A stretch of 64,000 nt of DNA. Source: a virus (taxonomy: Duplodnaviria; Caudoviricetes). Below, in pieces: positions 1-64,000 of this stretch. Within the stretch, counting starts at the first letter, position 1, and each line of letters starts with the position of its first letter. The notes beneath the pieces were generated by a model. The model saw only the letters and a list, made by a program, of their open reading frames with translations. It had not been told where the DNA came from and did no database searches. The position numbers and the translations under genes were made by a program. Location: the IMG/VR virus record IMGVR_UViG_3300029305_003320, positions 19,869 to 83,868 of that record; one strand, written 5' to 3'.

Positions 1-10
1 AAATACTCGC

Positions 11-3000
11 ATGTTTGTAGCTGAGTATGACACGACCAAGACTAATCCTCTAAAGGTTCTGTCGACAAATACACTAGAATACGAACTGCATAAGAGCAAC
101 GGTCTTACGTATGCGTTTGTGAAGATACCTGTATATCAGTTCTCTACTGCTACAACTGTCGAGCCTCTTGTGAACGGATCGGGATATCGTAGAGTCATTG
201 ATTATACAGATAAGTTTTATGCCATTAAGTGCATGGCTGAGACATACGTAGATGGAGAAGGCTGGGCGACAAGAGAGCTTGCTCTTTCTATGTCTGGAAG
301 AGTATACGATCCTGATGTGCCTACTGCTGTATTTACTGTCGATGCCGATAACAATCAGTGCATAGTAGAGATTCCGTATGTGTACTTTACCAAGGGTATC
401 ATTCGTGGTAATCTGAGAGTTGACATATATACAACTCGAGGATATCTAAACTACACTGTTCCGGCTGATACATCTGACTTTGTGACTATCGACATGTTCG
501 CTACAGCTCTTGATAGCGATATAGCCAAGTTCGTTGAGCCGTTCAGAACAATGCCCGGTCTCGAAGCACATCCTTACACGGAGCAGATAACAGGCGGATC
601 TAATGGTTACTCTTATGAAGAGCTCCGTAGACGTATCGTTAACGACTCTTTTGGAATGAAAGTTCTTCAGACACCTAAGGATGTCGAGACATATTTCGCA
701 AATGAAGGATACGTTGTATCTCTGTACAAAGACGGAATAACAGATCGTGTGTATAATGCCCATGCGACTCTTCGTTGGACAGATAATTCAATTGTAGCAT
801 GTGCTTCGATAGACACACTGATTACCAATGAGACACTGAATTCATCTAAGTCAGTGATAAATGTTTTAGAAGACACATACACGATCCTTCCATCAACAAG
901 ATATAGGTTGGATGTTAATAGCGGACTGTGTATACCCCTCACCGACACTGAACTTCAGGAACTCAATGATCTTGAGTTAGTAGATCGTGTTAAAGCATTT
1001 AACAACAATGAATACACTATCTGCCCTTTCCACATTCAGGTATCAACTGCAGCGAAGTATCCTACAACCGCTGTGTTCGATCTGACAGATGCTGATATTG
1101 ATTCAAATGTGTTTCTTACATCAAGAGAAAACGTTGACAAGTCATTATCTGTAAGTTCGGCTGTAATGGAAGTAGTTCCTATGGACTATACCGGTAATAA
1201 AGACATGGTTACCGATAAGTACAGAATGACTATCAATGTTACAAGGTCTGGTCTTGACAGTACAACCGCTGTAATGCTAGATGAAGGTGTAGAGGGCGTT
1301 AAGCAGTTTAGAGTTCTAGTTGGCGTCAAGAAGCTTGATGGGAGTTTTGCATTCGCTGAGGCTAACTATGTGAATCGCGTTAACAATGTCGATGTGTTCC
1401 AGATGGACATATCTGCAACAGCTGCATTCACACAAGTTGGTGATGAGTACGCCGTAAGACTCAAGACTCCATTCACTACTGCAGAAGAGGGTGTTGATGT
1501 ACTCCTTAATTCTGAAGTAAGAATCGTTTTGCTTCTTAGGAAACTTCTGTTCTCGGATAATGTTGTACTAACTCAAGACTACCTGTCTTCTGATTTCACT
1601 AATAGTGGACTAGAAGATCTTCCGATGTTCTCAGCTGTATGTGAGAATAGACTAGTTGTTCATTTTGGAAAATTGGTGAATGAACTAGACGCTCGCATGT
1701 CTTTGATGTACAGTGAAGAAAAGTATCGTGAATATGAAACTACTCAGTTCAAAGTCCTTGAGCAGCCAATTTACGAAACTGATAACGATGGCGTGCCGAT
1801 CGCTATTGTTAGTGAGGGTAATCTAAGGTTAACTGAAAAATACCCTGTAGGGACACTCGAAGCATTTACTCATACACTTCCTCAGGAGCAGATTACGCTA
1901 TCTACACTGTTCTACACCAATCTACACGGATGTAGCTTTGTAGCAGATCCGGTAGCTGGTAATACAGGGATGCTAACAAGCGGAGTTCTGTATTACCAGT
2001 GGGGCCAGGACACAATTGATGCAATGGAAGGTGTCACAGCAACTGTGTACAATGCCCCAATTGTTCCTAAATTCTCAGTTACAGCTGCGACCATGGATAG
2101 CTCTGGAACTAATGACTGTATAGGAGATTATCTCCTGGCAGAAATACTTGACAATAATGGAGTTCCTAAAGCTAAATCTAGTTCATCTGAAGATAACAGA
2201 TGGTACAGAGTGTTCAAAGACAAGAACGGAGATACAGAACATTATGAAGTTACTCCGATGGATGCCTTGCAGTTTGTAATAAATCATGCTTTATCCATTA
2301 AGAACAATGCATCATTAACCGTTATCGATGGTGTAGAGGAATATCACGTTCAGGAATCCGGCGGTAGCTATAACTACTATCTTCCTGGAGTTTATAATGG
2401 AAGCAACGATGGTAGCTACAAGACGAATCCTCTATCGAGCGTTGAAGCTCGTGAAGGTATGTTTGTGTTTGTTGTACATGATGCAACTGCTACATCTAGA
2501 TCCAATTATGATAGTTTGAATGTGATCAAACTGTCTAATAAGTCTATATCAGGATCGGAAAATAATTCCAATTCTGAAGGCACTTTGGGTGGCACGCCAT
2601 CTGCACTGTACTTCTATCACAACGGCGAATGGCATCTTGTAATGACATTCACCAGTAGCACTAACAATACAAACTCGTACGATTCGTCTGGACTTCATGG
2701 CGGAGTTCCAGCTTCTATTGAGTGGGCGAATCTTCGTCTAAACGAGCTTGAATCTGTAGTTGATAATGAGTACGAATTAGGCATTCGTCATGGGTATGTG
2801 TATCTAATACACAGAATAACTCCTACACAATTCGTTGAAGGACGTACGGATGTTGAGGACTATAATTGGGAGAATTCTCCAAGTTCAGTTATTAGCCCAT
2901 TCCAATACGTTGCCTTCATGACAACAGATTCGAATGGGGTTCCAGTATTTACTGGACTTAACAGTGCAGATAGATTCATTCAGATAGATACTCTAAATAC

Positions 3001-3928
3001 TCCGGCTGATCCTAGCAAGACGTATTACATTGAAGATTCGTCAACTGGATCATTCCTGGAAAGAACAGGTGTGTCTTCGTTTGAGGCTGGTGTTGCTTAC
3101 TATGATAAAGCAACACTTCGTCCGTGGGACGCGTATGTTAACAAGTGGCCATGGGAAGTATCTGAGTGGAGAAAGTTAAATCGTGTAGCGGATACTACAA
3201 CTGGTGCGTATGCTTATACGTACACAGTAGATAGCCTGTTTACAACGGTTATGGACAAATACAGACTGACTCCATACTGTAAGTACGTCGCAGGTCAGTA
3301 TCGTTTGGATTCTAATGGCAAACCGTATGTAGAAACTCCTCGTCAAGTTCAGTATCTACTGAATATGCTTCAGATAGATGCGAAGTTGGCAGAAACAACA
3401 GTTGTTAAGAGTACAAGATCTTATCCTAGGAATCTTATTTCCTTGATGAGAACTCATTTTGCTAATCTTGGCAATATTAAGAATAGACTGTATACCAACA
3501 CTAAGTTGTTCTTTGAACCAATGAAGTCAATTGGTTATGGTTTATTCTACACAGATGGTGAAACCACCACTGAATATCCACTAGATATCACCATGGGATT
3601 CAAACTTCATGTGTCTGCAGAAATTGCAAGCGATGATACAATGCTTGACAACCTTAGAAGGTCTGTTATAAGCATCATCGATGACCACATGGCTGAGGGC
3701 GGATGCAGTATGACGACCATAGCGGAACTCATTAAGCAGAATAACTCTGATAGTGTGAGGTACGTTGACGTCCTAGGTATCAACGGAAACCAGAAACTTC
3801 AGACGATGAGGTGTGTTGATCCTGAGGTAAGACCTCACTTAAAGCACACACTTGAGCTAGAGGATGACGGCATTACCATTACACTACAGCGTGGTTTGAC
3901 GCTCGAGTTCGTGGTGGCAAATGAGTAG
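11..3928 (+). CDS. Large virion structural protein, baseplate-wedge-like (probably 5'-truncated by the window edge)
   Basis: 1305-aa ORF whose frame is open upstream of base 11. The segment GGSNGYSYEELRRRIVND...DGITDRVY resembles baseplate-J/wedge-type proteins of phiKZ-like phages. It contains a KTYY mini-module near 2975-3110. Confidence 0.55.
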   Translation: MFVAEYDTTKTNPLKVLSTNTLEYELHKSNGLTYAFVKIPVYQFSTATTVEPLVNGSGYRRVIDYTDKFYAIKCMAETYVDGEGWATRELALSMSGRVYDPDVPTAVFTVDADNNQCIVEIPYVYFTKGIIRGNLRVDIYTTRGYLNYTVPADTSDFVTIDMFATALDSDIAKFVEPFRTMPGLEAHPYTEQITGGSNGYSYEELRRRIVNDSFGMKVLQTPKDVETYFANEGYVVSLYKDGITDRVYNAHATLRWTDNSIVACASIDTLITNETLNSSKSVINVLEDTYTILPSTRYRLDVNSGLCIPLTDTELQELNDLELVDRVKAFNNNEYTICPFHIQVSTAAKYPTTAVFDLTDADIDSNVFLTSRENVDKSLSVSSAVMEVVPMDYTGNKDMVTDKYRMTINVTRSGLDSTTAVMLDEGVEGVKQFRVLVGVKKLDGSFAFAEANYVNRVNNVDVFQMDISATAAFTQVGDEYAVRLKTPFTTAEEGVDVLLNSEVRIVLLLRKLLFSDNVVLTQDYLSSDFTNSGLEDLPMFSAVCENRLVVHFGKLVNELDARMSLMYSEEKYREYETTQFKVLEQPIYETDNDGVPIAIVSEGNLRLTEKYPVGTLEAFTHTLPQEQITLSTLFYTNLHGCSFVADPVAGNTGMLTSGVLYYQWGQDTIDAMEGVTATVYNAPIVPKFSVTAATMDSSGTNDCIGDYLLAEILDNNGVPKAKSSSSEDNRWYRVFKDKNGDTEHYEVTPMDALQFVINHALSIKNNASLTVIDGVEEYHVQESGGSYNYYLPGVYNGSNDGSYKTNPLSSVEAREGMFVFVVHDATATSRSNYDSLNVIKLSNKSISGSENNSNSEGTLGGTPSALYFYHNGEWHLVMTFTSSTNNTNSYDSSGLHGGVPASIEWANLRLNELESVVDNEYELGIRHGYVYLIHRITPTQFVEGRTDVEDYNWENSPSSVISPFQYVAFMTTDSNGVPVFTGLNSADRFIQIDTLNTPADPSKTYYIEDSSTGSFLERTGVSSFEAGVAYYDKATLRPWDAYVNKWPWEVSEWRKLNRVADTTTGAYAYTYTVDSLFTTVMDKYRLTPYCKYVAGQYRLDSNGKPYVETPRQVQYLLNMLQIDAKLAETTVVKSTRSYPRNLISLMRTHFANLGNIKNRLYTNTKLFFEPMKSIGYGLFYTDGETTTEYPLDITMGFKLHVSAEIASDDTMLDNLRRSVISIIDDHMAEGGCSMTTIAELIKQNNSDSVRYVDVLGINGNQKLQTMRCVDPEVRPHLKHTLELEDDGITITLQRGLTLEFVVANE

Positions 3929-3962
3929 TTTCCTACCGTGTGAAGGTAACAAAAAAGATGAT

Positions 3963-3996
3963 ACCTAGGTGCACGGCTCGCGCCGTGCACCTAGGT
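3963..3996. terminator. Bidirectional hairpin terminator (15-bp perfect stem)
   Basis: Between convergent genes; A-tract on the left, TCTTTTT on the right. Confidence 0.8.
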
Positions 3997-4008
3997 TAGT
4001 CTTTTTCA

Positions 4009-4557
4009 TCAATCTTCTCCTGAGGTTTGGTATTTCTTTGGAGGCTGACTAAGGTCAACTGCCACCATTGAAACACACACATTCTCTACGTGAAGATTTA
4101 CCGCATCAGCCCAGCAATCTAGCACAGGAGTGAACTTTAGTTTGTCCAGTGCATCTTCTAGCTTATCGAAGGTATGAGCATCAGTAAGACGATCTACAAG
4201 TTTGTCTTCATAATTAATGTAGACTTTCTTTTTGGTGTCTTTCAGAGTCCCGCCTATGACGTATTTGCAAGAAGTATCGTCGAATCCAGATACTTCGTAA
4301 ACTATAGCGTAACCGTTTTCATTAGGTAAACATTGCCCAACAAATCCTCTATGACCAAATCCTAAGATATATTTCCCGACTTCATTAGCAATAGCAGGTG
4401 AATTGAACATAGTAGCATCTGAGATAGACTCTACAAGAGAAAGTTTGACTTCTCCGTTTTCATCAAACTCTTGCCTCACGAACTTTGGAGCCTCATTTTC
4501 TTTTTCGAAAATGTAAGCATACCCAAAGAGCAATCGCTCGTTTAGTTCACTTGGCAT
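4009..4557 (-). CDS. Hypothetical early protein
   Basis: 182-aa ORF, last of a tight three-gene operon downstream of TATATTAC at 4995-5002. Confidence 0.65.
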   Translation of the reverse strand: MPSELNERLLFGYAYIFEKENEAPKFVRQEFDENGEVKLSLVESISDATMFNSPAIANEVGKYILGFGHRGFVGQCLPNENGYAIVYEVSGFDDTSCKYVIGGTLKDTKKKVYINYEDKLVDRLTDAHTFDKLEDALDKLKFTPVLDCWADAVNLHVENVCVSMVAVDLSQPPKKYQTSGED

Positions 4558-4770
4558 CTATTTCCTCCTGTTCCTTTTGCGAGCTTTCTTGGCCGCTTTA
4601 CGAGCCTTATCAGCTTGGCGTTTACGCTTGACCTCTATAAGAGATCTACTTGGTCCATGGTGAACTCCGAATGCGTCGTCGACCATTTCCATTGGGCTTC
4701 CCCAAGGCTGGAATGCAGTTGATGCCAATGCAGAGATCATCGCCAATTTAGTTAAGCCGTTTGAGCTCAT
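4558..4770 (-). CDS. Small protein with Lys/Arg-rich C-terminal tail
   Basis: 70 aa ending KRKRQADKARKAAKKARKRNRRK; abuts its neighbours. Confidence 0.6.
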   Translation of the reverse strand: MSSNGLTKLAMISALASTAFQPWGSPMEMVDDAFGVHHGPSRSLIEVKRKRQADKARKAAKKARKRNRRK

Positions 4771-4773
4771 AGT

Positions 4774-4956
4774 TTAAACCCATTCTACTCTAATCTTGGT
4801 AACGTAGTCGTTCTTCTTCTCTGCAGAAGTACTCTCTCCTACTTTGAATACTTTAGCTTCGGATTTCTTTTCTGACCATTTGCCGTTACCGCAGGCATAC
4901 ACCTTCTTATTGAAGATGTCTGTACCTGTAATAACGAATTTGCCTGTAATAGCCAT
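4774..4956 (-). CDS. Small hypothetical early protein
   Basis: 60 aa, preceded by an AAGGA RBS and the TATATTAC motif. Confidence 0.6.
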   Translation of the reverse strand: MAITGKFVITGTDIFNKKVYACGNGKWSEKKSEAKVFKVGESTSAEKKNDYVTKIRVEWV

Positions 4957-4994
4957 GGTTAAGTCCTTTCTTTGTGAGGTGGTATTACACTAGT

Positions 4995-5002
4995 GTAATA
5001 TA
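4995..5002 (-). promoter_or_regulatory. phiKZ-type early promoter motif TATATTAC
   Basis: Exact match upstream of a minus-strand operon. Confidence 0.7.
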
Positions 5003-5011
5003 TGCCCATTA

Positions 5012-5803
5012 TTACACAGGGATTGATTTGTCGTAGACAGAGTTTGTAAAGTCAACCTTCTCTTTTCTCAAGAACTCAGAGATGTCTCTAACGGATTTAC
5101 CACGCCAGTCCATCAAAGAGCTAGCAGAGTTTAAGATGCCAAGATTGACAGGAAGTTCGTCTACAAACTTCTCAGACTCGTGTTTTCTCCACTCTCCGTT
5201 CTGATCCTGTTGAGTGTTTCTGGTTATCCTGAAGATATATCCTCCACGCTTCCTGATCATTTCGGCTTCATTTGGGAAGCGAACGTCACTGATGAGAACT
5301 ACAGCTTTAGGGCTCCAAACGTTTTGACGTGGCTCATCGCGAAGTTTGTATCCGTTCATGTAGTTGCCGTTATTAAGCTCATTGTTGAGCTCATCTATCT
5401 TCGAACTCAAGAAATCAACCCACACGTTTGGATGTAGATTGTTTCTAAACATTTCAGACCCTACAAGTTGCATGAATCTTCTTGGAGTAACTGGAACATT
5501 CTTTCCATTTGAATATTCAGTTAACCATGGATGAGCCCAATGCTCTTTACACGCCTGATCTGATAAAACTTGATCGCTGAATCCGAAGATTCCGGCTATC
5601 TGTCTGATAGGATCTGCGAACGCCATTTTCTTTCTCAAAACGTTGAGAGCTGCAAGCGAGTCTGCAAGAGCATTGACGGCAGAATCTTTTCCTGATTTTG
5701 CCGCTCCGCAGAACCCAATTACCATAATTTTTCTGTTGTCTAACATGACCAATTTCCTTTCATTATACGTATATTTACGAACTATTTTATGTTCAACATC
5801 CAT
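5012..5803 (-). CDS. Deoxynucleoside monophosphate kinase (T4 gp1-like)
   Basis: P-loop GFCGAAKSGKDS, FADPIRQ, PRRFMQLVGSEMFR, ISDVRFPNEAEMIRKRGG. Confidence 0.85.
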   Translation of the reverse strand: MDVEHKIVRKYTYNERKLVMLDNRKIMVIGFCGAAKSGKDSAVNALADSLAALNVLRKKMAFADPIRQIAGIFGFSDQVLSDQACKEHWAHPWLTEYSNGKNVPVTPRRFMQLVGSEMFRNNLHPNVWVDFLSSKIDELNNELNNGNYMNGYKLRDEPRQNVWSPKAVVLISDVRFPNEAEMIRKRGGYIFRITRNTQQDQNGEWRKHESEKFVDELPVNLGILNSASSLMDWRGKSVRDISEFLRKEKVDFTNSVYDKSIPV

Positions 5804-5833
5804 TAATAAATAACATTATAACAAGGAGCTTTT

Positions 5834-6028
5834 ATGCCCGGAGCAATAACGAAACGGCAGGTTCTTGCGATACTTGCCGTTTATGCTGTTACACGTGGCG
5901 TAATCGATGCGCTTAAACCTGTTGAAGATGATACCGCCGAATCGGCAGCCTTCGATAAGGTGGCGTTCGATGCCACGATGAGTGCTATAACATCCAAGGC
6001 CGAGAGCCTCACGGAAGGAGGCAAGTAA
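5834..6028 (+). CDS. Small hypothetical protein, translationally coupled to the next gene
   Basis: AAGGAG RBS; TAATG stop/start overlap at 6026-6030. Confidence 0.6.
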   Translation: MPGAITKRQVLAILAVYAVTRGVIDALKPVEDDTAESAAFDKVAFDATMSAITSKAESLTEGGK

Positions 6029-7641
6029 TGGCTGATCTAACCAGTTTCCGTACTATGCTTGCAGATCGTGCAGCAGCCGATAAAGGGCTGCCGCATATCG
6101 CATTAAAGTGCTGTACTGATTTCGATATCGATCTTCAGAGGTTGATCAATGTTGACAACCGTCAGGAAGGTGAGTCAGATTCGCAGGTTGTGACTCGTTA
6201 CATAGACGAGATCTGCGACGCTCTCACCAGCCCTGAATATGCCGGTATAGCTGAGAAGATCCAGTCAGTGATCACAGCATTCTCAGATCGTATTAAAGGA
6301 GCCAATGCATCCATCAATGACGTCCGCAGGACTGCTAAGCAGCTTGCAGAGGTCATGGAGAAAGGCAAGACTGAATATCTTGCTAAGGATCCGTACGTGG
6401 CAACACACCTCAATTTAACCAATGTGTCAGTAGACTTCCCTGTGTGGGAGTGGAACGGGCCCAAACTTCTCGGTGGTTCCACTTACATTAAGGAGAGAGT
6501 TGGGGGACAAATCGTTGCCAAGGGCATTGAGCCTCCTCAAGATTTTGACTACAGAGCGTTCGTTAATGGCTGCGAGAATATAGCCACTAAGACGACTCTT
6601 GAACCAGTAGATGCACAGCCAGAAGTTATCGAGAATGCAACTGATGCTATTGTCGATGCTCTTGGCGGAGAGTCTACCAAGGAAGAAGTTGCCGACGTTG
6701 TCAGCGTTCTCTTCGGTTCTAAGAGCGTTCGTGGATATGTTCTTAACCTGCAACGCATCATCGGGATGAGTCCCGCTGACCTGTTCGCTCGAGTTAAGGA
6801 ATACGATCAGTTCATCTGCAAGTATTATCCTGTAGCGGAATCCATTACTGAAGGACATGTAACTCTTCCTGAGTCATGCGCTGAGAAGGTTAAAGAAAAT
6901 GCCGAGAAGCTCCGCACACTGTGCGAGTTCATGGCGTACTTCGAAGCTATGGAGCGCGAGACAGTTTTCAAGTCGGCTATCCTTCTTCAGGGTGGTCTTC
7001 TGAACTCTGATGCTCAGGCTGAGTACACTGATGCAGGGGGCACTGCTCTAATGATAGCCCACTACCTCAGGTACATGTACAAAGACGATGTCAATAAAGT
7101 TCCTGCACGTGGTATCTCCGGCAAAGTGATCATTGAGTCGGCCGCTCACAATGAGAAAATTGTGAAGTCCGATATTAGCAATATCACAAGTCGCATTGCG
7201 ATAGCTACGACCAGGGCCCGCAGTGAGGCATTCAGAACAGTTGCCCACCGCTATGTCTGCAACAAGATAGATCGTGAAAATGCTGATGCTACAAGTGGAG
7301 AGAAGTCCATTGCCATTGAGCGTTTCATGTCTGACACTGTGAAGAAGATCTCCGGTAGGATACTTCATCACGACATCGCCTTCCTTGATGCTGCCCTCAT
7401 GCTCATCATCGAGCTGGACTACTCCGGTACGTTCGTTGAGCAGATGTACAACAAGCTAGGTACTGCGTACCTTGCTAAGATTAATTCTGCTGAGGATGGC
7501 AAGGTTTCCGAACTAGACCTCCAGGTTGCTGGTATGGAGGTCGTTGCTGAGATGATTAGCGGATTTATTGTTGACAAATTGGTCGACGCTTGCGTGTGCA
7601 AAGACGAGACCAACAAGTCCCCGATTGTCCCTGCTCAGTAA
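6028..7641 (+). CDS. Probable virion structural protein
   Basis: 537-aa helical protein in an operon with head-type genes; GGAGG RBS. Confidence 0.45.
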   Translation: MADLTSFRTMLADRAAADKGLPHIALKCCTDFDIDLQRLINVDNRQEGESDSQVVTRYIDEICDALTSPEYAGIAEKIQSVITAFSDRIKGANASINDVRRTAKQLAEVMEKGKTEYLAKDPYVATHLNLTNVSVDFPVWEWNGPKLLGGSTYIKERVGGQIVAKGIEPPQDFDYRAFVNGCENIATKTTLEPVDAQPEVIENATDAIVDALGGESTKEEVADVVSVLFGSKSVRGYVLNLQRIIGMSPADLFARVKEYDQFICKYYPVAESITEGHVTLPESCAEKVKENAEKLRTLCEFMAYFEAMERETVFKSAILLQGGLLNSDAQAEYTDAGGTALMIAHYLRYMYKDDVNKVPARGISGKVIIESAAHNEKIVKSDISNITSRIAIATTRARSEAFRTVAHRYVCNKIDRENADATSGEKSIAIERFMSDTVKKISGRILHHDIAFLDAALMLIIELDYSGTFVEQMYNKLGTAYLAKINSAEDGKVSELDLQVAGMEVVAEMISGFIVDKLVDACVCKDETNKSPIVPAQ

Positions 7642-7648
7642 CTCATAC

Positions 7649-7681
7649 GTAGCCAGTAGGGTGCATCACACTACTGGCTAC
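7649..7681 (+). terminator. Hairpin terminator
   Basis: 11-bp stem plus extension, followed by a T-tract. Confidence 0.65.
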
Positions 7682-7707
7682 ATCACTTTTTTAATAACGG
7701 AGAAATC

Positions 7708-9279
7708 ATGAACCTATGTATTAAGAAACCTGGCATGTCTAGTGAGATAGTCACAGACAAGCTAGAGATGACAAGTATTGAGTGTGAAGCACTCGAGACC
7801 CTGTATGCTGCAGGGTTCCAGCTGGATAGTATTAGCAGAGTTATCGACAATGCTAACTTTGCTCTAGCGTGGCTGAACAGTGCAGATGATAAAAAGTCTG
7901 TAGTTGACATGCTTGAACTGGAGAAGTCCTGCGAAGGACTCATTGCCAAGATTGATGGTGAAATCACAGCAGAAGCTGCAGTTGAGGGAATCGGAGAAGC
8001 TCTAGGCAGAGCCTGGGAAGCTATCAAGTCCTGGCTTGAGAAACTGTTCACTGCTGTGTTTAATCTTATCGCAGCTATCTTTGGTGCTGATGGGATCAAA
8101 GATAACAAACAGAAGCTTACTGATCTGAAAGAGACGGCTCCTGATGCAGATATTCTTGCCAAGGCTGACCTTAAGGGATCCGGTGTAGATATCACAGCTG
8201 AGCTCATCAAAGGTCGTACAGCTCTTATAGCAGAACTACTTCCTCAGCTTCAGAAGAATGCTGAAGAACGTCTAGCTGCCGCTGAGGCTTACAAGAAGGA
8301 TCTTCAGTCTCAGGTAGAGATGGCTCGTCTAGATGAGCGTGTTAAGGCACTCCAGACACTTGTAGATAAGTCTACTGAGCTTTCTACCAAGTACAATACT
8401 GCGATGGCTGAGCTAGCATCCAAGAACAGCACTGCTGTTAACAACAATAACAACAACATTCTTGCTGGTTTGACTCCTGCTATTCTTACAGGTTTCGCCG
8501 GAGCTTATGCTGGAGCGTTTGATCCTAGTGGTCCTGCGGCAAAGATTGCAGAAACAACTAAGAAGATCAAGAAGGTCACAGAAGAGATCGAAACTGAGAC
8601 AAAGAAGCGTAAAAAGAAGCCTGAGACAGGAGATGGTGGCGGCACCACTCCAAAGCCTCCGGCACCAAATCCGAATCCCAATCCTCCTAAACCGCCTGCT
8701 CCGAATCCAAATCCCAACCCAAATCCGAAACCCCCTGCGCCTGCACCAGATCCTGTAACCAATCAGGCTCTTAAGGTTCTAGCAGATCTTGGAAAGACGA
8801 CAGCGTCTGACTTCCGCATCATTAAGGCGGAAGATAAGTACGTTGACTCTGTTTGGGGTAAGATTAAGCGCGGTGCTGGATGGGTCTGTCGTAAAGGATG
8901 GGGTGGTAGAAACATTAAGGGTAACAAGGGGCTTCTTGCTGCTGCTCGCGAGCATAACAAGACTGCAACCAGAACTGTCATGCTTTGGGCATTGCGTCTG
9001 TATGTTATCGATGCCAATGAATCTACCATCGCTGATCTAGCTCAGAAGATTGGAACTGAGACAATGGTTATCAAGGCATTCATCACTGCCCTTAGAGCCA
9101 CCGGTCTTAAGAAAACATTTGACACAGATAAAGGTGAATACCAGTGCACTGTGCCAGATGATGCTACAGCGAAGAAAATCGCTGCCGCACTTAAGATCAA
9201 ACAGACCGATGTCGAGAATATCGTCAAGGAAGCCAATAAGCTCCCTGATCCTAAGGACTACAAGCCTGAAGAGCACTAA
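7708..9279 (+). CDS. phiKZ-type internal head protein with Pro/Asn-rich linker
   Basis: Acidic N-terminal propeptide ending EAAVE/G, then an amphipathic helix (GIGEALGRAWEAIKSWLEKLF); PKPPAPNPNPN repeats near 8645-8755. Confidence 0.65.
   Translation: MNLCIKKPGMSSEIVTDKLEMTSIECEALETLYAAGFQLDSISRVIDNANFALAWLNSADDKKSVVDMLELEKSCEGLIAKIDGEITAEAAVEGIGEALGRAWEAIKSWLEKLFTAVFNLIAAIFGADGIKDNKQKLTDLKETAPDADILAKADLKGSGVDITAELIKGRTALIAELLPQLQKNAEERLAAAEAYKKDLQSQVEMARLDERVKALQTLVDKSTELSTKYNTAMAELASKNSTAVNNNNNNILAGLTPAILTGFAGAYAGAFDPSGPAAKIAETTKKIKKVTEEIETETKKRKKKPETGDGGGTTPKPPAPNPNPNPPKPPAPNPNPNPNPKPPAPAPDPVTNQALKVLADLGKTTASDFRIIKAEDKYVDSVWGKIKRGAGWVCRKGWGGRNIKGNKGLLAAAREHNKTATRTVMLWALRLYVIDANESTIADLAQKIGTETMVIKAFITALRATGLKKTFDTDKGEYQCTVPDDATAKKIAAALKIKQTDVENIVKEANKLPDPKDYKPEEH
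8645..8755 (+). repeat. Pro/Asn low-complexity repeat (PKPPAPNPNPN x2-3)
   Basis: Visible in the translation and as CCAAATCCGAATCCC-type DNA repeats. Confidence 0.8.
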
Positions 9280-9289
9280 CATCTCCAGT

Positions 9290-9323
9290 CAACCTACACC
9301 CGGAGTGATCCGGGTGTAGGTTG
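9290..9323. terminator. Hairpin terminator (15-bp)
   Basis: Between convergent genes. Confidence 0.75.
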
Positions 9324-9379
9324 TTTATTATTTTTGACAAAAAAGATGGTGGCCAACTTAATAGTCAGCCACCACCACA

Positions 9380-9892
9380 TCAGGCAGCAGCCTGAGTGAT
9401 TGCAGCTCTCAGCACACTCAGAGTCCGATTCCACGACATGAGGAATTTTCTCATGAACGCAGTGATCTGTTCTTCATTGCACGAGGAGAAGTCCTTCAGG
9501 ATATCAAACGAATTCCTGTAGAAGTTTTCATTGCCTGCATCAAACGTGATGTAGGTTCCATCGGCATACGTGTTCGTCAAGTCCGCGTATACTACATTGC
9601 CGTCATCATTCAAGTCGAATGCGACATGTGCAACGGAAAGTACCAGTGCTTCTTTCGGGGAGTCGATACGAAGGATGTACCTATGATCGGAGTCAAAGAC
9701 TTCGTCTTCAAGGTATCCTATTTCGATACTCCACAGATTGTTGATCTGGATTGACAGTCCGCCTGCAGTGGCAGAGTTAAGCGGCACTATGCGAACATAG
9801 CCGGTCCCTTCTGGGAAGATGTTGTTGATTTCCTTAGACATTTGTCCAAGTGCATTATCGAACCGAGTTACGAGTTCTGTGTTTGTACTCAT
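9380..9892 (-). CDS. Hypothetical early protein
   Basis: Start moved to MSTNTE (ATG 9892, AAGGA RBS); TATATTAC at 9963-9970 upstream. Confidence 0.65.
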   Translation of the reverse strand: MSTNTELVTRFDNALGQMSKEINNIFPEGTGYVRIVPLNSATAGGLSIQINNLWSIEIGYLEDEVFDSDHRYILRIDSPKEALVLSVAHVAFDLNDDGNVVYADLTNTYADGTYITFDAGNENFYRNSFDILKDFSSCNEEQITAFMRKFLMSWNRTLSVLRAAITQAAA

Positions 9893-9962
9893 TTGCTTTT
9901 CCTTTCTTGTTGTTTGTGAACCTGTTCGTAAACCGATACTACTTAGGCTCTTGTTCATGCTT

Positions 9963-9970
9963 GTAATATA
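9963..9970 (-). promoter_or_regulatory. TATATTAC early promoter motif
   Basis: Exact match, preceded by TTATTTAGGC (also seen at 23743). Confidence 0.7.
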
Positions 9971-10027
9971 TGCCTAAATAAGAGTTCAATTTTCCCATTT
10001 TATGACTTCTTTAAAGGAGAAACTTTT

Positions 10028-10213
10028 ATGAAAAAACTAAGTATCGTATCACTAATCGGGCTCGCAGTTGTGTTCTGTGGATGCTCGCCTTGCGCTGGTT
10101 GCAAATCAACCGGTGATAATAACAAACCAGTTGCACCTGAGACTTATCAGGATGGCGGAGCCCAGAAGGGAGATCCACAGCTTCCTGAACAGAAACCATG
10201 GTGGAAGTTTTAA
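10028..10213 (+). CDS. Small putative lipoprotein
   Basis: MKKLSIVSLIGLAVVFCGC: basic N-terminus, hydrophobic core and lipobox-like Cys; AAGGAG RBS. Confidence 0.6.
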   Translation: MKKLSIVSLIGLAVVFCGCSPCAGCKSTGDNNKPVAPETYQDGGAQKGDPQLPEQKPWWKF

Positions 10214-10228
10214 TGAGGAGAGTGTGTC

Positions 10229-10984
10229 ATGCTTAAATGGCTTATAAACCTATTTAGGTCTCAGGAAGCTATAGACAAAGAGACTATAGCTTCAATGAAA
10301 GGTAAGTACAAACTTGGATGCGTTGCAGTCCCTAAAGATTTTGGGACTCTTCCAAAACTTAGTTTTGGATCTACCAGGTTCCAGGCTCCTAAAACAGTAG
10401 ACCTGAGGGACTACTGCACCCAGACTGAAAATCAGGGTGATAAACCCTATTGTGCCGCGTATACAGCCGCAGGTTTTGCTGAAAATATCCTTTGGCGCAA
10501 GAATGACTATATCACTCAGATAGATCCTGTCGCTATCTACAAGCGCGCTAAACAGATCGATGGTGATCCCTATGGTGAAGGTACTTCTCTCACAGCAGTC
10601 CTTCAAGTTCTGCTTGAAAAAGGATACTTCAGCTCAAAAGAGTGCAGGATTCAGGTAATTGATAATGTATCCGGATTCGATAACTCTATCAAGTATGCTA
10701 TCCACAAGTTTGGTTGCTGCTTGTTAGCATGCAACATAACTGAGGAATGGTACCTGTGCGGTAAGAATAAGACATCCATAACAGGCAAGTCTTATAACAA
10801 TTCGCTTGGTGGTCACGCTATTCTCTGCTGTGGGTATAACGAAGATGGGGTTATTATTCATAACTCCTGGGGTGAAGAGTGGGGTCAGTATGGATTCGCT
10901 CTTATTACGTGGAGTGCTTTAAGAGCTCAGTTCCTCTATGCTGCTGTTCTTAGTAATGCGCTAAACAACATGGCGATTAAGTGA
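10229..10984 (+). CDS. Papain-family (C1A) cysteine peptidase
   Basis: VDLR...ENQGDKPYCAAY (oxyanion Q, catalytic C), GGHAILCCGY (H), IHNSWGEEWGQYGF (N). Confidence 0.85.
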   Translation: MLKWLINLFRSQEAIDKETIASMKGKYKLGCVAVPKDFGTLPKLSFGSTRFQAPKTVDLRDYCTQTENQGDKPYCAAYTAAGFAENILWRKNDYITQIDPVAIYKRAKQIDGDPYGEGTSLTAVLQVLLEKGYFSSKECRIQVIDNVSGFDNSIKYAIHKFGCCLLACNITEEWYLCGKNKTSITGKSYNNSLGGHAILCCGYNEDGVIIHNSWGEEWGQYGFALITWSALRAQFLYAAVLSNALNNMAIK

Positions 10985-10990
10985 GGGTTT

Positions 10991-12004
10991 ATGGACAAAA
11001 TTCTACTTCAAGATGTAGGATCTGAGATTATCTCGGATGCTACAGAAGCTATTCAGATTAGGGATGATATGGTTGAGCTCGGATTCTCGTCTAAAGCTAT
11101 CGACTATGTCTGCGCGGATCTGAAGCAGGCTATAACCATCATTAGGAACAGTGGAATCAAGGGTTATATCTACATGGTTGACCATGATGACGCCATGGCC
11201 GATAGGTTTAATATTCCTAAGTACGAGGCGGGTCTTTCGGTTGAAGCGCTTAAGGAATGTGAAGATAGGCACCTTAATGCCGCCATAGAAGGCCTAGAGG
11301 AATATCTCACTAGGTTCGTTGAGTTAATTAAGACGATCATTGAAAAACTCAAATCCTGGTGCAAGACTATTCTTTCGTTCAGGAAGTTCCATCTGGATTA
11401 TATCTCTAAGAACCTTGAGAGACTCTCCATGCTTCAGCCGGATACCAAGGTTAGTGGAGTAATGGGATATAAGGATGCTAACAAACTTCTTAGTGCGATT
11501 GAAGAAGTTCACAAGTATGTGAAGAGCATACCAAACAATCCTAACACTCAGGTTTCTCAGAATGGAAATCTTTTAAAGGTAATGACAGATCTTTGTCTGT
11601 CGTATGAACCTGGAGAAGACGGTACGTTCTATGTGAATAATGCTGTTGTAGGTATCTCTGAGAGGTATCCTATTAAAGAGTTGTGCACACTTACTGAAGC
11701 TGGATGGTCTGCATCTAGCGCTAAAGACTTCGCTAAGAAGTTAACACAGCAGGATTCGCAGAAGCAGTTCAATGAGATCATTGCAACTGCTGAACGTCAC
11801 GGTAAGTACGTATCTGAGTTCCAGATTGATGTTGTCAAACAGGCGAAGGAACCCAAACGTGACAGCACAGCTGCTGCTATGGTTAGATCCCATGGTTCTG
11901 TGGTGCGCATGCTTAGTAAGTTTGCTACTGTAGAACACCAGGCAGTTCTGCATTGCTGCAAGACTGTCAGAGGACTGATATCGGTAACACCTCCAATGAA
12001 ATAA
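10991..12004 (+). CDS. phiKZ-type internal head protein
   Basis: Propeptide with LSVE/A and AAIE/G sites followed by an amphipathic helix (LEEYLTRFVELIKTIIEKLKSW). Confidence 0.6.
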   Translation: MDKILLQDVGSEIISDATEAIQIRDDMVELGFSSKAIDYVCADLKQAITIIRNSGIKGYIYMVDHDDAMADRFNIPKYEAGLSVEALKECEDRHLNAAIEGLEEYLTRFVELIKTIIEKLKSWCKTILSFRKFHLDYISKNLERLSMLQPDTKVSGVMGYKDANKLLSAIEEVHKYVKSIPNNPNTQVSQNGNLLKVMTDLCLSYEPGEDGTFYVNNAVVGISERYPIKELCTLTEAGWSASSAKDFAKKLTQQDSQKQFNEIIATAERHGKYVSEFQIDVVKQAKEPKRDSTAAAMVRSHGSVVRMLSKFATVEHQAVLHCCKTVRGLISVTPPMK

Positions 12005-12012
12005 AATACCCT

Positions 12013-12046
12013 CCTAGGAGACTCGGCTATAGCCGAGTCTCCTAGG
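12013..12046. terminator. 34-nt perfect palindrome / terminator
   Basis: CCTAGGAGACTCGGCTATAGCCGAGTCTCCTAGG, between convergent genes. Confidence 0.75.
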
Positions 12047-12051
12047 TTGAG

Positions 12052-12570
12052 TTATTGCCCTGTAAGTGCGCAGAAAATCTTCTTTATGAAATCCCATCCG
12101 AAATAAGTTACTGTTCCTACTGCAGCACTTATAGCAGCTGTGACTCCGTGTCTGAACTTCTTATGTTCGTTGGACTCTTCATTAAGAGCGTCTATTTCTT
12201 TCTGGGCAGACTTCCAAAGAGAATCCACTTTCTTTACATATTTGTTAAGCTCAAGTAAATTCTTCTTGTTGATAGCCAAACTACTTCCGTGCTTGTTGAT
12301 CTTATCCTCACACTCAGCTACTCTCTGATGCATACCTGTCACAGTATGAACTATGAGCTGAATATGATCCATAGTACTGCCTATTAAGGTAGTTATACGA
12401 CAGAGTCTGGAATTGCAGTTGTCATCCCATTTGGTTATAGACCCTTTAAGCTCGTCTATCTCTTTTTGTAGACCGTCACACTTATCGGTTAGAGATTTCT
12501 TGACTTGCTCTATCTTCTTAGATAGCTCGTCAAGCTCATCTCTAGGAGTGGGCTGTGGGGTATCACTCAC
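12052..12570 (-). CDS. Coiled-coil protein with C-terminal membrane segment
   Basis: Heptad-rich N-terminus; hydrophobic GVTAAISAAVGTVTYFGWDF near the C-terminus; GGAGG RBS. Confidence 0.55.
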   Translation of the reverse strand: MSDTPQPTPRDELDELSKKIEQVKKSLTDKCDGLQKEIDELKGSITKWDDNCNSRLCRITTLIGSTMDHIQLIVHTVTGMHQRVAECEDKINKHGSSLAINKKNLLELNKYVKKVDSLWKSAQKEIDALNEESNEHKKFRHGVTAAISAAVGTVTYFGWDFIKKIFCALTGQ

Positions 12571-12588
12571 GGCTTACCTCCTTGTTAA

Positions 12589-13491
12589 TTACTTGGCTTT
12601 AGCGTACAGAGTGTTCACGCACAGGACGTAGTTGTGTTCTAAAGCCATTTGACGAGTGGCTGCCATACCGTAGGCATTGTATATCAATGCGATGTCCTTA
12701 GCAACCGTGGAAATGTTGTTGATGTCTTTGGCAGTGACGGGAGGATTGTCTACATCTATTACAGAAGTGATAGATTTAAGAAGTTTCTCCATTTCGTCAA
12801 TAGACTTAGTTATACCATTTACGTCCTGCAGACGATACTCATTTGCAATAAGTGTGTTGCGGACTTCAACCCACTCCTCTATTGTAAGGAATGCTCTGTC
12901 AAATGAAATCTTGGTCATCTTGGGGCCACTGAACTGTCCCATGCAGAGATCGATTGCGGGCTTAGCTGTCTTAACTATGCCCTCTACAAGGTTAGCAGTA
13001 GTGTCAGCCTGATCTGGAAGCTTGTCGTCTCCAGAATTAAGCGAGTTCATTATCTCACGGAACGAGATAAGCACCAACTTTCCAGTGTTTACAGCGTTAA
13101 GCTTCATGTAGACGGCAATAAGAGAATCTACTGCTTTCTTATAGGTATCCTTCATGTTGGACGGGCAGTCTACCATAACCTCAACAAGTTTCTCATAAGG
13201 GAGCTTATCGACAATGCGGGTCTTCATCGTATTAGATGCATAGAACTCGTGTAGTTCGCTTCTCTTAAGAGATTTGGTGAATCTGGTCATGTTAGTTCCG
13301 AAGGTCTTAAATAGCCCGCCTATACCGTCGCAGATGGCTACGAACATCCTACCAACGATATTGGAGTTGAGCCCTTCTACTGCACCTACCTCAAGTCCTT
13401 CTGCAGCATAAACCTCTTCGATTTTAGCGCATACGGACTTATAGAATTCTAGTTCGTTCATGGTATAAATTCCTATGTTATTAAAAGTCAT
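12589..13491 (-). CDS. Probable virion head protein
   Basis: N-terminal AAE/G and AVE/G candidate prohead-protease sites; helical 300-aa protein. Confidence 0.5.
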   Translation of the reverse strand: MTFNNIGIYTMNELEFYKSVCAKIEEVYAAEGLEVGAVEGLNSNIVGRMFVAICDGIGGLFKTFGTNMTRFTKSLKRSELHEFYASNTMKTRIVDKLPYEKLVEVMVDCPSNMKDTYKKAVDSLIAVYMKLNAVNTGKLVLISFREIMNSLNSGDDKLPDQADTTANLVEGIVKTAKPAIDLCMGQFSGPKMTKISFDRAFLTIEEWVEVRNTLIANEYRLQDVNGITKSIDEMEKLLKSITSVIDVDNPPVTAKDINNISTVAKDIALIYNAYGMAATRQMALEHNYVLCVNTLYAKAK

Positions 13492-13503
13492 AAAATGGCA
13501 AAA

Positions 13504-13531
13504 AGAAGACGACCTATATAGGTCGTCTTCT
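13504..13531 (-). terminator. 28-nt perfect palindrome / terminator
   Basis: AGAAGACGACCTATATAGGTCGTCTTCT. Confidence 0.7.
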
Positions 13532-13536
13532 ATTCT

Positions 13537-14091
13537 CTACACCTCAATGCAGATATCGTTGTAGATATAGAAATCCAGTACGAATTTGGCTATCTTGTTG
13601 CGAATGGTTTCACGCACTATCTGCATGTCATTGAACACGTCATTGATAGGCGCAATAACGAACTTTTTGTTCTCGCCGATCTTTTCATAGCAGTCAGGTT
13701 TGAGTCCCTGGATCTCGGATTCCTTGATCTCGCAGCTGGTTGTGGCGGCAGCATGCGCTCTCATCATCGCATCTGTTAGATCGCACAATATCTTATCGGC
13801 GTATTTGTTACGCCCTATCTCAAAGGCTTCCTTAAGATCAAACTGACTGACAGTGTCTGGATTATACTCCCCTCTTACAAAGAGGATGGTAGACTCCTGA
13901 TACCATGTTTTTGGTTTCGTGTCAGGATCGGACCGAATACTAATCACATAATCTGTGGTTCCCTCTTCATTTTTCCGTCTGCCGATGACGGTGATAGAGA
14001 GGTTCTCATGAGTGAGCTGAACGTCAAGGACGTTAACACTACCCATTATACACTCAATATCGTATCTTTCTAGTGTGCTTAGATTGTACAT
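13537..14091 (-). CDS. Hypothetical early protein
   Basis: AAGGAG RBS; TATATTAC at 14124-14131. Confidence 0.65.
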   Translation of the reverse strand: MYNLSTLERYDIECIMGSVNVLDVQLTHENLSITVIGRRKNEEGTTDYVISIRSDPDTKPKTWYQESTILFVRGEYNPDTVSQFDLKEAFEIGRNKYADKILCDLTDAMMRAHAAATTSCEIKESEIQGLKPDCYEKIGENKKFVIAPINDVFNDMQIVRETIRNKIAKFVLDFYIYNDICIEV

Positions 14092-14122
14092 AAGTACTCC
14101 TTTTGTTGATTGTTACTATACT

Positions 14123-14136
14123 GGTAATATATTACC
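14123..14136. promoter_or_regulatory. Palindromic double TATATTAC (GGTAATATATTACC)
   Basis: Motif on both strands; the minus copy lies upstream of 13537-14091. Confidence 0.65.
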
Positions 14137-14172
14137 AAAAAGAAGACCGCCTTGCGGCAGCCTTCCCGCATC

Positions 14173-14430
14173 CTACTGGATGCAGCGATTGAGGAAATCC
14201 CCAACATCGTCGGAGATCTTCTCAACCACAATCTGGTTGCCAGCCGTATTTGGCTGGTCGAATCTGGCCTTCAGAACCTTGATATGCCCCTTAAGGGCTA
14301 TCACAATGACGGCTTCTCCGTCGGTAAGACCTGCCTCGATGGTCTCGGCCACCGTATGCTCTTTCTCACCAATGTTGATGCCGTCGCTGTTAAATCCAGG
14401 GACCGGAGTCCATCCGCTTGTGTTTGTCAT
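14173..14430 (-). CDS. Hypothetical early protein (85 aa)
   Basis: Start moved to MTNTSG (ATG 14430, AAGGA RBS), downstream of the bipartite promoter at 14467-14497. Confidence 0.6.
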   Translation of the reverse strand: MTNTSGWTPVPGFNSDGINIGEKEHTVAETIEAGLTDGEAVIVIALKGHIKVLKARFDQPNTAGNQIVVEKISDDVGDFLNRCIQ

Positions 14431-14466
14431 AACTAATTCCTTTCTTTGTTTGGTTAGACTATGCAG

Positions 14467-14497
14467 GTGATATATAAGTGAAATGGTTTGATCTACA
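14467..14497 (-). promoter_or_regulatory. Bipartite promoter TGTAGATCA-N12-TATATATCAC
   Basis: Same spacing at four loci. Confidence 0.65.
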
Positions 14498-14617
14498 TGT
14501 TTTGATTTACAATGTGACACATTCTTATGTGTGTGAACAAAAAGAAGAGAAGCTCTGGACCTCTCTTCTTGCGTATTGGTCACGTACAAAAGAACGCATA
14601 CCTAATGGCACAATCGG

Positions 14618-14734
14618 CTACTTGCCTATTCGGCTCAGCAACCATCCGATAATGGGCGGCGTAACAAGCCTGGCAATTTCTGCTAGGCAATATACCACTG
14701 TCCAGAACGGATCTGCGTCAATAGATTGCGACAT
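14618..14734 (-). CDS. Possible small membrane peptide (38 aa)
   Basis: AGGAG RBS, then MSQSIDADPFWTVVYCLAEIARLVTPPIIGWLLSRIGK. Confidence 0.35.
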   Translation of the reverse strand: MSQSIDADPFWTVVYCLAEIARLVTPPIIGWLLSRIGK

Positions 14735-14837
14735 GTTTGTATCGCTCCTTACTTGCATTGTAAGGTACAAAGACCACACCACTCGGTGTGTACTATCTTT
14801 GTAACCAAGGGAATGATATATACATGAAACGGACGAT

Positions 14838-14873
14838 CTACACCTCCACGGCATCACTGCCGTGGAGGTGTAG
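14838..14873 (-). terminator. Hairpin (16-bp)
   Basis: Downstream of 14882-15694. Confidence 0.65.
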
Positions 14874-14881
14874 GTTTGTCT

Positions 14882-15694
14882 TTATACCCATTCGTAGTTC
14901 CAAACTACATATTCTGTTCCACCGTACCATTTATAGACTCTGTCTTTATCTAGTGTACGGACTTTACCTATTTGCTCATAGGTATCTCCTCTGGAAGGAT
15001 CATACCAGTTCACTATAAAAACTTCGCCTTTTTTGCTGGCAATAAGTCTTAGGAATCCGAGTATAGATCCTGTAGCCGGGCTTCTGATGGTTCCTCCTTT
15101 TTCAAAATCCAGATGGAACTTCTCTTCACTTTTATCGAATGTGGCTTTAATTAGATCTTTGTCTGGAGTTTTATTATCAGATCTAACGAGTATAACTTGT
15201 TTAGCCCTTTTCGTGAGATAATCGGACTTGGCGGCCAGTTTTAGTCTTTGTGCTGTGGCATCCAGTAAGTAGATCTCGCCTCGTATATTAACAAGATTAA
15301 AAACATGACCGCTTCCGGACTCCCATGTGGCGGAAATAATAGCTCTTGATCCGTCACCCCATTTTTTCATAGTGTTTTCAGTTCTGTTGAATATATCTTT
15401 ACCTGATATAACAACAGGATCTATCTTTTTGAACAAGTGCCACATTGCATGAGGAGACTTACTACCTTTAGGGACATCGAACACTCTGTCCCATGGCGTG
15501 TCGGTGATAGTTACTTCCTTGTCAACGCCTCTGTATTTGAGTTCCAACGCAGCTGCGAACTTCTGACAATTGTTGCCCACTTTGTATTTGCTAAGTTCCT
15601 TAAGGAATTGCTTAGCTTTCTTGATTTCTGGCGGATCGTCACCAGATGCATCTGTAGACTTATTCTCTACACTTATGCCAAAGTTAACTCTCAT
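14882..15694 (-). CDS. M-x-x-x-F-G-tagged protein with papain-fold toxin (glutamine deamidase-like) domain
   Basis: N-terminus MRVNFGISVE; NNCQKFAAALELKYRG (Cys), RAIISATWESGSGHVFN (His), YLLDAT (Asp) match the papain-fold toxin pattern. Confidence 0.7.
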   Translation of the reverse strand: MRVNFGISVENKSTDASGDDPPEIKKAKQFLKELSKYKVGNNCQKFAAALELKYRGVDKEVTITDTPWDRVFDVPKGSKSPHAMWHLFKKIDPVVISGKDIFNRTENTMKKWGDGSRAIISATWESGSGHVFNLVNIRGEIYLLDATAQRLKLAAKSDYLTKRAKQVILVRSDNKTPDKDLIKATFDKSEEKFHLDFEKGGTIRSPATGSILGFLRLIASKKGEVFIVNWYDPSRGDTYEQIGKVRTLDKDRVYKWYGGTEYVVWNYEWV

Positions 15695-15737
15695 TGCACC
15701 ACCTATACCTTACAAAGACATTCGTAGTCTTTATTCA

Positions 15738-15983
15738 TTATTTTAACAAGCGCAGACTGTAAAGTAAGTGAAGTATATTCACTGGTGAGAATTTCACAGT
15801 GAATCTGTCTGACGGATCTCTTCCGTCACTCTTGCATGTGGATAATTCTTTATCAAACTTATGCTTTATTTCTGATATCTCACTGTGATCATAATACTTT
15901 ATCGCATTAAGAGCATCTTTTATTATATTCCATAGTCCTTCAATCGATGCAGAATATGTTGGCACTCCGAAGTCTACTTTCAT
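15738..15983 (-). CDS. Short tagged protein (81 aa), possibly truncated
   Basis: MKVDFGVPTYSASIE/GLWNIIKD; AAGGAG RBS. Confidence 0.6.
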   Translation of the reverse strand: MKVDFGVPTYSASIEGLWNIIKDALNAIKYYDHSEISEIKHKFDKELSTCKSDGRDPSDRFTVKFSPVNILHLLYSLRLLK

Positions 15984-16041
15984 TTCAAGTTCTCCTTTTA
16001 AGATGGTTACATGGTCAAAAGAGAGACAACACTTAAAGGTA

Positions 16042-16077
16042 AGTTACAGAGTGCGGGGCATCCCGCACTCTGTAACT
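16042..16077 (-). terminator. Hairpin (16-bp)
   Basis: Downstream of 16088-16660. Confidence 0.65.
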
Positions 16078-16087
16078 ACATTCTAGT

Positions 16088-16660
16088 TTAGTCTTTCCGA
16101 CGGGCAAGTGTTGATACCATGAATGCATCACAACGAAATGCAAATTTGAACAGGTCAGCTGGCAATTCTGCAGAAACTCCGATTGGATTCTGTAGAGTAT
16201 CTGATGCGTAACACATTGCAATTGGTGGCATTTCGATGAATCGAAATGCGTCCTTTGTTCCACGTCCTTCAACTTCCGTGAACTTAGGTTCGAACCCAAT
16301 GTAGGTAAACCCGTTTAGTAATGTTTTCGCATATCCAAACATGCATTCATCAGTCACCGTCCACGTTGGTGGTGTAATCTCTTCAGGTTCGACATCACTT
16401 ATATCGTACGCCTTGACATTGAGCTTGAGTCCGCCACCAACATCATGCTCTCTCTTTAAAAGCATCCTGATAGGCAGATACTTGTTGATATCGCTAACAT
16501 ATACTGTTAGTATAGCAGACTTATAATCAAATGCCGTTGTAATAGCTGGTATTTGATCAAGTAGTGTGCGGATACGGTTGGCTGCTAGAACAACCGGGTT
16601 GGCTAGGTTCAGTTTTTCAGCAGCTGCCGCCTTGACGGACTTTCGTTTCTTCGTGGCCAT
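16088..16660 (-). CDS. Hypothetical protein, paralog of 56763-57356
   Basis: Shared blocks LANP, FD[YF], VYVSD, GGLKLNVK, FEPKF, EMP/EFP. Confidence 0.7.
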   Translation of the reverse strand: MATKKRKSVKAAAAEKLNLANPVVLAANRIRTLLDQIPAITTAFDYKSAILTVYVSDINKYLPIRMLLKREHDVGGGLKLNVKAYDISDVEPEEITPPTWTVTDECMFGYAKTLLNGFTYIGFEPKFTEVEGRGTKDAFRFIEMPPIAMCYASDTLQNPIGVSAELPADLFKFAFRCDAFMVSTLARRKD

Positions 16661-16728
16661 GATACTCCTTTATGTTGTTTGTAGACATAACATCTACATT
16701 GCCTTTAATTTAAGACGGGATTTAGAAG

Positions 16729-17163
16729 CTAGATGAGGACTAGACTGAGCTGCCATTTAGACAGTAGTCCCGAACTAACTATTTTCTTAATTGCACGTTC
16801 CGCACCGCCACGAGTTTTGTAGACCCTAATGCGATTGTTGTCGAACACAGGAAAACCTTTGCGCATCCCGCTATAATAACTAAGTTTGTTGGGATCATAA
16901 TCGCCTTTGTTCCCACATGTAATTTTACCTGCAATTGCCCACCGACGACAATTGCGCGCAACCCAGATGAATCCCTTACGCGATATTCCGCTTGGAAGAA
17001 ACGGAGCCGGAGGGTGTGAGTTACGAAGTATGCTTAGTGCTGAGCTAGTCATTACAAGTTCGTCGTATGTAAGGTGCTTCTTCTCCTTAGCGGCATTGAT
17101 AGGTTTGCCTGATAGTTTTGGTACAGGGTTGATAGATCGTTTCATTATCATTTCCTTTTTCAT
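16729..17163 (-). CDS. Basic hypothetical early protein
   Basis: 144 aa; TATATTAC at 17196-17203 upstream. Confidence 0.55.
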   Translation of the reverse strand: MKKEMIMKRSINPVPKLSGKPINAAKEKKHLTYDELVMTSSALSILRNSHPPAPFLPSGISRKGFIWVARNCRRWAIAGKITCGNKGDYDPNKLSYYSGMRKGFPVFDNNRIRVYKTRGGAERAIKKIVSSGLLSKWQLSLVLI

Positions 17164-17195
17164 TGTGATGGTTGTAACTATTACAACTCATATAA

Positions 17196-17203
17196 GTAAT
17201 ATA
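17196..17203 (-). promoter_or_regulatory. TATATTAC early promoter motif
   Basis: Exact match upstream of 16729-17163. Confidence 0.7.
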
Positions 17204-17224
17204 TTTCTAAAATTATAATAAATG

Positions 17225-17255
17225 GGCATCTCCTGGGCTATACCCAGGAGATGCC
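17225..17255 (-). terminator. Hairpin (13-bp)
   Basis: Downstream of 17261-17989. Confidence 0.65.
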
Positions 17256-17260
17256 GAGTT

Positions 17261-17989
17261 TTATAGTTTGCGCAGTTGTTTGTCCGTGTAAAACAGGAAA
17301 TAATCAATAATCGAATATAGCTTAATTGCCATTCTCGAGTATGTATAGAACGAACTAAAGTTTCCTATCTTGTCAGTCCTGGCTCCTGTGTCGAATGCTT
17401 TCTGCCCTTTGTACACTTTGTTAGCCATGCTGGCTTCCTTAGTGCTCTTAATCATGGTTTCCCATTTTGCAGATTTTAAAGTGTCCATGTGACTAGCAGC
17501 CCCGCGCCTAAAATCTTTGGCTATACTTGTCACGGTTGACACAGAAAGTCCCATGTCTACATAAGTCCTGTCTTTGTAGCATAGTCTACGTTTTAAAGCG
17601 TCATCTTTCTCCTCTGTTATGAGGACAAAGTTTGACATGTTCTTATCCAAGTCACCCCTTATATTGTTGAGCCTGCCCACCAGGTCGGAATACAACTTAT
17701 CAGAGTCGTTAGACTTAATCTCAGCGCGTTTTACGGCGTCAAAATTGTCAACCATGAACTTGGTTACAACTTCTGTAAATTTAGTTGCTTGGATAAGTAT
17801 GTCACCTTTAGGGCAGTAGAAGTCAATGGTTCTTCTTTCAAACTTGGCTCTCTGTTCGGGTTTTAGTGTTATAAGACTCTTGATAAGACCATCTATGATG
17901 TGTGCAGATTTACTATCTCTTGTAAAGGTGTGCTGGAGCTTTGTCCAGAATCCCTCACATGAGGGTTCTATTCCAAAATTAACCCTCAT
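17261..17989 (-). CDS. Tagged internal-head-like protein
   Basis: MRVNFGIEPSCE/GFWTKLQHTF: tag, S-x-E site, amphipathic helix. Confidence 0.65.
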   Translation of the reverse strand: MRVNFGIEPSCEGFWTKLQHTFTRDSKSAHIIDGLIKSLITLKPEQRAKFERRTIDFYCPKGDILIQATKFTEVVTKFMVDNFDAVKRAEIKSNDSDKLYSDLVGRLNNIRGDLDKNMSNFVLITEEKDDALKRRLCYKDRTYVDMGLSVSTVTSIAKDFRRGAASHMDTLKSAKWETMIKSTKEASMANKVYKGQKAFDTGARTDKIGNFSSFYTYSRMAIKLYSIIDYFLFYTDKQLRKL

Positions 17990-18575
17990 GATTCTTGCCC
18001 TCCTTCATGATGTAAGCATAATGCTCCTCATTTGTCATACCGAACCACTGCTTACATTTCTTATCTGACTCGGCTTTCATTGCTTCAGACATGAGTTTCC
18101 AATTGTTGTGTACTCTAGTCTGCTCAGCATTGTCTGGCTCTTTGTGGATCAACTCTATACCTGTCTGAGCTCTCCATGCATGAACCTTGTCATTCTTAAG
18201 TTTCTCGTAAACCTTTTCAGGATAGTGCTCTTTGATATAAGACAATTTGTAAGGTCTTTCATACTTACTCTTCTTTAGAGTTAGTACGAGTATCTTAGGA
18301 TACTTCTTAAGGATTTCTATCTGTTTATTAGTGAGCTGTTTGTAGTAAGGACTATCTTCAACTCTAGAAATCTCTCTAGCACCAACTATCTCAAAACAGT
18401 GATTGCTGTCGATAGCTTCTGCATAGACGTAGTCACCTTTTTGGAACTTGGCTGCGTCAGAACTGACTCTATGTGTGATAATAGTAGTTTGTTTCTTAAG
18501 AGAATCTATTTCGGATTTAGGGAATGATATATCCTTAACTACAACTCCGCTGCGTTCTCCAAAATTGACTTTCAT
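17979..18575 (-). CDS. Tagged protein with possible ASCH/PUA-like N-terminal domain
   Basis: MKVNFGE; IITHRVSSD...FQKGDYV pattern recalls the ASCH fold (weak). Confidence 0.5.
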   Translation of the reverse strand: MKVNFGERSGVVVKDISFPKSEIDSLKKQTTIITHRVSSDAAKFQKGDYVYAEAIDSNHCFEIVGAREISRVEDSPYYKQLTNKQIEILKKYPKILVLTLKKSKYERPYKLSYIKEHYPEKVYEKLKNDKVHAWRAQTGIELIHKEPDNAEQTRVHNNWKLMSEAMKAESDKKCKQWFGMTNEEHYAYIMKEGKNHEG

Positions 18576-19399
18576 TGTTTTAATCCTTTTGATACTAAAA
18601 TAGATATTCTACCTAGATCGGATGCCCACTGCTTATATGCATAAAATCCTTCCCTGCAGTCCATAACAGTTCTCTGAACTTTCATGAATTCGCCATCAGC
18701 AACGTCCGCTTTTGTGGCATATCCAAGTGTTTTATAGATTCCAAATGGACCTATAGATTTATCATCAGGGCCATTTCTAAAATCCAGTATCCCTGATTCG
18801 TATTTGCCATCTCCGAATACAACATTCACGAGATATTCAAAACACTTTTCTAGTTTTTCCTTTGAGTATCCTAGTTGTTTAAGAGATCCGGATTTCCTAG
18901 TAGCCTTGGAAGAGTAACTCTCAGCAGATTTTATATGATCTTCTAAAGATTTGCTGTATTTTAACTTCAAAAATTTATAGAAGCATTTTCCTACTTTTGT
19001 TGACAGCATATCTTCTTCATACCACTTATCGTCAACGGATTCTCTTGAGTTTTGAGCTGAAGCATAAGCTTTGAAGTCTGATACAGTTAGTTTGCTAAAC
19101 TCCAGCACTAATGGCTGTACCTCTTTATTTAAGAGTTTTAAAAGCGGATCTAGAGTAGTTTCAAGAAAGTGTGTTACCTGATCTGCTGAAGGTATATCTC
19201 CGGAAGGTGTCATTTCTAATATTTTACCTACAGTGCTCTCAGACGCCGATTTAAGATCATTCGACATCTTAGAGTAATAGCTTTTAATAAAATCTGCTGT
19301 AGGATCTTTGGATTCCTTTTTTGTAAAAATGGACTTTATTTTATCCAAAAGACCTTCCTCAGACATTTCAACAATAGGAGTGCCAAAATTTACTTTCAT
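18572..19399 (-). CDS. Tagged internal-head-like protein
   Basis: Start moved to MKVNFG (ATG 19399, GAGGA RBS); MSEE/GLLDKIKSIF. Confidence 0.65.
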   Translation of the reverse strand: MKVNFGTPIVEMSEEGLLDKIKSIFTKKESKDPTADFIKSYYSKMSNDLKSASESTVGKILEMTPSGDIPSADQVTHFLETTLDPLLKLLNKEVQPLVLEFSKLTVSDFKAYASAQNSRESVDDKWYEEDMLSTKVGKCFYKFLKLKYSKSLEDHIKSAESYSSKATRKSGSLKQLGYSKEKLEKCFEYLVNVVFGDGKYESGILDFRNGPDDKSIGPFGIYKTLGYATKADVADGEFMKVQRTVMDCREGFYAYKQWASDLGRISILVSKGLKQ

Positions 19400-19468
19400 T
19401 GTTAAATCCTCATTATGAAATTTCTCTGAGCACAAAAAGAAGAGAGTGCCTGTTAGGCACTCTCCAGG

Positions 19469-19987
19469 TTATTTCCCTTGTCCGACTGTTACGTTTGGTT
19501 TTACAAGACTTGGGGCGTTTATGTCATCCAGCCAAGCGAAGTACCTCTTGATACAGTCTCCAAGCTTTTTCTGTTTTTCTTCTATAGCTTTACGAGTCAG
19601 CCAGTAGATACCACCACACTTCTCAGTTTCAACGTTCTTTGGCTCTCCGTTGAATTTAACAACTTTAAAGATGTGCACTTTGTCAGGGATGGTCTTTCCT
19701 TCAATTTCGTATTCCCTCTGGAACTGAAGTATCTCCATAAAGTTCTCAATCTCAACGGCAAGCTCTTCTTTATTCTCGGCTATTAATGCCTCAGTAACAG
19801 CTTGGTCTGGCTTTACCTTGCCTATAGGGAAAGTTAGCTGCTCGTATTTCTTGTGCAGCATCACTAGATACTCGAGATCACTTTTATCTTCAGTATATCT
19901 GGTGAATATTGCAACCACAGATTCATGAGGTTTCTTATCTTCTTTGTTGATAAGTTTATTATCCTCTGTTCCAAAGTCAATTTTCAT
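19469..19987 (-). CDS. Tagged Nudix-fold protein with degenerate Nudix box
   Basis: MKIDFGTE; FPIGKVKPDQAVTEALIAENKEELAV versus the GX5EX7REUXEEXGU consensus; C-terminal NVETEKCGGIYW. Confidence 0.7.
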   Translation of the reverse strand: MKIDFGTEDNKLINKEDKKPHESVVAIFTRYTEDKSDLEYLVMLHKKYEQLTFPIGKVKPDQAVTEALIAENKEELAVEIENFMEILQFQREYEIEGKTIPDKVHIFKVVKFNGEPKNVETEKCGGIYWLTRKAIEEKQKKLGDCIKRYFAWLDDINAPSLVKPNVTVGQGK

Positions 19988-21006
19988 TTGTTCTCCTTGG
20001 ATTTTTCTGGTTTACACGTCATTATCTTGGATCCTTTACGGCAGAATGATTCGAACTCGACCATATCACATCCGTATTTTGGGTATCCGTTAAGTTCGAA
20101 TACTTGAATGTCAGTTTTCTCCATGTTTGCCATTGCTGTGCCAATCCACTTAATTAACTCATTTGGATTCTTGGTTTTCCAGTTGTTGTTCTTGAAAGGT
20201 CCCCAGGACCCTTCAAGCCATTTCCATTGGTCATCAGTATCCCAATATATCAAGAACGTGTGCGTTGGGCAGTCCATAAACCCACCGTTCTTATCAACCA
20301 TGAAGAATGTTCTAAACTGAATCCCCTTTGCCTTCTTGAGATACTCTCTGCTTATGGCGACAGTATCGTAGCAGTTTCCTATTCCTGACTTTATCGTCTC
20401 TTCTGGAGTAGCAAGTCTCCATTCCGAGTCGTAGTCCTGCCATCTAGTATTCTCATGTGACTCGTTCCATGGCTTGTTAGTTTTAGGGTCTCTTAGACCA
20501 TATCGGATATTCTTGAATATATCCTTGATAGTCTCGACTTCCGTCTTTACGACTTCAAACTCTTTGTCCCACAAAGTACCTTCATATTCAGAGCCGTCAG
20601 GCTTCTTGGCTTTGAATGTGTGTTTGCCACCAACAGAGGTGATCTTTATTTTTTGGAGATACTTAACCGTTACAGGACATGTTACCCAGACTTCACCTGT
20701 AAGCACTACATCTGGAACTTGATCTTTTGTAGGCTTAGTTATGTGTTTAAGCAAATTGTCCTTATCTTTATCTTGAAGGTCTATAGTGAAAACATAGATT
20801 TCAGTCCCTACGTAGTTCTTGCCTATGGCTCTAAGACAGTTTTTGATTGAACTACTAAAAGAGACTCTCGGAGTCTTTCCGTCCTCTATTCCCATCTTAA
20901 CGTATTCGTTGTCAGGGACTCTAGGGAATAGTGTTGTACCATTGATATTCTTTCGAGATATGTGGTACAACTTTGGGACATCTCTAGTCCCGAAGTTTAC
21001 TTTCAT
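19984..21006 (-). CDS. Tagged two-domain protein: ART-like N-domain plus transglutaminase-like C-domain
   Basis: MKVNFGT; LYHIS...PRVSFSSS...GEVW (ADP-ribosyltransferase-like strand motifs); GNCYDT...THTFLIY...WLEGSW (Cys-His-acid). Confidence 0.55.
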   Translation of the reverse strand: MKVNFGTRDVPKLYHISRKNINGTTLFPRVPDNEYVKMGIEDGKTPRVSFSSSIKNCLRAIGKNYVGTEIYVFTIDLQDKDKDNLLKHITKPTKDQVPDVVLTGEVWVTCPVTVKYLQKIKITSVGGKHTFKAKKPDGSEYEGTLWDKEFEVVKTEVETIKDIFKNIRYGLRDPKTNKPWNESHENTRWQDYDSEWRLATPEETIKSGIGNCYDTVAISREYLKKAKGIQFRTFFMVDKNGGFMDCPTHTFLIYWDTDDQWKWLEGSWGPFKNNNWKTKNPNELIKWIGTAMANMEKTDIQVFELNGYPKYGCDMVEFESFCRKGSKIMTCKPEKSKENK

Positions 21007-21054
21007 GGTTAAATCTCTCTTTCATTGCTGTAATAAATAGACATACCATCGTTG

Positions 21055-21086
21055 GTCCATCTACCGGATTACACCGGTAGATGGAC
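21055..21086 (-). terminator. Hairpin (13-bp)
   Basis: Downstream of 21097-21552. Confidence 0.6.
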
Positions 21087-21096
21087 TTTATAGACG

Positions 21097-21552
21097 TTAT
21101 TTGTCTTTCTTCTCTTTTTCTTCGAGTTCTTTTATTCTAGCATTCAACTCATCGAACCCCTTCTTGGACAGAGGCTCTCCAGTGTCTGGGTCCATTTGAA
21201 TGGCGCTGTCATCGCAGAATCCGATCATGAAGCAATCCTTCTCAGACGTGACTTCTAGTTCGACACCTATGTGCTTCTTACACCATTTCTTAATGACATT
21301 GGCCATGTCTTCATAAGAAACATTATTGATACTTCTAGACACATGGGACAGTCTTGCAGTGAATACTTTAACTACTATGCCCTTTGCAAGCCACCCTTTA
21401 ACTCGTTCTACCATTTTCGGAATAGGATCTCCTATTACGTCCCATCCTTTAAATGTATCATAACTTGCAAGAGTTCTATCTAAGTCTACTCCTATCCAGG
21501 GGGGATAATTAGGTTTCTCTTCCTTGGACTCTACTCCAAAATTAATCTTCAT
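21097..21552 (-). CDS. Tagged HAD-superfamily phosphatase (PNKP 3'-phosphatase-like)
   Basis: MKINFGVE; WIGVDLDRT (motif I), VFTAR (II), KD (III), DD (IV). Confidence 0.75.
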   Translation of the reverse strand: MKINFGVESKEEKPNYPPWIGVDLDRTLASYDTFKGWDVIGDPIPKMVERVKGWLAKGIVVKVFTARLSHVSRSINNVSYEDMANVIKKWCKKHIGVELEVTSEKDCFMIGFCDDSAIQMDPDTGEPLSKKGFDELNARIKELEEKEKKDK

Positions 21553-21635
21553 TAAAACCTCCTTATGGAATGGTTATAATCGAAAAAAAAGAAACCGCCA
21601 CAAAGGCGGTCTCTCGTGTGGTTCCGATGCAATTA

Positions 21636-21962
21636 TTACACCGAAATAGGATGGTCGAAGTCCCACGTCTTTTCACCCCGCGGATACCATGGACTGTCGA
21701 GTCCGCGGCGCATCGCTATCACGTATTCACATACCTTGCTCCCATCATTGAAGACCTCGAGACGTGTATCGTACGAGTCCGACAAGTACGATACCTTCGT
21801 TACATCTGCAATTGACGAGAGAACGTTTTCCATGCTACGTATAGCAACTTGGCCCCTCCATAGCCCATCTGTGTGTCTCAGGGCATCTGAAGTGATCGTC
21901 CCGTCAGATACGGGCTGCTGGGTATAGACCTTCCCATTTACCAGTCTGAGAACGCTTACCAT
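21636..21962 (-). CDS. Hypothetical early protein
   Basis: AAGGA RBS; bipartite promoter at 22015-22045. Confidence 0.6.
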   Translation of the reverse strand: MVSVLRLVNGKVYTQQPVSDGTITSDALRHTDGLWRGQVAIRSMENVLSSIADVTKVSYLSDSYDTRLEVFNDGSKVCEYVIAMRRGLDSPWYPRGEKTWDFDHPISV

Positions 21963-22014
21963 GATTAATTTCCTTTCTTTGGTTAGAGTTGTTGATACTG
22001 GTTTAACTATTTTA

Positions 22015-22045
22015 GTGATATATATTCATAAAAATATGATCTACA
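22015..22045 (-). promoter_or_regulatory. Bipartite promoter TGTAGATCA-N12-TATATATCAC
   Basis: Same spacing at four loci. Confidence 0.65.
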
Positions 22046-22072
22046 CATGGTGGCACATGCCACCATGTGTAG
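22041..22072 (-). terminator. Hairpin (15-bp) overlapping the upstream box of the next promoter
   Basis: CTACACATGGTGGCA-CA-TGCCACCATGTGTAG. Confidence 0.65.
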
Positions 22073-22078
22073 TCTGTT

Positions 22079-22672
22079 TCACTTCTGCTGGGTTTTCCAT
22101 TCCAGGTAGTTGTCATGCAGTACGTTCTTATGGACATGGTTATACAGGTCCATTGACACTCCTAGATTTGCATAGTCACCAAGCGGAGGAATGCGAAGCG
22201 TCTTGACCCAATATTCTCGATTGAAGAAATTTTCAACCACATCAGGCCGCTCAGCTTTTAGACGATCTGCAAATGCACTTGCCTGTGCAGCATACACAGT
22301 TCGTAGATTAGGATCATCTACCAGATGAATAGTCTGTAAAACCTTTCCATCCAGTAAGAACTTGCTGTCTTCGACAAGCTCTTCATCGGGGTTTCCACCT
22401 TGATCTGGAACAGCAATACCTGCGCATGTCCATCCGTAGAATCCGTCGAGATCATCCTCTTTACCGTATACCAATCCGCAATTTCCTTTGAAGAAATTTT
22501 CTGACTGGTTCCTCCATGTGTCTAGACATAGCCATAGGTTGAAGTCTTTGAACGGAATTTCATCTTCCTTCTTTAGCATGACATATACGCAAACACGGAC
22601 GTTTATTGCGTCATGGCTACATACTATTAAGTCGGATAACTCTAGTGGAGGTTTGGAAACTTTAATTTCCAT
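22079..22672 (-). CDS. Hypothetical protein
   Basis: 197 aa; AAGGAG RBS; operon context. Confidence 0.65.
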   Translation of the reverse strand: MEIKVSKPPLELSDLIVCSHDAINVRVCVYVMLKKEDEIPFKDFNLWLCLDTWRNQSENFFKGNCGLVYGKEDDLDGFYGWTCAGIAVPDQGGNPDEELVEDSKFLLDGKVLQTIHLVDDPNLRTVYAAQASAFADRLKAERPDVVENFFNREYWVKTLRIPPLGDYANLGVSMDLYNHVHKNVLHDNYLEWKTQQK

Positions 22673-22683
22673 GGCAGTGCTCC

Positions 22684-23199
22684 TTATAGTTCAGCCCATC
22701 TGACGAAGATACTTCGAGACTTCCTGGTGTCACCAGGCCTCCTTTCATCGTCAAATATAGGCTTCTCTCTGAACAGAGGTACATAGATGGTCGACCACTT
22801 GCGGGCAAGCTCTTTGGACTCTTCAGTGTACTGAAGTTCATCTAGTTTGCTTAACCACTTGTTTCGGCTCTCTATGATCGCGGCTAGAGTAGATACCCTT
22901 CCGCGCGTGGCGACTATGCGAACAATGACATTCTCTTCATCATCGAAGTCTTCATTGACGCGCTTGTCGATGCCAGTGAATATGCGATGCCAGAGATCGA
23001 CATTGCTTTCCAACTCAGGCTCTTTTTTAAGGGACACTATGTTCCACTCTACTTGAAGAGTATGCTTGTCCCACCTATAGTCGTTACTGGCGAATTCCGT
23101 CTTGCACCCTGGAAGCGAGCGACATATGTCGCGCGCAGGAGGGCACTCAATGAATCTTTCCGGGTTGTCACCTGGAAGTATGTTGAATACATGTATCAT
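22684..23199 (-). CDS. Hypothetical protein
   Basis: 171 aa; AAGGA RBS. Confidence 0.65.
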   Translation of the reverse strand: MIHVFNILPGDNPERFIECPPARDICRSLPGCKTEFASNDYRWDKHTLQVEWNIVSLKKEPELESNVDLWHRIFTGIDKRVNEDFDDEENVIVRIVATRGRVSTLAAIIESRNKWLSKLDELQYTEESKELARKWSTIYVPLFREKPIFDDERRPGDTRKSRSIFVRWAEL

Positions 23200-23214
23200 A
23201 TGAATCCTTTCCTT

Positions 23215-23490
23215 TTAGTCGAACGGATCAAGACTGCGTTCCATCTCATCGAACGATTTGATGGAAGGTCTATGTGATTTCCTCTTGGTTGAATTGAGCT
23301 TTCCGCTTGTTTGTTTTCTGTAAGGCACAAACGGATCGCTGCTCTGGTTTCTTGGAGTGAACACGTCAGTTTGATATCGAGCATTGAATTTTTCAATCTG
23401 CGACTTTTTCTTGGGGAGACTCGACTTGTGTTCCTCTTTAGGCTGTTCTGTAGAGTTGGATCCCGTTAAACGTTTTAAGAATCCCCACAT
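23215..23490 (-). CDS. Hypothetical protein
   Basis: 91 aa; AAGGA RBS. Confidence 0.55.
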   Translation of the reverse strand: MWGFLKRLTGSNSTEQPKEEHKSSLPKKKSQIEKFNARYQTDVFTPRNQSSDPFVPYRKQTSGKLNSTKRKSHRPSIKSFDEMERSLDPFD

Positions 23491-23558
23491 AACTGTTCCT
23501 TTTTTTGGTGTTAATGAAAGTCAAGTAGTCCCTAGAAGTTCTAGGGACTACCTAACGG

Positions 23559-23702
23559 TTAGTAAAGGTAGACTGTATCATCGACTACCCTTCCGACAGC
23601 TGTCCCATCTACGACAAGCTCGGAATTGCGATCGTCGCCTATGACGTGCGCTTTCATTCCGGCCTTCTCGAGACGTTCAAGCATGATGTCTAGTCCGATC
23701 AT
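23559..23702 (-). CDS. Small early protein (47 aa, not in the ORF track)
   Basis: AAGGAG RBS, MIGLDIMLERLEKAGMKAHVIGDDRNSELVVDGTAVGRVVDDTVYLY; TATATTAC at 23743-23750. Confidence 0.55.
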   Translation of the reverse strand: MIGLDIMLERLEKAGMKAHVIGDDRNSELVVDGTAVGRVVDDTVYLY

Positions 23703-23742
23703 GGATGAATCTCCTTGTTTAGTGTTTGGTTTATCCATGAGA

Positions 23743-23750
23743 GTAATATA
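23743..23750 (-). promoter_or_regulatory. TATATTAC early promoter motif
   Basis: Exact match upstream of the small ORF 23559-23702. Confidence 0.7.
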
Positions 23751-23818
23751 TACCTAAATAAAGGAACAAAAAGATGACTTACGCAGGTGGGCATTATGCC
23801 CACCTGCGCAGTATCACC

Positions 23819-24499
23819 TTAGTGCCAGAAGTTACCGAGATTTCTTGGTTGCTCTACTCGTTTCCACCGAGCCATCGTGCGATTGGCTTCGAGCTTCTCG
23901 AGATAGCTTGCAACCCTCCATCCGGTAAAGATCTCGAATGATGGCATGTGCCGCATGAGATCACTGGCTTGAGTCACCAATCCCTTGTACATCCTGCGGA
24001 TATGGTTTACCGCAGTTGGCATGGTCTTAGGACTTGGAAATACGCAGCAGGCACAGCCTGATGCGCTCTCCGTTAGGAACTCTACAAGATCGACGACACC
24101 TTTGTGGGTTATCACCTGCTTATGTGCCTCAAGTTTCCCTGTGGCCACAGCCCGTGAGATGATTCCTCCGGTTATGATACCATATGCTTCGCGAAGTGCA
24201 TCTTCGAAGATTATCTTACTCACGTCCTCACGCTTAGTGAGTGCTTTACGAAGAACATCAAGGAGAATAGGTTTCTCCTCAAAATCCTCCCAGCTCTCAA
24301 TAAGCGAGATTCCAGCTTTCAAATCATCTTCAAACATGATAGGATTAGCCTTACGCTCCTGCAGAAGCATACCCATATCGACCCAGCGGCTGCCGCCGTT
24401 GTAGTCGATCTTCATGATTCCAAGAGGAACTTCCCAGAGACTGCCAGAGTCGCCCTGAATAGTCGCCTTTCTGTTCCTAAAGTCGAACTTCCTGATCAT
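23819..24499 (-). CDS. Hypothetical early protein
   Basis: 226 aa; AAGGA RBS; promoter at 24532-24562. Confidence 0.65.
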   Translation of the reverse strand: MIRKFDFRNRKATIQGDSGSLWEVPLGIMKIDYNGGSRWVDMGMLLQERKANPIMFEDDLKAGISLIESWEDFEEKPILLDVLRKALTKREDVSKIIFEDALREAYGIITGGIISRAVATGKLEAHKQVITHKGVVDLVEFLTESASGCACCVFPSPKTMPTAVNHIRRMYKGLVTQASDLMRHMPSFEIFTGWRVASYLEKLEANRTMARWKRVEQPRNLGNFWH

Positions 24500-24531
24500 C
24501 TTAGGTCCTTTCTTGTTTGGTTACTATTTTT

Positions 24532-24562
24532 GTAATATATAAACAAAAAGAAATGAAGTACA
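24532..24562 (-). promoter_or_regulatory. Bipartite promoter TGTACTTCA-N12-TATATATTAC
   Basis: Variant upstream box, same spacing. Confidence 0.65.
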
Positions 24563-24578
24563 TCCAACTAACTCCTAA

Positions 24579-25025
24579 TTAGGAGTTAGTTGGTGTATCA
24601 AATAAACCTTTGACCATTAAGGAATAATGTACAACGATTCGATGCCATGTGTTGGGTGAGTAAGCTGGGCCATACTGTGTCTGTGTTATGGTCTTTGCAA
24701 AAGTTTCGATGTAATAAGACTGGACTGGTTTAGCTGCAGTCACTTTATTTCCGAACACAGAAATCGGTTTGATATCGATATGTATACACTCTGCAGGTAC
24801 ATCAAACTTAACATCCAGTGTAATCTCGCCTTTTACCTCGCCAAGAACCTTATCGATCTTTAGATCTTGATATACTCTTTTAGTGACAGTTCTTTCAGGA
24901 AAGAGTTTTGACATGCATTGGTTGGCAATGCATGTTACGTCGAATTCACATACCGGCGTGTCTCTAAGCTGATTCTTCAACCAGTTCCAAAAAGGAAATG
25001 CTAATTTCAGTTTATTCTTTGCCAT
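24579..25025 (-). CDS. Hypothetical protein
   Basis: Start moved to MAKNKL (ATG 25025) behind a GGAGGA RBS. Confidence 0.55.
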   Translation of the reverse strand: MAKNKLKLAFPFWNWLKNQLRDTPVCEFDVTCIANQCMSKLFPERTVTKRVYQDLKIDKVLGEVKGEITLDVKFDVPAECIHIDIKPISVFGNKVTAAKPVQSYYIETFAKTITQTQYGPAYSPNTWHRIVVHYSLMVKGLFDTPTNS

Positions 25026-25121
25026 CTTTAATCCTCCAATGAGAACATACAACATCCAGAAAATGTAAAAAGTAAAGTAGATCAGGTTGGCCATACAGCC
25101 AACCTGATCGCAATTCCAGTT

Positions 25122-25643
25122 TCAATCTGCATTTACAAGGTAGAACATGGAAGTGTTAACGTTTTTAGAATTGACCGTTGAATCTATGTGATATCTACAG
25201 GCTACCTTGTTATTGGCAGTCTGAAATAGTCCCATGTCTTCATCAGTCTGGTACATTACACAGTATAGCTTTACTGTGTTCTTTCCTTTGCTGAGTTTCC
25301 CAATATACCTGCTAAGCAGAATGGGTACTTCTCCTTCTGTCCCCGTTGCCCGGATAGCTTTCATTCCCGATATAGATTCAAGAGTGAGTTGTATCCAAGC
25401 GTCTATTTCCTTGTCTACAACGACAGATAAAGTTGCACGTATTCTTTTAAGTGATTTGATTGCAGACACTTCTCGCGATGTATCTCCAACTTTCACCTTG
25501 GCACTTATGACCTTATTGGCCAAGCAGTCTCCATATGAAGCGTGAATATAACTCAGTATTTTCACACGAAGATTGCATATTTCAGCACCGATATTGGATA
25601 TGAAACCCAATATCGGGTGTTTCAGTTTTATTGTGCAACTCAT
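25122..25643 (-). CDS. Hypothetical protein
   Basis: 173 aa in a continuous minus-strand operon. Confidence 0.55.
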   Translation of the reverse strand: MSCTIKLKHPILGFISNIGAEICNLRVKILSYIHASYGDCLANKVISAKVKVGDTSREVSAIKSLKRIRATLSVVVDKEIDAWIQLTLESISGMKAIRATGTEGEVPILLSRYIGKLSKGKNTVKLYCVMYQTDEDMGLFQTANNKVACRYHIDSTVNSKNVNTSMFYLVNAD

Positions 25644-26072
25644 TTATTTCTCCCAGTAACGTTTGACGTACCCGGGTCGGTCTTTCTCTTCTCTAGGATC
25701 CTCAAACCCTGGAGCAGGTTTCCATCCTGGAGGGAATAGTGTAAACTTCTTCTCTGCAACTACAGGTGCCGCTATCGGTGGCTCTTTGTAACCAACCTCA
25801 AGCTTCTCTGCAATGTCCTTGCGAAGAAGCATGATCACGCGAGGCAGTGGTCCCCACGGAGTACTGACATCTGACCCAAATCCTATGGACTGATAACGAG
25901 CTGTTTTGAACGGCTCATCTGCATAGTCTAGCTCTCCGGGCCAGATGCTTTCAATTGGAGTTCTGGAGATATTGTAAATAGGCTTGGGATCTTCTTTTTC
26001 AAGATCATGACCCATAGCCTTTACCATGTCGTACATCTCTCCAACGGTTTTGAATTTGTATTGTTTAATCAT
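25644..26072 (-). CDS. Hypothetical protein
   Basis: 142 aa; overlaps the upstream gene end. Confidence 0.6.
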   Translation of the reverse strand: MIKQYKFKTVGEMYDMVKAMGHDLEKEDPKPIYNISRTPIESIWPGELDYADEPFKTARYQSIGFGSDVSTPWGPLPRVIMLLRKDIAEKLEVGYKEPPIAAPVVAEKKFTLFPPGWKPAPGFEDPREEKDRPGYVKRYWEK

Positions 26073-26361
26073 TTGGAAGTGCCTCCAACCAAGTTGCTGT
26101 TACGTCGTGATTGTAAATCATCTTAGAACGCATGGCTAGCTCTAGAGCCGGTGATGCTTCAAGGTAGTCGAATTCACCTATCTCGAGTTGTTTTCCTTCA
26201 GCTGTAAACAGCACCCACAGTTTCCCGTAGACGTGTTTAGCTTTATAGCCATTAGCGTAGATGATCTCAATCGGTTGAGTGGGAGTAAGAGTTCCTGTTA
26301 TGTCTTTAATAATGAGAGAAGCTGCTTCGTCAGCTCTCTCAAGATTACTGGCATTAAGCAA
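26065..26361 (-). CDS. Hypothetical protein
   Basis: 98 aa; operon context. Confidence 0.55.
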   Translation of the reverse strand: MLNASNLERADEAASLIIKDITGTLTPTQPIEIIYANGYKAKHVYGKLWVLFTAEGKQLEIGEFDYLEASPALELAMRSKMIYNHDVTATWLEALPND

Positions 26362-26382
26362 GAACGACCCTATCCTTGTTAG

Positions 26383-26820
26383 TTACTTGCCACATTGTTC
26401 TTTCTCCGGTTGTATCCGAACGGTTGTTGTCATTGTCTTGACGTTTTCAACATATGCACACACCTCGAAGTCGCATCCGCATGGCTCTATACGTGTATAA
26501 TCGACAGTGAATCGCGCGGTGTATCGTTGAAGCAGTTCTTCAGCCTGTACTTTGGCATTCATGCGATTCTCTATTTCAACCGCCATCATGCCAAGCATTC
26601 GCTTATCGTACTGCCCTTTGAGACGATCATTCATCACGTCAAACGCTTCTTTGCACGCAGCATCTTCGTGAATCTTAGCGTCATAATTAGGCTCTTTCCA
26701 CTCCTTATCGGAAAATTCTATGAATACCTCTTTGGCTGTAGGAGCCACTTTACGACACATCTTCAGAAGTTCTTTCTGTAGCGGAGTATAATACTCCGGT
26801 ATGTCATCATCGTTTGACAT
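26383..26820 (-). CDS. Hypothetical protein
   Basis: 145 aa; AAGGA RBS. Confidence 0.6.
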   Translation of the reverse strand: MSNDDDIPEYYTPLQKELLKMCRKVAPTAKEVFIEFSDKEWKEPNYDAKIHEDAACKEAFDVMNDRLKGQYDKRMLGMMAVEIENRMNAKVQAEELLQRYTARFTVDYTRIEPCGCDFEVCAYVENVKTMTTTVRIQPEKEQCGK

Positions 26821-27409
26821 TGTTAGTCCTTCTTAACTCGTTAGTTATGGCAGACTCTGTAATGCAGAAATCTCTGTGTAGAGCAGTTCCTGTGCGAACT
26901 AGCCCAGAGTAAGTAACTGCATCAAGCAGCCTCTGTAGACAGTGGCACGGTACTGGAATCAGAGCATCTGGGTTCTCTGGCCAAGGTCTCCCTGGACTCA
27001 CGAACTTCTCAGTGTCGAACTCCAACATCCTGTACAAAGCAGCTAGACCTATAGCTTCAAGGACATATATCCCTTCAGCTTTTTGTATAGCATGCTTTGA
27101 TGTTCTATAACCTTCCATGCTCAGGTGCCTCCTGTCTTCAGGATGCGCTTTTAAATGTTCTTCACTCTCGCACATGCGGTGTAGTGCACTGACGTATCTA
27201 TCCGACATTACACCGGTTTCTTCTTCGGTCTGAGGAACACGGTGAAATTCATCGTCCCAGAACATCGTCTGAGCAACATGTTTGGTCATGTTGTCGAGAA
27301 GAATCTGTTTCATCTGCTCTTTGAAGACCTTATCCTTAATGATCTCAGTACGAAGTTTCGGAATAGTAACTTCGGATGCTAGTGGTAAGCTCATAGTTGT
27401 TCCTTTCAT
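26807..27409 (-). CDS. Hypothetical early protein
   Basis: 200 aa; TATATTAC at 27431-27438. Confidence 0.6.
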   Translation of the reverse strand: MKGTTMSLPLASEVTIPKLRTEIIKDKVFKEQMKQILLDNMTKHVAQTMFWDDEFHRVPQTEEETGVMSDRYVSALHRMCESEEHLKAHPEDRRHLSMEGYRTSKHAIQKAEGIYVLEAIGLAALYRMLEFDTEKFVSPGRPWPENPDALIPVPCHCLQRLLDAVTYSGLVRTGTALHRDFCITESAITNELRRTNNVKR

Positions 27410-27430
27410 TGTAGGTTGTCTGACATTATA

Positions 27431-27438
27431 GTAATATA
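27431..27438 (-). promoter_or_regulatory. TATATTAC early promoter motif
   Basis: Exact match upstream of 26807-27409. Confidence 0.7.
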
Positions 27439-27439
27439 T

Positions 27440-27778
27440 TTACAAACTGATCAAGAGAGTCCTAGGACTCTCTTGATCAGTAAAGTATTCTGCAACTGCA
27501 CTATTCATGTTCATTGGTTTGTCACATTCGTCTCCGTCAATGTTGGCAAAATAAGGCATCTTCTTTGTTAACTTGATAGGAGGATCTATAGGGAACTTTT
27601 GAAACCCAACATCATAGCAGCTGAACCCTTTACAAAACGGGCACTGTATAGAGAATGGAACCGGCTTGCGATTAGGATCTTTACCTTCAAGACCTGTCTC
27701 AAGATACATCTTGAATCCCTTACCGCAGTCGTGGCATCCGTAGATCATGTATCCATCGGAGTGATGTTTATGTGACAT
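27440..27778 (-). CDS. Small Zn-ribbon protein
   Basis: CHDC and CPFC pairs; AGGAG RBS. Confidence 0.6.
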   Translation of the reverse strand: MSHKHHSDGYMIYGCHDCGKGFKMYLETGLEGKDPNRKPVPFSIQCPFCKGFSCYDVGFQKFPIDPPIKLTKKMPYFANIDGDECDKPMNMNSAVAEYFTDQESPRTLLISL

Positions 27779-27798
27779 AAGTACTCCTGTACTGATGG

Positions 27799-28041
27799 TT
27801 ATTTATTACGGTTCTTCTTGCGTGCAATCTTGGCCAATTTAGCCTTGCGTTTAGCCTTTTCCTTCTGTTTCTTAGTTCTTGTATCAAGAGTCTTAAAGAA
27901 CCTAGGATCTAATGTTGTCATAGGACTAAGTATCCTTGGAGGTAAAGTTGTATTACTAGATTTTGGCCATCCTGTAGGATCGATGGTTTCCTCTATTTCA
28001 ACATCCTGGTGCTTAAGACCAGGTTCATCTGTCACATGCAT
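27799..28041 (-). CDS. Small protein with Lys/Arg-rich tail
   Basis: Ends KKQKEKAKRKAKLAKIARKKNRNK; AAGGAG RBS. Confidence 0.6.
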   Translation of the reverse strand: MHVTDEPGLKHQDVEIEETIDPTGWPKSSNTTLPPRILSPMTTLDPRFFKTLDTRTKKQKEKAKRKAKLAKIARKKNRNK

Positions 28042-28145
28042 GACTGTCTCCTTGTTAGATTAGACTAATCAATAGCGATAAAAAATAGAAAAAGAATAGT
28101 TGGATGGTTATCCGAGTTATTTACTAAAAAGTAAATAACTCAGAA

Positions 28146-28185
28146 GCACCTAGACCAGTGGCGCACGCGCCACTGGTCTAGGTGC
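28146..28185 (-). terminator. 19-bp inverted repeat with 2-nt centre
   Basis: GCACCTAGACCAGTGGCGC-AC-GCGCCACTGGTCTAGGTGC. Confidence 0.7.
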
Positions 28186-28195
28186 AGACGGCAAT

Positions 28196-28627
28196 CTATA
28201 TCTCGAATCCGCTAGGCACAGACTCGTAAATTTTCTGTACCCTTTCTGCCTCGGCCCTCGCCTTGGCGGCAATTTCTGCATCAATAGCTTCACCTTTCCT
28301 TCTCAAGTCAGCGATCTTATCCTCGATATCAGATCTGATCGTTGCCCAGTTTCGGATCAGCGCAGCCTGGAATTCCAGACTTGTGTCGCGGATCTGGTAC
28401 GTGTCAGCCAGAACTCCACCTTCGAGAGTGGTCCCATCTGTGTAGTTTGGTCCATATCCCTCATGCCCATGGTTTATGAACCTTATGAACATAGAGGTGG
28501 TAGGATTGTCAGAAGGAACATTCACCTTAAAGATAGTGTTGTTCATAGCTGCACGAGTATCGATCTGTAGGTTATTGAGCCATTGAGCGATTTGCACAAT
28601 TGCCGATTCGAATTCTTCTTTTGTCAT
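28196..28627 (-). CDS. Hypothetical early protein
   Basis: AAGGAG RBS; bipartite promoter at 28671-28701. Confidence 0.65.
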   Translation of the reverse strand: MTKEEFESAIVQIAQWLNNLQIDTRAAMNNTIFKVNVPSDNPTTSMFIRFINHGHEGYGPNYTDGTTLEGGVLADTYQIRDTSLEFQAALIRNWATIRSDIEDKIADLRRKGEAIDAEIAAKARAEAERVQKIYESVPSGFEI

Positions 28628-28670
28628 GGTTTAACTCCTTTCTTGTTGTTTGTTTAGCCAGACTAGATGG

Positions 28671-28701
28671 ATAATATATAATTAAAAAGATTTGATCTAC
28701 A
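28671..28701 (-). promoter_or_regulatory. Bipartite promoter TGTAGATCA-N12-TATATATTAT
   Basis: Same spacing at four loci. Confidence 0.65.
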
Positions 28702-28713
28702 AAATAAACAATA

Positions 28714-28746
28714 CATCCACTCCTGGGTTATGCCCAGGAGTGGATG
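28714..28746 (-). terminator. Hairpin (14-bp)
   Basis: Downstream of the repeat-protein gene. Confidence 0.65.
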
Positions 28747-28754
28747 CTTATAGA

Positions 28755-30356
28755 TTATGCTGGCTGAGATCCGACCTCACACTGCTTGAGTATCGCAAAC
28801 ACTTCATTGACCGACATGCCTAGAGCTTTAGCACCACCCTCTATGTAAGGAACACACAGTGGGTTATTGGTGTTCAGTTCATTAGCCGTGTTGTAGAAGT
28901 GCTGAACGGATTTAACTTCTCCGTTACCGAAGTCAATGTCAGGAAGAGATGCAATGAACGCCTCAAATGCTGCGAGTTTGCCCATCTTACCGAGAGCATA
29001 CTCTAGTGCCAGTTTAGACACTCGAATAGCAGGATACGGTACGTACGGATACACCAACGTTATTGTGCCGGCTTCCTCGTCTTTGACGCGCTCAGGAACT
29101 CCACCTTCGTAGAGATACCCAGACGGAGGTTTAGGACCTTCGTCGATGATCTTCCACACCTTGTAGACATGTGTCTTGGTAAGGTTCTCCTCATCGACTT
29201 CCCAGTGATCTTCAGCCTCCTCGTCTTCAGCGAGATCAGGAGCTCCTTCGTCGACTATAGTCCACACTCTGTACATGTGGGTTTCAGTCTTAGACTCTAG
29301 GTCAAGATCCCATCCGAGATCTTCGAGTTCCTGGTTCTCACCAACCTCAGGAGGATTGTCGATCTTGGTTATGACAGTATAAACGTGAGTACGAGTTGTT
29401 CCATCGTCATCCCAATGATCTTCATGGATGTACTGGTTCTCTTCTAGCTCAGGAGGATTGTCCACTATGAATCTTACGTCATACACGTGAGTCTTTGTGG
29501 TACCATCATCTTCCCAGTGGTCTTCGACGATCTGCTGACCTTCTTCAAGCACGGGGGGATTATCTACAATGAACCTGACCTCGTAATGATACGTTACTGT
29601 AGTTCCGTCGTCCTCTTCAATCTTGTCAACGATTTCCTGACCTTCTGCTAGTTCTGGCGGGTTGTCGACAACATAGCGAATGCGGTCGTAAACCTTGGTC
29701 TTGTAAGTGCCGTCGTCTTCCCAGTGGAAGTCGAGGACTTGCTGACCCTCCTCAAGAACCGGTGGATGATCGACGATGATGCGTACCTCATAGCGATGAA
29801 CGTACTTATCGTCGACCACTTCCCAACGATCAGACACGATCTCCATGTCCTCAGCGAGTTCCGGAGGATTATCGACACGCTCAAGTACGTGATAGACGTG
29901 AGTCTTGGTCATGTTCTCGTTGTCGTAGACCCACTCGTCTCCGTTATAGTGATGAGTCGTCTCATCAACTTCTGGCATACCTTCATCAACTACAGTCCAA
30001 ACAGGATAGATGTGAACGTACTTATCACCCTGCTCTTCCCAGTGGTCATTTTCTACAACCTGATTATCTTCCAGTTCAGGAGGATTGTCTACATTCTGAA
30101 GTTTGCGAATATGACGATAAACATATTTAGTTCCATCCTCAAGGTCGGCATACTTATAACCATCATCGAGGATAGTGTAGCCTTCTTCTTCCTGCGGTCG
30201 TTCCCACTGCTCAAGAGGCCAGTATCCCAGTTTGTGGAATACTTCAATGGGCGCGTTTTCATACTTAATACCGTTGTGCTCAGGAACGGCAGGTGCCAAT
30301 TCAACATTGACACCTCCGTCAATCACACGGTACAACTCAGTTGTTAGTGTGTTCAT
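28755..30356 (-). CDS. Acidic tandem-repeat protein with tail-fibre-chaperone-like C-terminal domain
   Basis: About 10-11 repeats of 34-38 aa (DNPPELEExQxIxxDHWEDDGTxKTHVYxVxxIV); C-terminal SKLALEYAL...ANEL...NPL...ALGMSVNEV. Confidence 0.6.
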   Translation of the reverse strand: MNTLTTELYRVIDGGVNVELAPAVPEHNGIKYENAPIEVFHKLGYWPLEQWERPQEEEGYTILDDGYKYADLEDGTKYVYRHIRKLQNVDNPPELEDNQVVENDHWEEQGDKYVHIYPVWTVVDEGMPEVDETTHHYNGDEWVYDNENMTKTHVYHVLERVDNPPELAEDMEIVSDRWEVVDDKYVHRYEVRIIVDHPPVLEEGQQVLDFHWEDDGTYKTKVYDRIRYVVDNPPELAEGQEIVDKIEEDDGTTVTYHYEVRFIVDNPPVLEEGQQIVEDHWEDDGTTKTHVYDVRFIVDNPPELEENQYIHEDHWDDDGTTRTHVYTVITKIDNPPEVGENQELEDLGWDLDLESKTETHMYRVWTIVDEGAPDLAEDEEAEDHWEVDEENLTKTHVYKVWKIIDEGPKPPSGYLYEGGVPERVKDEEAGTITLVYPYVPYPAIRVSKLALEYALGKMGKLAAFEAFIASLPDIDFGNGEVKSVQHFYNTANELNTNNPLCVPYIEGGAKALGMSVNEVFAILKQCEVGSQPA

Positions 30357-30367
30357 TTAAACTCTCC

Positions 30368-32701
30368 TTAAGGAAGCGTATCGTAATTTACTGTGAACTC
30401 AGCTGCCCTCGTACCGCACTTTGTCTCATAAATAAGTGTGATTGGTATAATGGTTCCTGAGGTAGCAACAGGGGTCTCTCCGGATACAGGTGTATAATCA
30501 AAACTGATAGTGTAGTTGTAGAAGGTACCGTCTAGTATACCATCAGTATTTAGACTGGTAGCTCCTGCTACTTCACGGGTTATAGTGGTCCCACCACTTA
30601 TCGGATATTTGATCTTTAGAGAAACACCCGCATGTAGATTAGTACCTTCTAAAAGTTTTGATCCATCTGCAGTAAACTTGGTTCCATCCCATTTGACATG
30701 TGCATCGGTAATTATTGGAGACCAATCAGTTCCATCATCGAATTCAGTAATCTCGCCGATGACTAGTTTACTATACGGCTGTTTTACAGTGATCTTAGCA
30801 GGAAGCTTATATGCTTGCCACTTGTTTACGATAATACCCTTGATTCCTGCCGGAAGTTCATCTAGACTAAACCCACATGGAAGTCCTGCACACACTTCGG
30901 GCTCGTTTGGAAGATACACTTCATAATTCCTTAGCTCACCACTTGGTGGTTCGTCTACATATAGCTCAGTTCCTGGACCTAAAGTGCCTTCTGGTAAAAC
31001 TGTTACTACAGATCCAGATCTTAGAGTGACATTAATGTCTCCGGAGGTAATGGTATCTTGGGAAATTTCCAAACTTTTAGGATCAGCTGATCCTCCGAGT
31101 AGCCTACCATTCTCAACAATCTTCACATCCATAAATTGCAGAGAGTTGGGTGTGGAGTTGATCCCTGTTCCGAGTTGAACTGATCCAGTTGCAGTGGCTT
31201 GAGCACTATGTCCTATGGCAACTGTATTGGCACCTGTCGCTTGTGTATGATCCATAGTACCAGATTGCCCGGATCCTATTGCAACAGATCCATTACCAGT
31301 TGCTTTAGTAGAATAGCCTATCGCAACTGATGTAGCACCAGATGCATAAGCGTTATTTCCAGTCAGATCAGTTTCTACATTAAGACTCTTTGATCCGCCA
31401 CCAATAGCTATCGATTGTCCTCCGGCCGCATTTGCACAATATCCGATTGCAACACTCTGTTGAGTTGTTTTGTTAGATGCGTTCGTAGCACTGGCACGTC
31501 CTCCGATTGCAACCGATGCGTTTCTTATTATCGTGTCAGAAGAGCTAATTGAATTTATTATAGTCTGACTAATTCCAGCTGCCGCATCTTTTCCTATTTC
31601 TACAGGACAGTTCTGTTCGTAACCGTCTTTTACAAAGGTTATTCCCTTGCTTATCTGTGTGTTAGACAAACGAACAGTGGGTCCTTCTAGTTCTTTTCTG
31701 ACTAGATAGTCTAGAGGATCATCGTTAATGTAGACAGCTTTAAGACCCGGTGAATACTGTGAGTATCCAGGCATGCCCCACGCAACTATGTTGAATGTCC
31801 CTGGGCCATGAGTCTTACCATAACGCCAGTCGTACTTTCCAGGTATGTAATCAGGACTGAACAATCTGTAGGTGTTGTCATCTGCAACATCTCCTTCATT
31901 AACAGATTTTACCTTGTAAGTAGATCCTTCCTTTTCGTAGTAGTATTCCAGATATCCTAGCTCAGGGAGAATCGATCCAGGAACTATCTTAACATACACG
32001 TCTCTGTCATTGATCACATAATCATAATAGAATCCTAAAGAATTGGCAGTTGATCTGATGTTAGTTATAGTCAAGATCTGTTTCGTGTCAGTAACATGTA
32101 TGTGGAATCCTGGAAATATGTTATTTCTTAGCGACTGCAGATAAATGGCTACATTAGCTGCAGTGTTGGTGTAATCGTAAGTGACCCCGTTGGTAGAAGG
32201 CCTTCTTCCGTGACCAATTACAGTGGACCACTGGTCCGCAGCAGTTATTCCGTAACCTATAGCTGTAGCGTTACTTGTTACAACGTTCAACTGACTTCCC
32301 CATGCGTAGGAGTGCATTCCTATGGCTTTATTCGATGTTCCTATCGTCACAGAGTATCTTCCTAGTGTCGGAGAATTAGCTGCACTTGCTACATATGGAG
32401 GAACGCCTACTTCGTTGTCTATACCTAAGTTGACATTGAACGAACTGTAAGTATAAGAAGGGTACCAAGGGCTGTTATAAAAGTTAACAGAAGTACCTGG
32501 TAAATAAGTCGACTCAAATGGATCCCACCATGCATGGAATACTTTATTTGCAATATTCACTACATTAGTAGGGTGCACCCACGGCGCAGATGATGGGGCA
32601 GACCCTTTAGTGTCGGCATAGAACTCTCCGTCATATGTCGTAGATTTGGCCACTGCAAGTGATGTGACTAGTGCTGCAGTAGCTATTAATAATTTTTTCA
32701 T
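30368..32701 (-). CDS. Signal-peptide-bearing protein with YadA-like head (Hep/Hag) repeats
   Basis: MKKLLIATAALVTSLAVA signal; repeats SVAIGG, SVAIGY, SIAIGG, SVAIGY, SVAIGS, TVAIGH, SVQLG at about 14-aa spacing. Confidence 0.7.
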   Translation of the reverse strand: MKKLLIATAALVTSLAVAKSTTYDGEFYADTKGSAPSSAPWVHPTNVVNIANKVFHAWWDPFESTYLPGTSVNFYNSPWYPSYTYSSFNVNLGIDNEVGVPPYVASAANSPTLGRYSVTIGTSNKAIGMHSYAWGSQLNVVTSNATAIGYGITAADQWSTVIGHGRRPSTNGVTYDYTNTAANVAIYLQSLRNNIFPGFHIHVTDTKQILTITNIRSTANSLGFYYDYVINDRDVYVKIVPGSILPELGYLEYYYEKEGSTYKVKSVNEGDVADDNTYRLFSPDYIPGKYDWRYGKTHGPGTFNIVAWGMPGYSQYSPGLKAVYINDDPLDYLVRKELEGPTVRLSNTQISKGITFVKDGYEQNCPVEIGKDAAAGISQTIINSISSSDTIIRNASVAIGGRASATNASNKTTQQSVAIGYCANAAGGQSIAIGGGSKSLNVETDLTGNNAYASGATSVAIGYSTKATGNGSVAIGSGQSGTMDHTQATGANTVAIGHSAQATATGSVQLGTGINSTPNSLQFMDVKIVENGRLLGGSADPKSLEISQDTITSGDINVTLRSGSVVTVLPEGTLGPGTELYVDEPPSGELRNYEVYLPNEPEVCAGLPCGFSLDELPAGIKGIIVNKWQAYKLPAKITVKQPYSKLVIGEITEFDDGTDWSPIITDAHVKWDGTKFTADGSKLLEGTNLHAGVSLKIKYPISGGTTITREVAGATSLNTDGILDGTFYNYTISFDYTPVSGETPVATSGTIIPITLIYETKCGTRAAEFTVNYDTLP

Positions 32702-32811
32702 CTCTTCTCCTTCATCTCCTTGGGTAATATAAAAAGATTCCTATCAAAAGATAGTGGGCTTAGTAATTATCAACAGAGTGGTGGGATTTATCCCACCACT
32801 CTGCCTGTAAC

Positions 32812-33537
32812 TTATGGATATCCCCACTGTGTAGAATCCACACCTAAATCTTCAAGCCATTGTTTTCTTGCAGCAATCAGTGCAGTTTTATCACTACTAT
32901 GCCCGGTCCAGTTGATTTTTTCTTCATTTGTTACCCACACTCCAGCTAAGCTTTTGAAATTTTCTTTCCAATCTCCAGAAAAGATGCTACTACAAGAAGT
33001 CGGGCTTGTAATCGCCCCTGTAGTATAACTGGAAATCGTCTTGAATAGTTTCTCTGCGTAGCACGGCTGATAGATATTCAAACTTACACTCATTGCCGCT
33101 GGTACAAAGAATACAGATTTTTTAGAAGTATCTGCATTTATGTACATGTACGTTTGTGTACCAGGAAATATTGGGGTCATCATATTTGAATTTTTTAGTG
33201 ACCCTGAACTTCCTTGCAAATACAGTAATCTGTTATTCTCATTTTGTAGATTGCTTGGAGAATCGGCAAGGAGTATATAAGCATCGCCCTCTGTATCAAA
33301 TGCGCTAGTGTTATATGCAACATATAGCCAGCCTGGACAATTTACCTTGTATATCCATTTAGAATTTGTATCAGTTAGTTCATATGCCATTTCAAAACAT
33401 GCTGTATCAGCGGGAACACCGCTTTGCTTTACTATTCTAGCCATGTTTGCTCGATTAGTTCTGTCTGCAACTAGCTTATTGAGTTCCCTGGATCTATCCG
33501 GTTCATTGCTGTGTAAGAATTTAGATTTTACAGCCAT
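32812..33537 (-). CDS. Tail-region protein, paralog family A (1 of 3)
   Basis: IYKVNCPGWLY / NSNMMTPIFPG / VFFVPA motifs shared with the next two genes. Confidence 0.6.
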   Translation of the reverse strand: MAVKSKFLHSNEPDRSRELNKLVADRTNRANMARIVKQSGVPADTACFEMAYELTDTNSKWIYKVNCPGWLYVAYNTSAFDTEGDAYILLADSPSNLQNENNRLLYLQGSSGSLKNSNMMTPIFPGTQTYMYINADTSKKSVFFVPAAMSVSLNIYQPCYAEKLFKTISSYTTGAITSPTSCSSIFSGDWKENFKSLAGVWVTNEEKINWTGHSSDKTALIAARKQWLEDLGVDSTQWGYP

Positions 33538-33561
33538 AAATCCTCCATGTTAAGGTCAGTT

Positions 33562-34776
33562 TTAGAAAGATTTGAAACTGTCAGTAGTTTTGTTTAAATC
33601 TAGCCACTCTGAAACTGAACCAGGGGCTGATTTTTTATAGGTCGATGATAAACTTCCTTTTGACAGGAACTCTTTATCACTGTTAACATCAATAGGTATT
33701 TTTTCTAGACTACTGAATTCATACACCTTAAAGTTTGCATCTTCTCCTGAAATAGGGGGCTGCCATTGGGAGAATACTTCACCCCATTCTGCATCAAATG
33801 CACTTTCTAATGGGTATGTATAAATGATGAGAGATGACATTTTAGAAGACTCCATTGGAACCGGTAGGTGCGTTACAAACTTATCAGATGCCCAGTTTAT
33901 GGTGAAAGACATCGATGCACGTTTGCCTGCTTTCGTTACAGCAGTCTTTTTAGTTAACATGTTTAACGTGCAGTCTGATAAAGACGATCTTACTTCTGTT
34001 AAAGCATCATGACTTCCTGCACATTTTGCTGGGACAAAAATAACTTTATCCTTGACAGAGCTATTCTTGCAGTGCATTATATACATTCCTGGAGTCTCTG
34101 TTTGCAATCCGCTTTCAAGCTGATCACATAAGCCAGAATAAGAATATGGGTTCTCTGAAGCTGTAACTCCTTTAGCCTTATTCCAATAGACTGTAAACCA
34201 GGATTGTATAACTGCATCTGGATCATCAGGATTTGAAGGTAATATTGGCGTAATTTGACAGCAACTCCCACCAGAACCACTCCCGGTTGAATAATCAACA
34301 TATGTCATTCTTTTTGACTGTACTACATCCTCTCCAAATGATTTCGGGAGAATTATCTTACACATCTCAGAATCTGACGGAGGGCTCGGAATATCATCAC
34401 CGCCTTTACCCTTTTTATATGTAGCATCCTTCCACATGAATTTTGCAATCTGAGTAAATGCTTCACTTTCATCAAGTTGCTTGTTAAGATATGCATCATG
34501 ATACACATCAATCTTGTATGCTGCATTAGATAACACGATACCATTCATTTTCGAATTATCTAATTCCTTGTTCGGAGCTTTAAAAATCCATCCGGGTGAG
34601 TTTACATGGTAGATCGTGTCCTCATCCATTGCCTCAGCTCTAGAGAAATCAGGAAACGCTGTTGTAAATTCAGAACTTCCCATTATCTCTTTATTTATGT
34701 TATCCATCTTTCTCGCTATATCCTCTATTGGGCTTTTATGGATAGGAGAATATAGCATCTTTTGTAGTATGCTCAT
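33562..34776 (-). CDS. Tail-region protein, paralog family A (2 of 3)
   Basis: IYHVNSPGWIF / ITPILPS / VIFVPA. Confidence 0.6.
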   Translation of the reverse strand: MSILQKMLYSPIHKSPIEDIARKMDNINKEIMGSSEFTTAFPDFSRAEAMDEDTIYHVNSPGWIFKAPNKELDNSKMNGIVLSNAAYKIDVYHDAYLNKQLDESEAFTQIAKFMWKDATYKKGKGGDDIPSPPSDSEMCKIILPKSFGEDVVQSKRMTYVDYSTGSGSGGSCCQITPILPSNPDDPDAVIQSWFTVYWNKAKGVTASENPYSYSGLCDQLESGLQTETPGMYIMHCKNSSVKDKVIFVPAKCAGSHDALTEVRSSLSDCTLNMLTKKTAVTKAGKRASMSFTINWASDKFVTHLPVPMESSKMSSLIIYTYPLESAFDAEWGEVFSQWQPPISGEDANFKVYEFSSLEKIPIDVNSDKEFLSKGSLSSTYKKSAPGSVSEWLDLNKTTDSFKSF

Positions 34777-34784
34777 TTTGACCC

Positions 34785-35576
34785 CTACTTTCTAAATACA
34801 TATCCTGCATTATGAACTGTGAATTTGTTAAATGCCAGGCTTGATATTATTTTTCCTGATAGTTCCTGTAATCCTCTTCCAGGATCATATCCGGCTGCTG
34901 CTATGAATACAACTTTAAGAGCACTAACATCGGTGTTCTCAATACTTACAGCTATGTGTGTATATTTACCAGGACATATTGGAAACATGTTGTTGCTTCT
35001 AGAACCGCTTCCGTTTTTTGAACTAAATAAGGTAAAATACGTTCTTCCATACTTTTCATAGTAAGTTATGCCATTTGAAAACACAAATATGCCAGATACC
35101 GCAGTAAACGTTGAGCCACTTCTTATGTAATATGTTTTAGACGAATCTGGGTAACTATCAGTAGTTTTAAGATACTTGTCTCCATCTGAGAATGGGTTGT
35201 AAGATGCCGGAGCACTCTCTTGACCAGAAGCATATCCGCCATCAATATAAACCGTGTAGGCAAATTTTGTAGTGTTTCCCTTCCATCTCTGAGAGTATAT
35301 AAATCCAGGAGATGTAACTTTATATATCTGCTTATTAGTAAGTTCAAATTGACTTACACAATTTGGTAGCATGACTTTATCCGAAGGAAACCCTGGAGAT
35401 GATTCTAGATCGTTTTTATAAATTTGTATGTCTGTAAATGCTGAATATGATTTTTGGATCCGCATTAGTTTCTTTTCTCTGAGTGCAAAGTTTTGGTCAT
35501 CGGCAGGATAGAGAATTTCATCGTTTCCAACATGTTTAAAGAGACGACCTGTGTCCTCAATTATGTCTTCCGCCAT
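34785..35576 (-). CDS. Tail-region protein, paralog family A (3 of 3), with KTYY module
   Basis: IYKVTSPGFIY / NNMFPICPG / VVFIAA; inserted YLKTTDSYPDSSKTYY...ITYYEK. Confidence 0.6.
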   Translation of the reverse strand: MAEDIIEDTGRLFKHVGNDEILYPADDQNFALREKKLMRIQKSYSAFTDIQIYKNDLESSPGFPSDKVMLPNCVSQFELTNKQIYKVTSPGFIYSQRWKGNTTKFAYTVYIDGGYASGQESAPASYNPFSDGDKYLKTTDSYPDSSKTYYIRSGSTFTAVSGIFVFSNGITYYEKYGRTYFTLFSSKNGSGSRSNNMFPICPGKYTHIAVSIENTDVSALKVVFIAAAGYDPGRGLQELSGKIISSLAFNKFTVHNAGYVFRK

Positions 35577-35650
35577 ACTTATTCTCCTTTATTAAAAAGT
35601 TCATAAAATTTCACCCAAATGACAAAAAGAAAGAACACTAATGAATTTGA

Positions 35651-35684
35651 CTACATCTGGTTGCCTTCTGGCAACCAGATGTAG
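35651..35684 (-). terminator. Hairpin (15-bp)
   Basis: End of the ACP operon. Confidence 0.65.
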
Positions 35685-35692
35685 AGAAAAGG

Positions 35693-35905
35693 TTATAGTC
35701 CTTTTTGTAGGTGATCATCTGCTACAGAACGTTTACGTCTATGTTTAACTTCCTTTTTCACCGGAGCCTCCTCCTGTGCTACTTGTGGAACCTCATCAAG
35801 GTTAACTGTAAACCCGTCGTTAATGTTGAACTTGGCATCACAGATGTCTAGTTTTTGCATAACACCTATGATGGTTTCAACCTTTCCTGTTATTGTAAGC
35901 TTCAT
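35693..35905 (-). CDS. Small hypothetical protein
   Basis: GGAGG RBS; 70 aa. Confidence 0.55.
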   Translation of the reverse strand: MKLTITGKVETIIGVMQKLDICDAKFNINDGFTVNLDEVPQVAQEEAPVKKEVKHRRKRSVADDHLQKGL

Positions 35906-35920
35906 ATTAGAATCTACCTC

Positions 35921-36169
35921 CTAAAACGAGAAGTAATGATCATGAACGTAGTTCACTAAATCGCCGACAGTTTTAATTGACTCGCTATCGTTCTCTGGAA
36001 TAGAGATATCAAATTCTTCTTCTATTGCCAATATGAGTTCGACAACATCAAGAGTGTCTGCAGCAAGATCCTCAATCAAATCCGAATCTAGTTTAATGTT
36101 CTCCTTGGATACTCCAAGTTGAATATGTACGACATTCTTTACTCTGTCAATTAGTTGCTGCTCAGTCAT
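35921..36169 (-). CDS. Acyl carrier protein-like, attachment Ser replaced by Thr
   Basis: QLGV...DLAADTLDVVELILAIEEEFDISIP...IKTVGD; codon ACT at 36053-36055 where DSL is expected. Confidence 0.85.
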   Translation of the reverse strand: MTEQQLIDRVKNVVHIQLGVSKENIKLDSDLIEDLAADTLDVVELILAIEEEFDISIPENDSESIKTVGDLVNYVHDHYFSF

Positions 36170-36171
36170 AT

Positions 36172-36639
36172 TTACTCCCTATTCACCTTGATGTTAAAGT
36201 CAAAAGCGCACGATTTCTTGGCAACATCCATCTGCCAAAGATCTGCAAGTTTCTGCAGCCATGCTCCATGTGCTTCACGCATCATTACCCTATAAAGAAC
36301 ATCGGTCATTTTAGTATCCATGATCTTGTGAGGATCGTATTCAGGGAAAATGTCAGGAATCAGAAGTTTAATATTGCTAAAAGGATCTTTATCCCATTCA
36401 CCTGTCTTTTCATCCTTCATGTAAAGAGCAACTGAAAATTTGCCTTCAAGATTCTTTTCTATCAGGTTTCTAGACAGGTTACTGAGACTATGGGAGAATC
36501 TAAACAGCACTGGTGTCTCTACTTCACCGTCTTTATAAATGAACATCCAGCTAAGATCCTTAAGATTAAATTCAAATGTAGGAACATTCTTAACGACCTT
36601 GCTTTCGTGAACCTTATTTTCTATGACTGCTTCGGACAT
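36172..36639 (-). CDS. Hypothetical protein
   Basis: 155 aa; AAGGAG RBS. Confidence 0.65.
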   Translation of the reverse strand: MSEAVIENKVHESKVVKNVPTFEFNLKDLSWMFIYKDGEVETPVLFRFSHSLSNLSRNLIEKNLEGKFSVALYMKDEKTGEWDKDPFSNIKLLIPDIFPEYDPHKIMDTKMTDVLYRVMMREAHGAWLQKLADLWQMDVAKKSCAFDFNIKVNRE

Positions 36640-36698
36640 ATTTGGTCTCCTTGTTAATCATAATAAGGGTATTACGCCTAAATATATAAAAATAAGTA

Positions 36699-36728
36699 AC
36701 CACTCTGGGGATAACTCCCCAGAGTGGT
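36699..36728 (-). terminator. Hairpin (13-bp)
   Basis: Downstream of 36751-37455. Confidence 0.6.
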
Positions 36729-36750
36729 CTTAGCAGTGGTACTGCACAGA

Positions 36751-37455
36751 TTAATCGTTATACTCTGTATCTTCACCAAGTTCTTCGTCTAGTACTCTTG
36801 TAGAAGCATAATGCCCGTTCTGTAGGGCTTTAAGTATAACTTCTTGCATGGCAGACAGCTGTTCTGTTGTAGCACTAGAACCCAACGGAGTCTTATCTAT
36901 GAGAACAGCTAGCTGAGTTATAAACTTTAGAATCATCTCATTATTTCTATTAACGAGGGTCTGAAGATCATCTATCTGCGACTTGGACCAAGTTTCATCC
37001 TTAGTGAAGTAGTTAGACAAATCGATTGCATTATTAAACGCTGCCCAGTATTTCTCATACCTAACTTCTTCAGTATTAGGGTCGACTACTGCTTCCACGG
37101 TGTAGATGTATCCAGTACCATTAACTATGTAAAAATCTCCATGCTTAGGATCTGGTATTTCACTTAGAGACTCAACACTTGCTCTAGATCCTTTCCAGTT
37201 GATACCAGCTTTAAGACTTTTTGTATCATCGGTGAGTTTGAACTCAAGCCCGTTTAGCTTAGTATCTACAACACTAGTTGTGTACTTGTCAAGAGAAGCG
37301 CGTATAGCGGCATCGCGTTCTGCAGCTTCTTTTTTGATAGCGTTCTTTACAAGAGCTTCAACCACATTGGCCGGATACACCAATGCGTTTTGCGGTATAG
37401 AACCAGCTCTAACTGGTTCAACTATAACCACATTTTCAGGGGATTCATTGGCCAT
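36751..37455 (-). CDS. Tail-fibre-like protein
   Basis: Start moved to MANESP. The segment INWKGSRASVESL...PKHGDFYIV...IDLSNYFTKDE is a common tail-fibre module. Confidence 0.55.
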   Translation of the reverse strand: MANESPENVVIVEPVRAGSIPQNALVYPANVVEALVKNAIKKEAAERDAAIRASLDKYTTSVVDTKLNGLEFKLTDDTKSLKAGINWKGSRASVESLSEIPDPKHGDFYIVNGTGYIYTVEAVVDPNTEEVRYEKYWAAFNNAIDLSNYFTKDETWSKSQIDDLQTLVNRNNEMILKFITQLAVLIDKTPLGSSATTEQLSAMQEVILKALQNGHYASTRVLDEELGEDTEYND

Positions 37456-37542
37456 TTTAGCATCCTTTTTAAGAATTAAAATGTCATAACATTGCAACCT
37501 TCGCAACCATCGTATGCGTTAAAAATCTAAGGAGATTTGATT

Positions 37543-38574
37543 ATGTCAGATGCATATCCAGTAGCCAATCTGGAGTTTGGCGAGATCAAGATGAGCGAAT
37601 ATATCGCTGACATATCTGATCTTGCTTTACTCCTTAAGGCTAATGAGGAATACATAAAAGGAGGGATATTAACCCCATCTCTTCCTGAGGGTTCTGACCT
37701 TCCTCTAAATACAATAATTCAGCTTACAGAAGCAGTTCCTGGGACTGACGGGAATGGCAATGCGTTTGTTGCGGGGCATTTCTATCAGTACGTTAATACC
37801 ACCGGCACCCCTAACTGGTATGATGTCACTGAAGGGGTTACTCGCATTAAACGTACAGGGTATGGGTGCTATTACACTATAGATAGTCAGCATGTGAAAT
37901 GTGTCTGGTCTGATCCGGTTTCTGATGCTGATGATAATGAGTGGGCTAAATCTGAGTTATATCTTGTATATGCTGACACAAATGGAATGACTCAGTACGA
38001 GCTCATGTATACTGAACTTGACTTCAACGATTGCTCCAAAAAAGATGGAATAGTCATAGATGTCAGTGATGGAATAGATGTGTCTAAGAGTAAGTTTGTT
38101 GTAAGGTATTATTTTGAAGACACTACAACTTATTCGTCTATAACACTACCTCCAGTTACCAATATGGCTAGGTCTAGTGCATTCAGCATATTCCAGTCTG
38201 ATTGGGCGGAATCGGATCCAAATAACGCGTCCTTTATTCAGAACAAGCCGGTTCTTATTAGAAGAATATGGTGTGAGGGGAACGATGTTTATGTTGATTC
38301 AGACGATCCTTCTATTCGCGATAGGATAAGTCTAGATGAACATGGGAATATTTGGCTAGATAATCTACAGTCTATCAAGATAGGTCGTGTTAACAACTAT
38401 CCTGACACAGATGGTTCTGAACTACAAACAGTTGATCTGGTAGACACAGAGACGTTTGTTTGTAGAGAAGAAGATATCATCTCTAAGTTAAACACATTAG
38501 CTACTGCCTACAATACCTTAGTCGGTGTCGTGACAGCTTTACTTAACGCAGGCAAACCAACAACGGAACCTTAA
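37543..38574 (+). CDS. Tail-fibre-like protein
   Basis: QSDWAESDPNNASFIQNKP motif; C-terminal coiled coil; AAGGAG RBS. Confidence 0.6.
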   Translation: MSDAYPVANLEFGEIKMSEYIADISDLALLLKANEEYIKGGILTPSLPEGSDLPLNTIIQLTEAVPGTDGNGNAFVAGHFYQYVNTTGTPNWYDVTEGVTRIKRTGYGCYYTIDSQHVKCVWSDPVSDADDNEWAKSELYLVYADTNGMTQYELMYTELDFNDCSKKDGIVIDVSDGIDVSKSKFVVRYYFEDTTTYSSITLPPVTNMARSSAFSIFQSDWAESDPNNASFIQNKPVLIRRIWCEGNDVYVDSDDPSIRDRISLDEHGNIWLDNLQSIKIGRVNNYPDTDGSELQTVDLVDTETFVCREEDIISKLNTLATAYNTLVGVVTALLNAGKPTTEP

Positions 38575-38576
38575 TC

Positions 38577-40058
38577 ATGGCAAAAGTAAAAATTGGTACC
38601 CTGAGTAATCCCGACACCCGCCTCGATAAGAACTCAGGTAATGCGATTGCTAATAATGCTGTCGCGCTAGCTCTAGAAGCTCTTATTCCTAACTATCTGG
38701 AGGGTAAGTCTGCAGAAGCATTTAAACGCACTACAGATAAACTGATAGTTAAAGATAGCACATTTACAGATTTTCCTGCATCTGTGCATGTGTTTAGTAA
38801 TGGAATATTCTCTGGGCCAGATGGTCTGATGATGCCGACTGACAGAACAGCCACTGGAGGTGAGAATTTTCATGGTATATTTTTTAGGCAGCAGAACGAA
38901 GAAGGTGAATTTGTATATAGTAATAAACTTATGATGGCAGGTTCTATTAATCTGCCGGTGTATGATAGGATTAATGACAGGTACATCATATCTGCTGAAT
39001 ATGGTGTGTTTTATGGGGTTCCTAGCGGGACTATTCCGAATCGTACTATATCCTGGACCAGATACAATAATGGTATATTCAACTCCGGAGACAATTGCGC
39101 GCCATCGGCGTTTATTGTAGAAAGATTTGATATTAGTACAAAAACATCGACTGAAAAATGTATAAGTCTTATTGGGAGAGCTTGCTCTAATAACGGAGGA
39201 GCTGGGTGGTATGGAATTACTTCCGACGGTACAAGTTCATCTAGAGCACCTAGTGCCATTATAAATGAAGTTGTAGTTGCATGCAAACCTTCTGGAGGAC
39301 TTGAATATAGTACAACTCTTGTACCAGAGATGTTTAAATCCTCTCCTACAGGATCTGCAATAACTTGGACAGATGTTCCTGAATTCTCCAATGTTAAATT
39401 TACAGGATTAACTATGTCAACTTTGCCTAATGGTGTAAAAGTGATTTACGCTAAATCCAATGGCATGGTTGTGCTGTCATATGACGGAATTACCTGGGAC
39501 GAAGTTTTCAGTTACACTCCTGATGTTGTAAATACCGGAAGAAAATGTGTTTTCATAACAGATTCTGGAGGAATAGTCGTAGCAACTGAAGATGATTTGT
39601 GGTTTTCAGATATGCTACCTGCAGCTACAATCGAAATGACTAAGTGCTCCATATCAGGATCAGACTGGAGAACTCCAACTGTCGTTCGTTTAGATGACAC
39701 TACGTTTTATGTAACAACGAGAGTGTCGTCGTATGGATTGGCTGTGTCTACTGATGGAAAGAACTGGACAGATCTCTCTGCGATTAACTTTAGTGATACC
39801 ACTACTAAGGGCATTATAGATAATCCTGTTGTCTTTGATGGGAATATATACTTTCCGACATACGACGGGATTAACTATATTAGAATGATGCCTGTAACAG
39901 AGTTCTTTGAGATGATAGCACTCGACCGCATTGTTAGTGAGCACATAGATCTTCTTCCAGAAGGATCTACTGCGTTATTTGACAATGAAGATCTGCGTGA
40001 TAAGATCAATGAACTTATTTCTGTGGTTAATGCTATACGGAAAATTGTAAAAGCATGA
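38577..40058 (+). CDS. Tail-fibre/receptor-binding-like protein with beta-propeller-type repeats
   Basis: Repeated SxDGxxW (SYDGITW, STDGKNW); C-terminal LRDKINELISVVN coil. Confidence 0.55.
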   Translation: MAKVKIGTLSNPDTRLDKNSGNAIANNAVALALEALIPNYLEGKSAEAFKRTTDKLIVKDSTFTDFPASVHVFSNGIFSGPDGLMMPTDRTATGGENFHGIFFRQQNEEGEFVYSNKLMMAGSINLPVYDRINDRYIISAEYGVFYGVPSGTIPNRTISWTRYNNGIFNSGDNCAPSAFIVERFDISTKTSTEKCISLIGRACSNNGGAGWYGITSDGTSSSRAPSAIINEVVVACKPSGGLEYSTTLVPEMFKSSPTGSAITWTDVPEFSNVKFTGLTMSTLPNGVKVIYAKSNGMVVLSYDGITWDEVFSYTPDVVNTGRKCVFITDSGGIVVATEDDLWFSDMLPAATIEMTKCSISGSDWRTPTVVRLDDTTFYVTTRVSSYGLAVSTDGKNWTDLSAINFSDTTTKGIIDNPVVFDGNIYFPTYDGINYIRMMPVTEFFEMIALDRIVSEHIDLLPEGSTALFDNEDLRDKINELISVVNAIRKIVKA

Positions 40059-40063
40059 ATTCT

Positions 40064-40101
40064 AGTGGAGTACCTGCGGCATTAGCCGCAGGTACTCCAC
40101 T
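40064..40101. terminator. Hairpin (17-bp)
   Basis: Between convergent genes. Confidence 0.75.
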
Positions 40102-40108
40102 TTAGGAT

Positions 40109-40615
40109 TTACGATCCGAAAAATGAATTTATGAGATCTATCAGTTTATTGACTGCTGTAACTATTTCTTCTTCTGACCAATTTTCGGCGTTTATTTTGT
40201 CCAGATTCTCAAAACTAACACCATTATCCGGAATCTTCTTGGTGTTTCCAAGGATTGCTAGGAAATTATTCAAACTAGTTGACAGCTGAGCTAGTTTAGG
40301 AACTGAAGGGACCTTATTTACATTAGCATTTACAGCTGTCTTACTATTAGTAGTGTGATCGGCTATAGCTCTGGCCACATCCTTCGTGGTTGCAAAATTG
40401 GTATCTGGATTAGCTGCTATGTTCACTATCTCAGTGATATCGGTCCCGTTGATAAAGACCTTCCTACCTTTAAGGTTGAGAGTTCCATCTGCAGCATCGA
40501 GTCTTAGTTCGGAGCCTTTTTTGTAAAGAACCTCGTGGACCCGCATAGTGTTACCGCCGATTACATAATAGACGTTGCCGTCTTCCCTTTTTTGATAACC
40601 AGGGGTGGTTGCCAT
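40109..40615 (-). CDS. Tail-associated protein
   Basis: C-terminal EEIVTAVNKLIDLIN coil similar to those of its neighbours. Confidence 0.5.
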   Translation of the reverse strand: MATTPGYQKREDGNVYYVIGGNTMRVHEVLYKKGSELRLDAADGTLNLKGRKVFINGTDITEIVNIAANPDTNFATTKDVARAIADHTTNSKTAVNANVNKVPSVPKLAQLSTSLNNFLAILGNTKKIPDNGVSFENLDKINAENWSEEEIVTAVNKLIDLINSFFGS

Positions 40616-40702
40616 ATACGCTCCTTATTTTCTTTTAAATTAAAACAAATTTTGTACATAAGATCGCCGCCAATTTTATGAACTTTTTTGGAGGCACTTA
40701 AA

Positions 40703-42211
40703 ATGAAGAGATTCGGTTCATTTAAGCCGCTAGATTCAGTTGTCTCTCAGGATAAACTATCTAATCTCCACGTAGCAGTCAGCTCTGTATCAGAGCTGAC
40801 TGAGGAGTATCCTAATAACACGATAGCTGTATTCATCAAAGCGGACGGGATTTATGAGCAAGGAGATGTTGCCGTCAAGAAGAATGGTGTGTGGACTAGG
40901 CTAAAGTCTCACTTTGCCTCAGTTGGTCCTGTCACTAATCTCAGAGGATTTAGACTTGATAAAAAGGTTTATCTAAAGTATAAATCTCCTACAGATAGTG
41001 TTGATAATAGAGGCAATATTACTGCCAGATGGAGAAAGGAAATCGTAGTAAGAAAGTACGGCTCCGCTCCTACAACTGAATACGATGGAACTATTGTGCG
41101 AGTTGTCACTAGGAAGAATGTTTTCAATGACAATGCTTCTCAGTATTTGGTGGACTATATCCCAGATGCTGATAAAGACTCTCAGTGGTATTACAGAGTA
41201 TTTGTAGTCGCTGACAATGGAAAAATTGATTATAATAACACAGCACCTGGTATCACTATTTACGATATGCCATGGAGTAGTGTAATTGAAGCTGTGAGAG
41301 ACGGACAGGCTAGTAAGATCTTTTCTGTTGGAGATGCGTTTAGGCTTGATGACGGCAATGAACTTGTTATAGCTAATATAACAACACGTTCTCCATACAG
41401 AATAACCATGCTTCTCAGGTATCCTAGATATATGATGCCGTTTGATGGAGTTAAAGGTCAGTATAGACTAACAAGAGATACAAGAGTAGTCGCCAGGAAA
41501 ACCTACTATACAGTCGATCCTTCATCTCCTACTGGATACAGCGTTGCATCTTTGTATTCTGGTACTCCGATAACAATAGATCTATACGAGGAAGTTAAGG
41601 CTGGTATCTCAAGTAAAGGCGATGCTGGCAGAATAACTAATGGATGCAATAGGTGGTCCATATCCGACATTAGGTATTGGATGAATCTCATGAATTACTC
41701 ATCTGTATCTAGCGCAGATAAAGCATTTATGAGACTACATGGCGGAGAACTTACTGAAGAGGAGTTTGATAACCCTTCAATCATACCAAATAGCAAGCCG
41801 ATTCCCCCGTACTTATATCTTAAGAGGTACCAGCCTGATATCCTTGGGTGCATAGCAACTACGACTTGCAAAACTGCACTTCCGCCTGTAGACGGCATTA
41901 ATATGGAAGAAACTCAAGATAAGTTCTTTATTCCTTCTTATACAGAAATAACTGGTGAGAAGAATAATGATAAGTATTCAGAGGGGTCCCAGCTTGAATT
42001 GTATTCCGAAGGTTTAGAAACTGGTGTGTGTAAAAGACTTGTAGTTGATGGAGGTGAAACATCCTTCATAGAAGCTGCATGTTTTACACGATCTCCATAT
42101 CTCGGAGATTCGTCTAATGGGTTCCAACTTCTACCTACATACGGAGGAGAAGCTAGGCTCATGACGGCCAAAACTGACGGTGCGATACTAGTCGCATTTA
42201 ACATAGGTTAA
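40703..42211 (+). CDS. DUF6273-like domain protein (paralog 1)
   Basis: GCNRWSISDIRYWMN...DKFFIPSYTEI...FTRSP pattern; start at MKRFG behind a GGAGG RBS. Confidence 0.6.
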   Translation: MKRFGSFKPLDSVVSQDKLSNLHVAVSSVSELTEEYPNNTIAVFIKADGIYEQGDVAVKKNGVWTRLKSHFASVGPVTNLRGFRLDKKVYLKYKSPTDSVDNRGNITARWRKEIVVRKYGSAPTTEYDGTIVRVVTRKNVFNDNASQYLVDYIPDADKDSQWYYRVFVVADNGKIDYNNTAPGITIYDMPWSSVIEAVRDGQASKIFSVGDAFRLDDGNELVIANITTRSPYRITMLLRYPRYMMPFDGVKGQYRLTRDTRVVARKTYYTVDPSSPTGYSVASLYSGTPITIDLYEEVKAGISSKGDAGRITNGCNRWSISDIRYWMNLMNYSSVSSADKAFMRLHGGELTEEEFDNPSIIPNSKPIPPYLYLKRYQPDILGCIATTTCKTALPPVDGINMEETQDKFFIPSYTEITGEKNNDKYSEGSQLELYSEGLETGVCKRLVVDGGETSFIEAACFTRSPYLGDSSNGFQLLPTYGGEARLMTAKTDGAILVAFNIG

Positions 42212-42221
42212 GGAGTTAATT

Positions 42222-44222
42222 ATGGCAAAAAGATTTGGAGAAATTAGACAGCCAGAACAACTCCTCGATGTGGAGAATCTGACTGGATACATTTATGCTA
42301 CAGAGGAACTGCCCGATCCATCCTCAGTAGAGCTTCTAACTTGCAGATTTCTGCTTAAGTATCAAGAAATAGGAGAAGATCGTTATGCTCCTGGCAGAAT
42401 CTATATTGTCAGACTCATTGATGATCAGCCTACTTGGATCGATATTACCATAACTGAACGAGGGGCACTTGCTGCTCCATCTGGTGTATGGAAACGTCTG
42501 ACAACTGATGCTATCATTCTACATTGGCTGAGTCCTGAAGATGTAGTAGATAATGAAGATCCTTTCGAATCTGCCACATGGGATCATGATGTGATAGTCA
42601 GAAAGAGAGGTGAGGTTCCTACTAATCCCCAAGACGGAGAAGTTGTAGGATATTCTCCAATTAAAAGTCAGTATCATGAAAACTCTTTGGGGTTCGTGCA
42701 TCCGCTAGATCCTGCTTATGACAAAGACTACTATTACAGAATCTTTGCTGTGACCAAGAGCGGTGTATACACAGGATCCGATCCTATTAAAGCTTCATGG
42801 ACATGGCCAGAAATTAGAGAGGAAATAGGTAAGAGCGAGGATAATATCGGACTTTACAAAAAGATGTTTCGTATAGGAGATATATTCCCACTTCCTAAAC
42901 ATTCCAAGTATGGTACTCTTTATGCCCAGCTTGTAGACTGCAAATATTCTCTAAAGCGTGAATACAGTGGTGGTAGCGCTCACATATACAATCCAGAGAG
43001 TCTGACATTCATGATAACCAATGTGTTAGGAGCTAACTCTTCTGGTTGTGGTGGGTTGTCATTCGACAATAAAGAGCTTAAGTACACTCTCACCAATGAT
43101 ACTGTGTTTAAAACTAATAAGAAGTATTTTGTAAGAGATCCTTCTGTTAGTGTAACTGATGCTACCTCTGAAGATGAATTATTTGTAGAATACAACTACA
43201 GAGAAACTTATTCTGCAGGTGCACATTTGCCAACAACATTGCTTGAGAGCTATGATGGGCATTGTAAGAATGACATATATGAGCTAAACACATCTATACG
43301 GTATTTCCAGAACAATTCTGCTATACGAGCAAGAGAAATAGATGTAACAGCACAGGTATTTAACATGTCAGGAAATGGGTCGTGGGTAGAATCTAATATC
43401 AGATCTTGGCTAAACACCGATCTTCCTTCTGTGACAGCACTTTCTAGTGCAGGATATTCACAGTATCCAACTAACGACAGATATGGATGGAAATTAGTTA
43501 CACCAGAATCTCGGTGGAAAGAAGCGTCTGATGAGATAATCAACCAGGATGAATCCAAGACCAATGTGTGGTTTAGTAATCCTCGTAATGGTTGGTTCTA
43601 TGCAGATGTAACTAACTTACAGAATGTCGCACCTGAGGATCCTGATTCTGCTCATTACGTAGATATTCCGTTGTTCACACACGGATTCCGTGATACAGAA
43701 GAGGGCAGAGCTTTCCTAGACTGCGTAATGACATCATACATCAGTACATTTACTGATGCTTATGTTAACAGAAACATTAAAGACACTGTTAATGACAACT
43801 CCAATGTAAGCACAGTAATAGTTAAGCAGTCTCTTGATAAGTTTTGGCTACCATCTTTCGTAGAGATATTCGGAAAGAATGCTCGTGCCGGGTACAATGG
43901 AGATATCAACACTTCTAACTTTGGATCCAACAATGAAGGATCCTGTTTCAAGTTATTCAACTCATCATTTGATGAAGTTGAGATAAAAAGAAGTGTTCCT
44001 TATTCAAGAGATCTTCGGATTAAACTAGACCTACTCGGCAATCCGTGCAAGTGGTACACTAGGTCAGTTGATCAAACATCTCCAGGTAGAGTGTTCTATG
44101 TTGACAAGGATCTTCCTGAAGATACAAGGGATCCAATGTCAAGCATTGCACTAACGTGTACTGCACATAGACCTTCAACTGATGATCCTATAGGCGCAGT
44201 TGTGTGCTTCACTATCGCATAA
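42222..44222 (+). CDS. DUF6273-like domain protein (paralog 2)
   Basis: GNGSWVESNIRSWLN...DKFWLPSFVEI...WYTRS; its N-region W.HD.IVRK.G..P...DG is shared with paralog 1. Confidence 0.6.
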   Translation: MAKRFGEIRQPEQLLDVENLTGYIYATEELPDPSSVELLTCRFLLKYQEIGEDRYAPGRIYIVRLIDDQPTWIDITITERGALAAPSGVWKRLTTDAIILHWLSPEDVVDNEDPFESATWDHDVIVRKRGEVPTNPQDGEVVGYSPIKSQYHENSLGFVHPLDPAYDKDYYYRIFAVTKSGVYTGSDPIKASWTWPEIREEIGKSEDNIGLYKKMFRIGDIFPLPKHSKYGTLYAQLVDCKYSLKREYSGGSAHIYNPESLTFMITNVLGANSSGCGGLSFDNKELKYTLTNDTVFKTNKKYFVRDPSVSVTDATSEDELFVEYNYRETYSAGAHLPTTLLESYDGHCKNDIYELNTSIRYFQNNSAIRAREIDVTAQVFNMSGNGSWVESNIRSWLNTDLPSVTALSSAGYSQYPTNDRYGWKLVTPESRWKEASDEIINQDESKTNVWFSNPRNGWFYADVTNLQNVAPEDPDSAHYVDIPLFTHGFRDTEEGRAFLDCVMTSYISTFTDAYVNRNIKDTVNDNSNVSTVIVKQSLDKFWLPSFVEIFGKNARAGYNGDINTSNFGSNNEGSCFKLFNSSFDEVEIKRSVPYSRDLRIKLDLLGNPCKWYTRSVDQTSPGRVFYVDKDLPEDTRDPMSSIALTCTAHRPSTDDPIGAVVCFTIA

Positions 44223-44235
44223 AAAAGAAGACTCA

Positions 44236-44267
44236 CGTACAGGTGTGGCATCTGCCACACCTGTACG
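44236..44267. terminator. Hairpin (15-bp)
   Basis: Between convergent genes; AAAAAAGAAG on the left. Confidence 0.75.
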
Positions 44268-44280
44268 CTTGAGTTTTGTC

Positions 44281-45084
44281 TTACTTGGTCTTCTTCTTGG
44301 AAGCCTTCTTCTCTTTGTACTTCTCCACAAGTTTGCCGATAACCTTGACACCTGCAAGAACAGCTGTAATAACTTCAGCAGCATTGGCGTTATCACTGAT
44401 GGTCAAAAGCTGGCAGTTCGGCCAGATCTTCAGGATCGTCTCAACGACAGCATTGAAGTTCTTGCGCAGTTTCTCCTTGTCTAGGACACCTCCGGCAAGC
44501 CTTGTATGGTTAACAGTCTTGCCTGTACGCTCGACGAATGTACATGCTACTTCGTCAAGTTGATGCCATGCGTCAACGAGTTCCTCATTGGTAGGTTCCT
44601 TACCAGCCTGATCATCAGTAGTCGTACCTTCATCTTCCTTGGTGTCTTTCTTGGCGATCTGCCCGAGCTCAAGACGAAGGTTCTTCGTCCTTGTTGCAAG
44701 GATAGCACCGTCGTCAACATCGACTGTCTCGGAAACGGTGTACACAGCCTTGACACAATGATTTTCGTCGTACGCTTCTTTAGCATACGGATCGAGAGCC
44801 TTAGCGGCTGCTTTCATGAGTTTGACGGCCGCAATATCCCGACGATTACGAAGATCTTCACTGTCGTTGTCGTTGTAAGAAGTAGCCTTACCGACTAGAC
44901 AGTTAATGCCTTCGATCAGAAGTCTGAGACCATTCTTAGTGATGGTAACATCAGCTTCTGTGGTTTCCTTGAGCTCGAGGTCCTTTACCTTCTGAGCTTC
45001 AAGTTCACGCCTCTTGCGAAGCTCCATGATCTGCTGATCGATCTTCGCGACCTCATTCTTCTTGTCTTCTAGTTCCTTACTCAT
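44281..45084 (-). CDS. Hypothetical protein with N-terminal coiled coil
   Basis: 267 aa; AAGGAG RBS. Confidence 0.65.
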   Translation of the reverse strand: MSKELEDKKNEVAKIDQQIMELRKRRELEAQKVKDLELKETTEADVTITKNGLRLLIEGINCLVGKATSYNDNDSEDLRNRRDIAAVKLMKAAAKALDPYAKEAYDENHCVKAVYTVSETVDVDDGAILATRTKNLRLELGQIAKKDTKEDEGTTTDDQAGKEPTNEELVDAWHQLDEVACTFVERTGKTVNHTRLAGGVLDKEKLRKNFNAVVETILKIWPNCQLLTISDNANAAEVITAVLAGVKVIGKLVEKYKEKKASKKKTK

Positions 45085-45100
45085 TGATTTGCTCCTTTGA

Positions 45101-45403
45101 TTACAGCTCTTTAGCAGCCTCTTCAGGTGTTGAGTAAAGATGACTACTAAGATCTTTCAGTGTTGATTTGATAATTATCGGATGTGAAGCTCCCTTAGGA
45201 TAGATTTCGCATATAGCCTCTTCTCCAGAAGGACTCACACTCCAATTTCCTACACCCTCGTTACCACGTCCGAGCCAGCTGTACCTCACTTCATTGATAT
45301 ACGCTATACCACTTGGTATAAGAGATACTCCTGCTTTCTTGGTCGGACCGAACTCTTCTTGCAAGTCCAGGTCTCTCCTTGCTACGTAATATCCTATAAG
45401 CAT
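45101..45403 (-). CDS. Hypothetical protein
   Basis: 100 aa; AAGGAG RBS. Confidence 0.6.
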   Translation of the reverse strand: MLIGYYVARRDLDLQEEFGPTKKAGVSLIPSGIAYINEVRYSWLGRGNEGVGNWSVSPSGEEAICEIYPKGASHPIIIKSTLKDLSSHLYSTPEEAAKEL

Positions 45404-45429
45404 ATTTCATTCTCCTTGTTGTATGCTTG

Positions 45430-45981
45430 CTATGTGATAGTAGACACTGTGTTAGGAATTACATCCACCATGAGTCTATCTGATGTTGTTGACTGTATAC
45501 CGAGATTCTCGAGAGCTTTAATAGCTATATCGGTTTTCTCCTTCGTATAGTCAGCACATAGATCTGACACCAACGCGATTCTGTCTGCTGGAAGAAGACT
45601 ATTCAAGAACACAGTATTGGCTAATACACATAAAGAGGTTCTTATCCCACAGACAAATATGTGTTCTCTATTCTCTTGAAGTTGAGAGAAACACGATTTA
45701 ATTTTGTCTGCAAGATTAGTGTCTCCAAATGTTGTTTTAGTGACTATGTGTCCTTTAGGTATGATGACATTACCAAGGCTGTCTTTAGTCAGCTCGGGAA
45801 TGATCATATCTCCAGACTCCTTGGTAGCGAATATCTGCCATCCAAGTTTTCTGCAACTGAGAGCGAATTTGATAAACTTGTTCTTAAGATCAACTCCGCA
45901 AACTCCTCCCAGTGTAACTACGTTGTAAGCCCCTTCTAGTAAGAAGTCGGATTCAACGTCTATGAATATAACTGCGTTCAT
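45430..45981 (-). CDS. Isochorismatase/nicotinamidase-fold cysteine hydrolase
   Basis: IFIDVESDF (Asp), TKTTFG (Lys), VCGIRTSLCV (Cys), VSDLCAD. Confidence 0.7.
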   Translation of the reverse strand: MNAVIFIDVESDFLLEGAYNVVTLGGVCGVDLKNKFIKFALSCRKLGWQIFATKESGDMIIPELTKDSLGNVIIPKGHIVTKTTFGDTNLADKIKSCFSQLQENREHIFVCGIRTSLCVLANTVFLNSLLPADRIALVSDLCADYTKEKTDIAIKALENLGIQSTTSDRLMVDVIPNTVSTIT

Positions 45982-46072
45982 TTTATTCTCCTTGTGGTTA
46001 GGTTACCAAATTGATAATAAATAGATAAACTTAAAAAGAACAAAAAAGAAGAGGCCTTTCGGCCTCCCCTTT

Positions 46073-46645
46073 TTAGATGTCCTCTGGAGCCTTACGATAG
46101 GCTATCCAGAACAACCCATCTCCCAACAATACACCTATGCCTATCATCCACCAGGATGTAGACAATGGTAATCCACAGCACGCTATTAAATTTCCGCCTA
46201 TACAAGCTACCGATTGCATCACCGGTCTCAAGTTATCATGCATTTCACGATCTTCGCCATGATAAATCAATCTGCGCATTCTGTTGTTGCAACAGATTAT
46301 ATTCCTAGCTACGACCATGTCACACATGGCAGTCATCATGTAGTATGCCCATGTTGGAACTGAGTTATAGACCATCAAAGGTATCAGTGCAATATACATC
46401 ACCATTTCAACAATTAAGAAGTACCTGTAAAATCTGTATATTTTCTTCCCGTACCGAGTGAATACGGAATTGACAAGTATTATTCCGATAGACATCATCA
46501 TTCCTTTTGTCGCTATAAGCTGTGAGCTTACTTGCGTCATAATGAATTTATGAGTCACCGGAGTACCTGCAGATAGAAACAAGGTGCTCCAGAAAGTTGA
46601 TAACAGCAACCATTGACTGCACATCCAACAAATGCAATTTTTCAT
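46073..46645 (-). CDS. Multi-pass membrane protein
   Basis: About 5 hydrophobic segments; AAGGA RBS. Confidence 0.6.
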   Translation of the reverse strand: MKNCICWMCSQWLLLSTFWSTLFLSAGTPVTHKFIMTQVSSQLIATKGMMMSIGIILVNSVFTRYGKKIYRFYRYFLIVEMVMYIALIPLMVYNSVPTWAYYMMTAMCDMVVARNIICCNNRMRRLIYHGEDREMHDNLRPVMQSVACIGGNLIACCGLPLSTSWWMIGIGVLLGDGLFWIAYRKAPEDI

Positions 46646-46711
46646 TGTTATTCCTTTCCTGTTTACTACCTAGGTAATAAATATTCGATAAAAAATGAAC
46701 TACACGCAATA

Positions 46712-46744
46712 CTCCTAGTGTGCGGCAATACCGCACACTAGGAG
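46712..46744 (-). terminator. Hairpin (14-bp)
   Basis: End of the helicase operon. Confidence 0.65.
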
Positions 46745-46753
46745 ATTAGTCAT

Positions 46754-47053
46754 TTACACGACCTCGTGATTAATGTCTACAGAATTTATCTCATTTACAA
46801 CATGAGCGTATTCCTCTCGTGTCACTGAAACCGACTTAGATATCAGCCAGACTATTTTGTCGTTTTCATAGGGGTTGACCATTTCCCCATATGTCCCGAT
46901 AAATATCCAGTATACCGAAAGAACTTTAGGGATAGTCCCCTTTATTCTCCATGGATGTATTTTATTTATCGGGAGAGTTATAGTCTCTTCTTCTCCGGAT
47001 GACCGTCTGGCAGTGAAAGTTATCTTCCTGAATTCTTCTTGGCTACTTTCCAT
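46754..47053 (-). CDS. Hypothetical protein
   Basis: 99 aa directly downstream of the helicase. Confidence 0.55.
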   Translation of the reverse strand: MESSQEEFRKITFTARRSSGEEETITLPINKIHPWRIKGTIPKVLSVYWIFIGTYGEMVNPYENDKIVWLISKSVSVTREEYAHVVNEINSVDINHEVV

Positions 47054-47070
47054 GGCTTCTCCTATTCTAA

Positions 47071-48618
47071 TTAGAATACAGATATTCCAGACGTCGATGT
47101 ATCTGCGCCCTCTGATTCAGGGTCGTCAGCGTATATGTCTTTTATTGACATGTCCGGACCATCTATGTCGTCAAGAATCCCGACGTTAGTGAATCTGTAC
47201 GCACAGTATTTATCTTCAGACGGTGTGTCGTTGACATATCTGTGCTTATTCCACGCAAACGTCAGGTAAGGCACTCCGTGGTGATTCTTTTCGATCTCCA
47301 TGAAGAACAACACATCTAACTCTCTTTTTATACCTTTGCAGTCGGCTAGATGGAACTCTCCATATTGTTTTACAATATTCAGTTTCCCACTTACAGCCAG
47401 CTGAGACGCATTGGTGTCCATCTGCAATCCGGTTGAGAAGAATATTCCGTGATGAGATGTGTGGTTGTGGAACCTTTCCACTAGTTTCTGTAATTGGACG
47501 GCCGCGTTCTGATCTTTATCTTCGGCACTTCTACTACACAGAGTAATGTAGTCCAATACAGTTGCTACGACCTTTCCACTATATTTTTTTTCCGTTTCCT
47601 CTACGAGTTCTTCATATTCGTGGAATCCGAATGCATCGCCCATTCGTCTTTTGGCTATCATTCTAAATCCATTCTTGTTGAACTCTTTGATGATATATTC
47701 CACCATCTCTTCCTTAGAAAGATCTCCAGGCTCCTTCTTGAATGTGTTCCTGTAGAGTTTCTGATACCAATCTAGTAAGTTGGCTTGAACCTCATTTTCA
47801 AGAGAGATGAATAGAACTATCGGCTTGAGATCTCCATTGTCTGGTGGCTTATTTAGTGTACAGATCCATCTAGCCATATCCATCAGGAGTCCTGATTTGT
47901 AGTTATGAGATCTGGCAGCAATTGCAAATAGCTCTCCATACGAGGCTCCTTTCTTAGGACCCCACATACGGTTGAATCCCTGCCAACCGAACCTAATAAT
48001 AGATCCGGTGTCTTTCTTCTGCTGAGCTGCTAATGCTTTTGTTATAGACTTAGGATCAGCCATATCGATCTCTTCGATCGGTATTTCATCTGCACTCTTT
48101 AGATCTTCTTGAGTGAGATCTGTTCTCAGCGTCTCTGCGTCAGCTAGGAGCTGCTGCAATAGAGCATCCTGTTTTTCTTCGTCTGCTTCACAACTTGCTT
48201 TTCTGAAGTTGAGGAGCATCTTGCGAACTCGTCTATCGCCTCGCATCCAAGTGATGCCGTTTCGAACACGATTGAACAACGTTCTAATTCTTTGTTCTGA
48301 AACTGGTTCAGTTGGAGTTAGAAGATTTTTAAGTTCGTCGAATTGAAATTTGCATTCAGCAAATGCAGGATCTTGAGAATACTTAAGTAGAGTATCTGAG
48401 ACCTCAGCTCTGTTTGAGAGATTCAAAACACCCTTGGACACATCTCTCAAAAGATTAACATACAAAATGTTGATTGGACGCATCAGAGTTCTCTCTTCAG
48501 CGGATATCTCATCAAACATTTTCACAACAGCTCGTGCGAGTTCTGCTGACTTTTCACCTGGAGCATAAGCAGTCAAACACAAGGAGTTGAGATACACATC
48601 AGATGATTTTACATTCAT
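47071..48618 (-). CDS. DnaB-like replicative helicase (phiKZ gp118-like)
   Basis: Variant Walker A AARSHNYKSG, FISLENE, VLDY (Walker B), STGLQ; divergent from the MCP operon. Confidence 0.85.
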   Translation of the reverse strand: MNVKSSDVYLNSLCLTAYAPGEKSAELARAVVKMFDEISAEERTLMRPINILYVNLLRDVSKGVLNLSNRAEVSDTLLKYSQDPAFAECKFQFDELKNLLTPTEPVSEQRIRTLFNRVRNGITWMRGDRRVRKMLLNFRKASCEADEEKQDALLQQLLADAETLRTDLTQEDLKSADEIPIEEIDMADPKSITKALAAQQKKDTGSIIRFGWQGFNRMWGPKKGASYGELFAIAARSHNYKSGLLMDMARWICTLNKPPDNGDLKPIVLFISLENEVQANLLDWYQKLYRNTFKKEPGDLSKEEMVEYIIKEFNKNGFRMIAKRRMGDAFGFHEYEELVEETEKKYSGKVVATVLDYITLCSRSAEDKDQNAAVQLQKLVERFHNHTSHHGIFFSTGLQMDTNASQLAVSGKLNIVKQYGEFHLADCKGIKRELDVLFFMEIEKNHHGVPYLTFAWNKHRYVNDTPSEDKYCAYRFTNVGILDDIDGPDMSIKDIYADDPESEGADTSTSGISVF

Positions 48619-48712
48619 CTAGAATTCCCTTCAAATAAAGCCGATAACCGGCTATTATATGTCTGCCGACGGTAAAGTTATACCGTCGTTTAACTTAAAT
48701 AGGAAGAGCAAT

Positions 48713-50482
48713 ATGACTCCTTACATTCAAGTTATACGAGGCAGTTACGGTTGTTCTGGAAGAGGCAAAAATTCAATTTATAACTGGAATACACCTGAGG
48801 CGTTCCAGAAGGATCTGGAACGTCTTGCTCCAGCTTATAAGTTGCGCTTTGCACTTGACCAGACTATTGCCGTATCTTACCTCATGTGGCTTTATGGCGC
48901 TGAAGCAGATGCATTCGTTTGCGCCTATGGTGATTGGTTGAAAGATTTCATTTTCAAACATCTCGCTAAGTTTGAGAAAGATGCATTTAGTGATGCAGTG
49001 ACTAGCAAACTCTATCAAGCTGCTAAGAACATCACTACTTGCTGGTACAGTAATGACTGGATAGATGTTCCTGCAAGTGACATCATCTCCTATGTGTACA
49101 AATCTCAGTCTGGTATAGACGAGGTTGCACCTGTAGCACTAGATGTTGCCATGGCAGCTCCTTACCTGATGTTCAGGAATAGTCTGATGGCATCAGAGGA
49201 TTATGCTGGTCCAGTTGAAGTTCCTTATTACCGACTAGGTCAGTATGACGGACCTGTTTTGTTCATCTACGGAACTAAAATAGGAACCGGGTTTACCAAG
49301 GAATATCCAGTTGAGACTATGGAGTCTAAGTCGTTCGCTATGCTCATGTCTTCAGCGAATCAGATAAACGCTCCGATACTCAAGTTCCTTACTAGAGTTA
49401 CTCTTACCAACGTAGATGCGTTTGAGAAAATACTCAAATTCATCGCCGACAGACGCCTATCTTGTGACCCAACAACGGTCTGTAATGGTAATAGTAAACT
49501 ATTTTATGCAACTTACCTCGTACTTAATGAACTCTTCGACGTCGATTTCCTCGACGTTTTCAACAGAGGAGGCTACATTAGATCCGTAAGACGCGCTGAC
49601 TACGAAGGCATAGGGCAGACTCTTTTGAGTCTGCTTGTGTACCTTAACGAGCGTTATGGAACAGTAGCTACTTCTAGAGACCTGTTCGTCAGGTTCTTCG
49701 GAAATAAGATTATCAATAGCAAAGATGAAGCTCTTACCAGAGCCATACGTTTTGCTGCTACTAATGGAACATGCGCTTGCTGTGCCGAAGATAAGGAAGC
49801 TGTCGAGTCGCTCGGCATGAGTTGCGAAGCGATGAAACTGATAATTTCAGATTCTCAGAACACCACTATACCTGCTGAGGTACGTGGGGCTGATGAAGCT
49901 GCGAAAGAAAATGAAGGCGATCAAGGAGAAAACCTTGATTTGTCCGACCTGCCTGAACTAGATGTTGCCGAACCCGGCCTCGAAGCAGAAGAGGAAGATG
50001 ACACTGTGACAGACGGTGATCAGACTGAGGGTGAGGATGACTCTTCATCTGGAGATGACAACAAGGATGATAATGCCGCCCCTAAGCAAGACGACACTGC
50101 ATCCGGCGACGATAACCAAGGACTTGATGATCCGGGTGGTGATTCAGGGTCCGATCCAACTAACTCCAATACGCAAGGATCGAACACTCCAGAGGAAATC
50201 GACGCTTCGGACGATGATGGAATAGTATTCGAGATTTCGCCTGAAGGATCGGAAACAGTAGATTCGGTTATGGCCAGGGAAGAACTTGACAAATTCATCT
50301 CTGACATCTTAGTAAACCCTCCCAAGCAATTGTCACCCCAGGCTGTTAGTGCCTTAACCACACTGCAGAAGAACTGGGTCCACATCCTCAGCGTGGCGAC
50401 AATAGTGGGTATTCTGGGTAAGCTCGTCGAGCTCCCGGAAAAGTTCAAAAACATCAAAACAACACATGGAGATAATTCATGA
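48713..50482 (+). CDS. Conserved phiKZ-like protein upstream of MCP, with long acidic linker
   Basis: Lies between helicase and MCP; D/E-rich region near 49900-50220; start moved to MTPYIQ. Confidence 0.5.
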   Translation: MTPYIQVIRGSYGCSGRGKNSIYNWNTPEAFQKDLERLAPAYKLRFALDQTIAVSYLMWLYGAEADAFVCAYGDWLKDFIFKHLAKFEKDAFSDAVTSKLYQAAKNITTCWYSNDWIDVPASDIISYVYKSQSGIDEVAPVALDVAMAAPYLMFRNSLMASEDYAGPVEVPYYRLGQYDGPVLFIYGTKIGTGFTKEYPVETMESKSFAMLMSSANQINAPILKFLTRVTLTNVDAFEKILKFIADRRLSCDPTTVCNGNSKLFYATYLVLNELFDVDFLDVFNRGGYIRSVRRADYEGIGQTLLSLLVYLNERYGTVATSRDLFVRFFGNKIINSKDEALTRAIRFAATNGTCACCAEDKEAVESLGMSCEAMKLIISDSQNTTIPAEVRGADEAAKENEGDQGENLDLSDLPELDVAEPGLEAEEEDDTVTDGDQTEGEDDSSSGDDNKDDNAAPKQDDTASGDDNQGLDDPGGDSGSDPTNSNTQGSNTPEEIDASDDDGIVFEISPEGSETVDSVMAREELDKFISDILVNPPKQLSPQAVSALTTLQKNWVHILSVATIVGILGKLVELPEKFKNIKTTHGDNS

Positions 50483-52698
50483 GTAAGAAGTTCGATGACT
50501 TCATCAGCGGGTGTGTAAAAGCCATTGCTGGTGAGAAGTCTACCCTTCCTGCTGACTTCACGGCTGCCGCTAAGGTGCTAGGTGAGAAGGTTGAGAAGTG
50601 GGGCATGGATAACCACCTGTTCGTTCAGCAGCCGCTGCCGCGTGGTGGTAAGTTCTTCGCAGCTACGGAATCGCTTACCGGCGATCAGCTCGAGACTGCT
50701 ATCTCTGCCCAGTGCGTCGCAGACCTCATCGCTGATGCTGGTATTCCGAAGTGCTATCAGGAAGCTGCTACAGCTCGCGTTGCGGCCATCCTCTGCCAGG
50801 TCGTTGGCAAGAATGGTTCGATCGCGTTCACCGATTACAACACGAACGACACTGAGATTCGTGGTGAGCTCAAATCGCTCGAGTCCCTCTATGGTCCTTC
50901 GCTTTGGCAGGCGGTTGCGCCGGCTACGGAAGCGTTCGGCCTTCAGATGGATCGCGTGACGCCTGACCTCAAGACGATCCTCACGGTCGCTCTGCTTCAG
51001 TTCCACGTCGCGCTCACGCCTCGCGTTGTGCCGATCCAGTCCGTGACTCAGTCGAACGTCCAGATCACCCGTGAGATGATGGAAGTGTTCGATATGTCGC
51101 AGCCTGAGCAGAAGCCCACGCGCATCATCGAGCTCTATCGCGATCCTGACATGGTGGACAACCGTGCGGTCCGCATTGAGCCGCTGCTCGACAACGACGA
51201 GAATGTTGTCGAAGGCAAGGGTGGTACGTATCTGGTTGCCGACGGCATCTACCGTCTAGAGGAAGAGCTCAACCTCTTCAAGCTAGCTCTTTGCGCCGGT
51301 ACTGATCCGACGAAGAAGAACTACATGAAGCCGGGTTGGGAGAAGTTCAACCACACGGATATCATCGAGGACGGCATCGTCGTCGATGGGCTCCTCGTTG
51401 AGCTTTCGACCGGTACTGGCGACAATGCTAAGTCCGAGCAGTTCCTCCTGGAGGTTCCGAAGGACAAGGCGCGTCTGACGCAGGTCCCGAACGATTATCG
51501 TTCGACTGAGCGTCGCCTGCAGCTCGACCGTACGACCCTTCCGCTCAATGCCGCGACTCCGGTTTATGGTTCCGACCAGGCTAGTGAGATCCTCGCTGCA
51601 TACACGGCTGCGTCTGGCAAGTACCTCGCTCTCCGCATCAACCTCAATGCGTCTGTCGATCGCAAGACCGGCAATGCGAAGGCTTCCTGCTGGGGTAAAG
51701 CTGCTATCCGTACGCTCAACAGCAGTGTCACGCTCGAAGCGGCTGACACGACATTCCTCCAGGGCCTCACGGTTAAGTACCTCGGTGTCAAGATCGATGC
51801 TCGCTATAACGAGGACAACAAGCGCAAGACCTCGATTCGCGTCGAGATCAACCGCCGCAATATGTCCTACGAGCTTCCTGCCGGCCGTAACTTCGTGATG
51901 GACTTCGCGATCGGCCAGGAGGGTGCGACGAACGCCGCTGCCCGCCTCGCGCAGGTCGAGTGCATCGGCCGTGACGGCAAGATCGTCAAGGTCATCTCTG
52001 AGACGCTCAACTACGTCCACAACCTCCGTTGGGATCGTGGGTTCAGCGAAGAGGTCAATGCTGAAATCGCTTCGACGTATGCCGCTGGCGACCTTGTCAA
52101 TCAGACGGCTTACACCGGCACGATTGACTTCGGCACGGGCTTCCTGGCGATCCGCTCGTCGGATGCTACGGGTGACATCAAGCAGTTCCTCGCGGTTCGC
52201 TTGAACAAGATCATCACTGGCCTGAACGCCTGCTCGCTCATCGAGAAGCAGCTCGCTCAGGGTACGCCGGTGTCGTATCGTCTCATCACCTCGCCGTATC
52301 TGCTCGGCACGATCCTCGCCTGCCACCACATCCATGCTCACCTTGACCAGAACAGCCAGGCCGGTTCCGGTGCGGTTGAGTACGTCATCAAGCTGGATTG
52401 CGGTGCTCGCCTCGAGGTCGTTACGACGACCTTTAAGTCGATGTATGACAAGATGCTCATCATCCCATACTTCGAGGACTCCCCGGCGTCGATGTTCAAC
52501 TTCGGTACGGACTTCGACCAGGGCACACTCGTCGGTGCTATCACGCTCGGCGCGGACAACAGTGCGGCTCACAACCGCATGTTCTCCACGACTCGTGAGG
52601 CGCTCATCCCGACGAACGTCGTGGGTGCTGTCCTGACGATCACTGGCCTTGGCGATCCTCGTGTCGCTATGGACTTCCCGTCCATGACGGAGGCCTAA
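50479..52698 (+). CDS. Major capsid protein (phiKZ gp120-like)
   Basis: 739 aa; candidate maturation site PATE/AF; phiKZ-like synteny with the helicase; strongly biased codon use typical of a very highly expressed gene. Confidence 0.85.
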   Translation: MSKKFDDFISGCVKAIAGEKSTLPADFTAAAKVLGEKVEKWGMDNHLFVQQPLPRGGKFFAATESLTGDQLETAISAQCVADLIADAGIPKCYQEAATARVAAILCQVVGKNGSIAFTDYNTNDTEIRGELKSLESLYGPSLWQAVAPATEAFGLQMDRVTPDLKTILTVALLQFHVALTPRVVPIQSVTQSNVQITREMMEVFDMSQPEQKPTRIIELYRDPDMVDNRAVRIEPLLDNDENVVEGKGGTYLVADGIYRLEEELNLFKLALCAGTDPTKKNYMKPGWEKFNHTDIIEDGIVVDGLLVELSTGTGDNAKSEQFLLEVPKDKARLTQVPNDYRSTERRLQLDRTTLPLNAATPVYGSDQASEILAAYTAASGKYLALRINLNASVDRKTGNAKASCWGKAAIRTLNSSVTLEAADTTFLQGLTVKYLGVKIDARYNEDNKRKTSIRVEINRRNMSYELPAGRNFVMDFAIGQEGATNAAARLAQVECIGRDGKIVKVISETLNYVHNLRWDRGFSEEVNAEIASTYAAGDLVNQTAYTGTIDFGTGFLAIRSSDATGDIKQFLAVRLNKIITGLNACSLIEKQLAQGTPVSYRLITSPYLLGTILACHHIHAHLDQNSQAGSGAVEYVIKLDCGARLEVVTTTFKSMYDKMLIIPYFEDSPASMFNFGTDFDQGTLVGAITLGADNSAAHNRMFSTTREALIPTNVVGAVLTITGLGDPRVAMDFPSMTEA

Positions 52699-52738
52699 TC
52701 CTTAGTAGTCGGGTGATTACTAGAGGCAATGCTGGTAC

Positions 52739-52770
52739 GCTAGGAGTGGGCTGCAAGGCCCACTCCTAGC
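52739..52770. terminator. Hairpin (13-bp) after MCP
   Basis: Between convergent genes. Confidence 0.7.
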
Positions 52771-52784
52771 TATCATCTTGCTTC

Positions 52785-53225
52785 TTATTTTTTAGCGCGC
52801 TTCTTCTTAGCAGGCTTGGGACGGATCTGAGACATCCTGTAGATCATCTCTCCATGGTCGAAATAGTGCAGAGGGAATATTTCGTACACTACTTCTACTC
52901 CATACAGATCTCTACGATGCTCAAAGTAGTTTGTACTGCGGATGAATAGTTCTCTTCCATCCTTGCCGCCTTTAATAGGATATCCTCTGTCAAGGAATCC
53001 CTCATGACACTTGGCAATAGCGAGACCGCCAGTATCATCGTTCTCATATACAGCTACCGCATCTCCTTCAGAGATATTAAGCAACTGTGTTGCAGGCTTA
53101 CTGAACTGTAGACGTCCATCTTTAAGAAGAGTAACCACAGGTTTCTCCTCTTCTTTCATGAACATCCGTAGCAGTCTTTCTTTCATATCACTTAGGTGAT
53201 ACTTTATGTTTTGTAGTTTACTCAT
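52785..53225 (-). CDS. Possible AbrB/swapped-hairpin-like DNA-binding early protein
   Basis: DGRLQFSKPATQLLNISEGDAVAV resembles the AbrB G-x-I-x-I-P...L-G-I-x-x-G-D pattern; TATATTAC at 53261-53268. Confidence 0.4.
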   Translation of the reverse strand: MSKLQNIKYHLSDMKERLLRMFMKEEEKPVVTLLKDGRLQFSKPATQLLNISEGDAVAVYENDDTGGLAIAKCHEGFLDRGYPIKGGKDGRELFIRSTNYFEHRRDLYGVEVVYEIFPLHYFDHGEMIYRMSQIRPKPAKKKRAKK

Positions 53226-53260
53226 TGTTTACTCCTTTAGTGGTTAATAAATCCAAGTAT

Positions 53261-53268
53261 GTAATATA
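53261..53268 (-). promoter_or_regulatory. TATATTAC early promoter motif
   Basis: Exact match upstream of 52785-53225. Confidence 0.7.
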
Positions 53269-53300
53269 TACATAAATCAAATAAGCATAAAAAAGAGTTA

Positions 53301-53327
53301 GACCCACGACGTATTACGTCGTGGGTC
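53301..53327 (-). terminator. 13-bp inverted repeat with 1-nt centre
   Basis: GACCCACGACGTA-T-TACGTCGTGGGTC. Confidence 0.65.
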
Positions 53328-53340
53328 CTCGTCACTTCCT

Positions 53341-53505
53341 TTATTTTTTAGCTGCGTCTGAGGGATAGCCCAGGACTAGGTGTTTCCCATCTTCACTGAT
53401 ATAGACCTTAGCGTCATGCCAGTGGCCATCGTGAGCAGATCTTTGGATAAGTTGCTCACATTGAACTGCGCTGCAAGGAAGGGACACTCTGATTACTTCT
53501 TTCAC
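53341..53505 (-). CDS. Small hypothetical protein (54 aa, not in the ORF track)
   Basis: AAGGAG RBS, GTG start, MKEVIRVSLPCSAVQCEQLIQRSAHDGHWHDAKVYISEDGKHLVLGYPSDAAKK. Confidence 0.55.
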   Translation of the reverse strand: MKEVIRVSLPCSAVQCEQLIQRSAHDGHWHDAKVYISEDGKHLVLGYPSDAAKK

Positions 53506-53535
53506 AGTGGACTCCTTGTAGTGGTTAAGTTAAAT

Positions 53536-54090
53536 TTACCAAGGAAAGGAATTGATCTCTTCCTCAGTAGGTTCTGTTGTTGAGGTGCTCATGCCAGTCT
53601 TGACAGTGAGCGAAGCCATTTCAAAGATGTCTTTCACAAGAATATTTCCACTCATGCCAATCAACTGCCATCCATGATAGATGAGAGCTCCATTGATGAA
53701 CATGCTAACATCGATATCATACTTGTTAACATCATCTGGAATCTTGTGACCATCTTCTTGAAGATGAATGTGGTGGATCTCTTCCCAGAATTTGTCTTCA
53801 GGATATTGCCACTGCACTGGAGTGCTGAGATGATCTCCAGATGCCATCTCTATCTTCTTGAAGAATGTTAGGAACAGTCCTTTTAGTTGTTCGTAATTAA
53901 GACGAGCTTCTTTTGGAATCCAAGCGCTCTGATCCGAGTCTAGAACCTTGGTCCCGTTAAGACGAACCTGAATGGTAGCCATTACGAACTTCTCGTTAGA
54001 ATGATCTTTGCCATCAGGTTCTTTCTTGGCTAAGTTGTACTTGTCAACGATTTCGTCGTCTTTAGCACCAAAAGCGATTTCGTTTAGCAT
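53536..54090 (-). CDS. Hypothetical protein
   Basis: 184 aa; TAATG coupling to the upstream gene. Confidence 0.6.
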   Translation of the reverse strand: MLNEIAFGAKDDEIVDKYNLAKKEPDGKDHSNEKFVMATIQVRLNGTKVLDSDQSAWIPKEARLNYEQLKGLFLTFFKKIEMASGDHLSTPVQWQYPEDKFWEEIHHIHLQEDGHKIPDDVNKYDIDVSMFINGALIYHGWQLIGMSGNILVKDIFEMASLTVKTGMSTSTTEPTEEEINSFPW

Positions 54091-54671
54091 TACATCAACC
54101 TCTCTTTCTTTTCATTCGTGTTGTGAAATGTTCCGTCTGGATCTATGGCTATAAGGTTCTGTCTGAACATTCTAGCAACAGCACCATCAGACGCTATGAA
54201 AGGGCATCCGATATTGATAGCAGCGTGAAGGTCGTCTGATCTTTCAAGCCTTGACATCTTGCCATTGGCAACTTGTTTGTGTATAGCTTCACTTGCATCT
54301 TCTACAGATTTTTCGTACACTACAACTTGCCTTTGAACAGTTTGCCATACAGTTACAATGAACGGACGGGGTTTCCTGTCATCGTCACTGATTATCTTCA
54401 TTGCGTCGTGATTCGGTGCGCTAGTCCACATGGCTGTAACAAATTCAGCATACTGAGTTATGATGCGAACAAACCCAGCAGCAGCTAGGCGATTTATCGC
54501 TCTCTGTCTAACACAGATTTCATTTCCGTATGCTGGCATTGCGGAATCCGGGTCATTGTTATCATATACAACAACCCTATCTGATCTGATAGCATCTCCG
54601 ACCTTGGCGTGTGATGCTTCATCTAGCAACCGGCTTATACAATCCGGCGTAGTTCTGTTAGATGTATTCAT
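54090..54671 (-). CDS. Hypothetical protein
   Basis: 193 aa; AAGGA RBS. Confidence 0.6.
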   Translation of the reverse strand: MNTSNRTTPDCISRLLDEASHAKVGDAIRSDRVVVYDNNDPDSAMPAYGNEICVRQRAINRLAAAGFVRIITQYAEFVTAMWTSAPNHDAMKIISDDDRKPRPFIVTVWQTVQRQVVVYEKSVEDASEAIHKQVANGKMSRLERSDDLHAAINIGCPFIASDGAVARMFRQNLIAIDPDGTFHNTNEKKERLM

Positions 54672-54682
54672 TTGTTTGTTCC

Positions 54683-55156
54683 TTATTTGGTTTTGGGTCC
54701 TTCACAATAGATCCTCATATCTATGAGGCTATTGGAAAATTTATTGCAAATAGCTTCTTCAACCGTCTTCTTGTCTAGATGACCTAGACCAGATCCTATT
54801 AAAGGTGTTGCAACTGAAGTTAGTTTCAGCTTCTCAAGATATTTCTTTAGGTTAGTAACCCCAGCTTGTATCCATTCCATCTGGCTAGGATCTCTCCAGT
54901 GATTCTTGGTGGCAAGACAAATTATCATCCTCTTCTTGCCTGTGACTAAATCTTTGGTCTGTACACCTAATATTCCTCCTGGTGACATCATACCTATTCC
55001 ACAGTATGTCTTGTAGTTTGTGAATAGATGCTCATATCTTTCCTTGGCTTGTTTGGCTAAACCTGCACCCATAACTCCAACACAGTTGACAGGTATCACT
55101 ATAGCCTGAGCGTCATCATCAAATATGTCCTGAGGTAGGACGATACGTGTTATCAT
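54683..55156 (-). CDS. Macrodomain ADP-ribosylhydrolase (DarG/Poa1p-like)
   Basis: QDIF...AIVIPVNCVGVMGAGLA...ICLATKNHWRDPS...SVATPLIGSGLG; start moved to MITRIV. Confidence 0.85.
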   Translation of the reverse strand: MITRIVLPQDIFDDDAQAIVIPVNCVGVMGAGLAKQAKERYEHLFTNYKTYCGIGMMSPGGILGVQTKDLVTGKKRMIICLATKNHWRDPSQMEWIQAGVTNLKKYLEKLKLTSVATPLIGSGLGHLDKKTVEEAICNKFSNSLIDMRIYCEGPKTK

Positions 55157-55240
55157 CTTGTAGGTCCTTTCGTTGTTAATAGCTGACATAAAAGTCAGTA
55201 CAATACATTGCTGTCTTGCGCAAGATAATAAATACTCAAG

Positions 55241-55273
55241 CATCCTACTGTCCCATTATGGGACAGTAGGATG
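55241..55273 (-). terminator. 16-bp inverted repeat with 1-nt centre
   Basis: Downstream of dut. Confidence 0.65.
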
Positions 55274-55285
55274 GAGTGAAAGATA

Positions 55286-55720
55286 TTACCTTCCAGTTGA
55301 ACCAAATCCACCAGTACCACGATCTGTCTCTGAGAGTTCTTCTACCTTAATAGGATCTGCGAATGTAACTGGTGAAAGGACAAGCTGTGCGATCTTGTCT
55401 CCACGGTTTACACGATAAACAGGAACAGATGAGAACAAGATAATCCCGATCTCTCCGCGGTATTTGGAGTCGATTGTTCCTGGAGAATTCCAAACGGTGA
55501 TGCCCTTGGAAGCCAATCCTGATCTCGGACGAACCTGAAGTTCGTATCCGTCAGGTATTTCAGCTGCTATGCCAGTTTTGACAATAACAGGTCGGTTTAA
55601 AGGAAGCTCGACGTCATGCAGGGCAAACACATCCATCCCAGCGTCACCCTCATGTGCGTAACGTGGAAGCATAGCCCCACTATCTAGTTTCTTAAATCCT
55701 AACTTGATTTTAGTGCTCAT
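55286..55720 (-). CDS. dut: Trimeric dUTPase
   Basis: Motifs AGMD, RPRSG, GTIDSKYRGE, KIAQL, RGTGGFGSTG. Confidence 0.95.
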   Translation of the reverse strand: MSTKIKLGFKKLDSGAMLPRYAHEGDAGMDVFALHDVELPLNRPVIVKTGIAAEIPDGYELQVRPRSGLASKGITVWNSPGTIDSKYRGEIGIILFSSVPVYRVNRGDKIAQLVLSPVTFADPIKVEELSETDRGTGGFGSTGR

Positions 55721-55735
55721 CTATGTGCTCCCTGA

Positions 55736-56026
55736 TTAAACAATTGCCATTTCACCCTTACCGACCATGTAGCTGATGAATGCAGACTTGATCGTGTTGG
55801 GAATCTGTGCCTTCGAGAGTTTCTTGGTGGTGTAGATGATAACATCTTCATCATCGCAAAAAAGCACGATCTGGGGCTCAGGTATTCCATCGTACTTATT
55901 TCTGTAACTGACAGAGAATGTTCTATCTCCTACAGTTACAATGTGAATGGCATCGACATCGCATAGTTCGCTGTACTCTACCGTGACATCAGCGCTCGAG
56001 TGGATCTTAATGACAGATTTTTTCAT
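55736..56026 (-). CDS. Hypothetical protein
   Basis: 96 aa; AGGAG RBS. Confidence 0.6.
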   Translation of the reverse strand: MKKSVIKIHSSADVTVEYSELCDVDAIHIVTVGDRTFSVSYRNKYDGIPEPQIVLFCDDEDVIIYTTKKLSKAQIPNTIKSAFISYMVGKGEMAIV

Positions 56027-56241
56027 TTGGTTTCTCCTAAGAGTTTAGCCATATTGGCATGCTGAATTTTAGTTGTGCCGAAGTCCACAGGCTGCTGCAT
56101 TTTCAAGCCTCTACGTAAAGCAGACTCTGCTTGGCACAAGAAGCTTATAGCATCAATGAAGTGAGCACAGTATTGGCTCACTTCTTCTCCTTTGTACTTC
56201 ACCTTAACCTCAATGTGAGGAACATCTACTGGAGATTCCAT
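56023..56241 (-). CDS. Hypothetical protein
   Basis: 72 aa; ATGA overlap with the next gene. Confidence 0.55.
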   Translation of the reverse strand: MESPVDVPHIEVKVKYKGEEVSQYCAHFIDAISFLCQAESALRRGLKMQQPVDFGTTKIQHANMAKLLGETK

Positions 56242-56245
56242 AGGT

Positions 56246-56488
56246 CTACATGCCCCTGGATATCAAGTAGTCAACTGCATCGTTGATGGTCTTTAGACTC
56301 TCTGCATCTCCCTCTGGAATGCTAATTCCAAATTCTTCCTCTAGAGACATCAATAGTTCAATACAATCTAAAGAGTCCGCGGCAAGATCGTTAACTATAC
56401 TAGCAGTCGGTGTAGCTTGTTCCTTATCTACACCCAACTGATCAATAACGATCTCTGTTACTTTCTTAAGTATCTCTTCCTTGCTCAT
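56246..56488 (-). CDS. acpP: Acyl carrier protein (canonical DSL)
   Basis: QLGV...DLAADSLDCIELLMSLEEEFGISIP...LKTIND. Confidence 0.9.
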   Translation of the reverse strand: MSKEEILKKVTEIVIDQLGVDKEQATPTASIVNDLAADSLDCIELLMSLEEEFGISIPEGDAESLKTINDAVDYLISRGM

Positions 56489-56514
56489 TTTGTTACCTTT
56501 TTTGATGGTTAAAT

Positions 56515-56591
56515 TGGTCGGAGTTGAGGGATTTGAACCCCCGACTTACTGCTCCCAAAGCAGTCGCACTACCAGGCTGTGCTAAACTCCG
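56515..56591 (-). tRNA. tRNA-Pro (UGG)
   Basis: Full cloverleaf; anticodon arm ACTGC-TT TGG GA-GCAGT; encoded CCA. Confidence 0.95.
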
Positions 56592-56593
56592 AA

Positions 56594-56670
56594 TGGTGGA
56601 CGATGAGAGATTTGAACTCCCGACTTAGTGCGTGTAAAGCACTCACTCTGACCAACTGAGTTAATCGTCC
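56594..56670 (-). tRNA. tRNA-Val (UAC)
   Basis: AGTGC-TT TAC AC-GCACT; encoded CCA. Confidence 0.95.
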
Positions 56671-56674
56671 TTTT

Positions 56675-56748
56675 TGGTTGTCCTGCCCGGATTCGAACCA
56701 GAACTAAGAGAATCAAAGTCTCCTGTGCTGCCAATACACTACAGGACA
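56675..56748 (-). tRNA. tRNA-Gln (UUG)
   Basis: GGAGA-CT TTG AT-TCTCT; U1-A72; encoded CCA. Confidence 0.92.
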
Positions 56749-56762
56749 ACTACTACAGCACA

Positions 56763-57356
56763 TTACTTGTAAACCGGGAACGACGAGACGTGGATAGCTC
56801 CGACATCAAACACGTCTCTAATGAGATCTTCGACTAGAGTTGTCTGCAGTCCCTTAATATTGGCTAGTGAATCTGCCTGATACGTCAGACCTATGCCAGG
56901 AAATTCTGCGAAATCCCAAATGGTGTCATACTGATCGACAACCCTGTCAAACTTGGGCTCGAACCTGCTGTGTGCAAATAGCAACTTAAACAGGCGAATA
57001 AATTCGTCGTGACTGATCTTGTACGAAGGCTTATCTACCTCCTCCATCTTACCATGATAGGTAGATATAAGCTTGACGTTGAGCTTGAGTCCGCCAAACG
57101 AATGTTTCCTCTTAAGGAAGAACTTGTATGCCTCGACCAGATCCGGGTCGCTTACATATACCCAGACCGTTTTCTCATTGAAATCAAACTCAGTGATCAC
57201 CTTCTCGCAGTTAGCGAGTAGTGTCTCGATCTTAGTAGCCATCTCTGTAATCGGATTGGCGAGTGTCGGAAGTATCGAGATAGGCGACGCTTTCAAATCA
57301 TCATCTGTTTTGAATAGCTTGCGAACGTCGGATTTGATCTTACGCGGTTTTGCCAT
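56763..57356 (-). CDS. Hypothetical protein, paralog of 16088-16660, inside the tRNA array
   Basis: Shared motifs listed under 16088-16660; AAGGAGG RBS. Confidence 0.7.
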   Translation of the reverse strand: MAKPRKIKSDVRKLFKTDDDLKASPISILPTLANPITEMATKIETLLANCEKVITEFDFNEKTVWVYVSDPDLVEAYKFFLKRKHSFGGLKLNVKLISTYHGKMEEVDKPSYKISHDEFIRLFKLLFAHSRFEPKFDRVVDQYDTIWDFAEFPGIGLTYQADSLANIKGLQTTLVEDLIRDVFDVGAIHVSSFPVYK

Positions 57357-57389
57357 TTTGGCCTCCTTATTGTTTATGGTTTGTTATAT

Positions 57390-57465
57390 TGGTAGGACTT
57401 GCGGGGATCGAACCCGCGACCCTGTCATTAAAAGTGACATGCTCTACCTACTGAGCTAAAGTCCC
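57390..57465 (-). tRNA. tRNA-Lys (UUU)
   Basis: TGTCA-CT TTT AA-TGACA; encoded CCA. Confidence 0.95.
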
Positions 57466-57476
57466 ACCGAAATTGT

Positions 57477-58196
57477 TTATTTAGCTACAGGTTTCTGCTT
57501 CACATAGATCTTGCAAATGCAAGGAACCCCATAGTCCTTGTTTTTCACAAAATCTTCACAGTGGCATTTCGTACCGTTAGCTTTAGCCTGGCACGGGCAA
57601 TAGCCGCCATTTTTATCAATAGCATCGAGCACTTTATTCACTTGAGCAGTAGTCAATCCCTCATTAAGACGAACAACGTAATCAGTTGCTACAGGAGCTG
57701 GTGTTGGATCTGGTGCAGGTTGCGGCTTCGGTTCTGCCGGTTTACTTGCTAGAATCTTTTTAAGAGCCGCAATCATCTTCTTGGCACCAGCGTCTTTAGT
57801 TTCTTTGCCACGAAGAGTGTCACCATCTACATAAGTGTCCGAAATAATTTTCTTCCCGTCTTTCGACCAAAGAGTGATGCGGAATCCAGGAAACCACTTT
57901 ATTTTGCCTGCATTGAAAATCCAGTTGTATAATGTTTGCCCTTTGTCTTTATCCCCTGAATACTGAAACACAAAATACACATCTGCAGATGTCATCCACG
58001 TGATGAAAGACTTTTGCATCATGCATGCCTCTGTTGCTATACAGCTGCCGCATTTGTCTCCGTTGGACCAGCATGTTATAATAAACTTATACTGCTTCTT
58101 AGCCAGAGCAAGCGCAGACTTATAGTTCTTATTCCATATACCCAATTTGGGTGCAGAACTAGAACGTTTCTTTAGAAAATTAGATGTTGTTCCCAT
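57477..58196 (-). CDS. Thioredoxin-fold protein fused to a ferredoxin:thioredoxin-reductase catalytic-like domain
   Basis: N-domain W...SALALAKK...WSNGDKCGSC (CxxC); Pro-rich linker; C-domain GYCPC...KCHC...PCICKIY. Confidence 0.7.
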   Translation of the reverse strand: MGTTSNFLKKRSSSAPKLGIWNKNYKSALALAKKQYKFIITCWSNGDKCGSCIATEACMMQKSFITWMTSADVYFVFQYSGDKDKGQTLYNWIFNAGKIKWFPGFRITLWSKDGKKIISDTYVDGDTLRGKETKDAGAKKMIAALKKILASKPAEPKPQPAPDPTPAPVATDYVVRLNEGLTTAQVNKVLDAIDKNGGYCPCQAKANGTKCHCEDFVKNKDYGVPCICKIYVKQKPVAK

Positions 58197-58224
58197 GATT
58201 GTTACCTTTTAGTTTACTGGTTGT

Positions 58225-58310
58225 TGGTGCTCCAGATGGGACTCGAACCCATATTCCTTTACAGGAAGCGGATTTTAAGTCCGCTGCGTATGCCATTTCG
58301 CCACTGGAGC
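58225..58310 (-). tRNA. tRNA-Leu (UAA)
   Basis: GCGGA-CT TAA AA-TCCGC; long variable arm; encoded CCA. Confidence 0.95.
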
Positions 58311-58312
58311 AG

Positions 58313-58389
58313 TGGCGGGCCTGGCGGGACTCGAACCCACTACCCGCTGCTTAGAAGGCAGCTGCTCTGTCCAGATGAGCTACAGGCCC
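58313..58389 (-). tRNA. tRNA-Arg (UCU)
   Basis: GCTGC-CT TCT AA-GCAGC; encoded CCA. Confidence 0.95.
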
Positions 58390-58391
58390 AT

Positions 58392-58466
58392 TGGCACCTC
58401 CAAGGAGAATCGAACTCCTCTAACGAGCATGAAAAGCTCGTGTCCTAGCCGATAGACGATGGAGGC
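58392..58466 (-). tRNA. tRNA-Glu (UUC)
   Basis: CGAGC-TT TTC AT-GCTCG; encoded CCA. Confidence 0.92.
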
Positions 58467-58469
58467 CCG

Positions 58470-58905
58470 GGATAACCAGATTAACGTACTGGATTTTATC
58501 GATTGCTCATCTACCCGATGTATGAAAGCGCAGAACATTGCTGCGACGGCGAGCCATCTAAGTAGAATTCGTCGATAACGTGCGTTAGGAGGGGTTGCAA
58601 ACCTGTCTCGTCGTATTAGAACGCACCAGTCCGGCGCGAGGATTTAGAACTTTAGTTGAAAGGATTGGTTCACTCATCCGACTGAGCCCATCTATCTGGG
58701 TCCGAAGGACTTCCTCCAGTTATTCCGAATTCAGATTATCTCATACGGGGCGGAATCACATACTTACCTTTCGCTCGTCACTACTAGACTAAGTACGATA
58801 TTGCCGTTTAAGCATAAGCGGAACTAAAGGGCATTGCAGTCCGTGCCCTGTAGCGGGCTCATCATTCCACTTACATCCGTCTGACTTTAAACCCTCATCT
58901 GAGTG
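58470..58905 (-). ncRNA. Candidate large structured non-coding RNA (one or two domains)
   Basis: No credible ORF. A 12-bp long-range stem UUGGUUCACUCA/UGAGUGAACCAA encloses GAGCCC/GGGCUC and AGGGCA/UGCCCU stems. A second domain has GUGCGUU/AACGCAC and UUAUCGA/UCGAUAA stems. Confidence 0.5.
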
Positions 58906-58926
58906 AACCAAATTGTTGAAGCTGTA

Positions 58927-58950
58927 TGGAGCACTAGACGGGACTCGAAC
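58927..58950 (-). pseudogene. 3' stub of split tRNA B (T-loop, T-stem 3' strand, acceptor 3' strand, CCA)
   Basis: GTTCGAGT CCCGT CTAGTGC T CCA; pairs 7/7 with the 5' stub at 59679-59685. Confidence 0.85.
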
Positions 58951-59659
58951 AAAGATTGTACTTGCGAATCCATCTTCTAACAGATGTGCTAGTTACATTG
59001 TAACGTCTATCAATAGCCGCCAATGAATTATCTCTTTTTAGTACTTCCTCTAATTCTTCTTTAGAAGGAGATTTTTCTTTAAGCTTCTGTCTAATGCAAG
59101 CACTGCATAAATTTCCTTTCGCCTTTTGATACATAGATCTCCCACATGAAGAACAGTGTCTTGTTTCAACTACATCATTTATGTGGGAATATGGAGAAGG
59201 GTCTCCTTTTCTAATAAAAGCGTGTAATTTTGAATGCTGAGATTGTGTTAATACCATTAAGTTTTCAGGAGAATTATTTTGTTTATTTCCGTCTATGTGG
59301 TGTACAACCTCATCTTTAGTTAAGGGTCTGCCAATTATCTTAGATGCTATAAGCCTGTGTTTATACACATATCCAGGGTGTCCAGATTTAGAACTATTTG
59401 GATGGTCTGGGTTGTATACAAAAGAGTAATTTCCGTTACTATACTCGGTGTTATGAGCAATCATTCTTTCAGGTTTTACGCATCCGCATGAGTTAGATTG
59501 ACCTCTTAATAAAACCTGTTCAGCTATAACGGATTCCGTCTGGTTTGAGCAGTCACATTTGCATCTAACAGCTTTAACTTTTTTATTACTTGCCCCGTAG
59601 AATTTGAATAGCCCAATTTCTACAACAGTCCAGTGACCGAATTTGTCGCCTATTTGCAT
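58934..59659 (-). CDS. HNH homing endonuclease (HNH_3 type with N-terminal Zn module and C-terminal HTH-like region)
   Basis: GDKFGHWTV...CKCDC...SCGC; YKHRLIA...VHHIDGNKQNNSPENL...HSKLH; likely start MQIGDK (59659). Confidence 0.9.
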   Translation of the reverse strand: MQIGDKFGHWTVVEIGLFKFYGASNKKVKAVRCKCDCSNQTESVIAEQVLLRGQSNSCGCVKPERMIAHNTEYSNGNYSFVYNPDHPNSSKSGHPGYVYKHRLIASKIIGRPLTKDEVVHHIDGNKQNNSPENLMVLTQSQHSKLHAFIRKGDPSPYSHINDVVETRHCSSCGRSMYQKAKGNLCSACIRQKLKEKSPSKEELEEVLKRDNSLAAIDRRYNVTSTSVRRWIRKYNLCSSPV

Positions 59660-59666
59660 ATATTCC

Positions 59667-59685
59667 CCAACTGAGTTACTAGTGC
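59667..59685 (-). pseudogene. 5' stub of split tRNA B (acceptor 5' strand, D-stem 5' strand, part of D-loop)
   Basis: GCACTAG TA ACTC AGTTGG, starting 3 nt after the CCA of stub A. Confidence 0.85.
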
Positions 59686-59688
59686 TTC

Positions 59689-59708
59689 TGGAGCCGGCGG
59701 AGGGACTC
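59689..59708 (-). pseudogene. 3' stub of split tRNA A (probably Thr)
   Basis: GAGT CCCTC CGCCGGC T CCA; pairs with GCCGGTG at 60567-60573 (6 Watson-Crick pairs plus 1 G-U). Confidence 0.8.
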
Positions 59709-59710
59709 AC

Positions 59711-60433
59711 TCACTTAAAGTACTTCTCTCTCCATCGACGTGTACTTGTACGATTACCTTTTCTCTTGAATGTATCTGTCTGAGCATCACAATTGCAACA
59801 AAGCAATCGCAAGTTATCGATCGAATGATTTGATGAATCTCCATCGATGTGGTCAACCACAAGTGGTACTGGTTGCCCATTCCAAGTTGATATTCCACAT
59901 TTGGAACATTTGTGACCAACAGTTTCTTCAAGATATTTCCTAACGACTTTTCGTCTTGTATCGTTTGTCGTTATGCAGTGAGGATATTCACCAGTAGATT
60001 CAATTGTAGCTTTTATTTGGTCCCATTTTGACGTGTTCGATATTGCTTGCGGCAAGGGTTTCTCGCTCTTGTGTTTTGAATCATACTCTTCTCTACACAT
60101 CGGAGAACAAAACGGATCATTCAGACTTGTCCTCAATTTCCCACAGTTCGCACAGGTGAATTTGTGTCCGTCTCCACCAAGTGCAATTGAACGATTGTAT
60201 CGTTGTTCAATGGTGACCTCTCTACCAGTGTTACTTACTGTTGCCGAGCACGAGTGACTACAAAATCGGTTAGACCGATGCTCGTAATCTATCGGTTGGC
60301 CACAACGTTCACACAATTTAGGGTTTTCGTTGTACTTTCTAATATTTTCAGCCTTCTGTGAAGCCGCACGCTCACGTGTTTTAGTAACACCAAGCAAACC
60401 GGCTTCTCTATGACTCATTCCGTTTCTTATCAT
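59711..60433 (-). CDS. HNH endonuclease (McrA-like, with several Cys4 Zn motifs)
   Basis: CERCG, FCSHSC, CANCG, FCSPMC, CSKCG...VDHIDGDSSNHSIDNLRLLCCNCD. Confidence 0.9.
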   Translation of the reverse strand: MIRNGMSHREAGLLGVTKTRERAASQKAENIRKYNENPKLCERCGQPIDYEHRSNRFCSHSCSATVSNTGREVTIEQRYNRSIALGGDGHKFTCANCGKLRTSLNDPFCSPMCREEYDSKHKSEKPLPQAISNTSKWDQIKATIESTGEYPHCITTNDTRRKVVRKYLEETVGHKCSKCGISTWNGQPVPLVVDHIDGDSSNHSIDNLRLLCCNCDAQTDTFKRKGNRTSTRRWREKYFK

Positions 60434-60476
60434 TGCAATTACTCCAATCAGCTATCGTTCCGACTTGAACATACAA

Positions 60477-60551
60477 TGGAGCCACGTGAGGGAATCGAAC
60501 CCCCTTCCAGACATTACAAATGTCTACGTGAACCAATCACGCTAACGTGGC
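60477..60551 (-). tRNA. tRNA-Thr (UGU), nested inside the footprint of split tRNA A
   Basis: AGACA-TT TGT AA-TGTCT; GCCACGT/ACGTGGC acceptor; U73; encoded CCA. Confidence 0.9.
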
Positions 60552-60559
60552 AAACAGAA

Positions 60560-60573
60560 TGAGCTACACCGGC
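60560..60573 (-). pseudogene. 5' stub of split tRNA A
   Basis: GCCGGTG TA GCTC A, starting 1 nt after the CCA of tRNA(CAU). Confidence 0.75.
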
Positions 60574-60574
60574 T

Positions 60575-60651
60575 TGGTGGACCCAGCAGGACTTGAACCT
60601 GCGACCCAGTGATTATGAGTCACTCGCTCTGACCGACTGAGCTATGGGTCC
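60575..60651 (-). tRNA. tRNA with CAU anticodon (probably Ile2/lysidine type, elongator Met not excluded)
   Basis: AGTGA-CT CAT AA-TCACT; GGACCCA acceptor; paired G1-C72, so not an initiator. Confidence 0.85.
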
Positions 60652-60655
60652 GTTG

Positions 60656-60742
60656 TGGCGGAGAGTGAGAGATTCGAACTCCCAGTTCCTTTCGGAACGG
60701 CGGTTTAGTAAACCGCTGCATTCACCATTCTGCCAACTCTCC
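60656..60742 (-). tRNA. tRNA-Ser with ACU anticodon
   Basis: GCGGT-TT ACT AA-ACCGC; long variable arm GTTCC GAAA GGAAC; G73; GGAGAGT acceptor; encoded CCA. Confidence 0.9.
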
Positions 60743-60750
60743 GTCTAAAT

Positions 60751-61263
60751 TTACTCTTTAGTTGCAGGTATACCAAATGCTTTATTGAACTCTACCTTAG
60801 GTCCTCGACCTGCTTCCAATAGATAAGGTACAATACCGCATTCTGTTGGGATGTAGACAAACTTTGCATTGTCTGTATTGAAAGTTCTTACTGCAAGATA
60901 CTTGATATACGTATCCGTTAGTTTGCCGTTTTCGATTTCGATGGCTTTAGCTGCACCTTTGGCTCTCTCAACTTCTGCTTCAGCATTGAGCTTCTCTGCT
61001 TCAAGATTAGCTTTAGCTTCTTCGATCTTGATCTGACGATTCTGCTCAGCTCTTACAAGTTCAGCCTTTCCTTGTAGCTCAGACTTCCACACGTTATAGA
61101 GAGGTAGCCCCCACATAAGAAGTGGGATGAGCATAATTACTGCTAAGATTAGTATAAATCCGCAACCTATTTGAGATAGCGGGAAGTCTTTCATCGGGTT
61201 GTCCATAATCGATCTCTCCTTACCGAATACCCATGGTGGGTGATTGTCTAAAACAGATGACAT
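60751..61263 (-). CDS. Membrane-anchored SPFH/band-7-like coiled-coil protein
   Basis: TM segment, then LPLYNVW...GKAEL..AE.NRQI.IEEAKA...AEAEVERAKG.A.A...YIPTE. Confidence 0.7.
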   Translation of the reverse strand: MSSVLDNHPPWVFGKERSIMDNPMKDFPLSQIGCGFILILAVIMLIPLLMWGLPLYNVWKSELQGKAELVRAEQNRQIKIEEAKANLEAEKLNAEAEVERAKGAAKAIEIENGKLTDTYIKYLAVRTFNTDNAKFVYIPTECGIVPYLLEAGRGPKVEFNKAFGIPATKE

Positions 61264-61288
61264 TGTGTCACCTCCTTGAAAGTGTTAA

Positions 61289-61388
61289 AAGGACTGGCAG
61301 AGTCGAACTGCCTTCTCCTCCTAGCCTAGCCTACCTCCATAGGCACGATGGGTCACTAAGAGTCGCATTACCGTTATGCTAAGTCCAA
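61289..61388 (-). ncRNA. tRNA-like RNA with expanded non-canonical anticodon arm and no encoded CCA
   Basis: GGACT/AGTCC acceptor core; D-arm GCAT-AACGGTA-ATGC; T-arm GGCAG-TTCGACT-CTGCC; central ~50-nt branched arm. Confidence 0.6.
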
Positions 61389-61569
61389 TTGACCGCGCAG
61401 AGGCAGAGCCTCCGTTTAACCAGGTCAGCGGCCCCATGTTGGGGAGTCAGGATGGATAACGCTTCCGGCGCCATCGGGCTTCATAGAGTGACACCTGGTA
61501 ACATCAAGTGTCTGACACGCATAGTTACGTACCTATACGCATCCTCCGTCCCTCTGGAAGATTATCAAA

Positions 61570-62001
61570 TTACCTTTCTTCAGCGTAGCGGTCCGATGCT
61601 AAGTGAACATCGAATGATTTACTTTCACCGCCCCACTTGAACACGAACTCAACATTAACATCATCGCCGTCTCTGACGATCATCTTGGAATCAGACTTCA
61701 TCTTCTTCAGGAAATCTTCAGGACAAAGGTTAACATACTCTTCATATGTGGACCTGTTCTTGCATCTAATGACATAATCTTCAATGCGAATGCCCATGTA
61801 GCGGAAATCAACGCCAACCCAGTAAACAGCACCAGGTCCTTCGTCGAATCCGTGTACGTTAGCCCAGTGAAGATGACCATCGGGCCAGAGCTTAGTTTCA
61901 TCGTGAATGTGATTTATCCAATGTATCTGTTCTGTAGAACCTAACAACGGATGCCTTAGTCTACGAAACAGTTTGCTGAAAATAACTTTAATTAGTTTCA
62001 T
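61570..62001 (-). CDS. Hypothetical protein
   Basis: 143 aa; GAGGA RBS. Confidence 0.6.
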   Translation of the reverse strand: MKLIKVIFSKLFRRLRHPLLGSTEQIHWINHIHDETKLWPDGHLHWANVHGFDEGPGAVYWVGVDFRYMGIRIEDYVIRCKNRSTYEEYVNLCPEDFLKKMKSDSKMIVRDGDDVNVEFVFKWGGESKSFDVHLASDRYAEER

Positions 62002-62223
62002 GGCATTCCTCGTTTTGTTGACAAAGTAAAAGGATAACCGGACTAACGTGCCGGATTTTCATGATTTCTCATCTGGCCGTACATGAGCTACTACACGCGG
62101 CAAAGAAGAACACGTGTAGCCATGTGGATACTAACCAGAATTCGTCATGAACGCAGCATGCGAAAGGAAGAGCTGACCTGACCACATGGCAGTACCATGT
62201 GTAGCGGAAGGACTCTTTTCCCG

Positions 62224-62590
62224 CTACACACCCCGAGACAATTGTTGTTGAATGATCTGATGCATTTCTTCATAGTCAGGAAGTCCAAGATATTTACTAC
62301 ACACAGGAACTGCATTGCTCTTGGTGTAAATATACTGGAACATGAAATCCTGGACAGTATCTGACATGAAACGCATAGCATCGATACGAGCATCCTTAGT
62401 TAGGCTCTCGTCATTATACTTGACAAGTCCCTCTGCTACCTCTGGTATAGCATCGATCTGATCTGTAGTAACAGACACTGGTTTCTTGAGCATTCTTCCG
62501 CCAGGAGATGGTCGTATATACAGAATAGTTGCAATCTTCGTCTCTCTGGTACAATTCTGCATCATCATTTCGTGAGGGTATTCTGCTTTG
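62224..62590 (-). CDS. Family-B DNA polymerase subunit (phiKZ gp82-like), exon 2
   Basis: Predicted splicing restores motif A: DID-V/KAEYPHEMMMQNCTRETK. Confidence 0.8.
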
Positions 62591-63182
62591 CTTTTCTCTC
62601 TAATACTCGTTTCCGTTTAGATTCAATGCTAGCATCTCTTGCTTTTCTTAGGCTGTTTGTTATCGCTCCGGACTCAAATGCGTATTTCATGTTTTCAGAT
62701 CTAGTGACCCACCTTAGATTCTCAACACAGTTGTTTGATTTATCTCCATCTATGTGATCTATCTCTGGCAAGTTATTAGGGTTCGGTATAAACGCATCAG
62801 CTACAACTCTGTGAAGTAGATACGACTTACCTTCAACACTAACGTACTTGTATCTCTTAACATCCATTTTCGCTAGAATCTCACCAGTCTCTACATTTCT
62901 AGCCACCCCATCAGGACTAACTAAAACTTTGCCTTGTAGCGCAGTTGAGTATCCGGCTTTATCTAGCTTAGGTTTAAGAAAAGCTTTAAATGCTAGCACT
63001 TTAGTGCTTCGTCTAGAATAAGACCCGTCTGATTGCATTAATAATGTGCATCCAGTTTTGTCTATTCTTTTAAAAGCACCTCCTCTTTTTCGAGAACGGT
63101 TCGACCACACTCTTCCGTCTGGATAAATAAAATACCCAGGAGCATAGCCGAATTTATCTAATGGAATTGATTCATCTGTCAT
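62565..63182 (-). CDS. Intron-encoded NUMOD4/HNH homing endonuclease (I-HmuI-like)
   Basis: GYFIYPDGRVWS; YLLHRVVADAFIPNPNNLPEIDHIDGDKSNNCVENLRWVTRSEN; AAGGAG RBS; stop codon lies in exon 2. Confidence 0.92.
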   Translation of the reverse strand: MTDESIPLDKFGYAPGYFIYPDGRVWSNRSRKRGGAFKRIDKTGCTLLMQSDGSYSRRSTKVLAFKAFLKPKLDKAGYSTALQGKVLVSPDGVARNVETGEILAKMDVKRYKYVSVEGKSYLLHRVVADAFIPNPNNLPEIDHIDGDKSNNCVENLRWVTRSENMKYAFESGAITNSLRKARDASIESKRKRVLERKAKQNTLTK

Positions 63183-63486
63183 TGTAATTATCTCCTTCTA
63201 ATAGGTAATAAATACATGGCAGTGTTTAGAGATTTGGGTCATATCACCACCCTCCAGTTACGGGTCGGGTGCACTTCGTTTCGGGTTGTACCCTACTCCC
63301 TTGCGGGATGACCTCCGAACACACTTCTCATAGAGAAGCTTCGCTGCTGATTGCCGCTCGGCTATCTTTTTCAAACCATCACGCTCGTCTTTGCAGACCA
63401 CGTTGTGGTAGTAGCTTCATCGCAACGTCCCAGCAATTAGAAGTGTTTTACATGCCGATTACGCGGCAAGGACGCCAAAGTAGTTA
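62591..63486 (-). mobile_element. Group I intron (IA2-like) in the DNA polymerase gene
   Basis: P1 GACGUUAA/UUGGCGUC with U-G pair; P2 UGCCG/CGGCA; P3 CACUUC/GAAGUG; P4 UGCUG/CAGCA; P7 GG(A)GUCAU-type/AUGACCC; P7.1 UCCC-GCAA-GGGA; P8; UCUCUAA/UUAGAGA long-range stem; omega-G at 62591; P10 CUUUG/CAAAG. Confidence 0.92.
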
Positions 63487-64000
63487 ACGTCAATATCGAA
63501 CACCAACTTGTGAACATACGACTCCTCATCGGATTCGATGAGGATCGATACACCAGTACCTTTAGTTCGTTCAGGATCCAGTACCTGTCCTCCTTTATTG
63601 GTGATGTACTTATCCCAAGGAGTATCAAGCCTCTGACCTACAGAACATGGTACACCTTGTAGAGGGTCAAGATAGACCATGAACGTGTTTTTAAGTTGAA
63701 TGGATTGCTTTGAGAAATCTTCAGGAAGAGATTCTCCTATAAGCATCATCATGGTTCGAATGTCATTATTCTTTAACTCCAACATCCTGAGAAGCATAAC
63801 GTCGACGATATTGTACACCGTATATTCAACCTTGTGCTCTCTCTGCATGATGTGGTGATCGGAACTCTCATTGAACTCAAGCTTACCTGTACCCAACTCT
63901 TTATTACAAATCGCATTTAGCTGATAGGAAGGTTCTCGTGCCTGCACCTTCCTTATTCGTCCATACATGCACATGGCATCGATGTATCTGGTGTAGTCAG
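63487..64000 (-). CDS. Family-B DNA polymerase subunit (phiKZ gp82-like), exon 1 (continues beyond the window)
   Basis: Frame is open to 64000; exonuclease-type IDAMCMY...SYQLNAI...YNIVD; ends LVFDID-GT. Confidence 0.85.

Follow-up and report, generated by a model that had tools for sequence, protein, structure and literature searches.

Unrelated proteins in an uncultured giant phage of the phiKZ type share an N-terminal hexapeptide, a probable capsid-targeting tag

We found that eight unrelated proteins begin with the same hexapeptide in a giant phage of the phiKZ type, uncultured and sampled from animal guts. Probably (we put the probability at about 0.7, judging from sequence) the head-assembly system, one of the phiKZ/SPN3US type, recognises this hexapeptide as part of a capsid-targeting propeptide that is short and can be removed. 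The window analysed is a stretch of 64,000 nucleotides on an 83.9-kb contig, itself a 32% fragment, and no cultured relative of this phage lineage was found. All eight minus-strand starts and N-termini named in the original prediction were confirmed, and the genes are as follows:

21097..21552, minus strand: tagged gene 1, small HAD-type phosphatase-like protein, 151 aa; MKINFG, then G-V-E (P1 = 8)
19984..21006, minus strand: tagged gene 2, two-domain protein, 340 aa; MKVNFG, no S/A/G-x-E nearby
19469..19987, minus strand: tagged gene 3, Nudix hydrolase, 172 aa; MKIDFG, then G-T-E (P1 = 8)
18572..19399, minus strand: tagged gene 4, helical protein, 275 aa; MKVNFG, then S-E-E/G-L-L (P1 = 15)
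17979..18575, minus strand: tagged gene 5, ASCH-fold protein, 198 aa; MKVNFG, no canonical cleavage site
17261..17989, minus strand: tagged gene 6, 242-aa protein; MRVNFG, then S-C-E/G-F-W (P1 = 12)
15738..15983, minus strand: tagged gene 7, 81-aa protein; MKVDFG, then S-I-E/G-L-W (P1 = 15)
14882..15694, minus strand: tagged gene 8, protein with a papain-fold glutamine deamidase-type toxin domain, 270 aa; MRVNFG, then S-V-E (P1 = 10)

A six-frame scan of the whole contig (83,868 bp) showed that M[KR][VIL][ND]FG matches eight times, each time at one of these starts, and that, without the leading M, [KR][VIL][ND]FG recurs just once elsewhere in the six frames, as an internal SKINFG. The M-[KR]-[VI]-[ND]-F-G copies are thus confined to one 6.7-kb minus-strand cluster (14882-21552). 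Most of the eight genes carry a Shine-Dalgarno-like AGGA or GGAG 5-10 nt upstream of the ATG. The peptide itself is neither hydrophobic nor Sec-, Tat- or lipoprotein-like.

The proteins behind the tag are unrelated, as had been proposed: past residue 16, no pair among the eight is similar (blastp, all E > 0.2). The domain assignments held as well. Tagged gene 8 matches Gln_amidase PF15644 (E 1e-7), tagged gene 3 matches NUDIX PF00293 (E 5.6e-7), and tagged gene 1 has a WIGVDLD motif together with PHROG matches of phosphatase type. The AF2 model of the ASCH-like protein (pLDDT 88) gave Foldseek matches to PH0355, ZmASCH and YqfB. That of the 340-aa protein (pLDDT 86), which had been called an ART-like/transglutaminase fusion, matched CPR-C4, LapG and vasohibin, and weakly CARDS and PltA; its C-terminal domain is a transglutaminase-like Cys protease with invariant C212 and H249, and the ART-toxin-like assignment of its N-terminal domain is weak. 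The tag residues are disordered in both models, with residues 1-4 of the ASCH protein and residues 1-7 of the 340-aa protein below 50. In relatives, the ASCH domain is fused to the transglutaminase-like domain (P0016, P0022-P0031), and GNAT acetyltransferases appear among the tagged cargos. Neither the deamidase gene nor the ART/transglutaminase gene is followed by a small immunity-like gene, their ends abutting or overlapping the next tagged gene. A polymorphic toxin system was considered and rejected, since the common part is six residues rather than a large trafficking domain and an adjacent immunity gene is lacking.

Comparison with homologues indicated that the tag is an add-on. HAD proteins of the clade carry a 17-21-residue extension that opens with the tag; about 107 homologues from outside the clade lack it and have just 3-8 residues ahead of WIGVDLDGT. 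Across genomes the tag occurs in several flavours (N-F-G, K-F, K-L, Y-S-C-E and K-Y-S; F, L or Y types). Tag identity was 0.45 for different cargos of the same genome versus 0.08 for the same cargo in different genomes, the pairs not being independent. Tag flavour goes with the genome and not with the cargo.

A protease-type site often follows the tag. Glu occurs at residues 7-16 in seven of the eight tagged proteins, and [SAG]-x-E with P1 at 7-16 was found in 6/8 tagged versus 16/89 untagged proteins (Fisher p = 0.0015). Full-length deamidase orthologues all have [SAG]-x-E at P1 = 7-14 (19/19) although tag and linker vary, and orthologues of the 242-aa protein retain [SA]-x-E/GFW.KLQH behind differing tag flavours and linker lengths. 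No plausible cleavage site is present in the ASCH and ART/transglutaminase proteins, and S/A/G-x-E is also missing from several orthologues (MIKFATKDEQ.., MKVNFGKDSV..), so cleavage cannot be universal.

The tagged cluster adjoins PF12699-like head genes. Three genes of the head block carry [SA]-x-E/G sites:

7708..9279, plus strand: candidate phiKZ_IP-like internal head protein; PF12699 21 bits, below cut-off; S-C-E/G-L (76) and A-V-E/G-I (93)
10991..12004, plus strand: second weak phiKZ_IP-like head protein, paralogue of the 7708 protein (E 5e-4); A-I-E/G-L at 100
12589..13491, minus strand: head-block protein; A-A-E/G-L and A-V-E/G-L at 31 and 39

The E/G-hydrophobic motif that the original prediction saw in both tagged and head proteins (7708 and 10991) is real and extends to the 12589 protein: there are 15 [SAG]xEG[LFIVMW] sites where shuffled sequences gave 5.6 +/- 2.4, and the head block holds 8 of the 15. 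A link to internal head proteins came from the near-identical strain L147, in which MKVNFG opens a 368-aa protein that matches PF12699 phiKZ_IP with 33.1 bits (cut-off 27) and is encoded directly upstream of the homologue of the 12589..13491 gene. The sister genome G001 encodes a PF12699 protein starting MALKFD that is also over the cut-off (27.9 bits). In a profile search, the PF12699 domain was absent from all eight tagged proteins of the window, including the three helical ones that had been called head-type; these proteins have only the tag in common with PF12699 proteins and are therefore not members of that family. G001 also encodes a Peptidase_S80 PF20034 protein (G001:16414-17247; 93.5 bits; E 1.4e-9 to phiKZ gp175). 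Queries with the phiKZ gp175 protein and PF03420 found no S80 or S77 protease on the window's contig (the 32% fragment), and Peptidase_S77 PF03420, the gp21-type prohead protease, had no match in G000 or G001.

In phiKZ and SPN3US, members of the PF12699 family are packaged and have their N-termini processed (PMC5694885). phiKZ gp93 is cut at SLE-13, and SPN3US gp53 and gp54 share an identical 15-residue N-terminus, MANFVKSKLARESVE, with AXE-12/SXE-15 (PMC5694885). We found that phiKZ gp93, gp94, gp95 and gp97 all read ..SLE at residues 11-13, and that in the 55% of the phiKZ genome examined an early S-[LIVM]-E N-terminus is restricted to the IP paralogues. Most SPN3US propeptides are longer, at 111-254 residues. 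To the authors of the SPN3US work, the N-terminal conservation among PF12699 paralogues was "reminiscent of the T4 CTSs" (PMC5694885); the T4 IP locus is a direct precedent, and the idea of a head tag is less new than first implied. Its core, a modular head address tag, is backed by the tagged PF12699 protein of the sibling strain, the S80 protease of the lineage, the conserved S/A/G-x-E, the add-on character and the genome-specific flavour; the predicted removal by cleavage would not extend to the two of eight proteins that have no plausible site.

Instead of the prohead, the tag could address its carriers to another destination (a phage nucleus, a vesicle formed early in infection, an export route) or to another partner, such as a common chaperone or assembly factor, and PF12699 proteins would then merely use the same partner. 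A portable, disordered, genome-specific add-on would suit any shared receptor, Nudix, HAD and GNAT enzymes could work within the infected cell, and some tagged proteins lack the protease site. We nevertheless consider this unlikely, because the same tag heads internal head proteins of the family packaged and processed in phiKZ and SPN3US, and because S/A/G-x-E, the S80 specificity, is conserved directly behind it; the character of the peptide also counts against it. Chimallin was not found, and its absence counts as no evidence since the contigs searched are fragments.

When the window was compared with strain L147, five junctions were seen at which homology stops precisely at the 17 nt that encode the tag; for tagged gene 4, identity begins at the ATG (J4) and stops 17 nt into the next gene (J2). 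The tag thus also bounds the cargo cassettes, and this role of tag-coding DNA as a cassette boundary between strains is new here, having been missed by the original prediction. These junctions are what would be expected if the conserved sequence were mainly a DNA recombination joint for in-frame cassette exchange and the peptide itself inert. This explanation is improbable, however: the eight copies differ at synonymous positions and in their upstream DNA while the peptide is kept, confirming that the peptide rather than the DNA is conserved, and distant lineages preserve the pattern of the peptide while using different codons and different flavours. A joint would need neither the following S/A/G-x-E nor an aromatic residue at position 5, and it leaves the tag on single-copy orthologues over long divergence unexplained.

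The tagged genes are co-oriented and partly translationally coupled, and the cluster contains further elements:

21589..21615, minus strand: terminator-like hairpin upstream of the first tagged operon
19441-19465, 17225-17255 and 14835-14876: further terminator-like hairpins, splitting the cluster into units
16088..17163, minus strand: two genes with untagged N-termini (16729-17163 and 16088-16660), a separate inserted unit

The phiKZ-type promoter motif TATATTAC was found 10 times versus 2.3 expected; one copy (17196-17203) precedes the untagged insert, and none precedes a tagged gene. That the hexapeptide is only an N-terminal expression or stability element of co-regulated genes (early-codon context, N-degron or co-translational modification signal) is very improbable: highly expressed genes often have a Lys/Arg codon at position 2 and the gene arrangement would fit, but the invariant Phe-Gly, the genome-specific flavours, the PF12699 link and the conserved protease-type site are left unexplained, and adjacent co-transcribed untagged genes manage without the tag.

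With the hexapeptide read as a capsid-targeting propeptide, we infer packaging, docking, cleavage and ejection, as well as the enzyme roles of the tagged proteins, from sequence. The tagged proteins would be made together with the internal head proteins, outside the TATATTAC gene class. The flexible N-terminal peptide, probably strand-like since it alternates hydrophobic and polar residues, would dock on a component of the assembling prohead core, and any carrier would be built into the prohead. The S80 (gp175-type) prohead protease would then cut after S/A/G-x-Glu, 2-9 residues past the tag, freeing the cargo, and cargos without the site would retain the tag. At the next infection the cargo, comprising the deamidase-type toxin domain, the ART-like/transglutaminase-like protein, Nudix, HAD phosphatase and ASCH proteins, and GNAT in relatives, would exit with the DNA and act before any phage gene is expressed; an anti-defence or host-takeover role is one that we infer from domain identity only. 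Recombination at the tag-coding sequence would swap cargos in frame between strains, as every cassette begins with the same ~17 nt, and the locus would stay hypervariable. A bolder proposal, which we advance tentatively and would sooner bet against than for, is that the six residues plus S/A/G-x-Glu are the least that is needed, and enough by themselves, to "load and release" cargo in phiKZ-type proheads. A core receptor evolving together with this minimal tag would read it, and the 17-nt coding sequence would double as an in-frame recombination joint for trading injected enzymes. Such a receptor would account for the F, L and Y flavours being genome-specific.

Along with its DNA, a giant phage of the phiKZ type delivers tens of megadaltons of protein, and to our knowledge long propeptides have so far been the sole lead to how these proteins are selected for loading. 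This lineage may show the selection rule nearly bare: a six-residue tag, then a short linker and a protease site, carried by at least six unrelated enzyme folds. The pattern indicates a receptor that co-evolves, and such a compact tag might serve to load proteins into the heads of giant phages; if the minimal-tag proposal were true, it would be a natural plug-and-play cargo system for loading chosen proteins. The cargo list would be a catalogue of candidate time-zero host-modifying enzymes. Untagged outside homologues, orthologues with other flavours and cassettes swapped at the tag are built-in natural controls that make the question directly testable.

Among known systems, the tag resembles the T4 CTS (IPI-III, Alt), a ~10-residue N-terminal peptide on otherwise unrelated head-internal proteins encoded near head genes, which is sufficient for packaging foreign proteins (PMC9026906). 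The T4 CTS ends in x-Glu, where the prohead protease cuts; here S/A/G-x-E, a predicted protease site, follows the tag in 6/8 proteins. The T-even IP locus likewise varies in content between strains. Unlike T4, this lineage has an S80 protease and PF12699 proteins and no S77 profile match, the recognition core is six alternating, probably strand-like residues, the site is S/A/G-x-E rather than L/I-x-E, and the cargos are mostly recognisable enzymes. The propeptides of phiKZ and SPN3US sit on PF12699 proteins, as the tag does in L147 and G001, and are cut by an S80 protease, the family encoded by G001; the first predicted site behind the tag matches theirs in type and position. The difference is that the short tag here is spread over at least six unrelated enzyme folds in genome-specific flavours. 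Six residues are too short for any statement of homology with T4 or phiKZ propeptides. In the Dar system of phage P1 (defence against restriction), accessory proteins are loaded in the head, delivered with the DNA and act at time zero; a head-delivered accessory set is thus common to P1 and, as proposed, to this phage, but the sequences are unrelated, and P1 loading uses a hierarchy of partner proteins (DarA/Hdf) with no shared short N-terminal tag. Polyvalent proteins of phages and conjugative elements, as summarised from Iyer et al. in PMC7824862, have diverse effector domains thought to enter the cell with DNA. They resemble the tagged set in the diversity of enzymatic effector domains (ART, GNAT, peptidases); in that account they are giant multidomain single polypeptides, whereas here each domain has a separate small gene and its own tag.

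Translation of the eight minus-strand ORFs gave the starts MRVNFG, MKVDFG, MRVNFG, MKVNFG, MKVNFG, MKIDFG, MKVNFG and MKINFG, just as the original prediction had read them. The window belongs to a virus contig of 83,868 bp, and a six-frame scan of this contig for M[KR][VIL][ND]FG returned eight matches, all of them the starts of these ORFs; the single further [KR][VIL][ND]FG was an internal SKINFG. The results confirmed that a tag shared by eight ORFs far exceeds chance. The peptide is conserved rather than a DNA repeat, as had been claimed, since the 18 tag-coding bases vary synonymously and the upstream DNA is unrelated, and the cargos proved equally unrelated, with no pair among the eight similar past residue 16 (blastp, all E > 0.2). 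In both AF2 models (the ASCH protein and the 340-aa protein) pLDDT was below 50 over the first 4-7 residues, indicating that the tag lies outside the fold.

Tagged genes and their cargo
14882-15694, minus strand: papain-fold toxin 1 / glutamine deamidase (PF15644, E 1e-7)
15738-15983, minus strand: helical protein, no family match
17261-17989, minus strand: helical protein, no family match
17979-18575, minus strand: ASCH fold (AF2 pLDDT 88; best Foldseek matches PH0355, ZmASCH and YqfB)
18572-19399, minus strand: helical protein, no family match
19469-19987, minus strand: Nudix (E 5.6e-7)
19984-21006, minus strand: transglutaminase-like Cys-protease C-domain with a weakly ART-toxin-like N-domain (AF2 pLDDT 86)
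21097-21552, minus strand: small HAD-type protein (WIGVDLD motif)

The cargo types proposed earlier thus stood for the papain-fold toxin, Nudix, HAD, ASCH and ART-like/transglutaminase proteins, while the three helical proteins, labelled "head-type", gave no PF12699 match. The C-domain of 19984-21006 resembles CPR-C4, LapG and vasohibin, with C212 and H249 invariant; for the ASCH-like protein, an ESM Atlas search gave no useful information. Two minus-strand genes that lie immediately upstream of the cluster (22079-22672 and 23819-24499) have looser tag-like starts, MEIKVSKPPLE.. and MIRKFDF.., which are kept in the near-identical strain L147, the sister genome G001 and the relative L142 (MNIKVSKPPLE, MIVRFDY, MILRYDY), and may belong to the tagged set as older or diverged members.

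The cluster had no blastn match, and two of its proteins no tblastn match, in cultured phages; an internal head protein (IP) of L147 alone matched PhiPA3 gp098, weakly. G001 is one sister contig in IMG/VR, of 131 kb and 49% complete by CheckV, from which a genome of about 270 kb is expected, and orthologue-bearing contigs in the protein collection measure 253-281 kb. G001 encodes a Peptidase_S80 (PF20034, 93.5 bits; E 1.4e-9 against the phiKZ gp175 head protease) whose gene has a terminase gene and one for a phiKZ-type virion protein as neighbours. PF12699, the phiKZ internal head protein family, scored above cut-off in G001 and below it in two proteins of the window (7708-9279 and 10991-12004). 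TATATTAC, the promoter motif of phiKZ (PMC7058600), is enriched: the window has 10 copies where 2.3 would be expected, and nine of these lie on the minus strand directly ahead of genes.

Minus-strand TATATTAC sites (motif scan)
4995-5002, 9963-9970, 14124-14131, 17196-17203, 23743-23750, 24532-24539, 27431-27438, 32724-32731, 53261-53268

From the S80 protease, the PF12699 matches, the TATATTAC enrichment and the contig sizes, we assign the window to an uncultured phiKZ/SPN3US-type giant phage. No head protease or capsid gene was found on its own contig, a genome fragment: phiKZ gp175 had no match there, and PF03420 (T4 gp21), chimallin and the phiKZ major capsid protein had none there or in G001, which, both contigs being fragments, is no evidence of absence. 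The best sequencing-run carriers of the window sequence were animal faeces metagenomes, and no RNA run was listed among the carriers. An IMG/VR scan for the 17-nt tag-coding sequence ATGAAAGTNAAYTTYGG gave 119 single matches, nearly all chance or unrelated families, G001 being the only true relative; a related-locus search with two neighbouring proteins returned nothing beyond G001 and a contig at 25% identity that lacks the tag, and the tagged IP protein found only five matches among representatives.

We also observed further protease-type genes. In G001 (C1:14506-17946), the S80 gene is flanked by a pair of ClpP-like genes annotated "ATP-dependent/head maturation protease" (phrog_1827, phrog_1684), with the large terminase close by, so one head module holds three protease-type genes. 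In the window, a papain-family cysteine peptidase (10229-10984, plus strand; PF00112, E 3.3e-7; phrog_16701 "peptidase"), kept in G001 and the relative L149, lies between the two PF12699-like head genes and may be a second head-associated protease.

Probably (about 70%), the tag serves as a short capsid-targeting propeptide. In this model it would dock on the core of the prohead, cleavage by the S80 protease after S/A/G-x-Glu would free the cargo where such a site exists, the cargo would be delivered together with the DNA, and recombination at the tag would diversify the locus; docking, cutting, packaging and ejection are steps that we infer from sequence. In L147, whose HAD protein is 98% identical, a 368-aa protein starts with MKVNFG, has S-V-E at residue 13 and matches PF12699 (33.1 bits, cut-off 27), and in G001 a PF12699 protein above cut-off starts with MALKFD. 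It has been reported that phiKZ gp93 is processed at SLE-13 and that the SPN3US PF12699 paralogues gp53 and gp54 have an identical 15-residue N-terminus with AXE-12 and SXE-15, called by its authors reminiscent of the T4 capsid-targeting sequence (CTS) (PMC5694885). The phiKZ gene sequences showed ..S-L-E at residues 11-13 in all four of gp93, gp94, gp95 and gp97. SPN3US gp243 is needed for gp53/gp54 loading (PMC5694885), which suggests, by analogy, the kind of loading partner the tag might have.

[SAG]-x-E with its Glu at residues 7-16 was found in 6/8 tagged and 16/89 untagged proteins (p = 0.0015). In the deamidase it lies at 7-14 in 19/19 full-length orthologues (SVE, SIE, AIE, ALE, SFE, SME, ATE, SLE, GIE) while tag and linker vary, and orthologues of the 242-aa protein retain [SA]-x-E/GFW.KLQH (slash, predicted cut) after linkers of 12-16 residues. 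The resemblance to head proteins seen originally was upheld: three untagged proteins of the head block (7708, 10991 and 12589) carry [SA]-x-E/G-hydrophobic sites between residues 31 and 100, and the proteome has 15 against 5.6 +/- 2.4 in shuffles. HAD homologues from elsewhere (about 107) start 3-8 residues ahead of WIGVDLDGT and lack the 17-21-residue extension, beginning with the tag, of the clade members (n=13), so by this comparison the tag is an add-on to the HAD protein. Separately, a 1465-aa protein (contig C1:19399-23796, plus strand; window up to 3928) carries A-L-E/G-I-K at residue 12 plus four other [SAG]xEG-hydrophobic sites; at the former, G001 has D instead of E, so it may be chance. 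Several tagged proteins have no cleavage site. A role of the tag in directing proteins elsewhere, or to a different partner, is unlikely, though the best placed of the alternatives.

The tag differed between genomes: [KR]-[VI]-[ND]-F-G in the window and L147, x-hydrophobic-K-F-x in G001 and L142 (MKVKFE, MAVKFS, MALKFD, MIKFAT), and, in three further contigs of relatives, x-hydrophobic-K-L-x (L145: MRVKLS, MAIKLQ, MVKLQL), MISYSCEAL on two different cargos (L143) and K/R-Y-S/T (L131: MPLKYSVE, MPFKYTLE, MALKYS). Mean identity over residues 2-6 was 0.45 for same genome and different cargo versus 0.08 for different genome and same cargo, in pairs that are not independent. In these comparisons the tag tracks genome, not cargo; a shared co-evolving receptor would predict such a genome-specific tag.

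Alignment of the window with L147 showed differing gene order and content: L147 has a GNAT and a transglutaminase-only gene in place of the ART/transglutaminase fusion, has neither the ASCH nor the 81-aa gene, and carries the 275-aa gene at another place. At junctions 21006 and 18575, identity spans the upstream gene and ATGAAAGTNAAYTTYGG and then ends, with unrelated cargos after; at 17989, 19399 and 15694 the upstream DNA is unrelated and identity begins at the ATG. Because five breakpoints fall exactly at the tag, the tag-coding sequence is the boundary of cargo cassettes, a new result absent from the earlier reading, and probably also their crossover point. A pure DNA recombination joint is nevertheless quite improbable, since the peptide stays conserved where codons differ and from one lineage to another.

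Domains were shuffled as well. ASCH and transglutaminase-like domains, separate genes in the window, form one tagged fusion of 350-490 aa in many relatives (P0016, P0022-P0031), and the relatives of 17979-18575 and 19984-21006 include transglutaminase-only proteins, about 200 aa long, that carry the local tag. In L142 (9812-10852), an in-frame stop after 56 codons splits the ART/transglutaminase gene, which is called as two genes, an N-terminal stub with the tag (MKVNFGKDSV..) and the remaining 283 aa. Four faecal-metagenome runs gave contig fragments at 2-4x only and no joints; in all four, one contig departs from the window sequence at 17215, where an untagged insert has its edge, and another at 20649, within the part of the 340-aa gene that encodes the ART-like domain, a pattern suggesting that strain variants of the cluster co-exist.

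That untagged two-gene insert (16088-17163) has one TATATTAC ahead, and a terminator-like hairpin delimits it. No tagged gene has TATATTAC ahead of it, the motif marking a gene class without any of them, and no late-promoter motif common to tagged operons and head genes was definable by eye. An expression or stability element is the least credible reading of the tag. Among leader peptides, a double-glycine (C39) leader was rejected (tag too short, Gly6 not conserved in relatives), as were a prepilin-type leader (F-G instead of G-F, no hydrophobic segment) and a Sec/Tat/lipoprotein signal (hydrophobic core absent).

As a capsid-targeting propeptide, the tag would work like the T4 CTS/IP system (PMC9026906), although it is too short for homology claims. 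It is not a T4 CTS family member, with no match to the S77 protease profile in the window's contig or G001, a different tag and a different site class. In phiKZ/SPN3US systems, short N-termini were previously known as shared by IP paralogues only: SPN3US propeptides are mostly 111-254 residues long (PMC10052503), and the early site in phiKZ is confined to gp93, gp94, gp95 and gp97 (55% of the genome scanned). We found no description in the literature of a short tag common to enzymes in phages of this type. It is with these phiKZ/SPN3US S80-PF12699 systems that the tag system belongs.

What the first reader, a model, noticed from the sequence alone, without database searches (positions are those of the whole stretch)
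58927..59685. Second HNH ORF sits exactly in place of a tRNA anticodon arm and recycles tRNA sequence as RBS and C-terminus
Seen: 5' stub GCACTAG-TA-ACTC-AGTTGG runs into GGAATAT-ATG, so the D-loop GG forms part of a Shine-Dalgarno-like GGGGA. The ORF ends in the tRNA 3' stub: TGT TCG AGT CCC GTC TAG = C-S-S-P-V-stop, followed by TGCT-CCA. The acceptor stem is a perfect 7 bp (G1-C72, C2-G71, U73: Gly- or Thr-type identity). Both split tRNAs break in the D-loop and T-loop, and the T-stem 5' strand is lost, so a full tRNA mimic is unlikely. No replacement tRNA-Gly is seen in the window. Inference: either a repeated tRNA-targeting insertion mechanism, or an mRNA whose ends can be matured by tRNA-processing enzymes into an acceptor-stem-capped, tmRNA-like transcript.
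Basis: partly seen in the sequence, partly recalled or inferred. Interest (0 to 1): 0.75.

Follow-up and report, generated by a model that had tools for sequence, protein, structure and literature searches.

The report
Nuclease gene overwrote a phage tRNA-Gly
In this uncultured giant phage a selfish HNH nuclease gene has replaced the middle of a glycine tRNA gene, leaving only its two ends; relatives of the nuclease, including one in the model phage phiKZ, also sit in or beside tRNA genes, so this is a nuclease family tied to tRNA genes, not a new kind of RNA.

Summary
On the minus strand, 19 nt of tRNA 5' end (59685-59667) run into the start of a 241-aa HNH_3 endonuclease ORF (59659-58934). 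The ORF's last five codons and its stop lie in a 23-nt tRNA 3' end (58949-58927: T-loop, T-stem 3' strand, acceptor strand, U73, CCA).

Chance is excluded: no such pair appeared in 1000 shuffles.

All 9 intact tRNAs found elsewhere with this acceptor stem are tRNA-Gly, so this is a dead tRNA-Gly lacking positions ~20-53. The 83.9-kb record has no other tRNA-Gly.

All five cultured-phage homologues inspected lie 17-160 nt downstream of a tRNA inside a tRNA cluster. In phiKZ, gp296 plus an 87-nt tRNA splits a tRNA-Asn exactly at 37|38. One phiKZ relative without the insert was read and has that tRNA intact with identical flanks.

Best reading (about 0.8): a tRNA-gene-targeting homing endonuclease of the SegB / T5 F-Tfl kind that landed inside its target, leaving relic stubs. 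The tmRNA-like "capped mRNA" idea has no support but could not be tested, because no RNA data exist.

No nuclease-free sister contig of this phage was found. The scan earlier reported the neighbouring HNH1/tRNA-Thr case (e1-5797583).

The parts
59667..59685 (-). 5' stub of a dead tRNA-Gly gene: acceptor 5' strand GCACTAG, U8-A9, D-stem 5' strand ACTC, D-loop AGTTGG (tRNA positions 1-19)
   Evidence: Read directly. Identical to the first 14-16 nt of intact phage tRNA-Gly genes L025-L031. Strict split-tRNA scan.
59664..59668 (-). Shine-Dalgarno-like GGGGA, half D-loop (G18 G19) and half insert, 4 nt upstream of the ATG; weak
   Evidence: Duplex with the anti-SD is -5.5 kcal/mol; only about 30% of 44 window genes have an equal or weaker SD.
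58934..59659 (-). HNH2: intact 241-aa HNH_3 (I-HmuI-like) endonuclease with an extra Cys-rich N-terminal 75 aa and a C-terminal helix-turn-helix. The last 5 codons (C-S-S-P-V) and the TAG stop are tRNA sequence.
   Evidence: Pfam HNH_3 2.9e-14, 52.9 bits. phrog_15471 8.3e-26. Catalytic H/N/H columns invariant in alignment A1, and homology ends at RKYNL. GC 36.9% against 43% for the window.
58927..58949 (-). 3' stub of the same tRNA-Gly: T-loop TTCGAGT, T-stem 3' strand CCCGT, acceptor 3' strand CTAGTGC, U73, CCA (positions 54-76; G at 58950 may be G53)
   Evidence: Read directly. 7/7 Watson-Crick with the 5' stub. Same acceptor, U73 and, in 8 of 9, an encoded CCA (L028 reads TTG there) in the 9 intact tRNA-Gly genes.
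59689..59708 (-). Context: 3' stub of the neighbouring dead tRNA-Thr (GAGT-CCCTC-CGCCGGC-T-CCA), 3 nt upstream of the tRNA-Gly 5' stub
   Evidence: 13/13 intact tRNAs with this acceptor are tRNA-Thr.
59711..60433 (-). Context: HNH1, a second, only distantly related HNH_3 endonuclease. It is preceded by an orphan tRNA 5' stub that breaks after the D-loop GG (60461-60444).
60560..60573 (-). Context: 5' stub of the dead tRNA-Thr (GCCGGTG-TA-GCTCA), upstream of the intact tRNA-Thr at 60477-60551

Best explanation
The locus is a glycine tRNA gene killed by a homing endonuclease gene. HNH2 is an I-HmuI-type (Pfam HNH_3) DNA endonuclease of a family (phrog_15471) whose inspected members all lie in or beside tRNA genes. 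The ORF now occupies tRNA positions ~20-53. Only positions 1-19 and 54-76 survive as stubs.

Likely mechanism (inferred): the enzyme nicks or cuts intact tRNA-Gly genes of co-infecting relatives. Recombinational repair from the nuclease-bearing genome then copies the ORF in, using the stubs and their flanks as homology. Loss of the tRNA core removes the enzyme's own target, so the carrier is immune.

The gene is probably transcribed with the tRNA array and translated poorly from a weak SD that happens to include the D-loop GG. Its reading frame runs into the T-loop and stops at a TAG in the acceptor strand because the junction removed the native end. The stubs are relics, not a working RNA. 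The cost to the phage is loss of its tRNA-Gly, which is tolerable because phage tRNAs are accessory.

Shown here: the stub identity, the intact nuclease, the location of all five inspected homologues in tRNA clusters, and a filled/empty site pair in phiKZ relatives. Inferred: the cleavage target, homing, immunity and the expression route.
For: 1. The stubs are real and non-random.
2. All 7 IMG/VR tRNAs and both cellular tRNAs with the same acceptor and U73 are tRNA-Gly.
3. HNH2 is an intact HNH_3 endonuclease with conserved catalytic residues. Its GC is lower than the phage's.
4. All five cultured-phage homologues inspected lie 17-160 nt downstream of a tRNA inside a tRNA cluster: phiKZ gp296, Psa21 gp414, BRkr, Erwinia phage Hallingskeid and Bacillus phage Izhevsk.
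5. In phiKZ a 774-nt insert (an 87-nt tRNA with anticodon GTT, plus gp296) splits a tRNA-Asn exactly between positions 37 and 38. One phiKZ relative without the insert was read (OP310984.1); it has the intact 76-nt tRNA-Asn with identical flanks. About 19 listed records show the same shortened match, 62-64% of the query.
6. Three 5' junctions in this array fall in the D-loop and two 3' junctions fall in or next to the T-loop.
7. Precedent: T4 SegB recognises the T-loop motif GGTTCRANTCC and cuts inside tRNA genes (PMC2330249). T5 carries the HNH genes F-TflI/II/IV in its tRNA cluster (cited in PMC2330249 and PMC10644984).
Against: HNH2 shares only about 35% identity with gp296, so the target may differ. 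Unlike phiKZ, 34 nt of the tRNA are deleted and no replacement tRNA travels with the nuclease, so the insertion route may differ. The perfect 7-bp complementarity and intact CCA could reflect either a recent event or selection on the stubs; the data cannot separate the two. Nuclease activity and target are untested.
Confidence: 0.8

Rival explanations
1. The stub pair is functional. In the array transcript the two acceptor halves pair, and tRNA-processing enzymes (RNase P, 3' trimming, CCA maintenance) release or regulate a roughly 760-nt acceptor-capped HNH mRNA.
For: Perfect 7-bp complementarity, U73 and an encoded CCA are retained. MFE and centroid folds both close the RNA with this helix. 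In T4 the segB ORF is cut between its last codon and its stop codon during tRNA-Arg maturation, so tRNA processing is known to touch HEG mRNAs (PMC2330249).
Against: The T-arm that RNase P and tmRNA-type recognition need is missing; only the T-loop and one strand survive. ARAGORN and Rfam give no tRNA or tmRNA signal there. The end helix in the fold is trivial for complementary ends, and the whole RNA has z = -0.82. The ACGGG at nt 88-92 that could restore a T-stem is expected by chance in 700 nt. Analogous stubs elsewhere carry substitutions: the phiKZ T-loop and anticodon stem and the L025 T-stem. No RNA data exist.
Confidence: 0.07
2. There was no insertion into a tRNA. HNH2 was a free-standing gene between tRNA genes, like its homologues, and later deletions or illegitimate recombination at conserved D-loop and T-loop microhomologies trimmed the neighbouring tRNA genes down to stubs.
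For: All inspected homologues sit just downstream of an intact tRNA. SegB-driven microhomology recombination between a tRNA 5' end and the segB 3' end truncates segB in T6 (PMC13096335). The orphan 5' stub in front of HNH1 shows that the array has been rearranged repeatedly.
Against: The two stubs match each other 7/7 and both match tRNA-Gly. That requires either a single gene as source or two near-identical copies flanking the ORF plus two independent deletions. The phiKZ case shows a direct insertion into one tRNA gene.
Confidence: 0.1
3. It is an intron-containing tRNA-Gly gene. The ORF lies in a self-splicing intron and a working tRNA is restored by splicing.
For: HNH genes often live in group I introns.
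Against: 34 nt of tRNA core, including the anticodon, are absent from the DNA, so no splice can rebuild a tRNA. No intron family reaches E <= 1 in 56000-64000. The ORF fills the space between the stubs to within 7 nt.
Confidence: 0.01

Closest known systems
Phage T4 SegB, a free-standing GIY-YIG homing endonuclease in the tRNA gene cluster (PMC2330249; PMC13096335)
   Same: A selfish nuclease gene lives inside a phage tRNA array. Its target lies inside tRNA genes, with recognition centred on the conserved T-loop motif. It spreads by recombinational repair, with gain or loss of neighbouring tRNA genes. Its ORF end overlaps tRNA sequence.
   Different: SegB is GIY-YIG, not HNH. It sits between intact tRNA genes, not inside one. 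No tRNA stubs flanking it are described. Its cleavage and homing were shown by experiment; here they are only inferred.
Phage T5 F-TflI / F-TflII / F-TflIV, HNH endonucleases encoded in the tRNA gene region (Akulenko 2004, PMID 15456135, as cited in PMC2330249, PMC10644984 and PMC5714182)
   Same: HNH-type site-specific endonucleases located in a phage tRNA cluster that vary between close relatives.
   Different: I could not read the primary paper, so their exact sites are not compared. PMC5714182 places F-TflIV in a different His-Me group from HNH_3. No interrupted tRNA is reported in the texts I read.
phiKZ gp296 (PHIKZ296) and Psa21 gp414, phrog_15471 HNH endonucleases
   Same: They are the closest named homologues (about 35% identity over about 160 aa, E about 1e-21). 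Both lie in the tRNA cluster of a giant phage. In phiKZ the gene is flanked by the two halves of one tRNA gene, and a relative has the intact tRNA at that place.
   Different: The phiKZ insertion is exact (37|38, nothing lost), carries its own 87-nt tRNA with the same anticodon, and hits tRNA-Asn. Here 34 nt are lost, there is no replacement tRNA, and the target is tRNA-Gly. PMC12571901 lists gp296 only as a non-core HNH nuclease and says the targets of phiKZ nucleases are largely unknown.
I-HmuI and other intron-encoded HNH_3 endonucleases
   Same: Same catalytic family (Pfam HNH_3, His-Me finger group 2 of PMC5714182), combined with DNA-binding modules.
   Different: Those genes sit in self-splicing introns that restore the host gene. 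Here there is no intron and the host gene is destroyed. A sequence search of the PDB found no match at E <= 0.1.

Membership tests
HNH_3 / His-Me finger homing endonucleases (PF13392, I-HmuI group) | Significant match to the HNH_3 profile above Pfam's gathering score | tested here: met
   52.9 bits against a cut-off of 24.8, E 2.9e-14, residues 98-143. 16 PHROG families match at E <= 1e-5, 14 of them named HNH endonuclease; the best is phrog_15471 at 8.3e-26.
HNH_3 / His-Me finger homing endonucleases (PF13392, I-HmuI group) | Catalytic His / Asn / His residues present | tested here: met
   H120, H121, N133, H142 and H146 are invariant columns in alignment A1 with 7 homologues.
HNH_3 / His-Me finger homing endonucleases (PF13392, I-HmuI group) | Attached sequence-specific DNA-binding module | tested here: inconclusive
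   The C-terminal HTH_28 match scores 19.8 bits, below the cut-off of 25, but the region is conserved in homologues. The Cys-rich N-terminal 75 aa are not assigned.
HNH_3 / His-Me finger homing endonucleases (PF13392, I-HmuI group) | Site-specific nicking or cleavage of DNA | not testable with these tools
   Needs purified protein and a substrate.
Free-standing homing endonuclease gene of a phage tRNA cluster (SegB / F-Tfl kind) | Gene located within a tRNA gene array | tested here: met
   The array spans 56515-60742 and HNH2 lies inside it. The five homologues inspected do the same.
Free-standing homing endonuclease gene of a phage tRNA cluster (SegB / F-Tfl kind) | Present/absent polymorphism at the same locus among close relatives, with the empty allele carrying the intact target | tested here: inconclusive
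   No sister of this phage could be retrieved. The feature is met for the homologue gp296 in phiKZ relatives.
Free-standing homing endonuclease gene of a phage tRNA cluster (SegB / F-Tfl kind) | Cleaves the nuclease-free allele and is preferentially inherited in co-infection | not testable with these tools
   Needs an experiment.
Functional tRNA-Gly gene | Complete cloverleaf with an anticodon arm | tested here: not met
   Positions ~20-53 are absent. ARAGORN and Rfam tRNA report nothing there. It is a pseudogene.
Functional tRNA-Gly gene | Acceptor stem and discriminator of glycine tRNAs | tested here: met
   9 of 9 intact tRNAs sharing GCACTAG/CTAGTGC and U73 have Gly anticodons: GCC x5, UCC x2, CCC x2.
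tmRNA / tRNA-like structure | Acceptor stem stacked on a T-arm, with a tag reading frame or elbow | tested here: not met
   The T-stem 5' strand is missing. ARAGORN reports no tmRNA and Rfam reports no tmRNA or tRNA-like hit at E <= 1.
Group I intron with an endonuclease ORF inserted in a tRNA | Ribozyme core, and exons that join into a whole tRNA | tested here: not met
   No intron family reaches E <= 1. The exons would give only 19 + 23 nt with no anticodon.

The most novel reading that the evidence does not exclude
The retained acceptor halves and CCA are kept by selection. They pair in the array transcript and recruit tRNA-maturation enzymes, so that the nuclease mRNA is released, capped or throttled as a tRNA-ended RNA. 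That would be a new way for a selfish gene to ride the tRNA-processing pathway.
Probability: 0.05. Interest if true: 0.8.

Novelty: new variant of a known kind. Interest (0 to 1): 0.45.

Why it matters
Homing endonucleases in phage tRNA clusters are known (T4 SegB, T5 F-Tfl), but they are described as sitting between tRNA genes. Here an HNH gene sits inside a tRNA gene with no intron to repair the damage. All five inspected relatives of that nuclease lie in phage tRNA clusters, in giant Pseudomonas and Erwinia phages and in a Bacillus phage.

Two things follow. First, these selfish genes appear to edit phage tRNA repertoires. They delete a tRNA here, and at the neighbouring locus and in phiKZ they bring a tRNA with the same anticodon. 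This matters now that phage tRNAs are known to counter tRNA-cleaving host defences (PMC13096335; PMC11464382).

Second, it yields a concrete and testable target prediction for a nuclease of the model phage phiKZ. A recent functional screen says the targets of phiKZ nucleases are largely unknown (PMC12571901). The prediction is that gp296 cuts the intact tRNA-Asn gene found in phiKZ relatives that lack it. For annotation, split tRNA ends around an ORF should be read as nuclease scars, not as new RNAs.

Tried and rejected
- **Sister genomes with an empty site.** These all failed to find one:
  - Exact scans of IMG/VR for the 5' stub, the 3' stub, the stub A to stub C junction and a motif of the adjacent non-coding RNA gave 0 hits.
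  - Megablast and blastn against cultured phages matched only at the level of tRNAs.
  - Relatives of two flanking proteins in IMG/VR and JGI metagenomes are 47-68% identical and not syntenic; most carry no tRNAs.
- **Read laying.** Three runs hold the identical phage at 2-4x as short contigs. One bovine-gut run holds a 98% relative whose contig stops at 58349 inside tRNA-Arg. No contig joins across HNH2. The uncovered stretch in that run proves nothing.
- **Intron reading.** Rejected.
- **Assembly chimera.** Rejected; conserved tRNA motifs are too short to mis-join, and other contigs agree.
- **tRNA-Thr identity for the stub.** Rejected in favour of Gly.
- **Host tRNA origin.** The strict pattern has no match in about 186,000 species genomes. 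The loose pattern finds only two tRNA-Gly(CCC) genes in Bacilli MAGs, plus four chance hits.
- **Promoter and terminator scan.** Not above shuffles.
- **PDB sequence search.** No match.
- **Loose split-tRNA scan of all fetched loci.** Mostly false positives; only the L030 group stub was real.

Full report
**What is there.** The window is the last 64 kb of an 83,868-bp IMG/VR virus record judged 32% complete. Its 739-aa ORF matches a major head protein family, phrog_3231, so this is a fragment of a very large phage. On the minus strand, ten tRNA genes lie between 56515 and 60742. Between tRNA-Thr (60477-60551) and tRNA-Glu (58392-58466) lie two HNH ORFs and a 460-nt ORF-free stretch.

Reading the minus strand gives the following, in order:
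- At 59685-59667: GCACTAG-TA-ACTC-AGTTGG, which is tRNA positions 1-19.
- Then GGAATAT and an ATG at 59659.
- The ORF runs to a TAG at 58936-58934.
- Its last 18 nt and the next 7 nt read ..G-TTCGAGT-CCCGT-CTAGTGC-T-CCA. That is a T-loop, T-stem 3' strand, acceptor 3' strand, U73 and CCA, ending at 58927.

The acceptor halves pair 7/7. The expected T-stem 5' strand is absent.

**More than chance.** A strict pattern for a split tRNA finds this pair and no other in the window. The pattern requires the D-arm start, a T-loop, seven Watson-Crick acceptor pairs, an encoded CCA, and halves 150-4000 nt apart. It finds none in 1000 Markov shuffles, and the analytic expectation is about 1e-7. A looser pattern also recovers the adjacent pair at 60573/59689.

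**Which tRNA.**
- A scan of IMG/VR for intact tRNAs with the same acceptor, the same D-arm start and U73 returned seven genes. All are tRNA-Gly: five GCC and two UCC.
- The same strict pattern has no match in about 186,000 prokaryote species genomes.
- A looser acceptor pattern returns two real tRNAs, both tRNA-Gly(CCC) in Bacilli MAGs, plus four chance matches.
- So nine of nine are Gly.
- By the same test the neighbouring stub pair is tRNA-Thr, 13 of 13.
- ARAGORN finds no tRNA-Gly anywhere in the 83.9-kb record.

**The ORF.**
- HNH2 (241 aa) matches Pfam HNH_3 at 52.9 bits and phrog_15471 at 8e-26.
- Its catalytic His/Asn/His columns are invariant in an alignment with seven homologues.
- Homology runs to ...RKYNL (residue 236). 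The remaining C-S-S-P-V and the stop codon are tRNA sequence.
- It has an extra Cys-rich N-terminal 75 aa that the nearest homologues lack.
- GC is 36.9% against 43% for the window.
- HNH1 next door is only distantly related: 42% identity over 36 aa.
- The SD-like GGGGA, half of it the D-loop GG, pairs with the anti-SD at -5.5 kcal/mol. The median of 44 window genes is -7.6.
- The 'recycled' RBS and C-terminus are therefore real, but they look like consequences of where the junctions fell.

**Where the family lives.** The best matches among cultured phages are phiKZ gp296 and Psa21 gp414, at about 35% identity and E about 1e-21. I inspected five lineages. In every one the homologue lies 17-160 nt downstream of a tRNA inside the phage's tRNA cluster:

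| Phage | Gene | Position relative to tRNA |
|---|---|---|
| phiKZ | gp296 | downstream of an 87-nt tRNA with anticodon GTT |
| Psa21 | gp414 | downstream of the same long tRNA |
| BRkr | RVBP21_2480 | after tRNA-Thr |
| Erwinia phage Hallingskeid | CDS0221 | 17 nt after a tRNA-Gly(UCC) |
| Bacillus phage Izhevsk | gp255 | 30 nt after tRNA-Ile, in a 20-tRNA array |

**A filled and an empty site for the family.**
- In phiKZ, a 37-nt 5' half of tRNA-Asn(GTT) ends in the anticodon loop (...CTGTTA).
- It is followed by an 87-nt type-II-like tRNA with the same anticodon (Rfam tRNA, 53.7 bits), a hairpin and gp296.
- Then comes the 39-nt 3' half of tRNA-Asn.
- About 19 of the listed phiKZ-like records match the flanks but lack about 775 bp.
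- In the one I read (OP310984.1) the site holds an intact 76-nt tRNA-Asn, and the flanks are identical to phiKZ for 40-50 nt on each side.
- The phiKZ halves add up to exactly 76 nt. They carry one substitution in the anticodon stem and three in the T-loop. These may be decay, or changes that protect against the nuclease.
- No intron family matches.
- In the texts I could search, gp296 appears only as a non-core 'HNH nuclease', and phiKZ nuclease targets are called largely unknown (PMC12571901).

**Another stub elsewhere.** In the IMG/VR phage group that carries the intact GCACTAG tRNA-Gly(GCC), a 300-aa ORF follows that tRNA directly. It ends 6 nt before an orphan tRNA 3' piece consisting of a full T-arm, acceptor strand and CCA. 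In one member the T-stem of that piece is broken by substitutions. tRNA debris beside ORFs in phage arrays is therefore not peculiar to this window, and in that member the stub's T-stem is no longer maintained.

**Mechanism.**
- *Shown:* a tRNA-Gly gene has lost its core to an intact HNH_3 gene. All five inspected homologues lie next to a tRNA in a tRNA cluster. One homologue's cassette is a clean insertion into a tRNA gene that relatives keep intact.
- *Established elsewhere:* T4 SegB recognises a 27-bp site centred on the T-loop motif GGTTCRANTCC, cuts inside many tRNA genes and drives inheritance of its tRNA region (PMC2330249). SegB breaks also trigger microhomology recombination between a tRNA 5' end and the segB 3' end (PMC13096335). 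T5 carries HNH genes in its tRNA cluster (cited in PMC2330249 and PMC10644984).
- *Inferred:* HNH2 cuts intact tRNA-Gly genes of relatives and is copied in by repair. The missing core makes the carrier immune. The D-loop and T-loop breakpoints here (three 5' junctions and two 3' junctions) reflect either cleavage or resection near these conserved motifs, or their use as universal microhomology between different tRNA genes. Expression is by read-through of the array with weak translation.

**Rivals.**
- *Capped, tmRNA-like mRNA.* The T-arm is gone, ARAGORN and Rfam are silent, and the RNA as a whole is no better folded than shuffles. No run on record as RNA holds the sequence, so the idea is unsupported rather than disproved.
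- *Deletion-based origin.* It needs two matching tRNA-Gly copies and two deletions.
- *Intron.* Impossible, because the anticodon arm is not in the DNA.
- *Assembly artefact.* Unlikely.

**Limits.**
- The target and activity of HNH2 are untested.
- Only five homologous lineages were inspected, and only one empty-site record was read base by base.
- Five is a small sample for a claim about the whole family.
- All five were chosen after the hypothesis had been formed.

**Verdict.** This is a new variant of a known kind: a homing endonuclease of a phage tRNA cluster that here sits inside, and kills, its tRNA gene. The scan has already reported the adjacent HNH1/tRNA-Thr instance. The added value here is the glycine identity, the location of all inspected homologues in tRNA clusters, and the phiKZ filled/empty pair, which makes the idea testable in a model phage.

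Noticed in passing
L032 (phiKZ NC_004629.1 266485-271949, reverse complement): 2260-2296, 2306-2392, 2552-3034, 3071-3109; empty site in L043:875-950 (OP310984.1): In phiKZ a tRNA-Asn(GTT) gene is split exactly at 37|38 by a 774-nt insert holding an 87-nt long-variable-arm tRNA with the same GTT anticodon, plus HNH gp296. One relative without the insert (OP310984.1) was read and keeps the intact tRNA with identical flanks. This gives a predicted target for gp296. A class-II-shaped tRNA with an Asn anticodon is also odd in itself.
   Followed up: partly
window 60444-60476 (minus strand): Directly upstream of HNH1's ATG lies an orphan tRNA 5' stub, GGAACGA-TA-GCTG-ATTGG, that breaks after the D-loop GG like stub C. 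It has no 3' partner in the window. A T-loop-like GTTCAAGTC fragment precedes it. This suggests HNH1 came from an earlier insertion in another tRNA.
   Followed up: partly
window 58467-58625 and 62020-62180 (minus strand): Two ORF-free stretches share a related domain of about 130 nt (72% mean column identity). It includes GACGAATTCT..TTAG and a hairpin with compensatory changes (CCAGT...ATCTGG against CCGGC...GTCCGG). There is no Rfam hit and no exact match of the motif in IMG/VR. It is probably a repeated structured RNA module of this phage.
   Followed up: partly
window 61289-61330 (minus strand): A perfect T-arm (GGCAG-TTCGACT-CTGCC) followed by AGTCCTTTT, with no CCA, lies just upstream of the gene at 60751-61263. 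The terminator scan also scores it as terminator-like.
   Followed up: no
window 60656-60742 (minus strand): A tRNA-Ser with a long variable arm is called with anticodon ACT by ARAGORN, which is an unusual A34 tRNA.
   Followed up: no
L030:1464-2397 (IMGVR_UViG_3300028569_000019), also L026, L029, L025: A 300-aa ORF with no Pfam match follows tRNA-Gly(GCC) directly. It ends 6 nt before an orphan tRNA 3' piece, GCCGG-TTCGATT-CCGGC-TACCCGC-T-CCA. In L025 the T-stem 3' strand of that piece is mutated. Paralogues of the ORF (68-70% DNA identity) sit between other tRNAs of the same arrays. It is possibly another tRNA-associated mobile nuclease family.
   Followed up: partly
L035:1899-1984 (Erwinia phage Hallingskeid PQ464590.1): The tRNA-Gly(UCC) located 17 nt upstream of the HNH2 homologue is 86 nt long and has a 15-nt variable region, which is abnormal for a glycine tRNA. 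It may be a repair scar at the variable-loop/T-stem boundary.
   Followed up: no

Follow-up and report, generated by a model that had tools for sequence, protein, structure and literature searches.

Homing endonucleases are usually said to spare the gene of their host by way of self-splicing introns, inteins or intergenic sites. Integrating elements with an attP in a tRNA gene bring a tRNA 3′ end with them, so that the invaded gene keeps its function, and the displaced 3′ end stays downstream. SegB of T4 is a GIY-YIG endonuclease whose free-standing gene belongs to a tRNA cluster. The enzyme recognises the T-arm motif GGTTCRANTCC, its cuts fall at the 3′ ends of tRNA genes, and when the gene homes, neighbouring tRNA genes travel with it and markers of the recipient are lost (PMC2330249). 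An association with tRNA genes is widespread among SegB homologues, which can amplify anti-defence tRNAs (PMC13096335). In the intronless homing of T4 SegF, SegG and MobE, the nuclease gene lies beside its target, and the linked allele is left uncut and is copied together with the nuclease gene (PMC2988022, PMC2790892). Finally, the F-Tfl HNH endonucleases of the large lytic phage T5 are encoded in the tRNA region and vary in presence between relatives (Akulenko et al. 2004, as relayed by PMC10644984 and PMC2330249).

Here I describe a locus in an uncultured large phage where a mobile unit, composed of a tRNA-Thr gene and an HNH nuclease gene, very probably overwrote the resident tRNA-Thr by intronless homing and left the native ends of that gene as stubs. 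The stretch of DNA analysed, referred to as the window, is 64,000 nucleotides long; the sequence at hand amounts to about 32% of the genome, and the losses of tRNA-Thr and tRNA-Gly reported below refer to that part.

The tRNA array lies on the minus strand of the window, 3′ of a 170-aa gene (Table 1). A single A (60574) separates the CCA of tRNA(CAU), which is the source of upstream homology for the cassette, from the 5′ stub of the native tRNA-Thr(UGU). The inserted unit of about 0.84 kb consists of a second tRNA-Thr(UGU), here called Thr′, the spacer and the HNH1 gene, whose TGA stop codon is followed by GT and then by the 3′ stub. The stub ends GCCGGTG and CGCCGGC pair at seven of seven positions, with one G-U. 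A sequence-only reading of this DNA had described the 5′ stub, the nested tRNA-Thr, the HNH gene and the 3′ stub, and all of these are present base for base on the minus strand; it had also called the nested tRNA complete and divergent, which the ARAGORN call and the Rfam score corroborate. The trinucleotide GAA separates the Thr 3′ stub from a second 5′ stub, that of tRNA-Gly(UCC).

Table 1. Features of the invaded tRNA array, listed in the direction of transcription; positions are those of the window.
Feature	Positions	Strand	Evidence or counterpart
tRNA-Ser(ACU)	60656-60742	-	First array member after the 170-aa gene
tRNA(CAU), upstream neighbour	60575-60651	-	ARAGORN; Rfam 74.7 bits; identical in HNH-less L105
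5′ stub, native tRNA-Thr(UGU) positions 1-14, GCCGGTGTAGCTCA	60560-60573	-	Equals L094:845-858 and L105:1799-1812
Left-junction filler, 8 nt, TTCTGTTT	60552-60559	-	Not in the HNH-less alleles, L095 or L096
Thr′, cassette tRNA-Thr(UGU), complete, divergent	60477-60551	-	ARAGORN; Rfam tRNA 44.7 bits (threshold 29)
Spacer, 43 nt, with GGAG ribosome-binding site	60434-60476	-	Equal length in L095 and L096; 88% identical to L095
HNH1 ORF, 240 aa, HNH_3 (His-Me finger), two N-terminal zinc ribbons	59711-60433	-	Pfam HNH_3 27.6 bits (cut-off 24.8)
3′ stub, native tRNA-Thr(UGU), T-loop position 57 to 73 plus CCA, GAGTCCCTCCGCCGGCTCCA	59689-59708	-	Matches L094:900-919 with one mismatch
5′ stub, native tRNA-Gly(UCC) positions 1-19, GCACTAGTAACTCAGTTGG	59667-59685	-	Intact gene in L094, L105 and L096
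HNH2, 241 aa, HNH_3 and C-terminal HTH	58934-59659	-	Pfam HNH_3 52.9 bits, 2.9e-14; HTH_28
3′ stub, native tRNA-Gly(UCC) position 53 to CCA, GTTCGAGTCCCGTCTAGTGCTCCA	58927-58950	-	Aligned to L094:975-998

Two independent contigs from the lineage of this phage carry the same locus without an HNH gene. The first, L094, is an ENA contig retrieved by exact-protein look-up of the 239-aa gene of the array; in it the 170-aa and 239-aa genes lie about 1.5 kb closer together than they do in the window. The second, L105 (GenBank WGS, JAEEGL015972904.1), was found by a pattern scan of metagenome records and has the same layout. Both contain an intact 75-nt tRNA-Thr(UGU) directly after tRNA(CAU) (L094:845-919 and L105:1799-1873), which scores 68.2 bits against the Rfam tRNA model. 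In L094 this gene begins one base after Met(CAU), starts with GCCGGTGTAGCTCA and ends with CCCTCCGCCGGCTCCA; GAA follows, and then an intact tRNA-Gly(UCC) that starts with GCACTAGTAACTCAGTTGG and ends with GTTCGAGTCCCGTCTAGTGCTCCA. The intact tRNA-Gly(UCC) lies at L094:923-998, L105:1877-1952 and, in a further contig, L096:3286-3361. The order of the HNH-less array is Ser(ACU)-Met(CAU)-Thr(UGU)-Gly(UCC), a 460-nt non-coding stretch and Glu-Arg-Leu, and both the 460-nt stretch and Glu-Arg-Leu are the same as in the window. The sequence-only reading had predicted that relatives lacking the HNH gene would hold one intact GCCGGTG...CGCCGGC tRNA-Thr at this position, and L094 and L105 do; their uninterrupted gene also confirms, beyond chance, its claim that the stubs are the two ends of a single tRNA gene.

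Junctions were set by piecewise alignment of the filled and empty alleles, in which the window is 94% identical to the HNH-less contigs upstream of the junctions and 99% identical downstream. Missing from the window are positions 15-56 of the native tRNA-Thr and positions 20-52 of the native tRNA-Gly, and the sole difference between the Thr 3′ stub and the intact gene is a G for A at T-loop position 59. Deletion cannot turn the filled allele into the empty one, because 42 nt of native tRNA present in the empty allele are missing from the filled one; the filled allele is thus the derived one. By this comparison the window is a derived, invaded allele, and the HNH-less contigs keep the ancestral array. 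The locus shows a presence/absence polymorphism, with HNH1 present in the window and in two JGI contigs and absent from L094 and L105. The samples in which the two alleles occur include JGI 3300031555 and 3300032167 and ENA ERZ12302850. Other candidate loci were set aside: those found in IMG/VR through the upstream 170-aa protein (L002-L006) were too distant and had no array, and L007 has a tRNA-Thr with the same ends in an unrelated context and so was not taken as an empty site. A blastn search found no close relatives of the region or its surroundings among GenBank phages.

HNH1 is a presumed homing endonuclease. Pfam found HNH_3 in the protein and no GIY-YIG domain, and PHROG HNH families were matched at 8e-24 (HNH1) and 8e-26. 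The motif CxxC..DHI.G..N.R..CxNCD is invariant in 15 homologues, the catalytic and zinc residues concerned being C176, C179, D194, H195, N207, C212, N214, C215 and D216. The AF2 model (mean pLDDT 83.6) has strands at 191-195 and 208-212 and then a helix at 213-217. Foldseek against the PDB returned only weak matches to HNH domains (McrA, PacI, Cas9 HNH and Cap5), none at E <= 0.001, and the whole protein had no significant match either there or in a profile search of PDB sequences. Between the window and L095, one of the relatives described below, dN/dS for HNH1 is 0.21, which indicates that the gene is under purifying selection. HNH1 is free-standing and lies in neither a self-splicing intron nor an intein: what was inserted amounts to a tRNA gene and an ORF that has a ribosome-binding site of its own, and Rfam found no intron family in 54000-64000 at E up to 1.

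The tRNA of the cassette shares only about 60% identity with the native tRNA-Thr and has several oddities, namely G14, C21, a missing nucleotide 26 and a variable loop of 4 nt. All four close copies keep the identity pairs G1-C72 and C2-G71 and the UGU anticodon, and they score 39-45 bits against Rfam, compared with 68 for the native gene. The differences among them fall almost solely in stems and are concentrated in the anticodon stem. Five pairs show compensatory double changes, 98.8% of cells in the four-copy alignment are paired, and none of 500 shuffles matched the covariation score. Judged by this covariation, Thr′ is a maintained and putatively working tRNA-Thr(UGU). Exact-pattern scans of JGI metagenomes, IMG/VR and 185k cellular genomes found no instance of its D-arm signature.

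Homologues of HNH1 were gathered from IMG/VR and a large protein collection, and I inspected 16 relatives with 30-89% identity. In L095 the whole unit recurs, with nucleotide identities to the window of 91% for Thr′, 88% for the spacer and 90% for the HNH gene, between unrelated flanks, with tRNA-Arg(UCU) on the upstream side and a dUTPase-like gene on the other. The L095 enzyme is 89% identical to HNH1 in protein, and its ORF ends in AAGTGAGTGA as in the window. The 3′ stub of L095, GAATCCCACCGGAGGCTCCA, comes from another tRNA and begins at the same T-loop position as the stub of the window; an exact-pattern scan for it found nothing. The contig L096 has the unit at the locus of the window, with the native Thr 3′ stub, no 5′ stub, a different 5′ junction and an intact tRNA-Gly. 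Its unit is 65% identical to that of the window, and its HNH gene only 63% in DNA, against 98.8% for Glu-Arg-Leu; either the unit of L096 was acquired separately, from a donor that had diverged, or the cassette evolves much faster than its flanks, and the pattern fits both. Stubs of other extents occur elsewhere: in L098 a Thr′-type tRNA stands behind the 5′ stub CCGGTGTAGCTCAATCGGCAGA, in L097 the 5′ stub extends to the anticodon stem, in L011 the 3′ stub begins in the variable region, and L009 has a probable stub pair, which taken alone chance would give in about one case in five.

A tRNA-Thr(UGU) lies within 113 nt of the HNH gene in 13 of the 16 relatives, and most of these linked genes are 43-113 nt upstream on the same strand. 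In L012 and HdH2 the tRNA-Thr(UGU) starts at the HNH stop codon, and in L008 the two genes are tail to tail. The HdH2-type relative has been annotated merely as weakly similar to a GAP32 HNH. The remotest relatives (Atu_ph07 and Xoo-sp15) are also in tRNA arrays and adjoin other tRNAs. Given arrays of 10-25 tRNA species, linkage to one species in 13 of 16 relatives is far from chance and suggests that the HNH1 clade targets tRNA-Thr(UGU) genes. This linkage, the roughly 90% identical unit between unrelated flanks in L095 and the compensatory changes in Thr′ together support the tRNA+HNH cassette that had been proposed from the window by itself.

A further group of relatives belongs to cultured phages. 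In T5-like coliphages and Salmonella phages a 35%-identical relative of HNH1 abuts tRNA-Thr, and many genomes are without it. Phages of the HdH2, PMBT27 and MET_P1-88 types have the gene, and phages of the oldekolle, AKFV33 and Bas26 types lack it. Among the 10 related genomes on which the allele pattern is based, all four with the HNH gene have the tRNA-Thr anticodon stem ACGGT/ACCGT and all six without it have GTTGC/GCATC, and the remainder of the tRNA is nearly identical between the two sets. Intronless homing with a linked immune allele, if it operates in these phages, predicts just this pattern. Across all stubs, in the window and elsewhere, the segment that is always absent is roughly positions 34-43, the anticodon with the 3′ strand of the anticodon stem. 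From the stub gaps and the T5-like alleles, HNH1 probably cuts in or beside the anticodon stem-loop. In the clade of the window, however, HNH similarity and anticodon stem are uncoupled: the window and L098 share the same Thr′ anticodon stem with HNH proteins about 50% identical, whereas the window and L095 have different stems with HNH proteins 89% identical. Thus, recoding of the stem is not a simple immunity rule, and another pressure may act on the Thr′ anticodon stem.

The adjacent tRNA-Gly(UCC) has also been broken up. HNH2, which is unrelated to HNH1, has taken the place of tRNA-Gly positions 20-52 and is accompanied by no substitute tRNA. The final five codons of HNH2 and its stop codon fall inside the tRNA-Gly remnant. 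No close homologue of HNH2 was found, the best match being 44% over 58% of the query, and an exact-pattern scan for the Gly 5′ stub found nothing. The nearest HNH2 contexts are L103, where the gene probably splits a tRNA too, and L104, where it adjoins tRNA-Thr; both are too distant to define a target. As the case of HNH2 and tRNA-Gly shows, an invaded phage can persist without receiving a substitute tRNA. Because HNH2 destroyed tRNA-Gly(UCC) and supplied nothing, the seemingly cost-free homing of the HNH1 unit may be a by-product of co-conversion and not a requirement.

These observations suggest the following course of events, in which I infer cleavage, the cut site, the immunity of Thr′ and the repair pathway from sequence comparisons. 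During a mixed infection, the HNH enzyme would cut the tRNA-Thr(UGU) gene in the genome of an HNH-less phage. The broken tRNA-Thr gene of the recipient would then be resected, and repair from the donor would copy the HNH gene together with the linked tRNA allele, itself presumably no substrate. After entry of the unit, the two ends of the old gene would remain as dead stubs. The stubs and the neighbouring tRNA genes provide homology between close relatives, so that transfer among them would amount to intronless homing of the ordinary kind. Where the unit enters a foreign array for the first time, joints would instead form at short matches inside the tRNA, which would explain the varied stubs and junctions in L095, L096, L098, L097 and L009. 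HNH2 would have entered tRNA-Gly(UCC) in the same way, bringing no replacement.

An explanation that is compatible with homing is that the tRNA is the cargo that matters: Thr′ would be useful in its own right, for instance by escaping a host anticodon nuclease directed at cell-like tRNA-Thr(UGU), and the HNH would drive its spread. AriB of the PARIS system cleaves E. coli tRNA-Thr(UGU) at a site surrounded by the stretch UAAUCA (bioRxiv 10.1101/2025.02.04.636281). The native tRNA-Thr of this phage has exactly this stretch at positions 36-41 (U36-A-A-U-C-A41), where the Thr′ copies read UAAUGU, UAAGGA or UAAGUC, and the concentration of variation in the anticodon stem of the four copies is what such an escape would leave. 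The native gene is also identical at 72 of 75 positions to cellular tRNA-Thr genes of uncultured gut and rumen bacteria (MAGs), and amplification of anti-defence tRNA genes by SegB has been reported (PMC13096335). However, escape from the element's own nuclease predicts identical variation in the stem, and HNH2 spread free of cargo; I regard a decisive role of the tRNA as unlikely. Rather unlikely, too, is the more specific proposal that the HNH+tRNA unit is a selfish element doubling as an anti-defence vector, which replaces an AriB-type target with a divergent Thr′ whose anticodon stem goes on changing through compensatory substitutions. If it were true, resistant tRNA alleles would owe their spread, both within phage populations and between unrelated phages, to a nuclease. 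The near identity of the native tRNA-Thr to cellular genes also means that HNH1 may cut the host chromosome.

Alternatively, the HNH might be a passenger, one further small gene picked up in the array. Illegitimate recombination between conserved tRNA segments, independent of any nuclease, would then have brought the cassette in, as tRNA genes are possible recombination hot spots. The junctions do lie in conserved segments (D-arm and T-loop), at short matches open to any recombination system. What makes this account very improbable is that one HNH clade is tightly and repeatedly tied to a single tRNA species, across unrelated phages and with four different relative arrangements of the two genes; that presence and absence alternate precisely at the tRNA-Thr gene in two phage groups; that purifying selection acts on the nuclease motif, which is conserved; and that the adjacent tRNA gene holds a second HNH. 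That the stubs are pieces of a functional tRNA gene, split or interrupted by an intron, whose transcripts are joined as RNA is scarcely credible even with their perfect pairing as an acceptor stem, as they hold only positions 1-14 and 57-76, with no 3′ strand of the D-stem, no anticodon arm and no 5′ strand of the T-stem, while the DNA between them is a complete tRNA and an ORF with no Rfam intron, and relatives have the intact gene. The window does come from a metagenome assembly, but the chance of an assembly chimera is negligible, since the filled gene order (170-aa gene, HNH1, HNH2, 239-aa gene) recurs in two further JGI assemblies, which argues against an artefact, and variants of the cassette are also found in independent Logan assemblies.

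Overwriting of the resident tRNA-Thr by a homing tRNA+HNH unit would add a third way to the two by which homing endonucleases are usually said to spare their host: at this locus the target gene is destroyed and a replacement, presumably uncut, is supplied. The units jump between non-syntenic tRNA arrays, which would help explain the mosaic tRNA sets of phages. Furthermore, because the association of HNH and recoded stem is perfect in the cultured T5-like phages, drive, target and the link to defence are testable by ordinary crosses. In the literature searched I found no description of a tRNA+nuclease unit flanked by the stubs of a destroyed tRNA.

How does this unit relate to the systems already described? 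Like elements with an attP in a tRNA gene, it inserts in a tRNA gene, brings replacement sequence and leaves a 3′ end downstream, but there is no integrase or att repeat, and the whole tRNA is replaced, by one only about 60% identical. Like the F-Tfl enzymes of T5, HNH1 is of the HNH type, lies among the tRNA genes of a large phage and is variably present; no linked replacement tRNA is described for F-Tfl in what the citing texts relay. As with T4 SegB, a free-standing nuclease gene lies inside a phage tRNA array; unlike SegB, HNH1 is an HNH and not a GIY-YIG enzyme and no SegB relative, and its clade is tied to tRNA-Thr(UGU), whereas SegB has no preference for one tRNA species. Neither a compact tRNA+nuclease unit nor stubs left over from a destroyed target figure in the descriptions of SegB (PMC2330249; PMC13096335). 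The likeness to SegF, SegG and MobE is that the HNH1 gene adjoins a linked, putatively uncut tRNA allele and that both would be copied in the proposed repair. In those systems, however, a homologous gene is converted cleanly, whereas here a heterologous whole tRNA is brought in, the middle of the resident gene is deleted and its ends are scarred, and, unlike them, the HNH1 unit crosses into non-syntenic arrays. As far as sequence can tell, the system is a variant of intronless homing, set apart by its tie to a single tRNA, its compact unit and the stubs of its target, and documented in both empty and filled natural alleles.

A second tRNA gene of the array, tRNA-Gly(UCC), is also split by an HNH gene: its positions 20-52 are replaced by HNH2, an HNH_3 + HTH gene unrelated to HNH1 (the 240-aa HNH_3 ORF lodged in the native tRNA-Thr), and HNH2 takes its final five codons and its stop from the tRNA-Gly remnant. 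The same tRNA-Gly(UCC) is uninterrupted in the HNH-less contigs L094 and L105 and in the syntenic relative L096. I found no substitute tRNA-Gly within the 83.9-kb contig. A distant relative of HNH2 in contig L103 lies between two tRNA pieces, the first resembling the leading two-thirds of a tRNA (5' acceptor strand GCATCTA, D-arm and UCU anticodon arm) and the second comprising a T-arm and the acceptor 3' strand TAGGTGC. The acceptor strands pair at 7/7 positions, and this locus is probably another tRNA gene split by an HNH.

Features in and around the tRNA array, with the L103 locus (window positions unless a contig is named)
Feature	Position	Strand	Remark
460-nt stretch without ORF	58467-58926	-	between tRNA-Gly and tRNA-Glu
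Split tRNA-Gly(UCC)	58927-59685	-	HNH2 inside
tRNA-Ser, anticodon ACU	60656-60742	-	
Patch inside 170-aa gene	60877-60988	-	
Third HNH_3 ORF, 205 aa	62565-63182	-	PHROG HNH 2.8e-34
HNH2 relative between tRNA pieces	L103:1390-2140		44% identical

The ORF-less stretch is kept in L094 and L105, with few mismatches against L094; its L096 counterpart is 87% identical, and similar sequence precedes tRNA-Arg in L095 (581-845), a different array. Rfam gives no match to it at E up to 1, and it is a candidate stable RNA belonging to the array. The ACU anticodon of tRNA-Ser is called likewise in the arrays of L094, L095, L096 and L105; it is therefore conserved, and sequencing error is excluded.

Some 300 nt upstream of the array, the patch differs from L094 at roughly every third base, against flanks 94-99% identical, and looks like a mosaic segment derived by recombination. 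The third HNH_3 ORF, also upstream of the array, occurs in a JGI 3300031555 contig too.

Cellular MAG contigs (L121, L122 and L125), from uncultured rumen and gut bacteria and from Lentisphaerota/Kiritimatiellota-type MAGs, carry tRNA-Thr genes that almost match the native tRNA-Thr(UGU) of the phage, and this likeness hints at the host range of the uncultured phage.

Among cultured T5-like phages (Tequintavirus and Epseptimavirus), the anticodon stem of tRNA-Thr(UGU) is fully recoded in all four genomes with a small adjoining HNH gene (L106, L111, L114, L115) and in none of the six without one (L110, L112, L113, L116-L118). These phages, with and without the HNH gene beside tRNA-Thr(UGU), are an experimental system ready for use.
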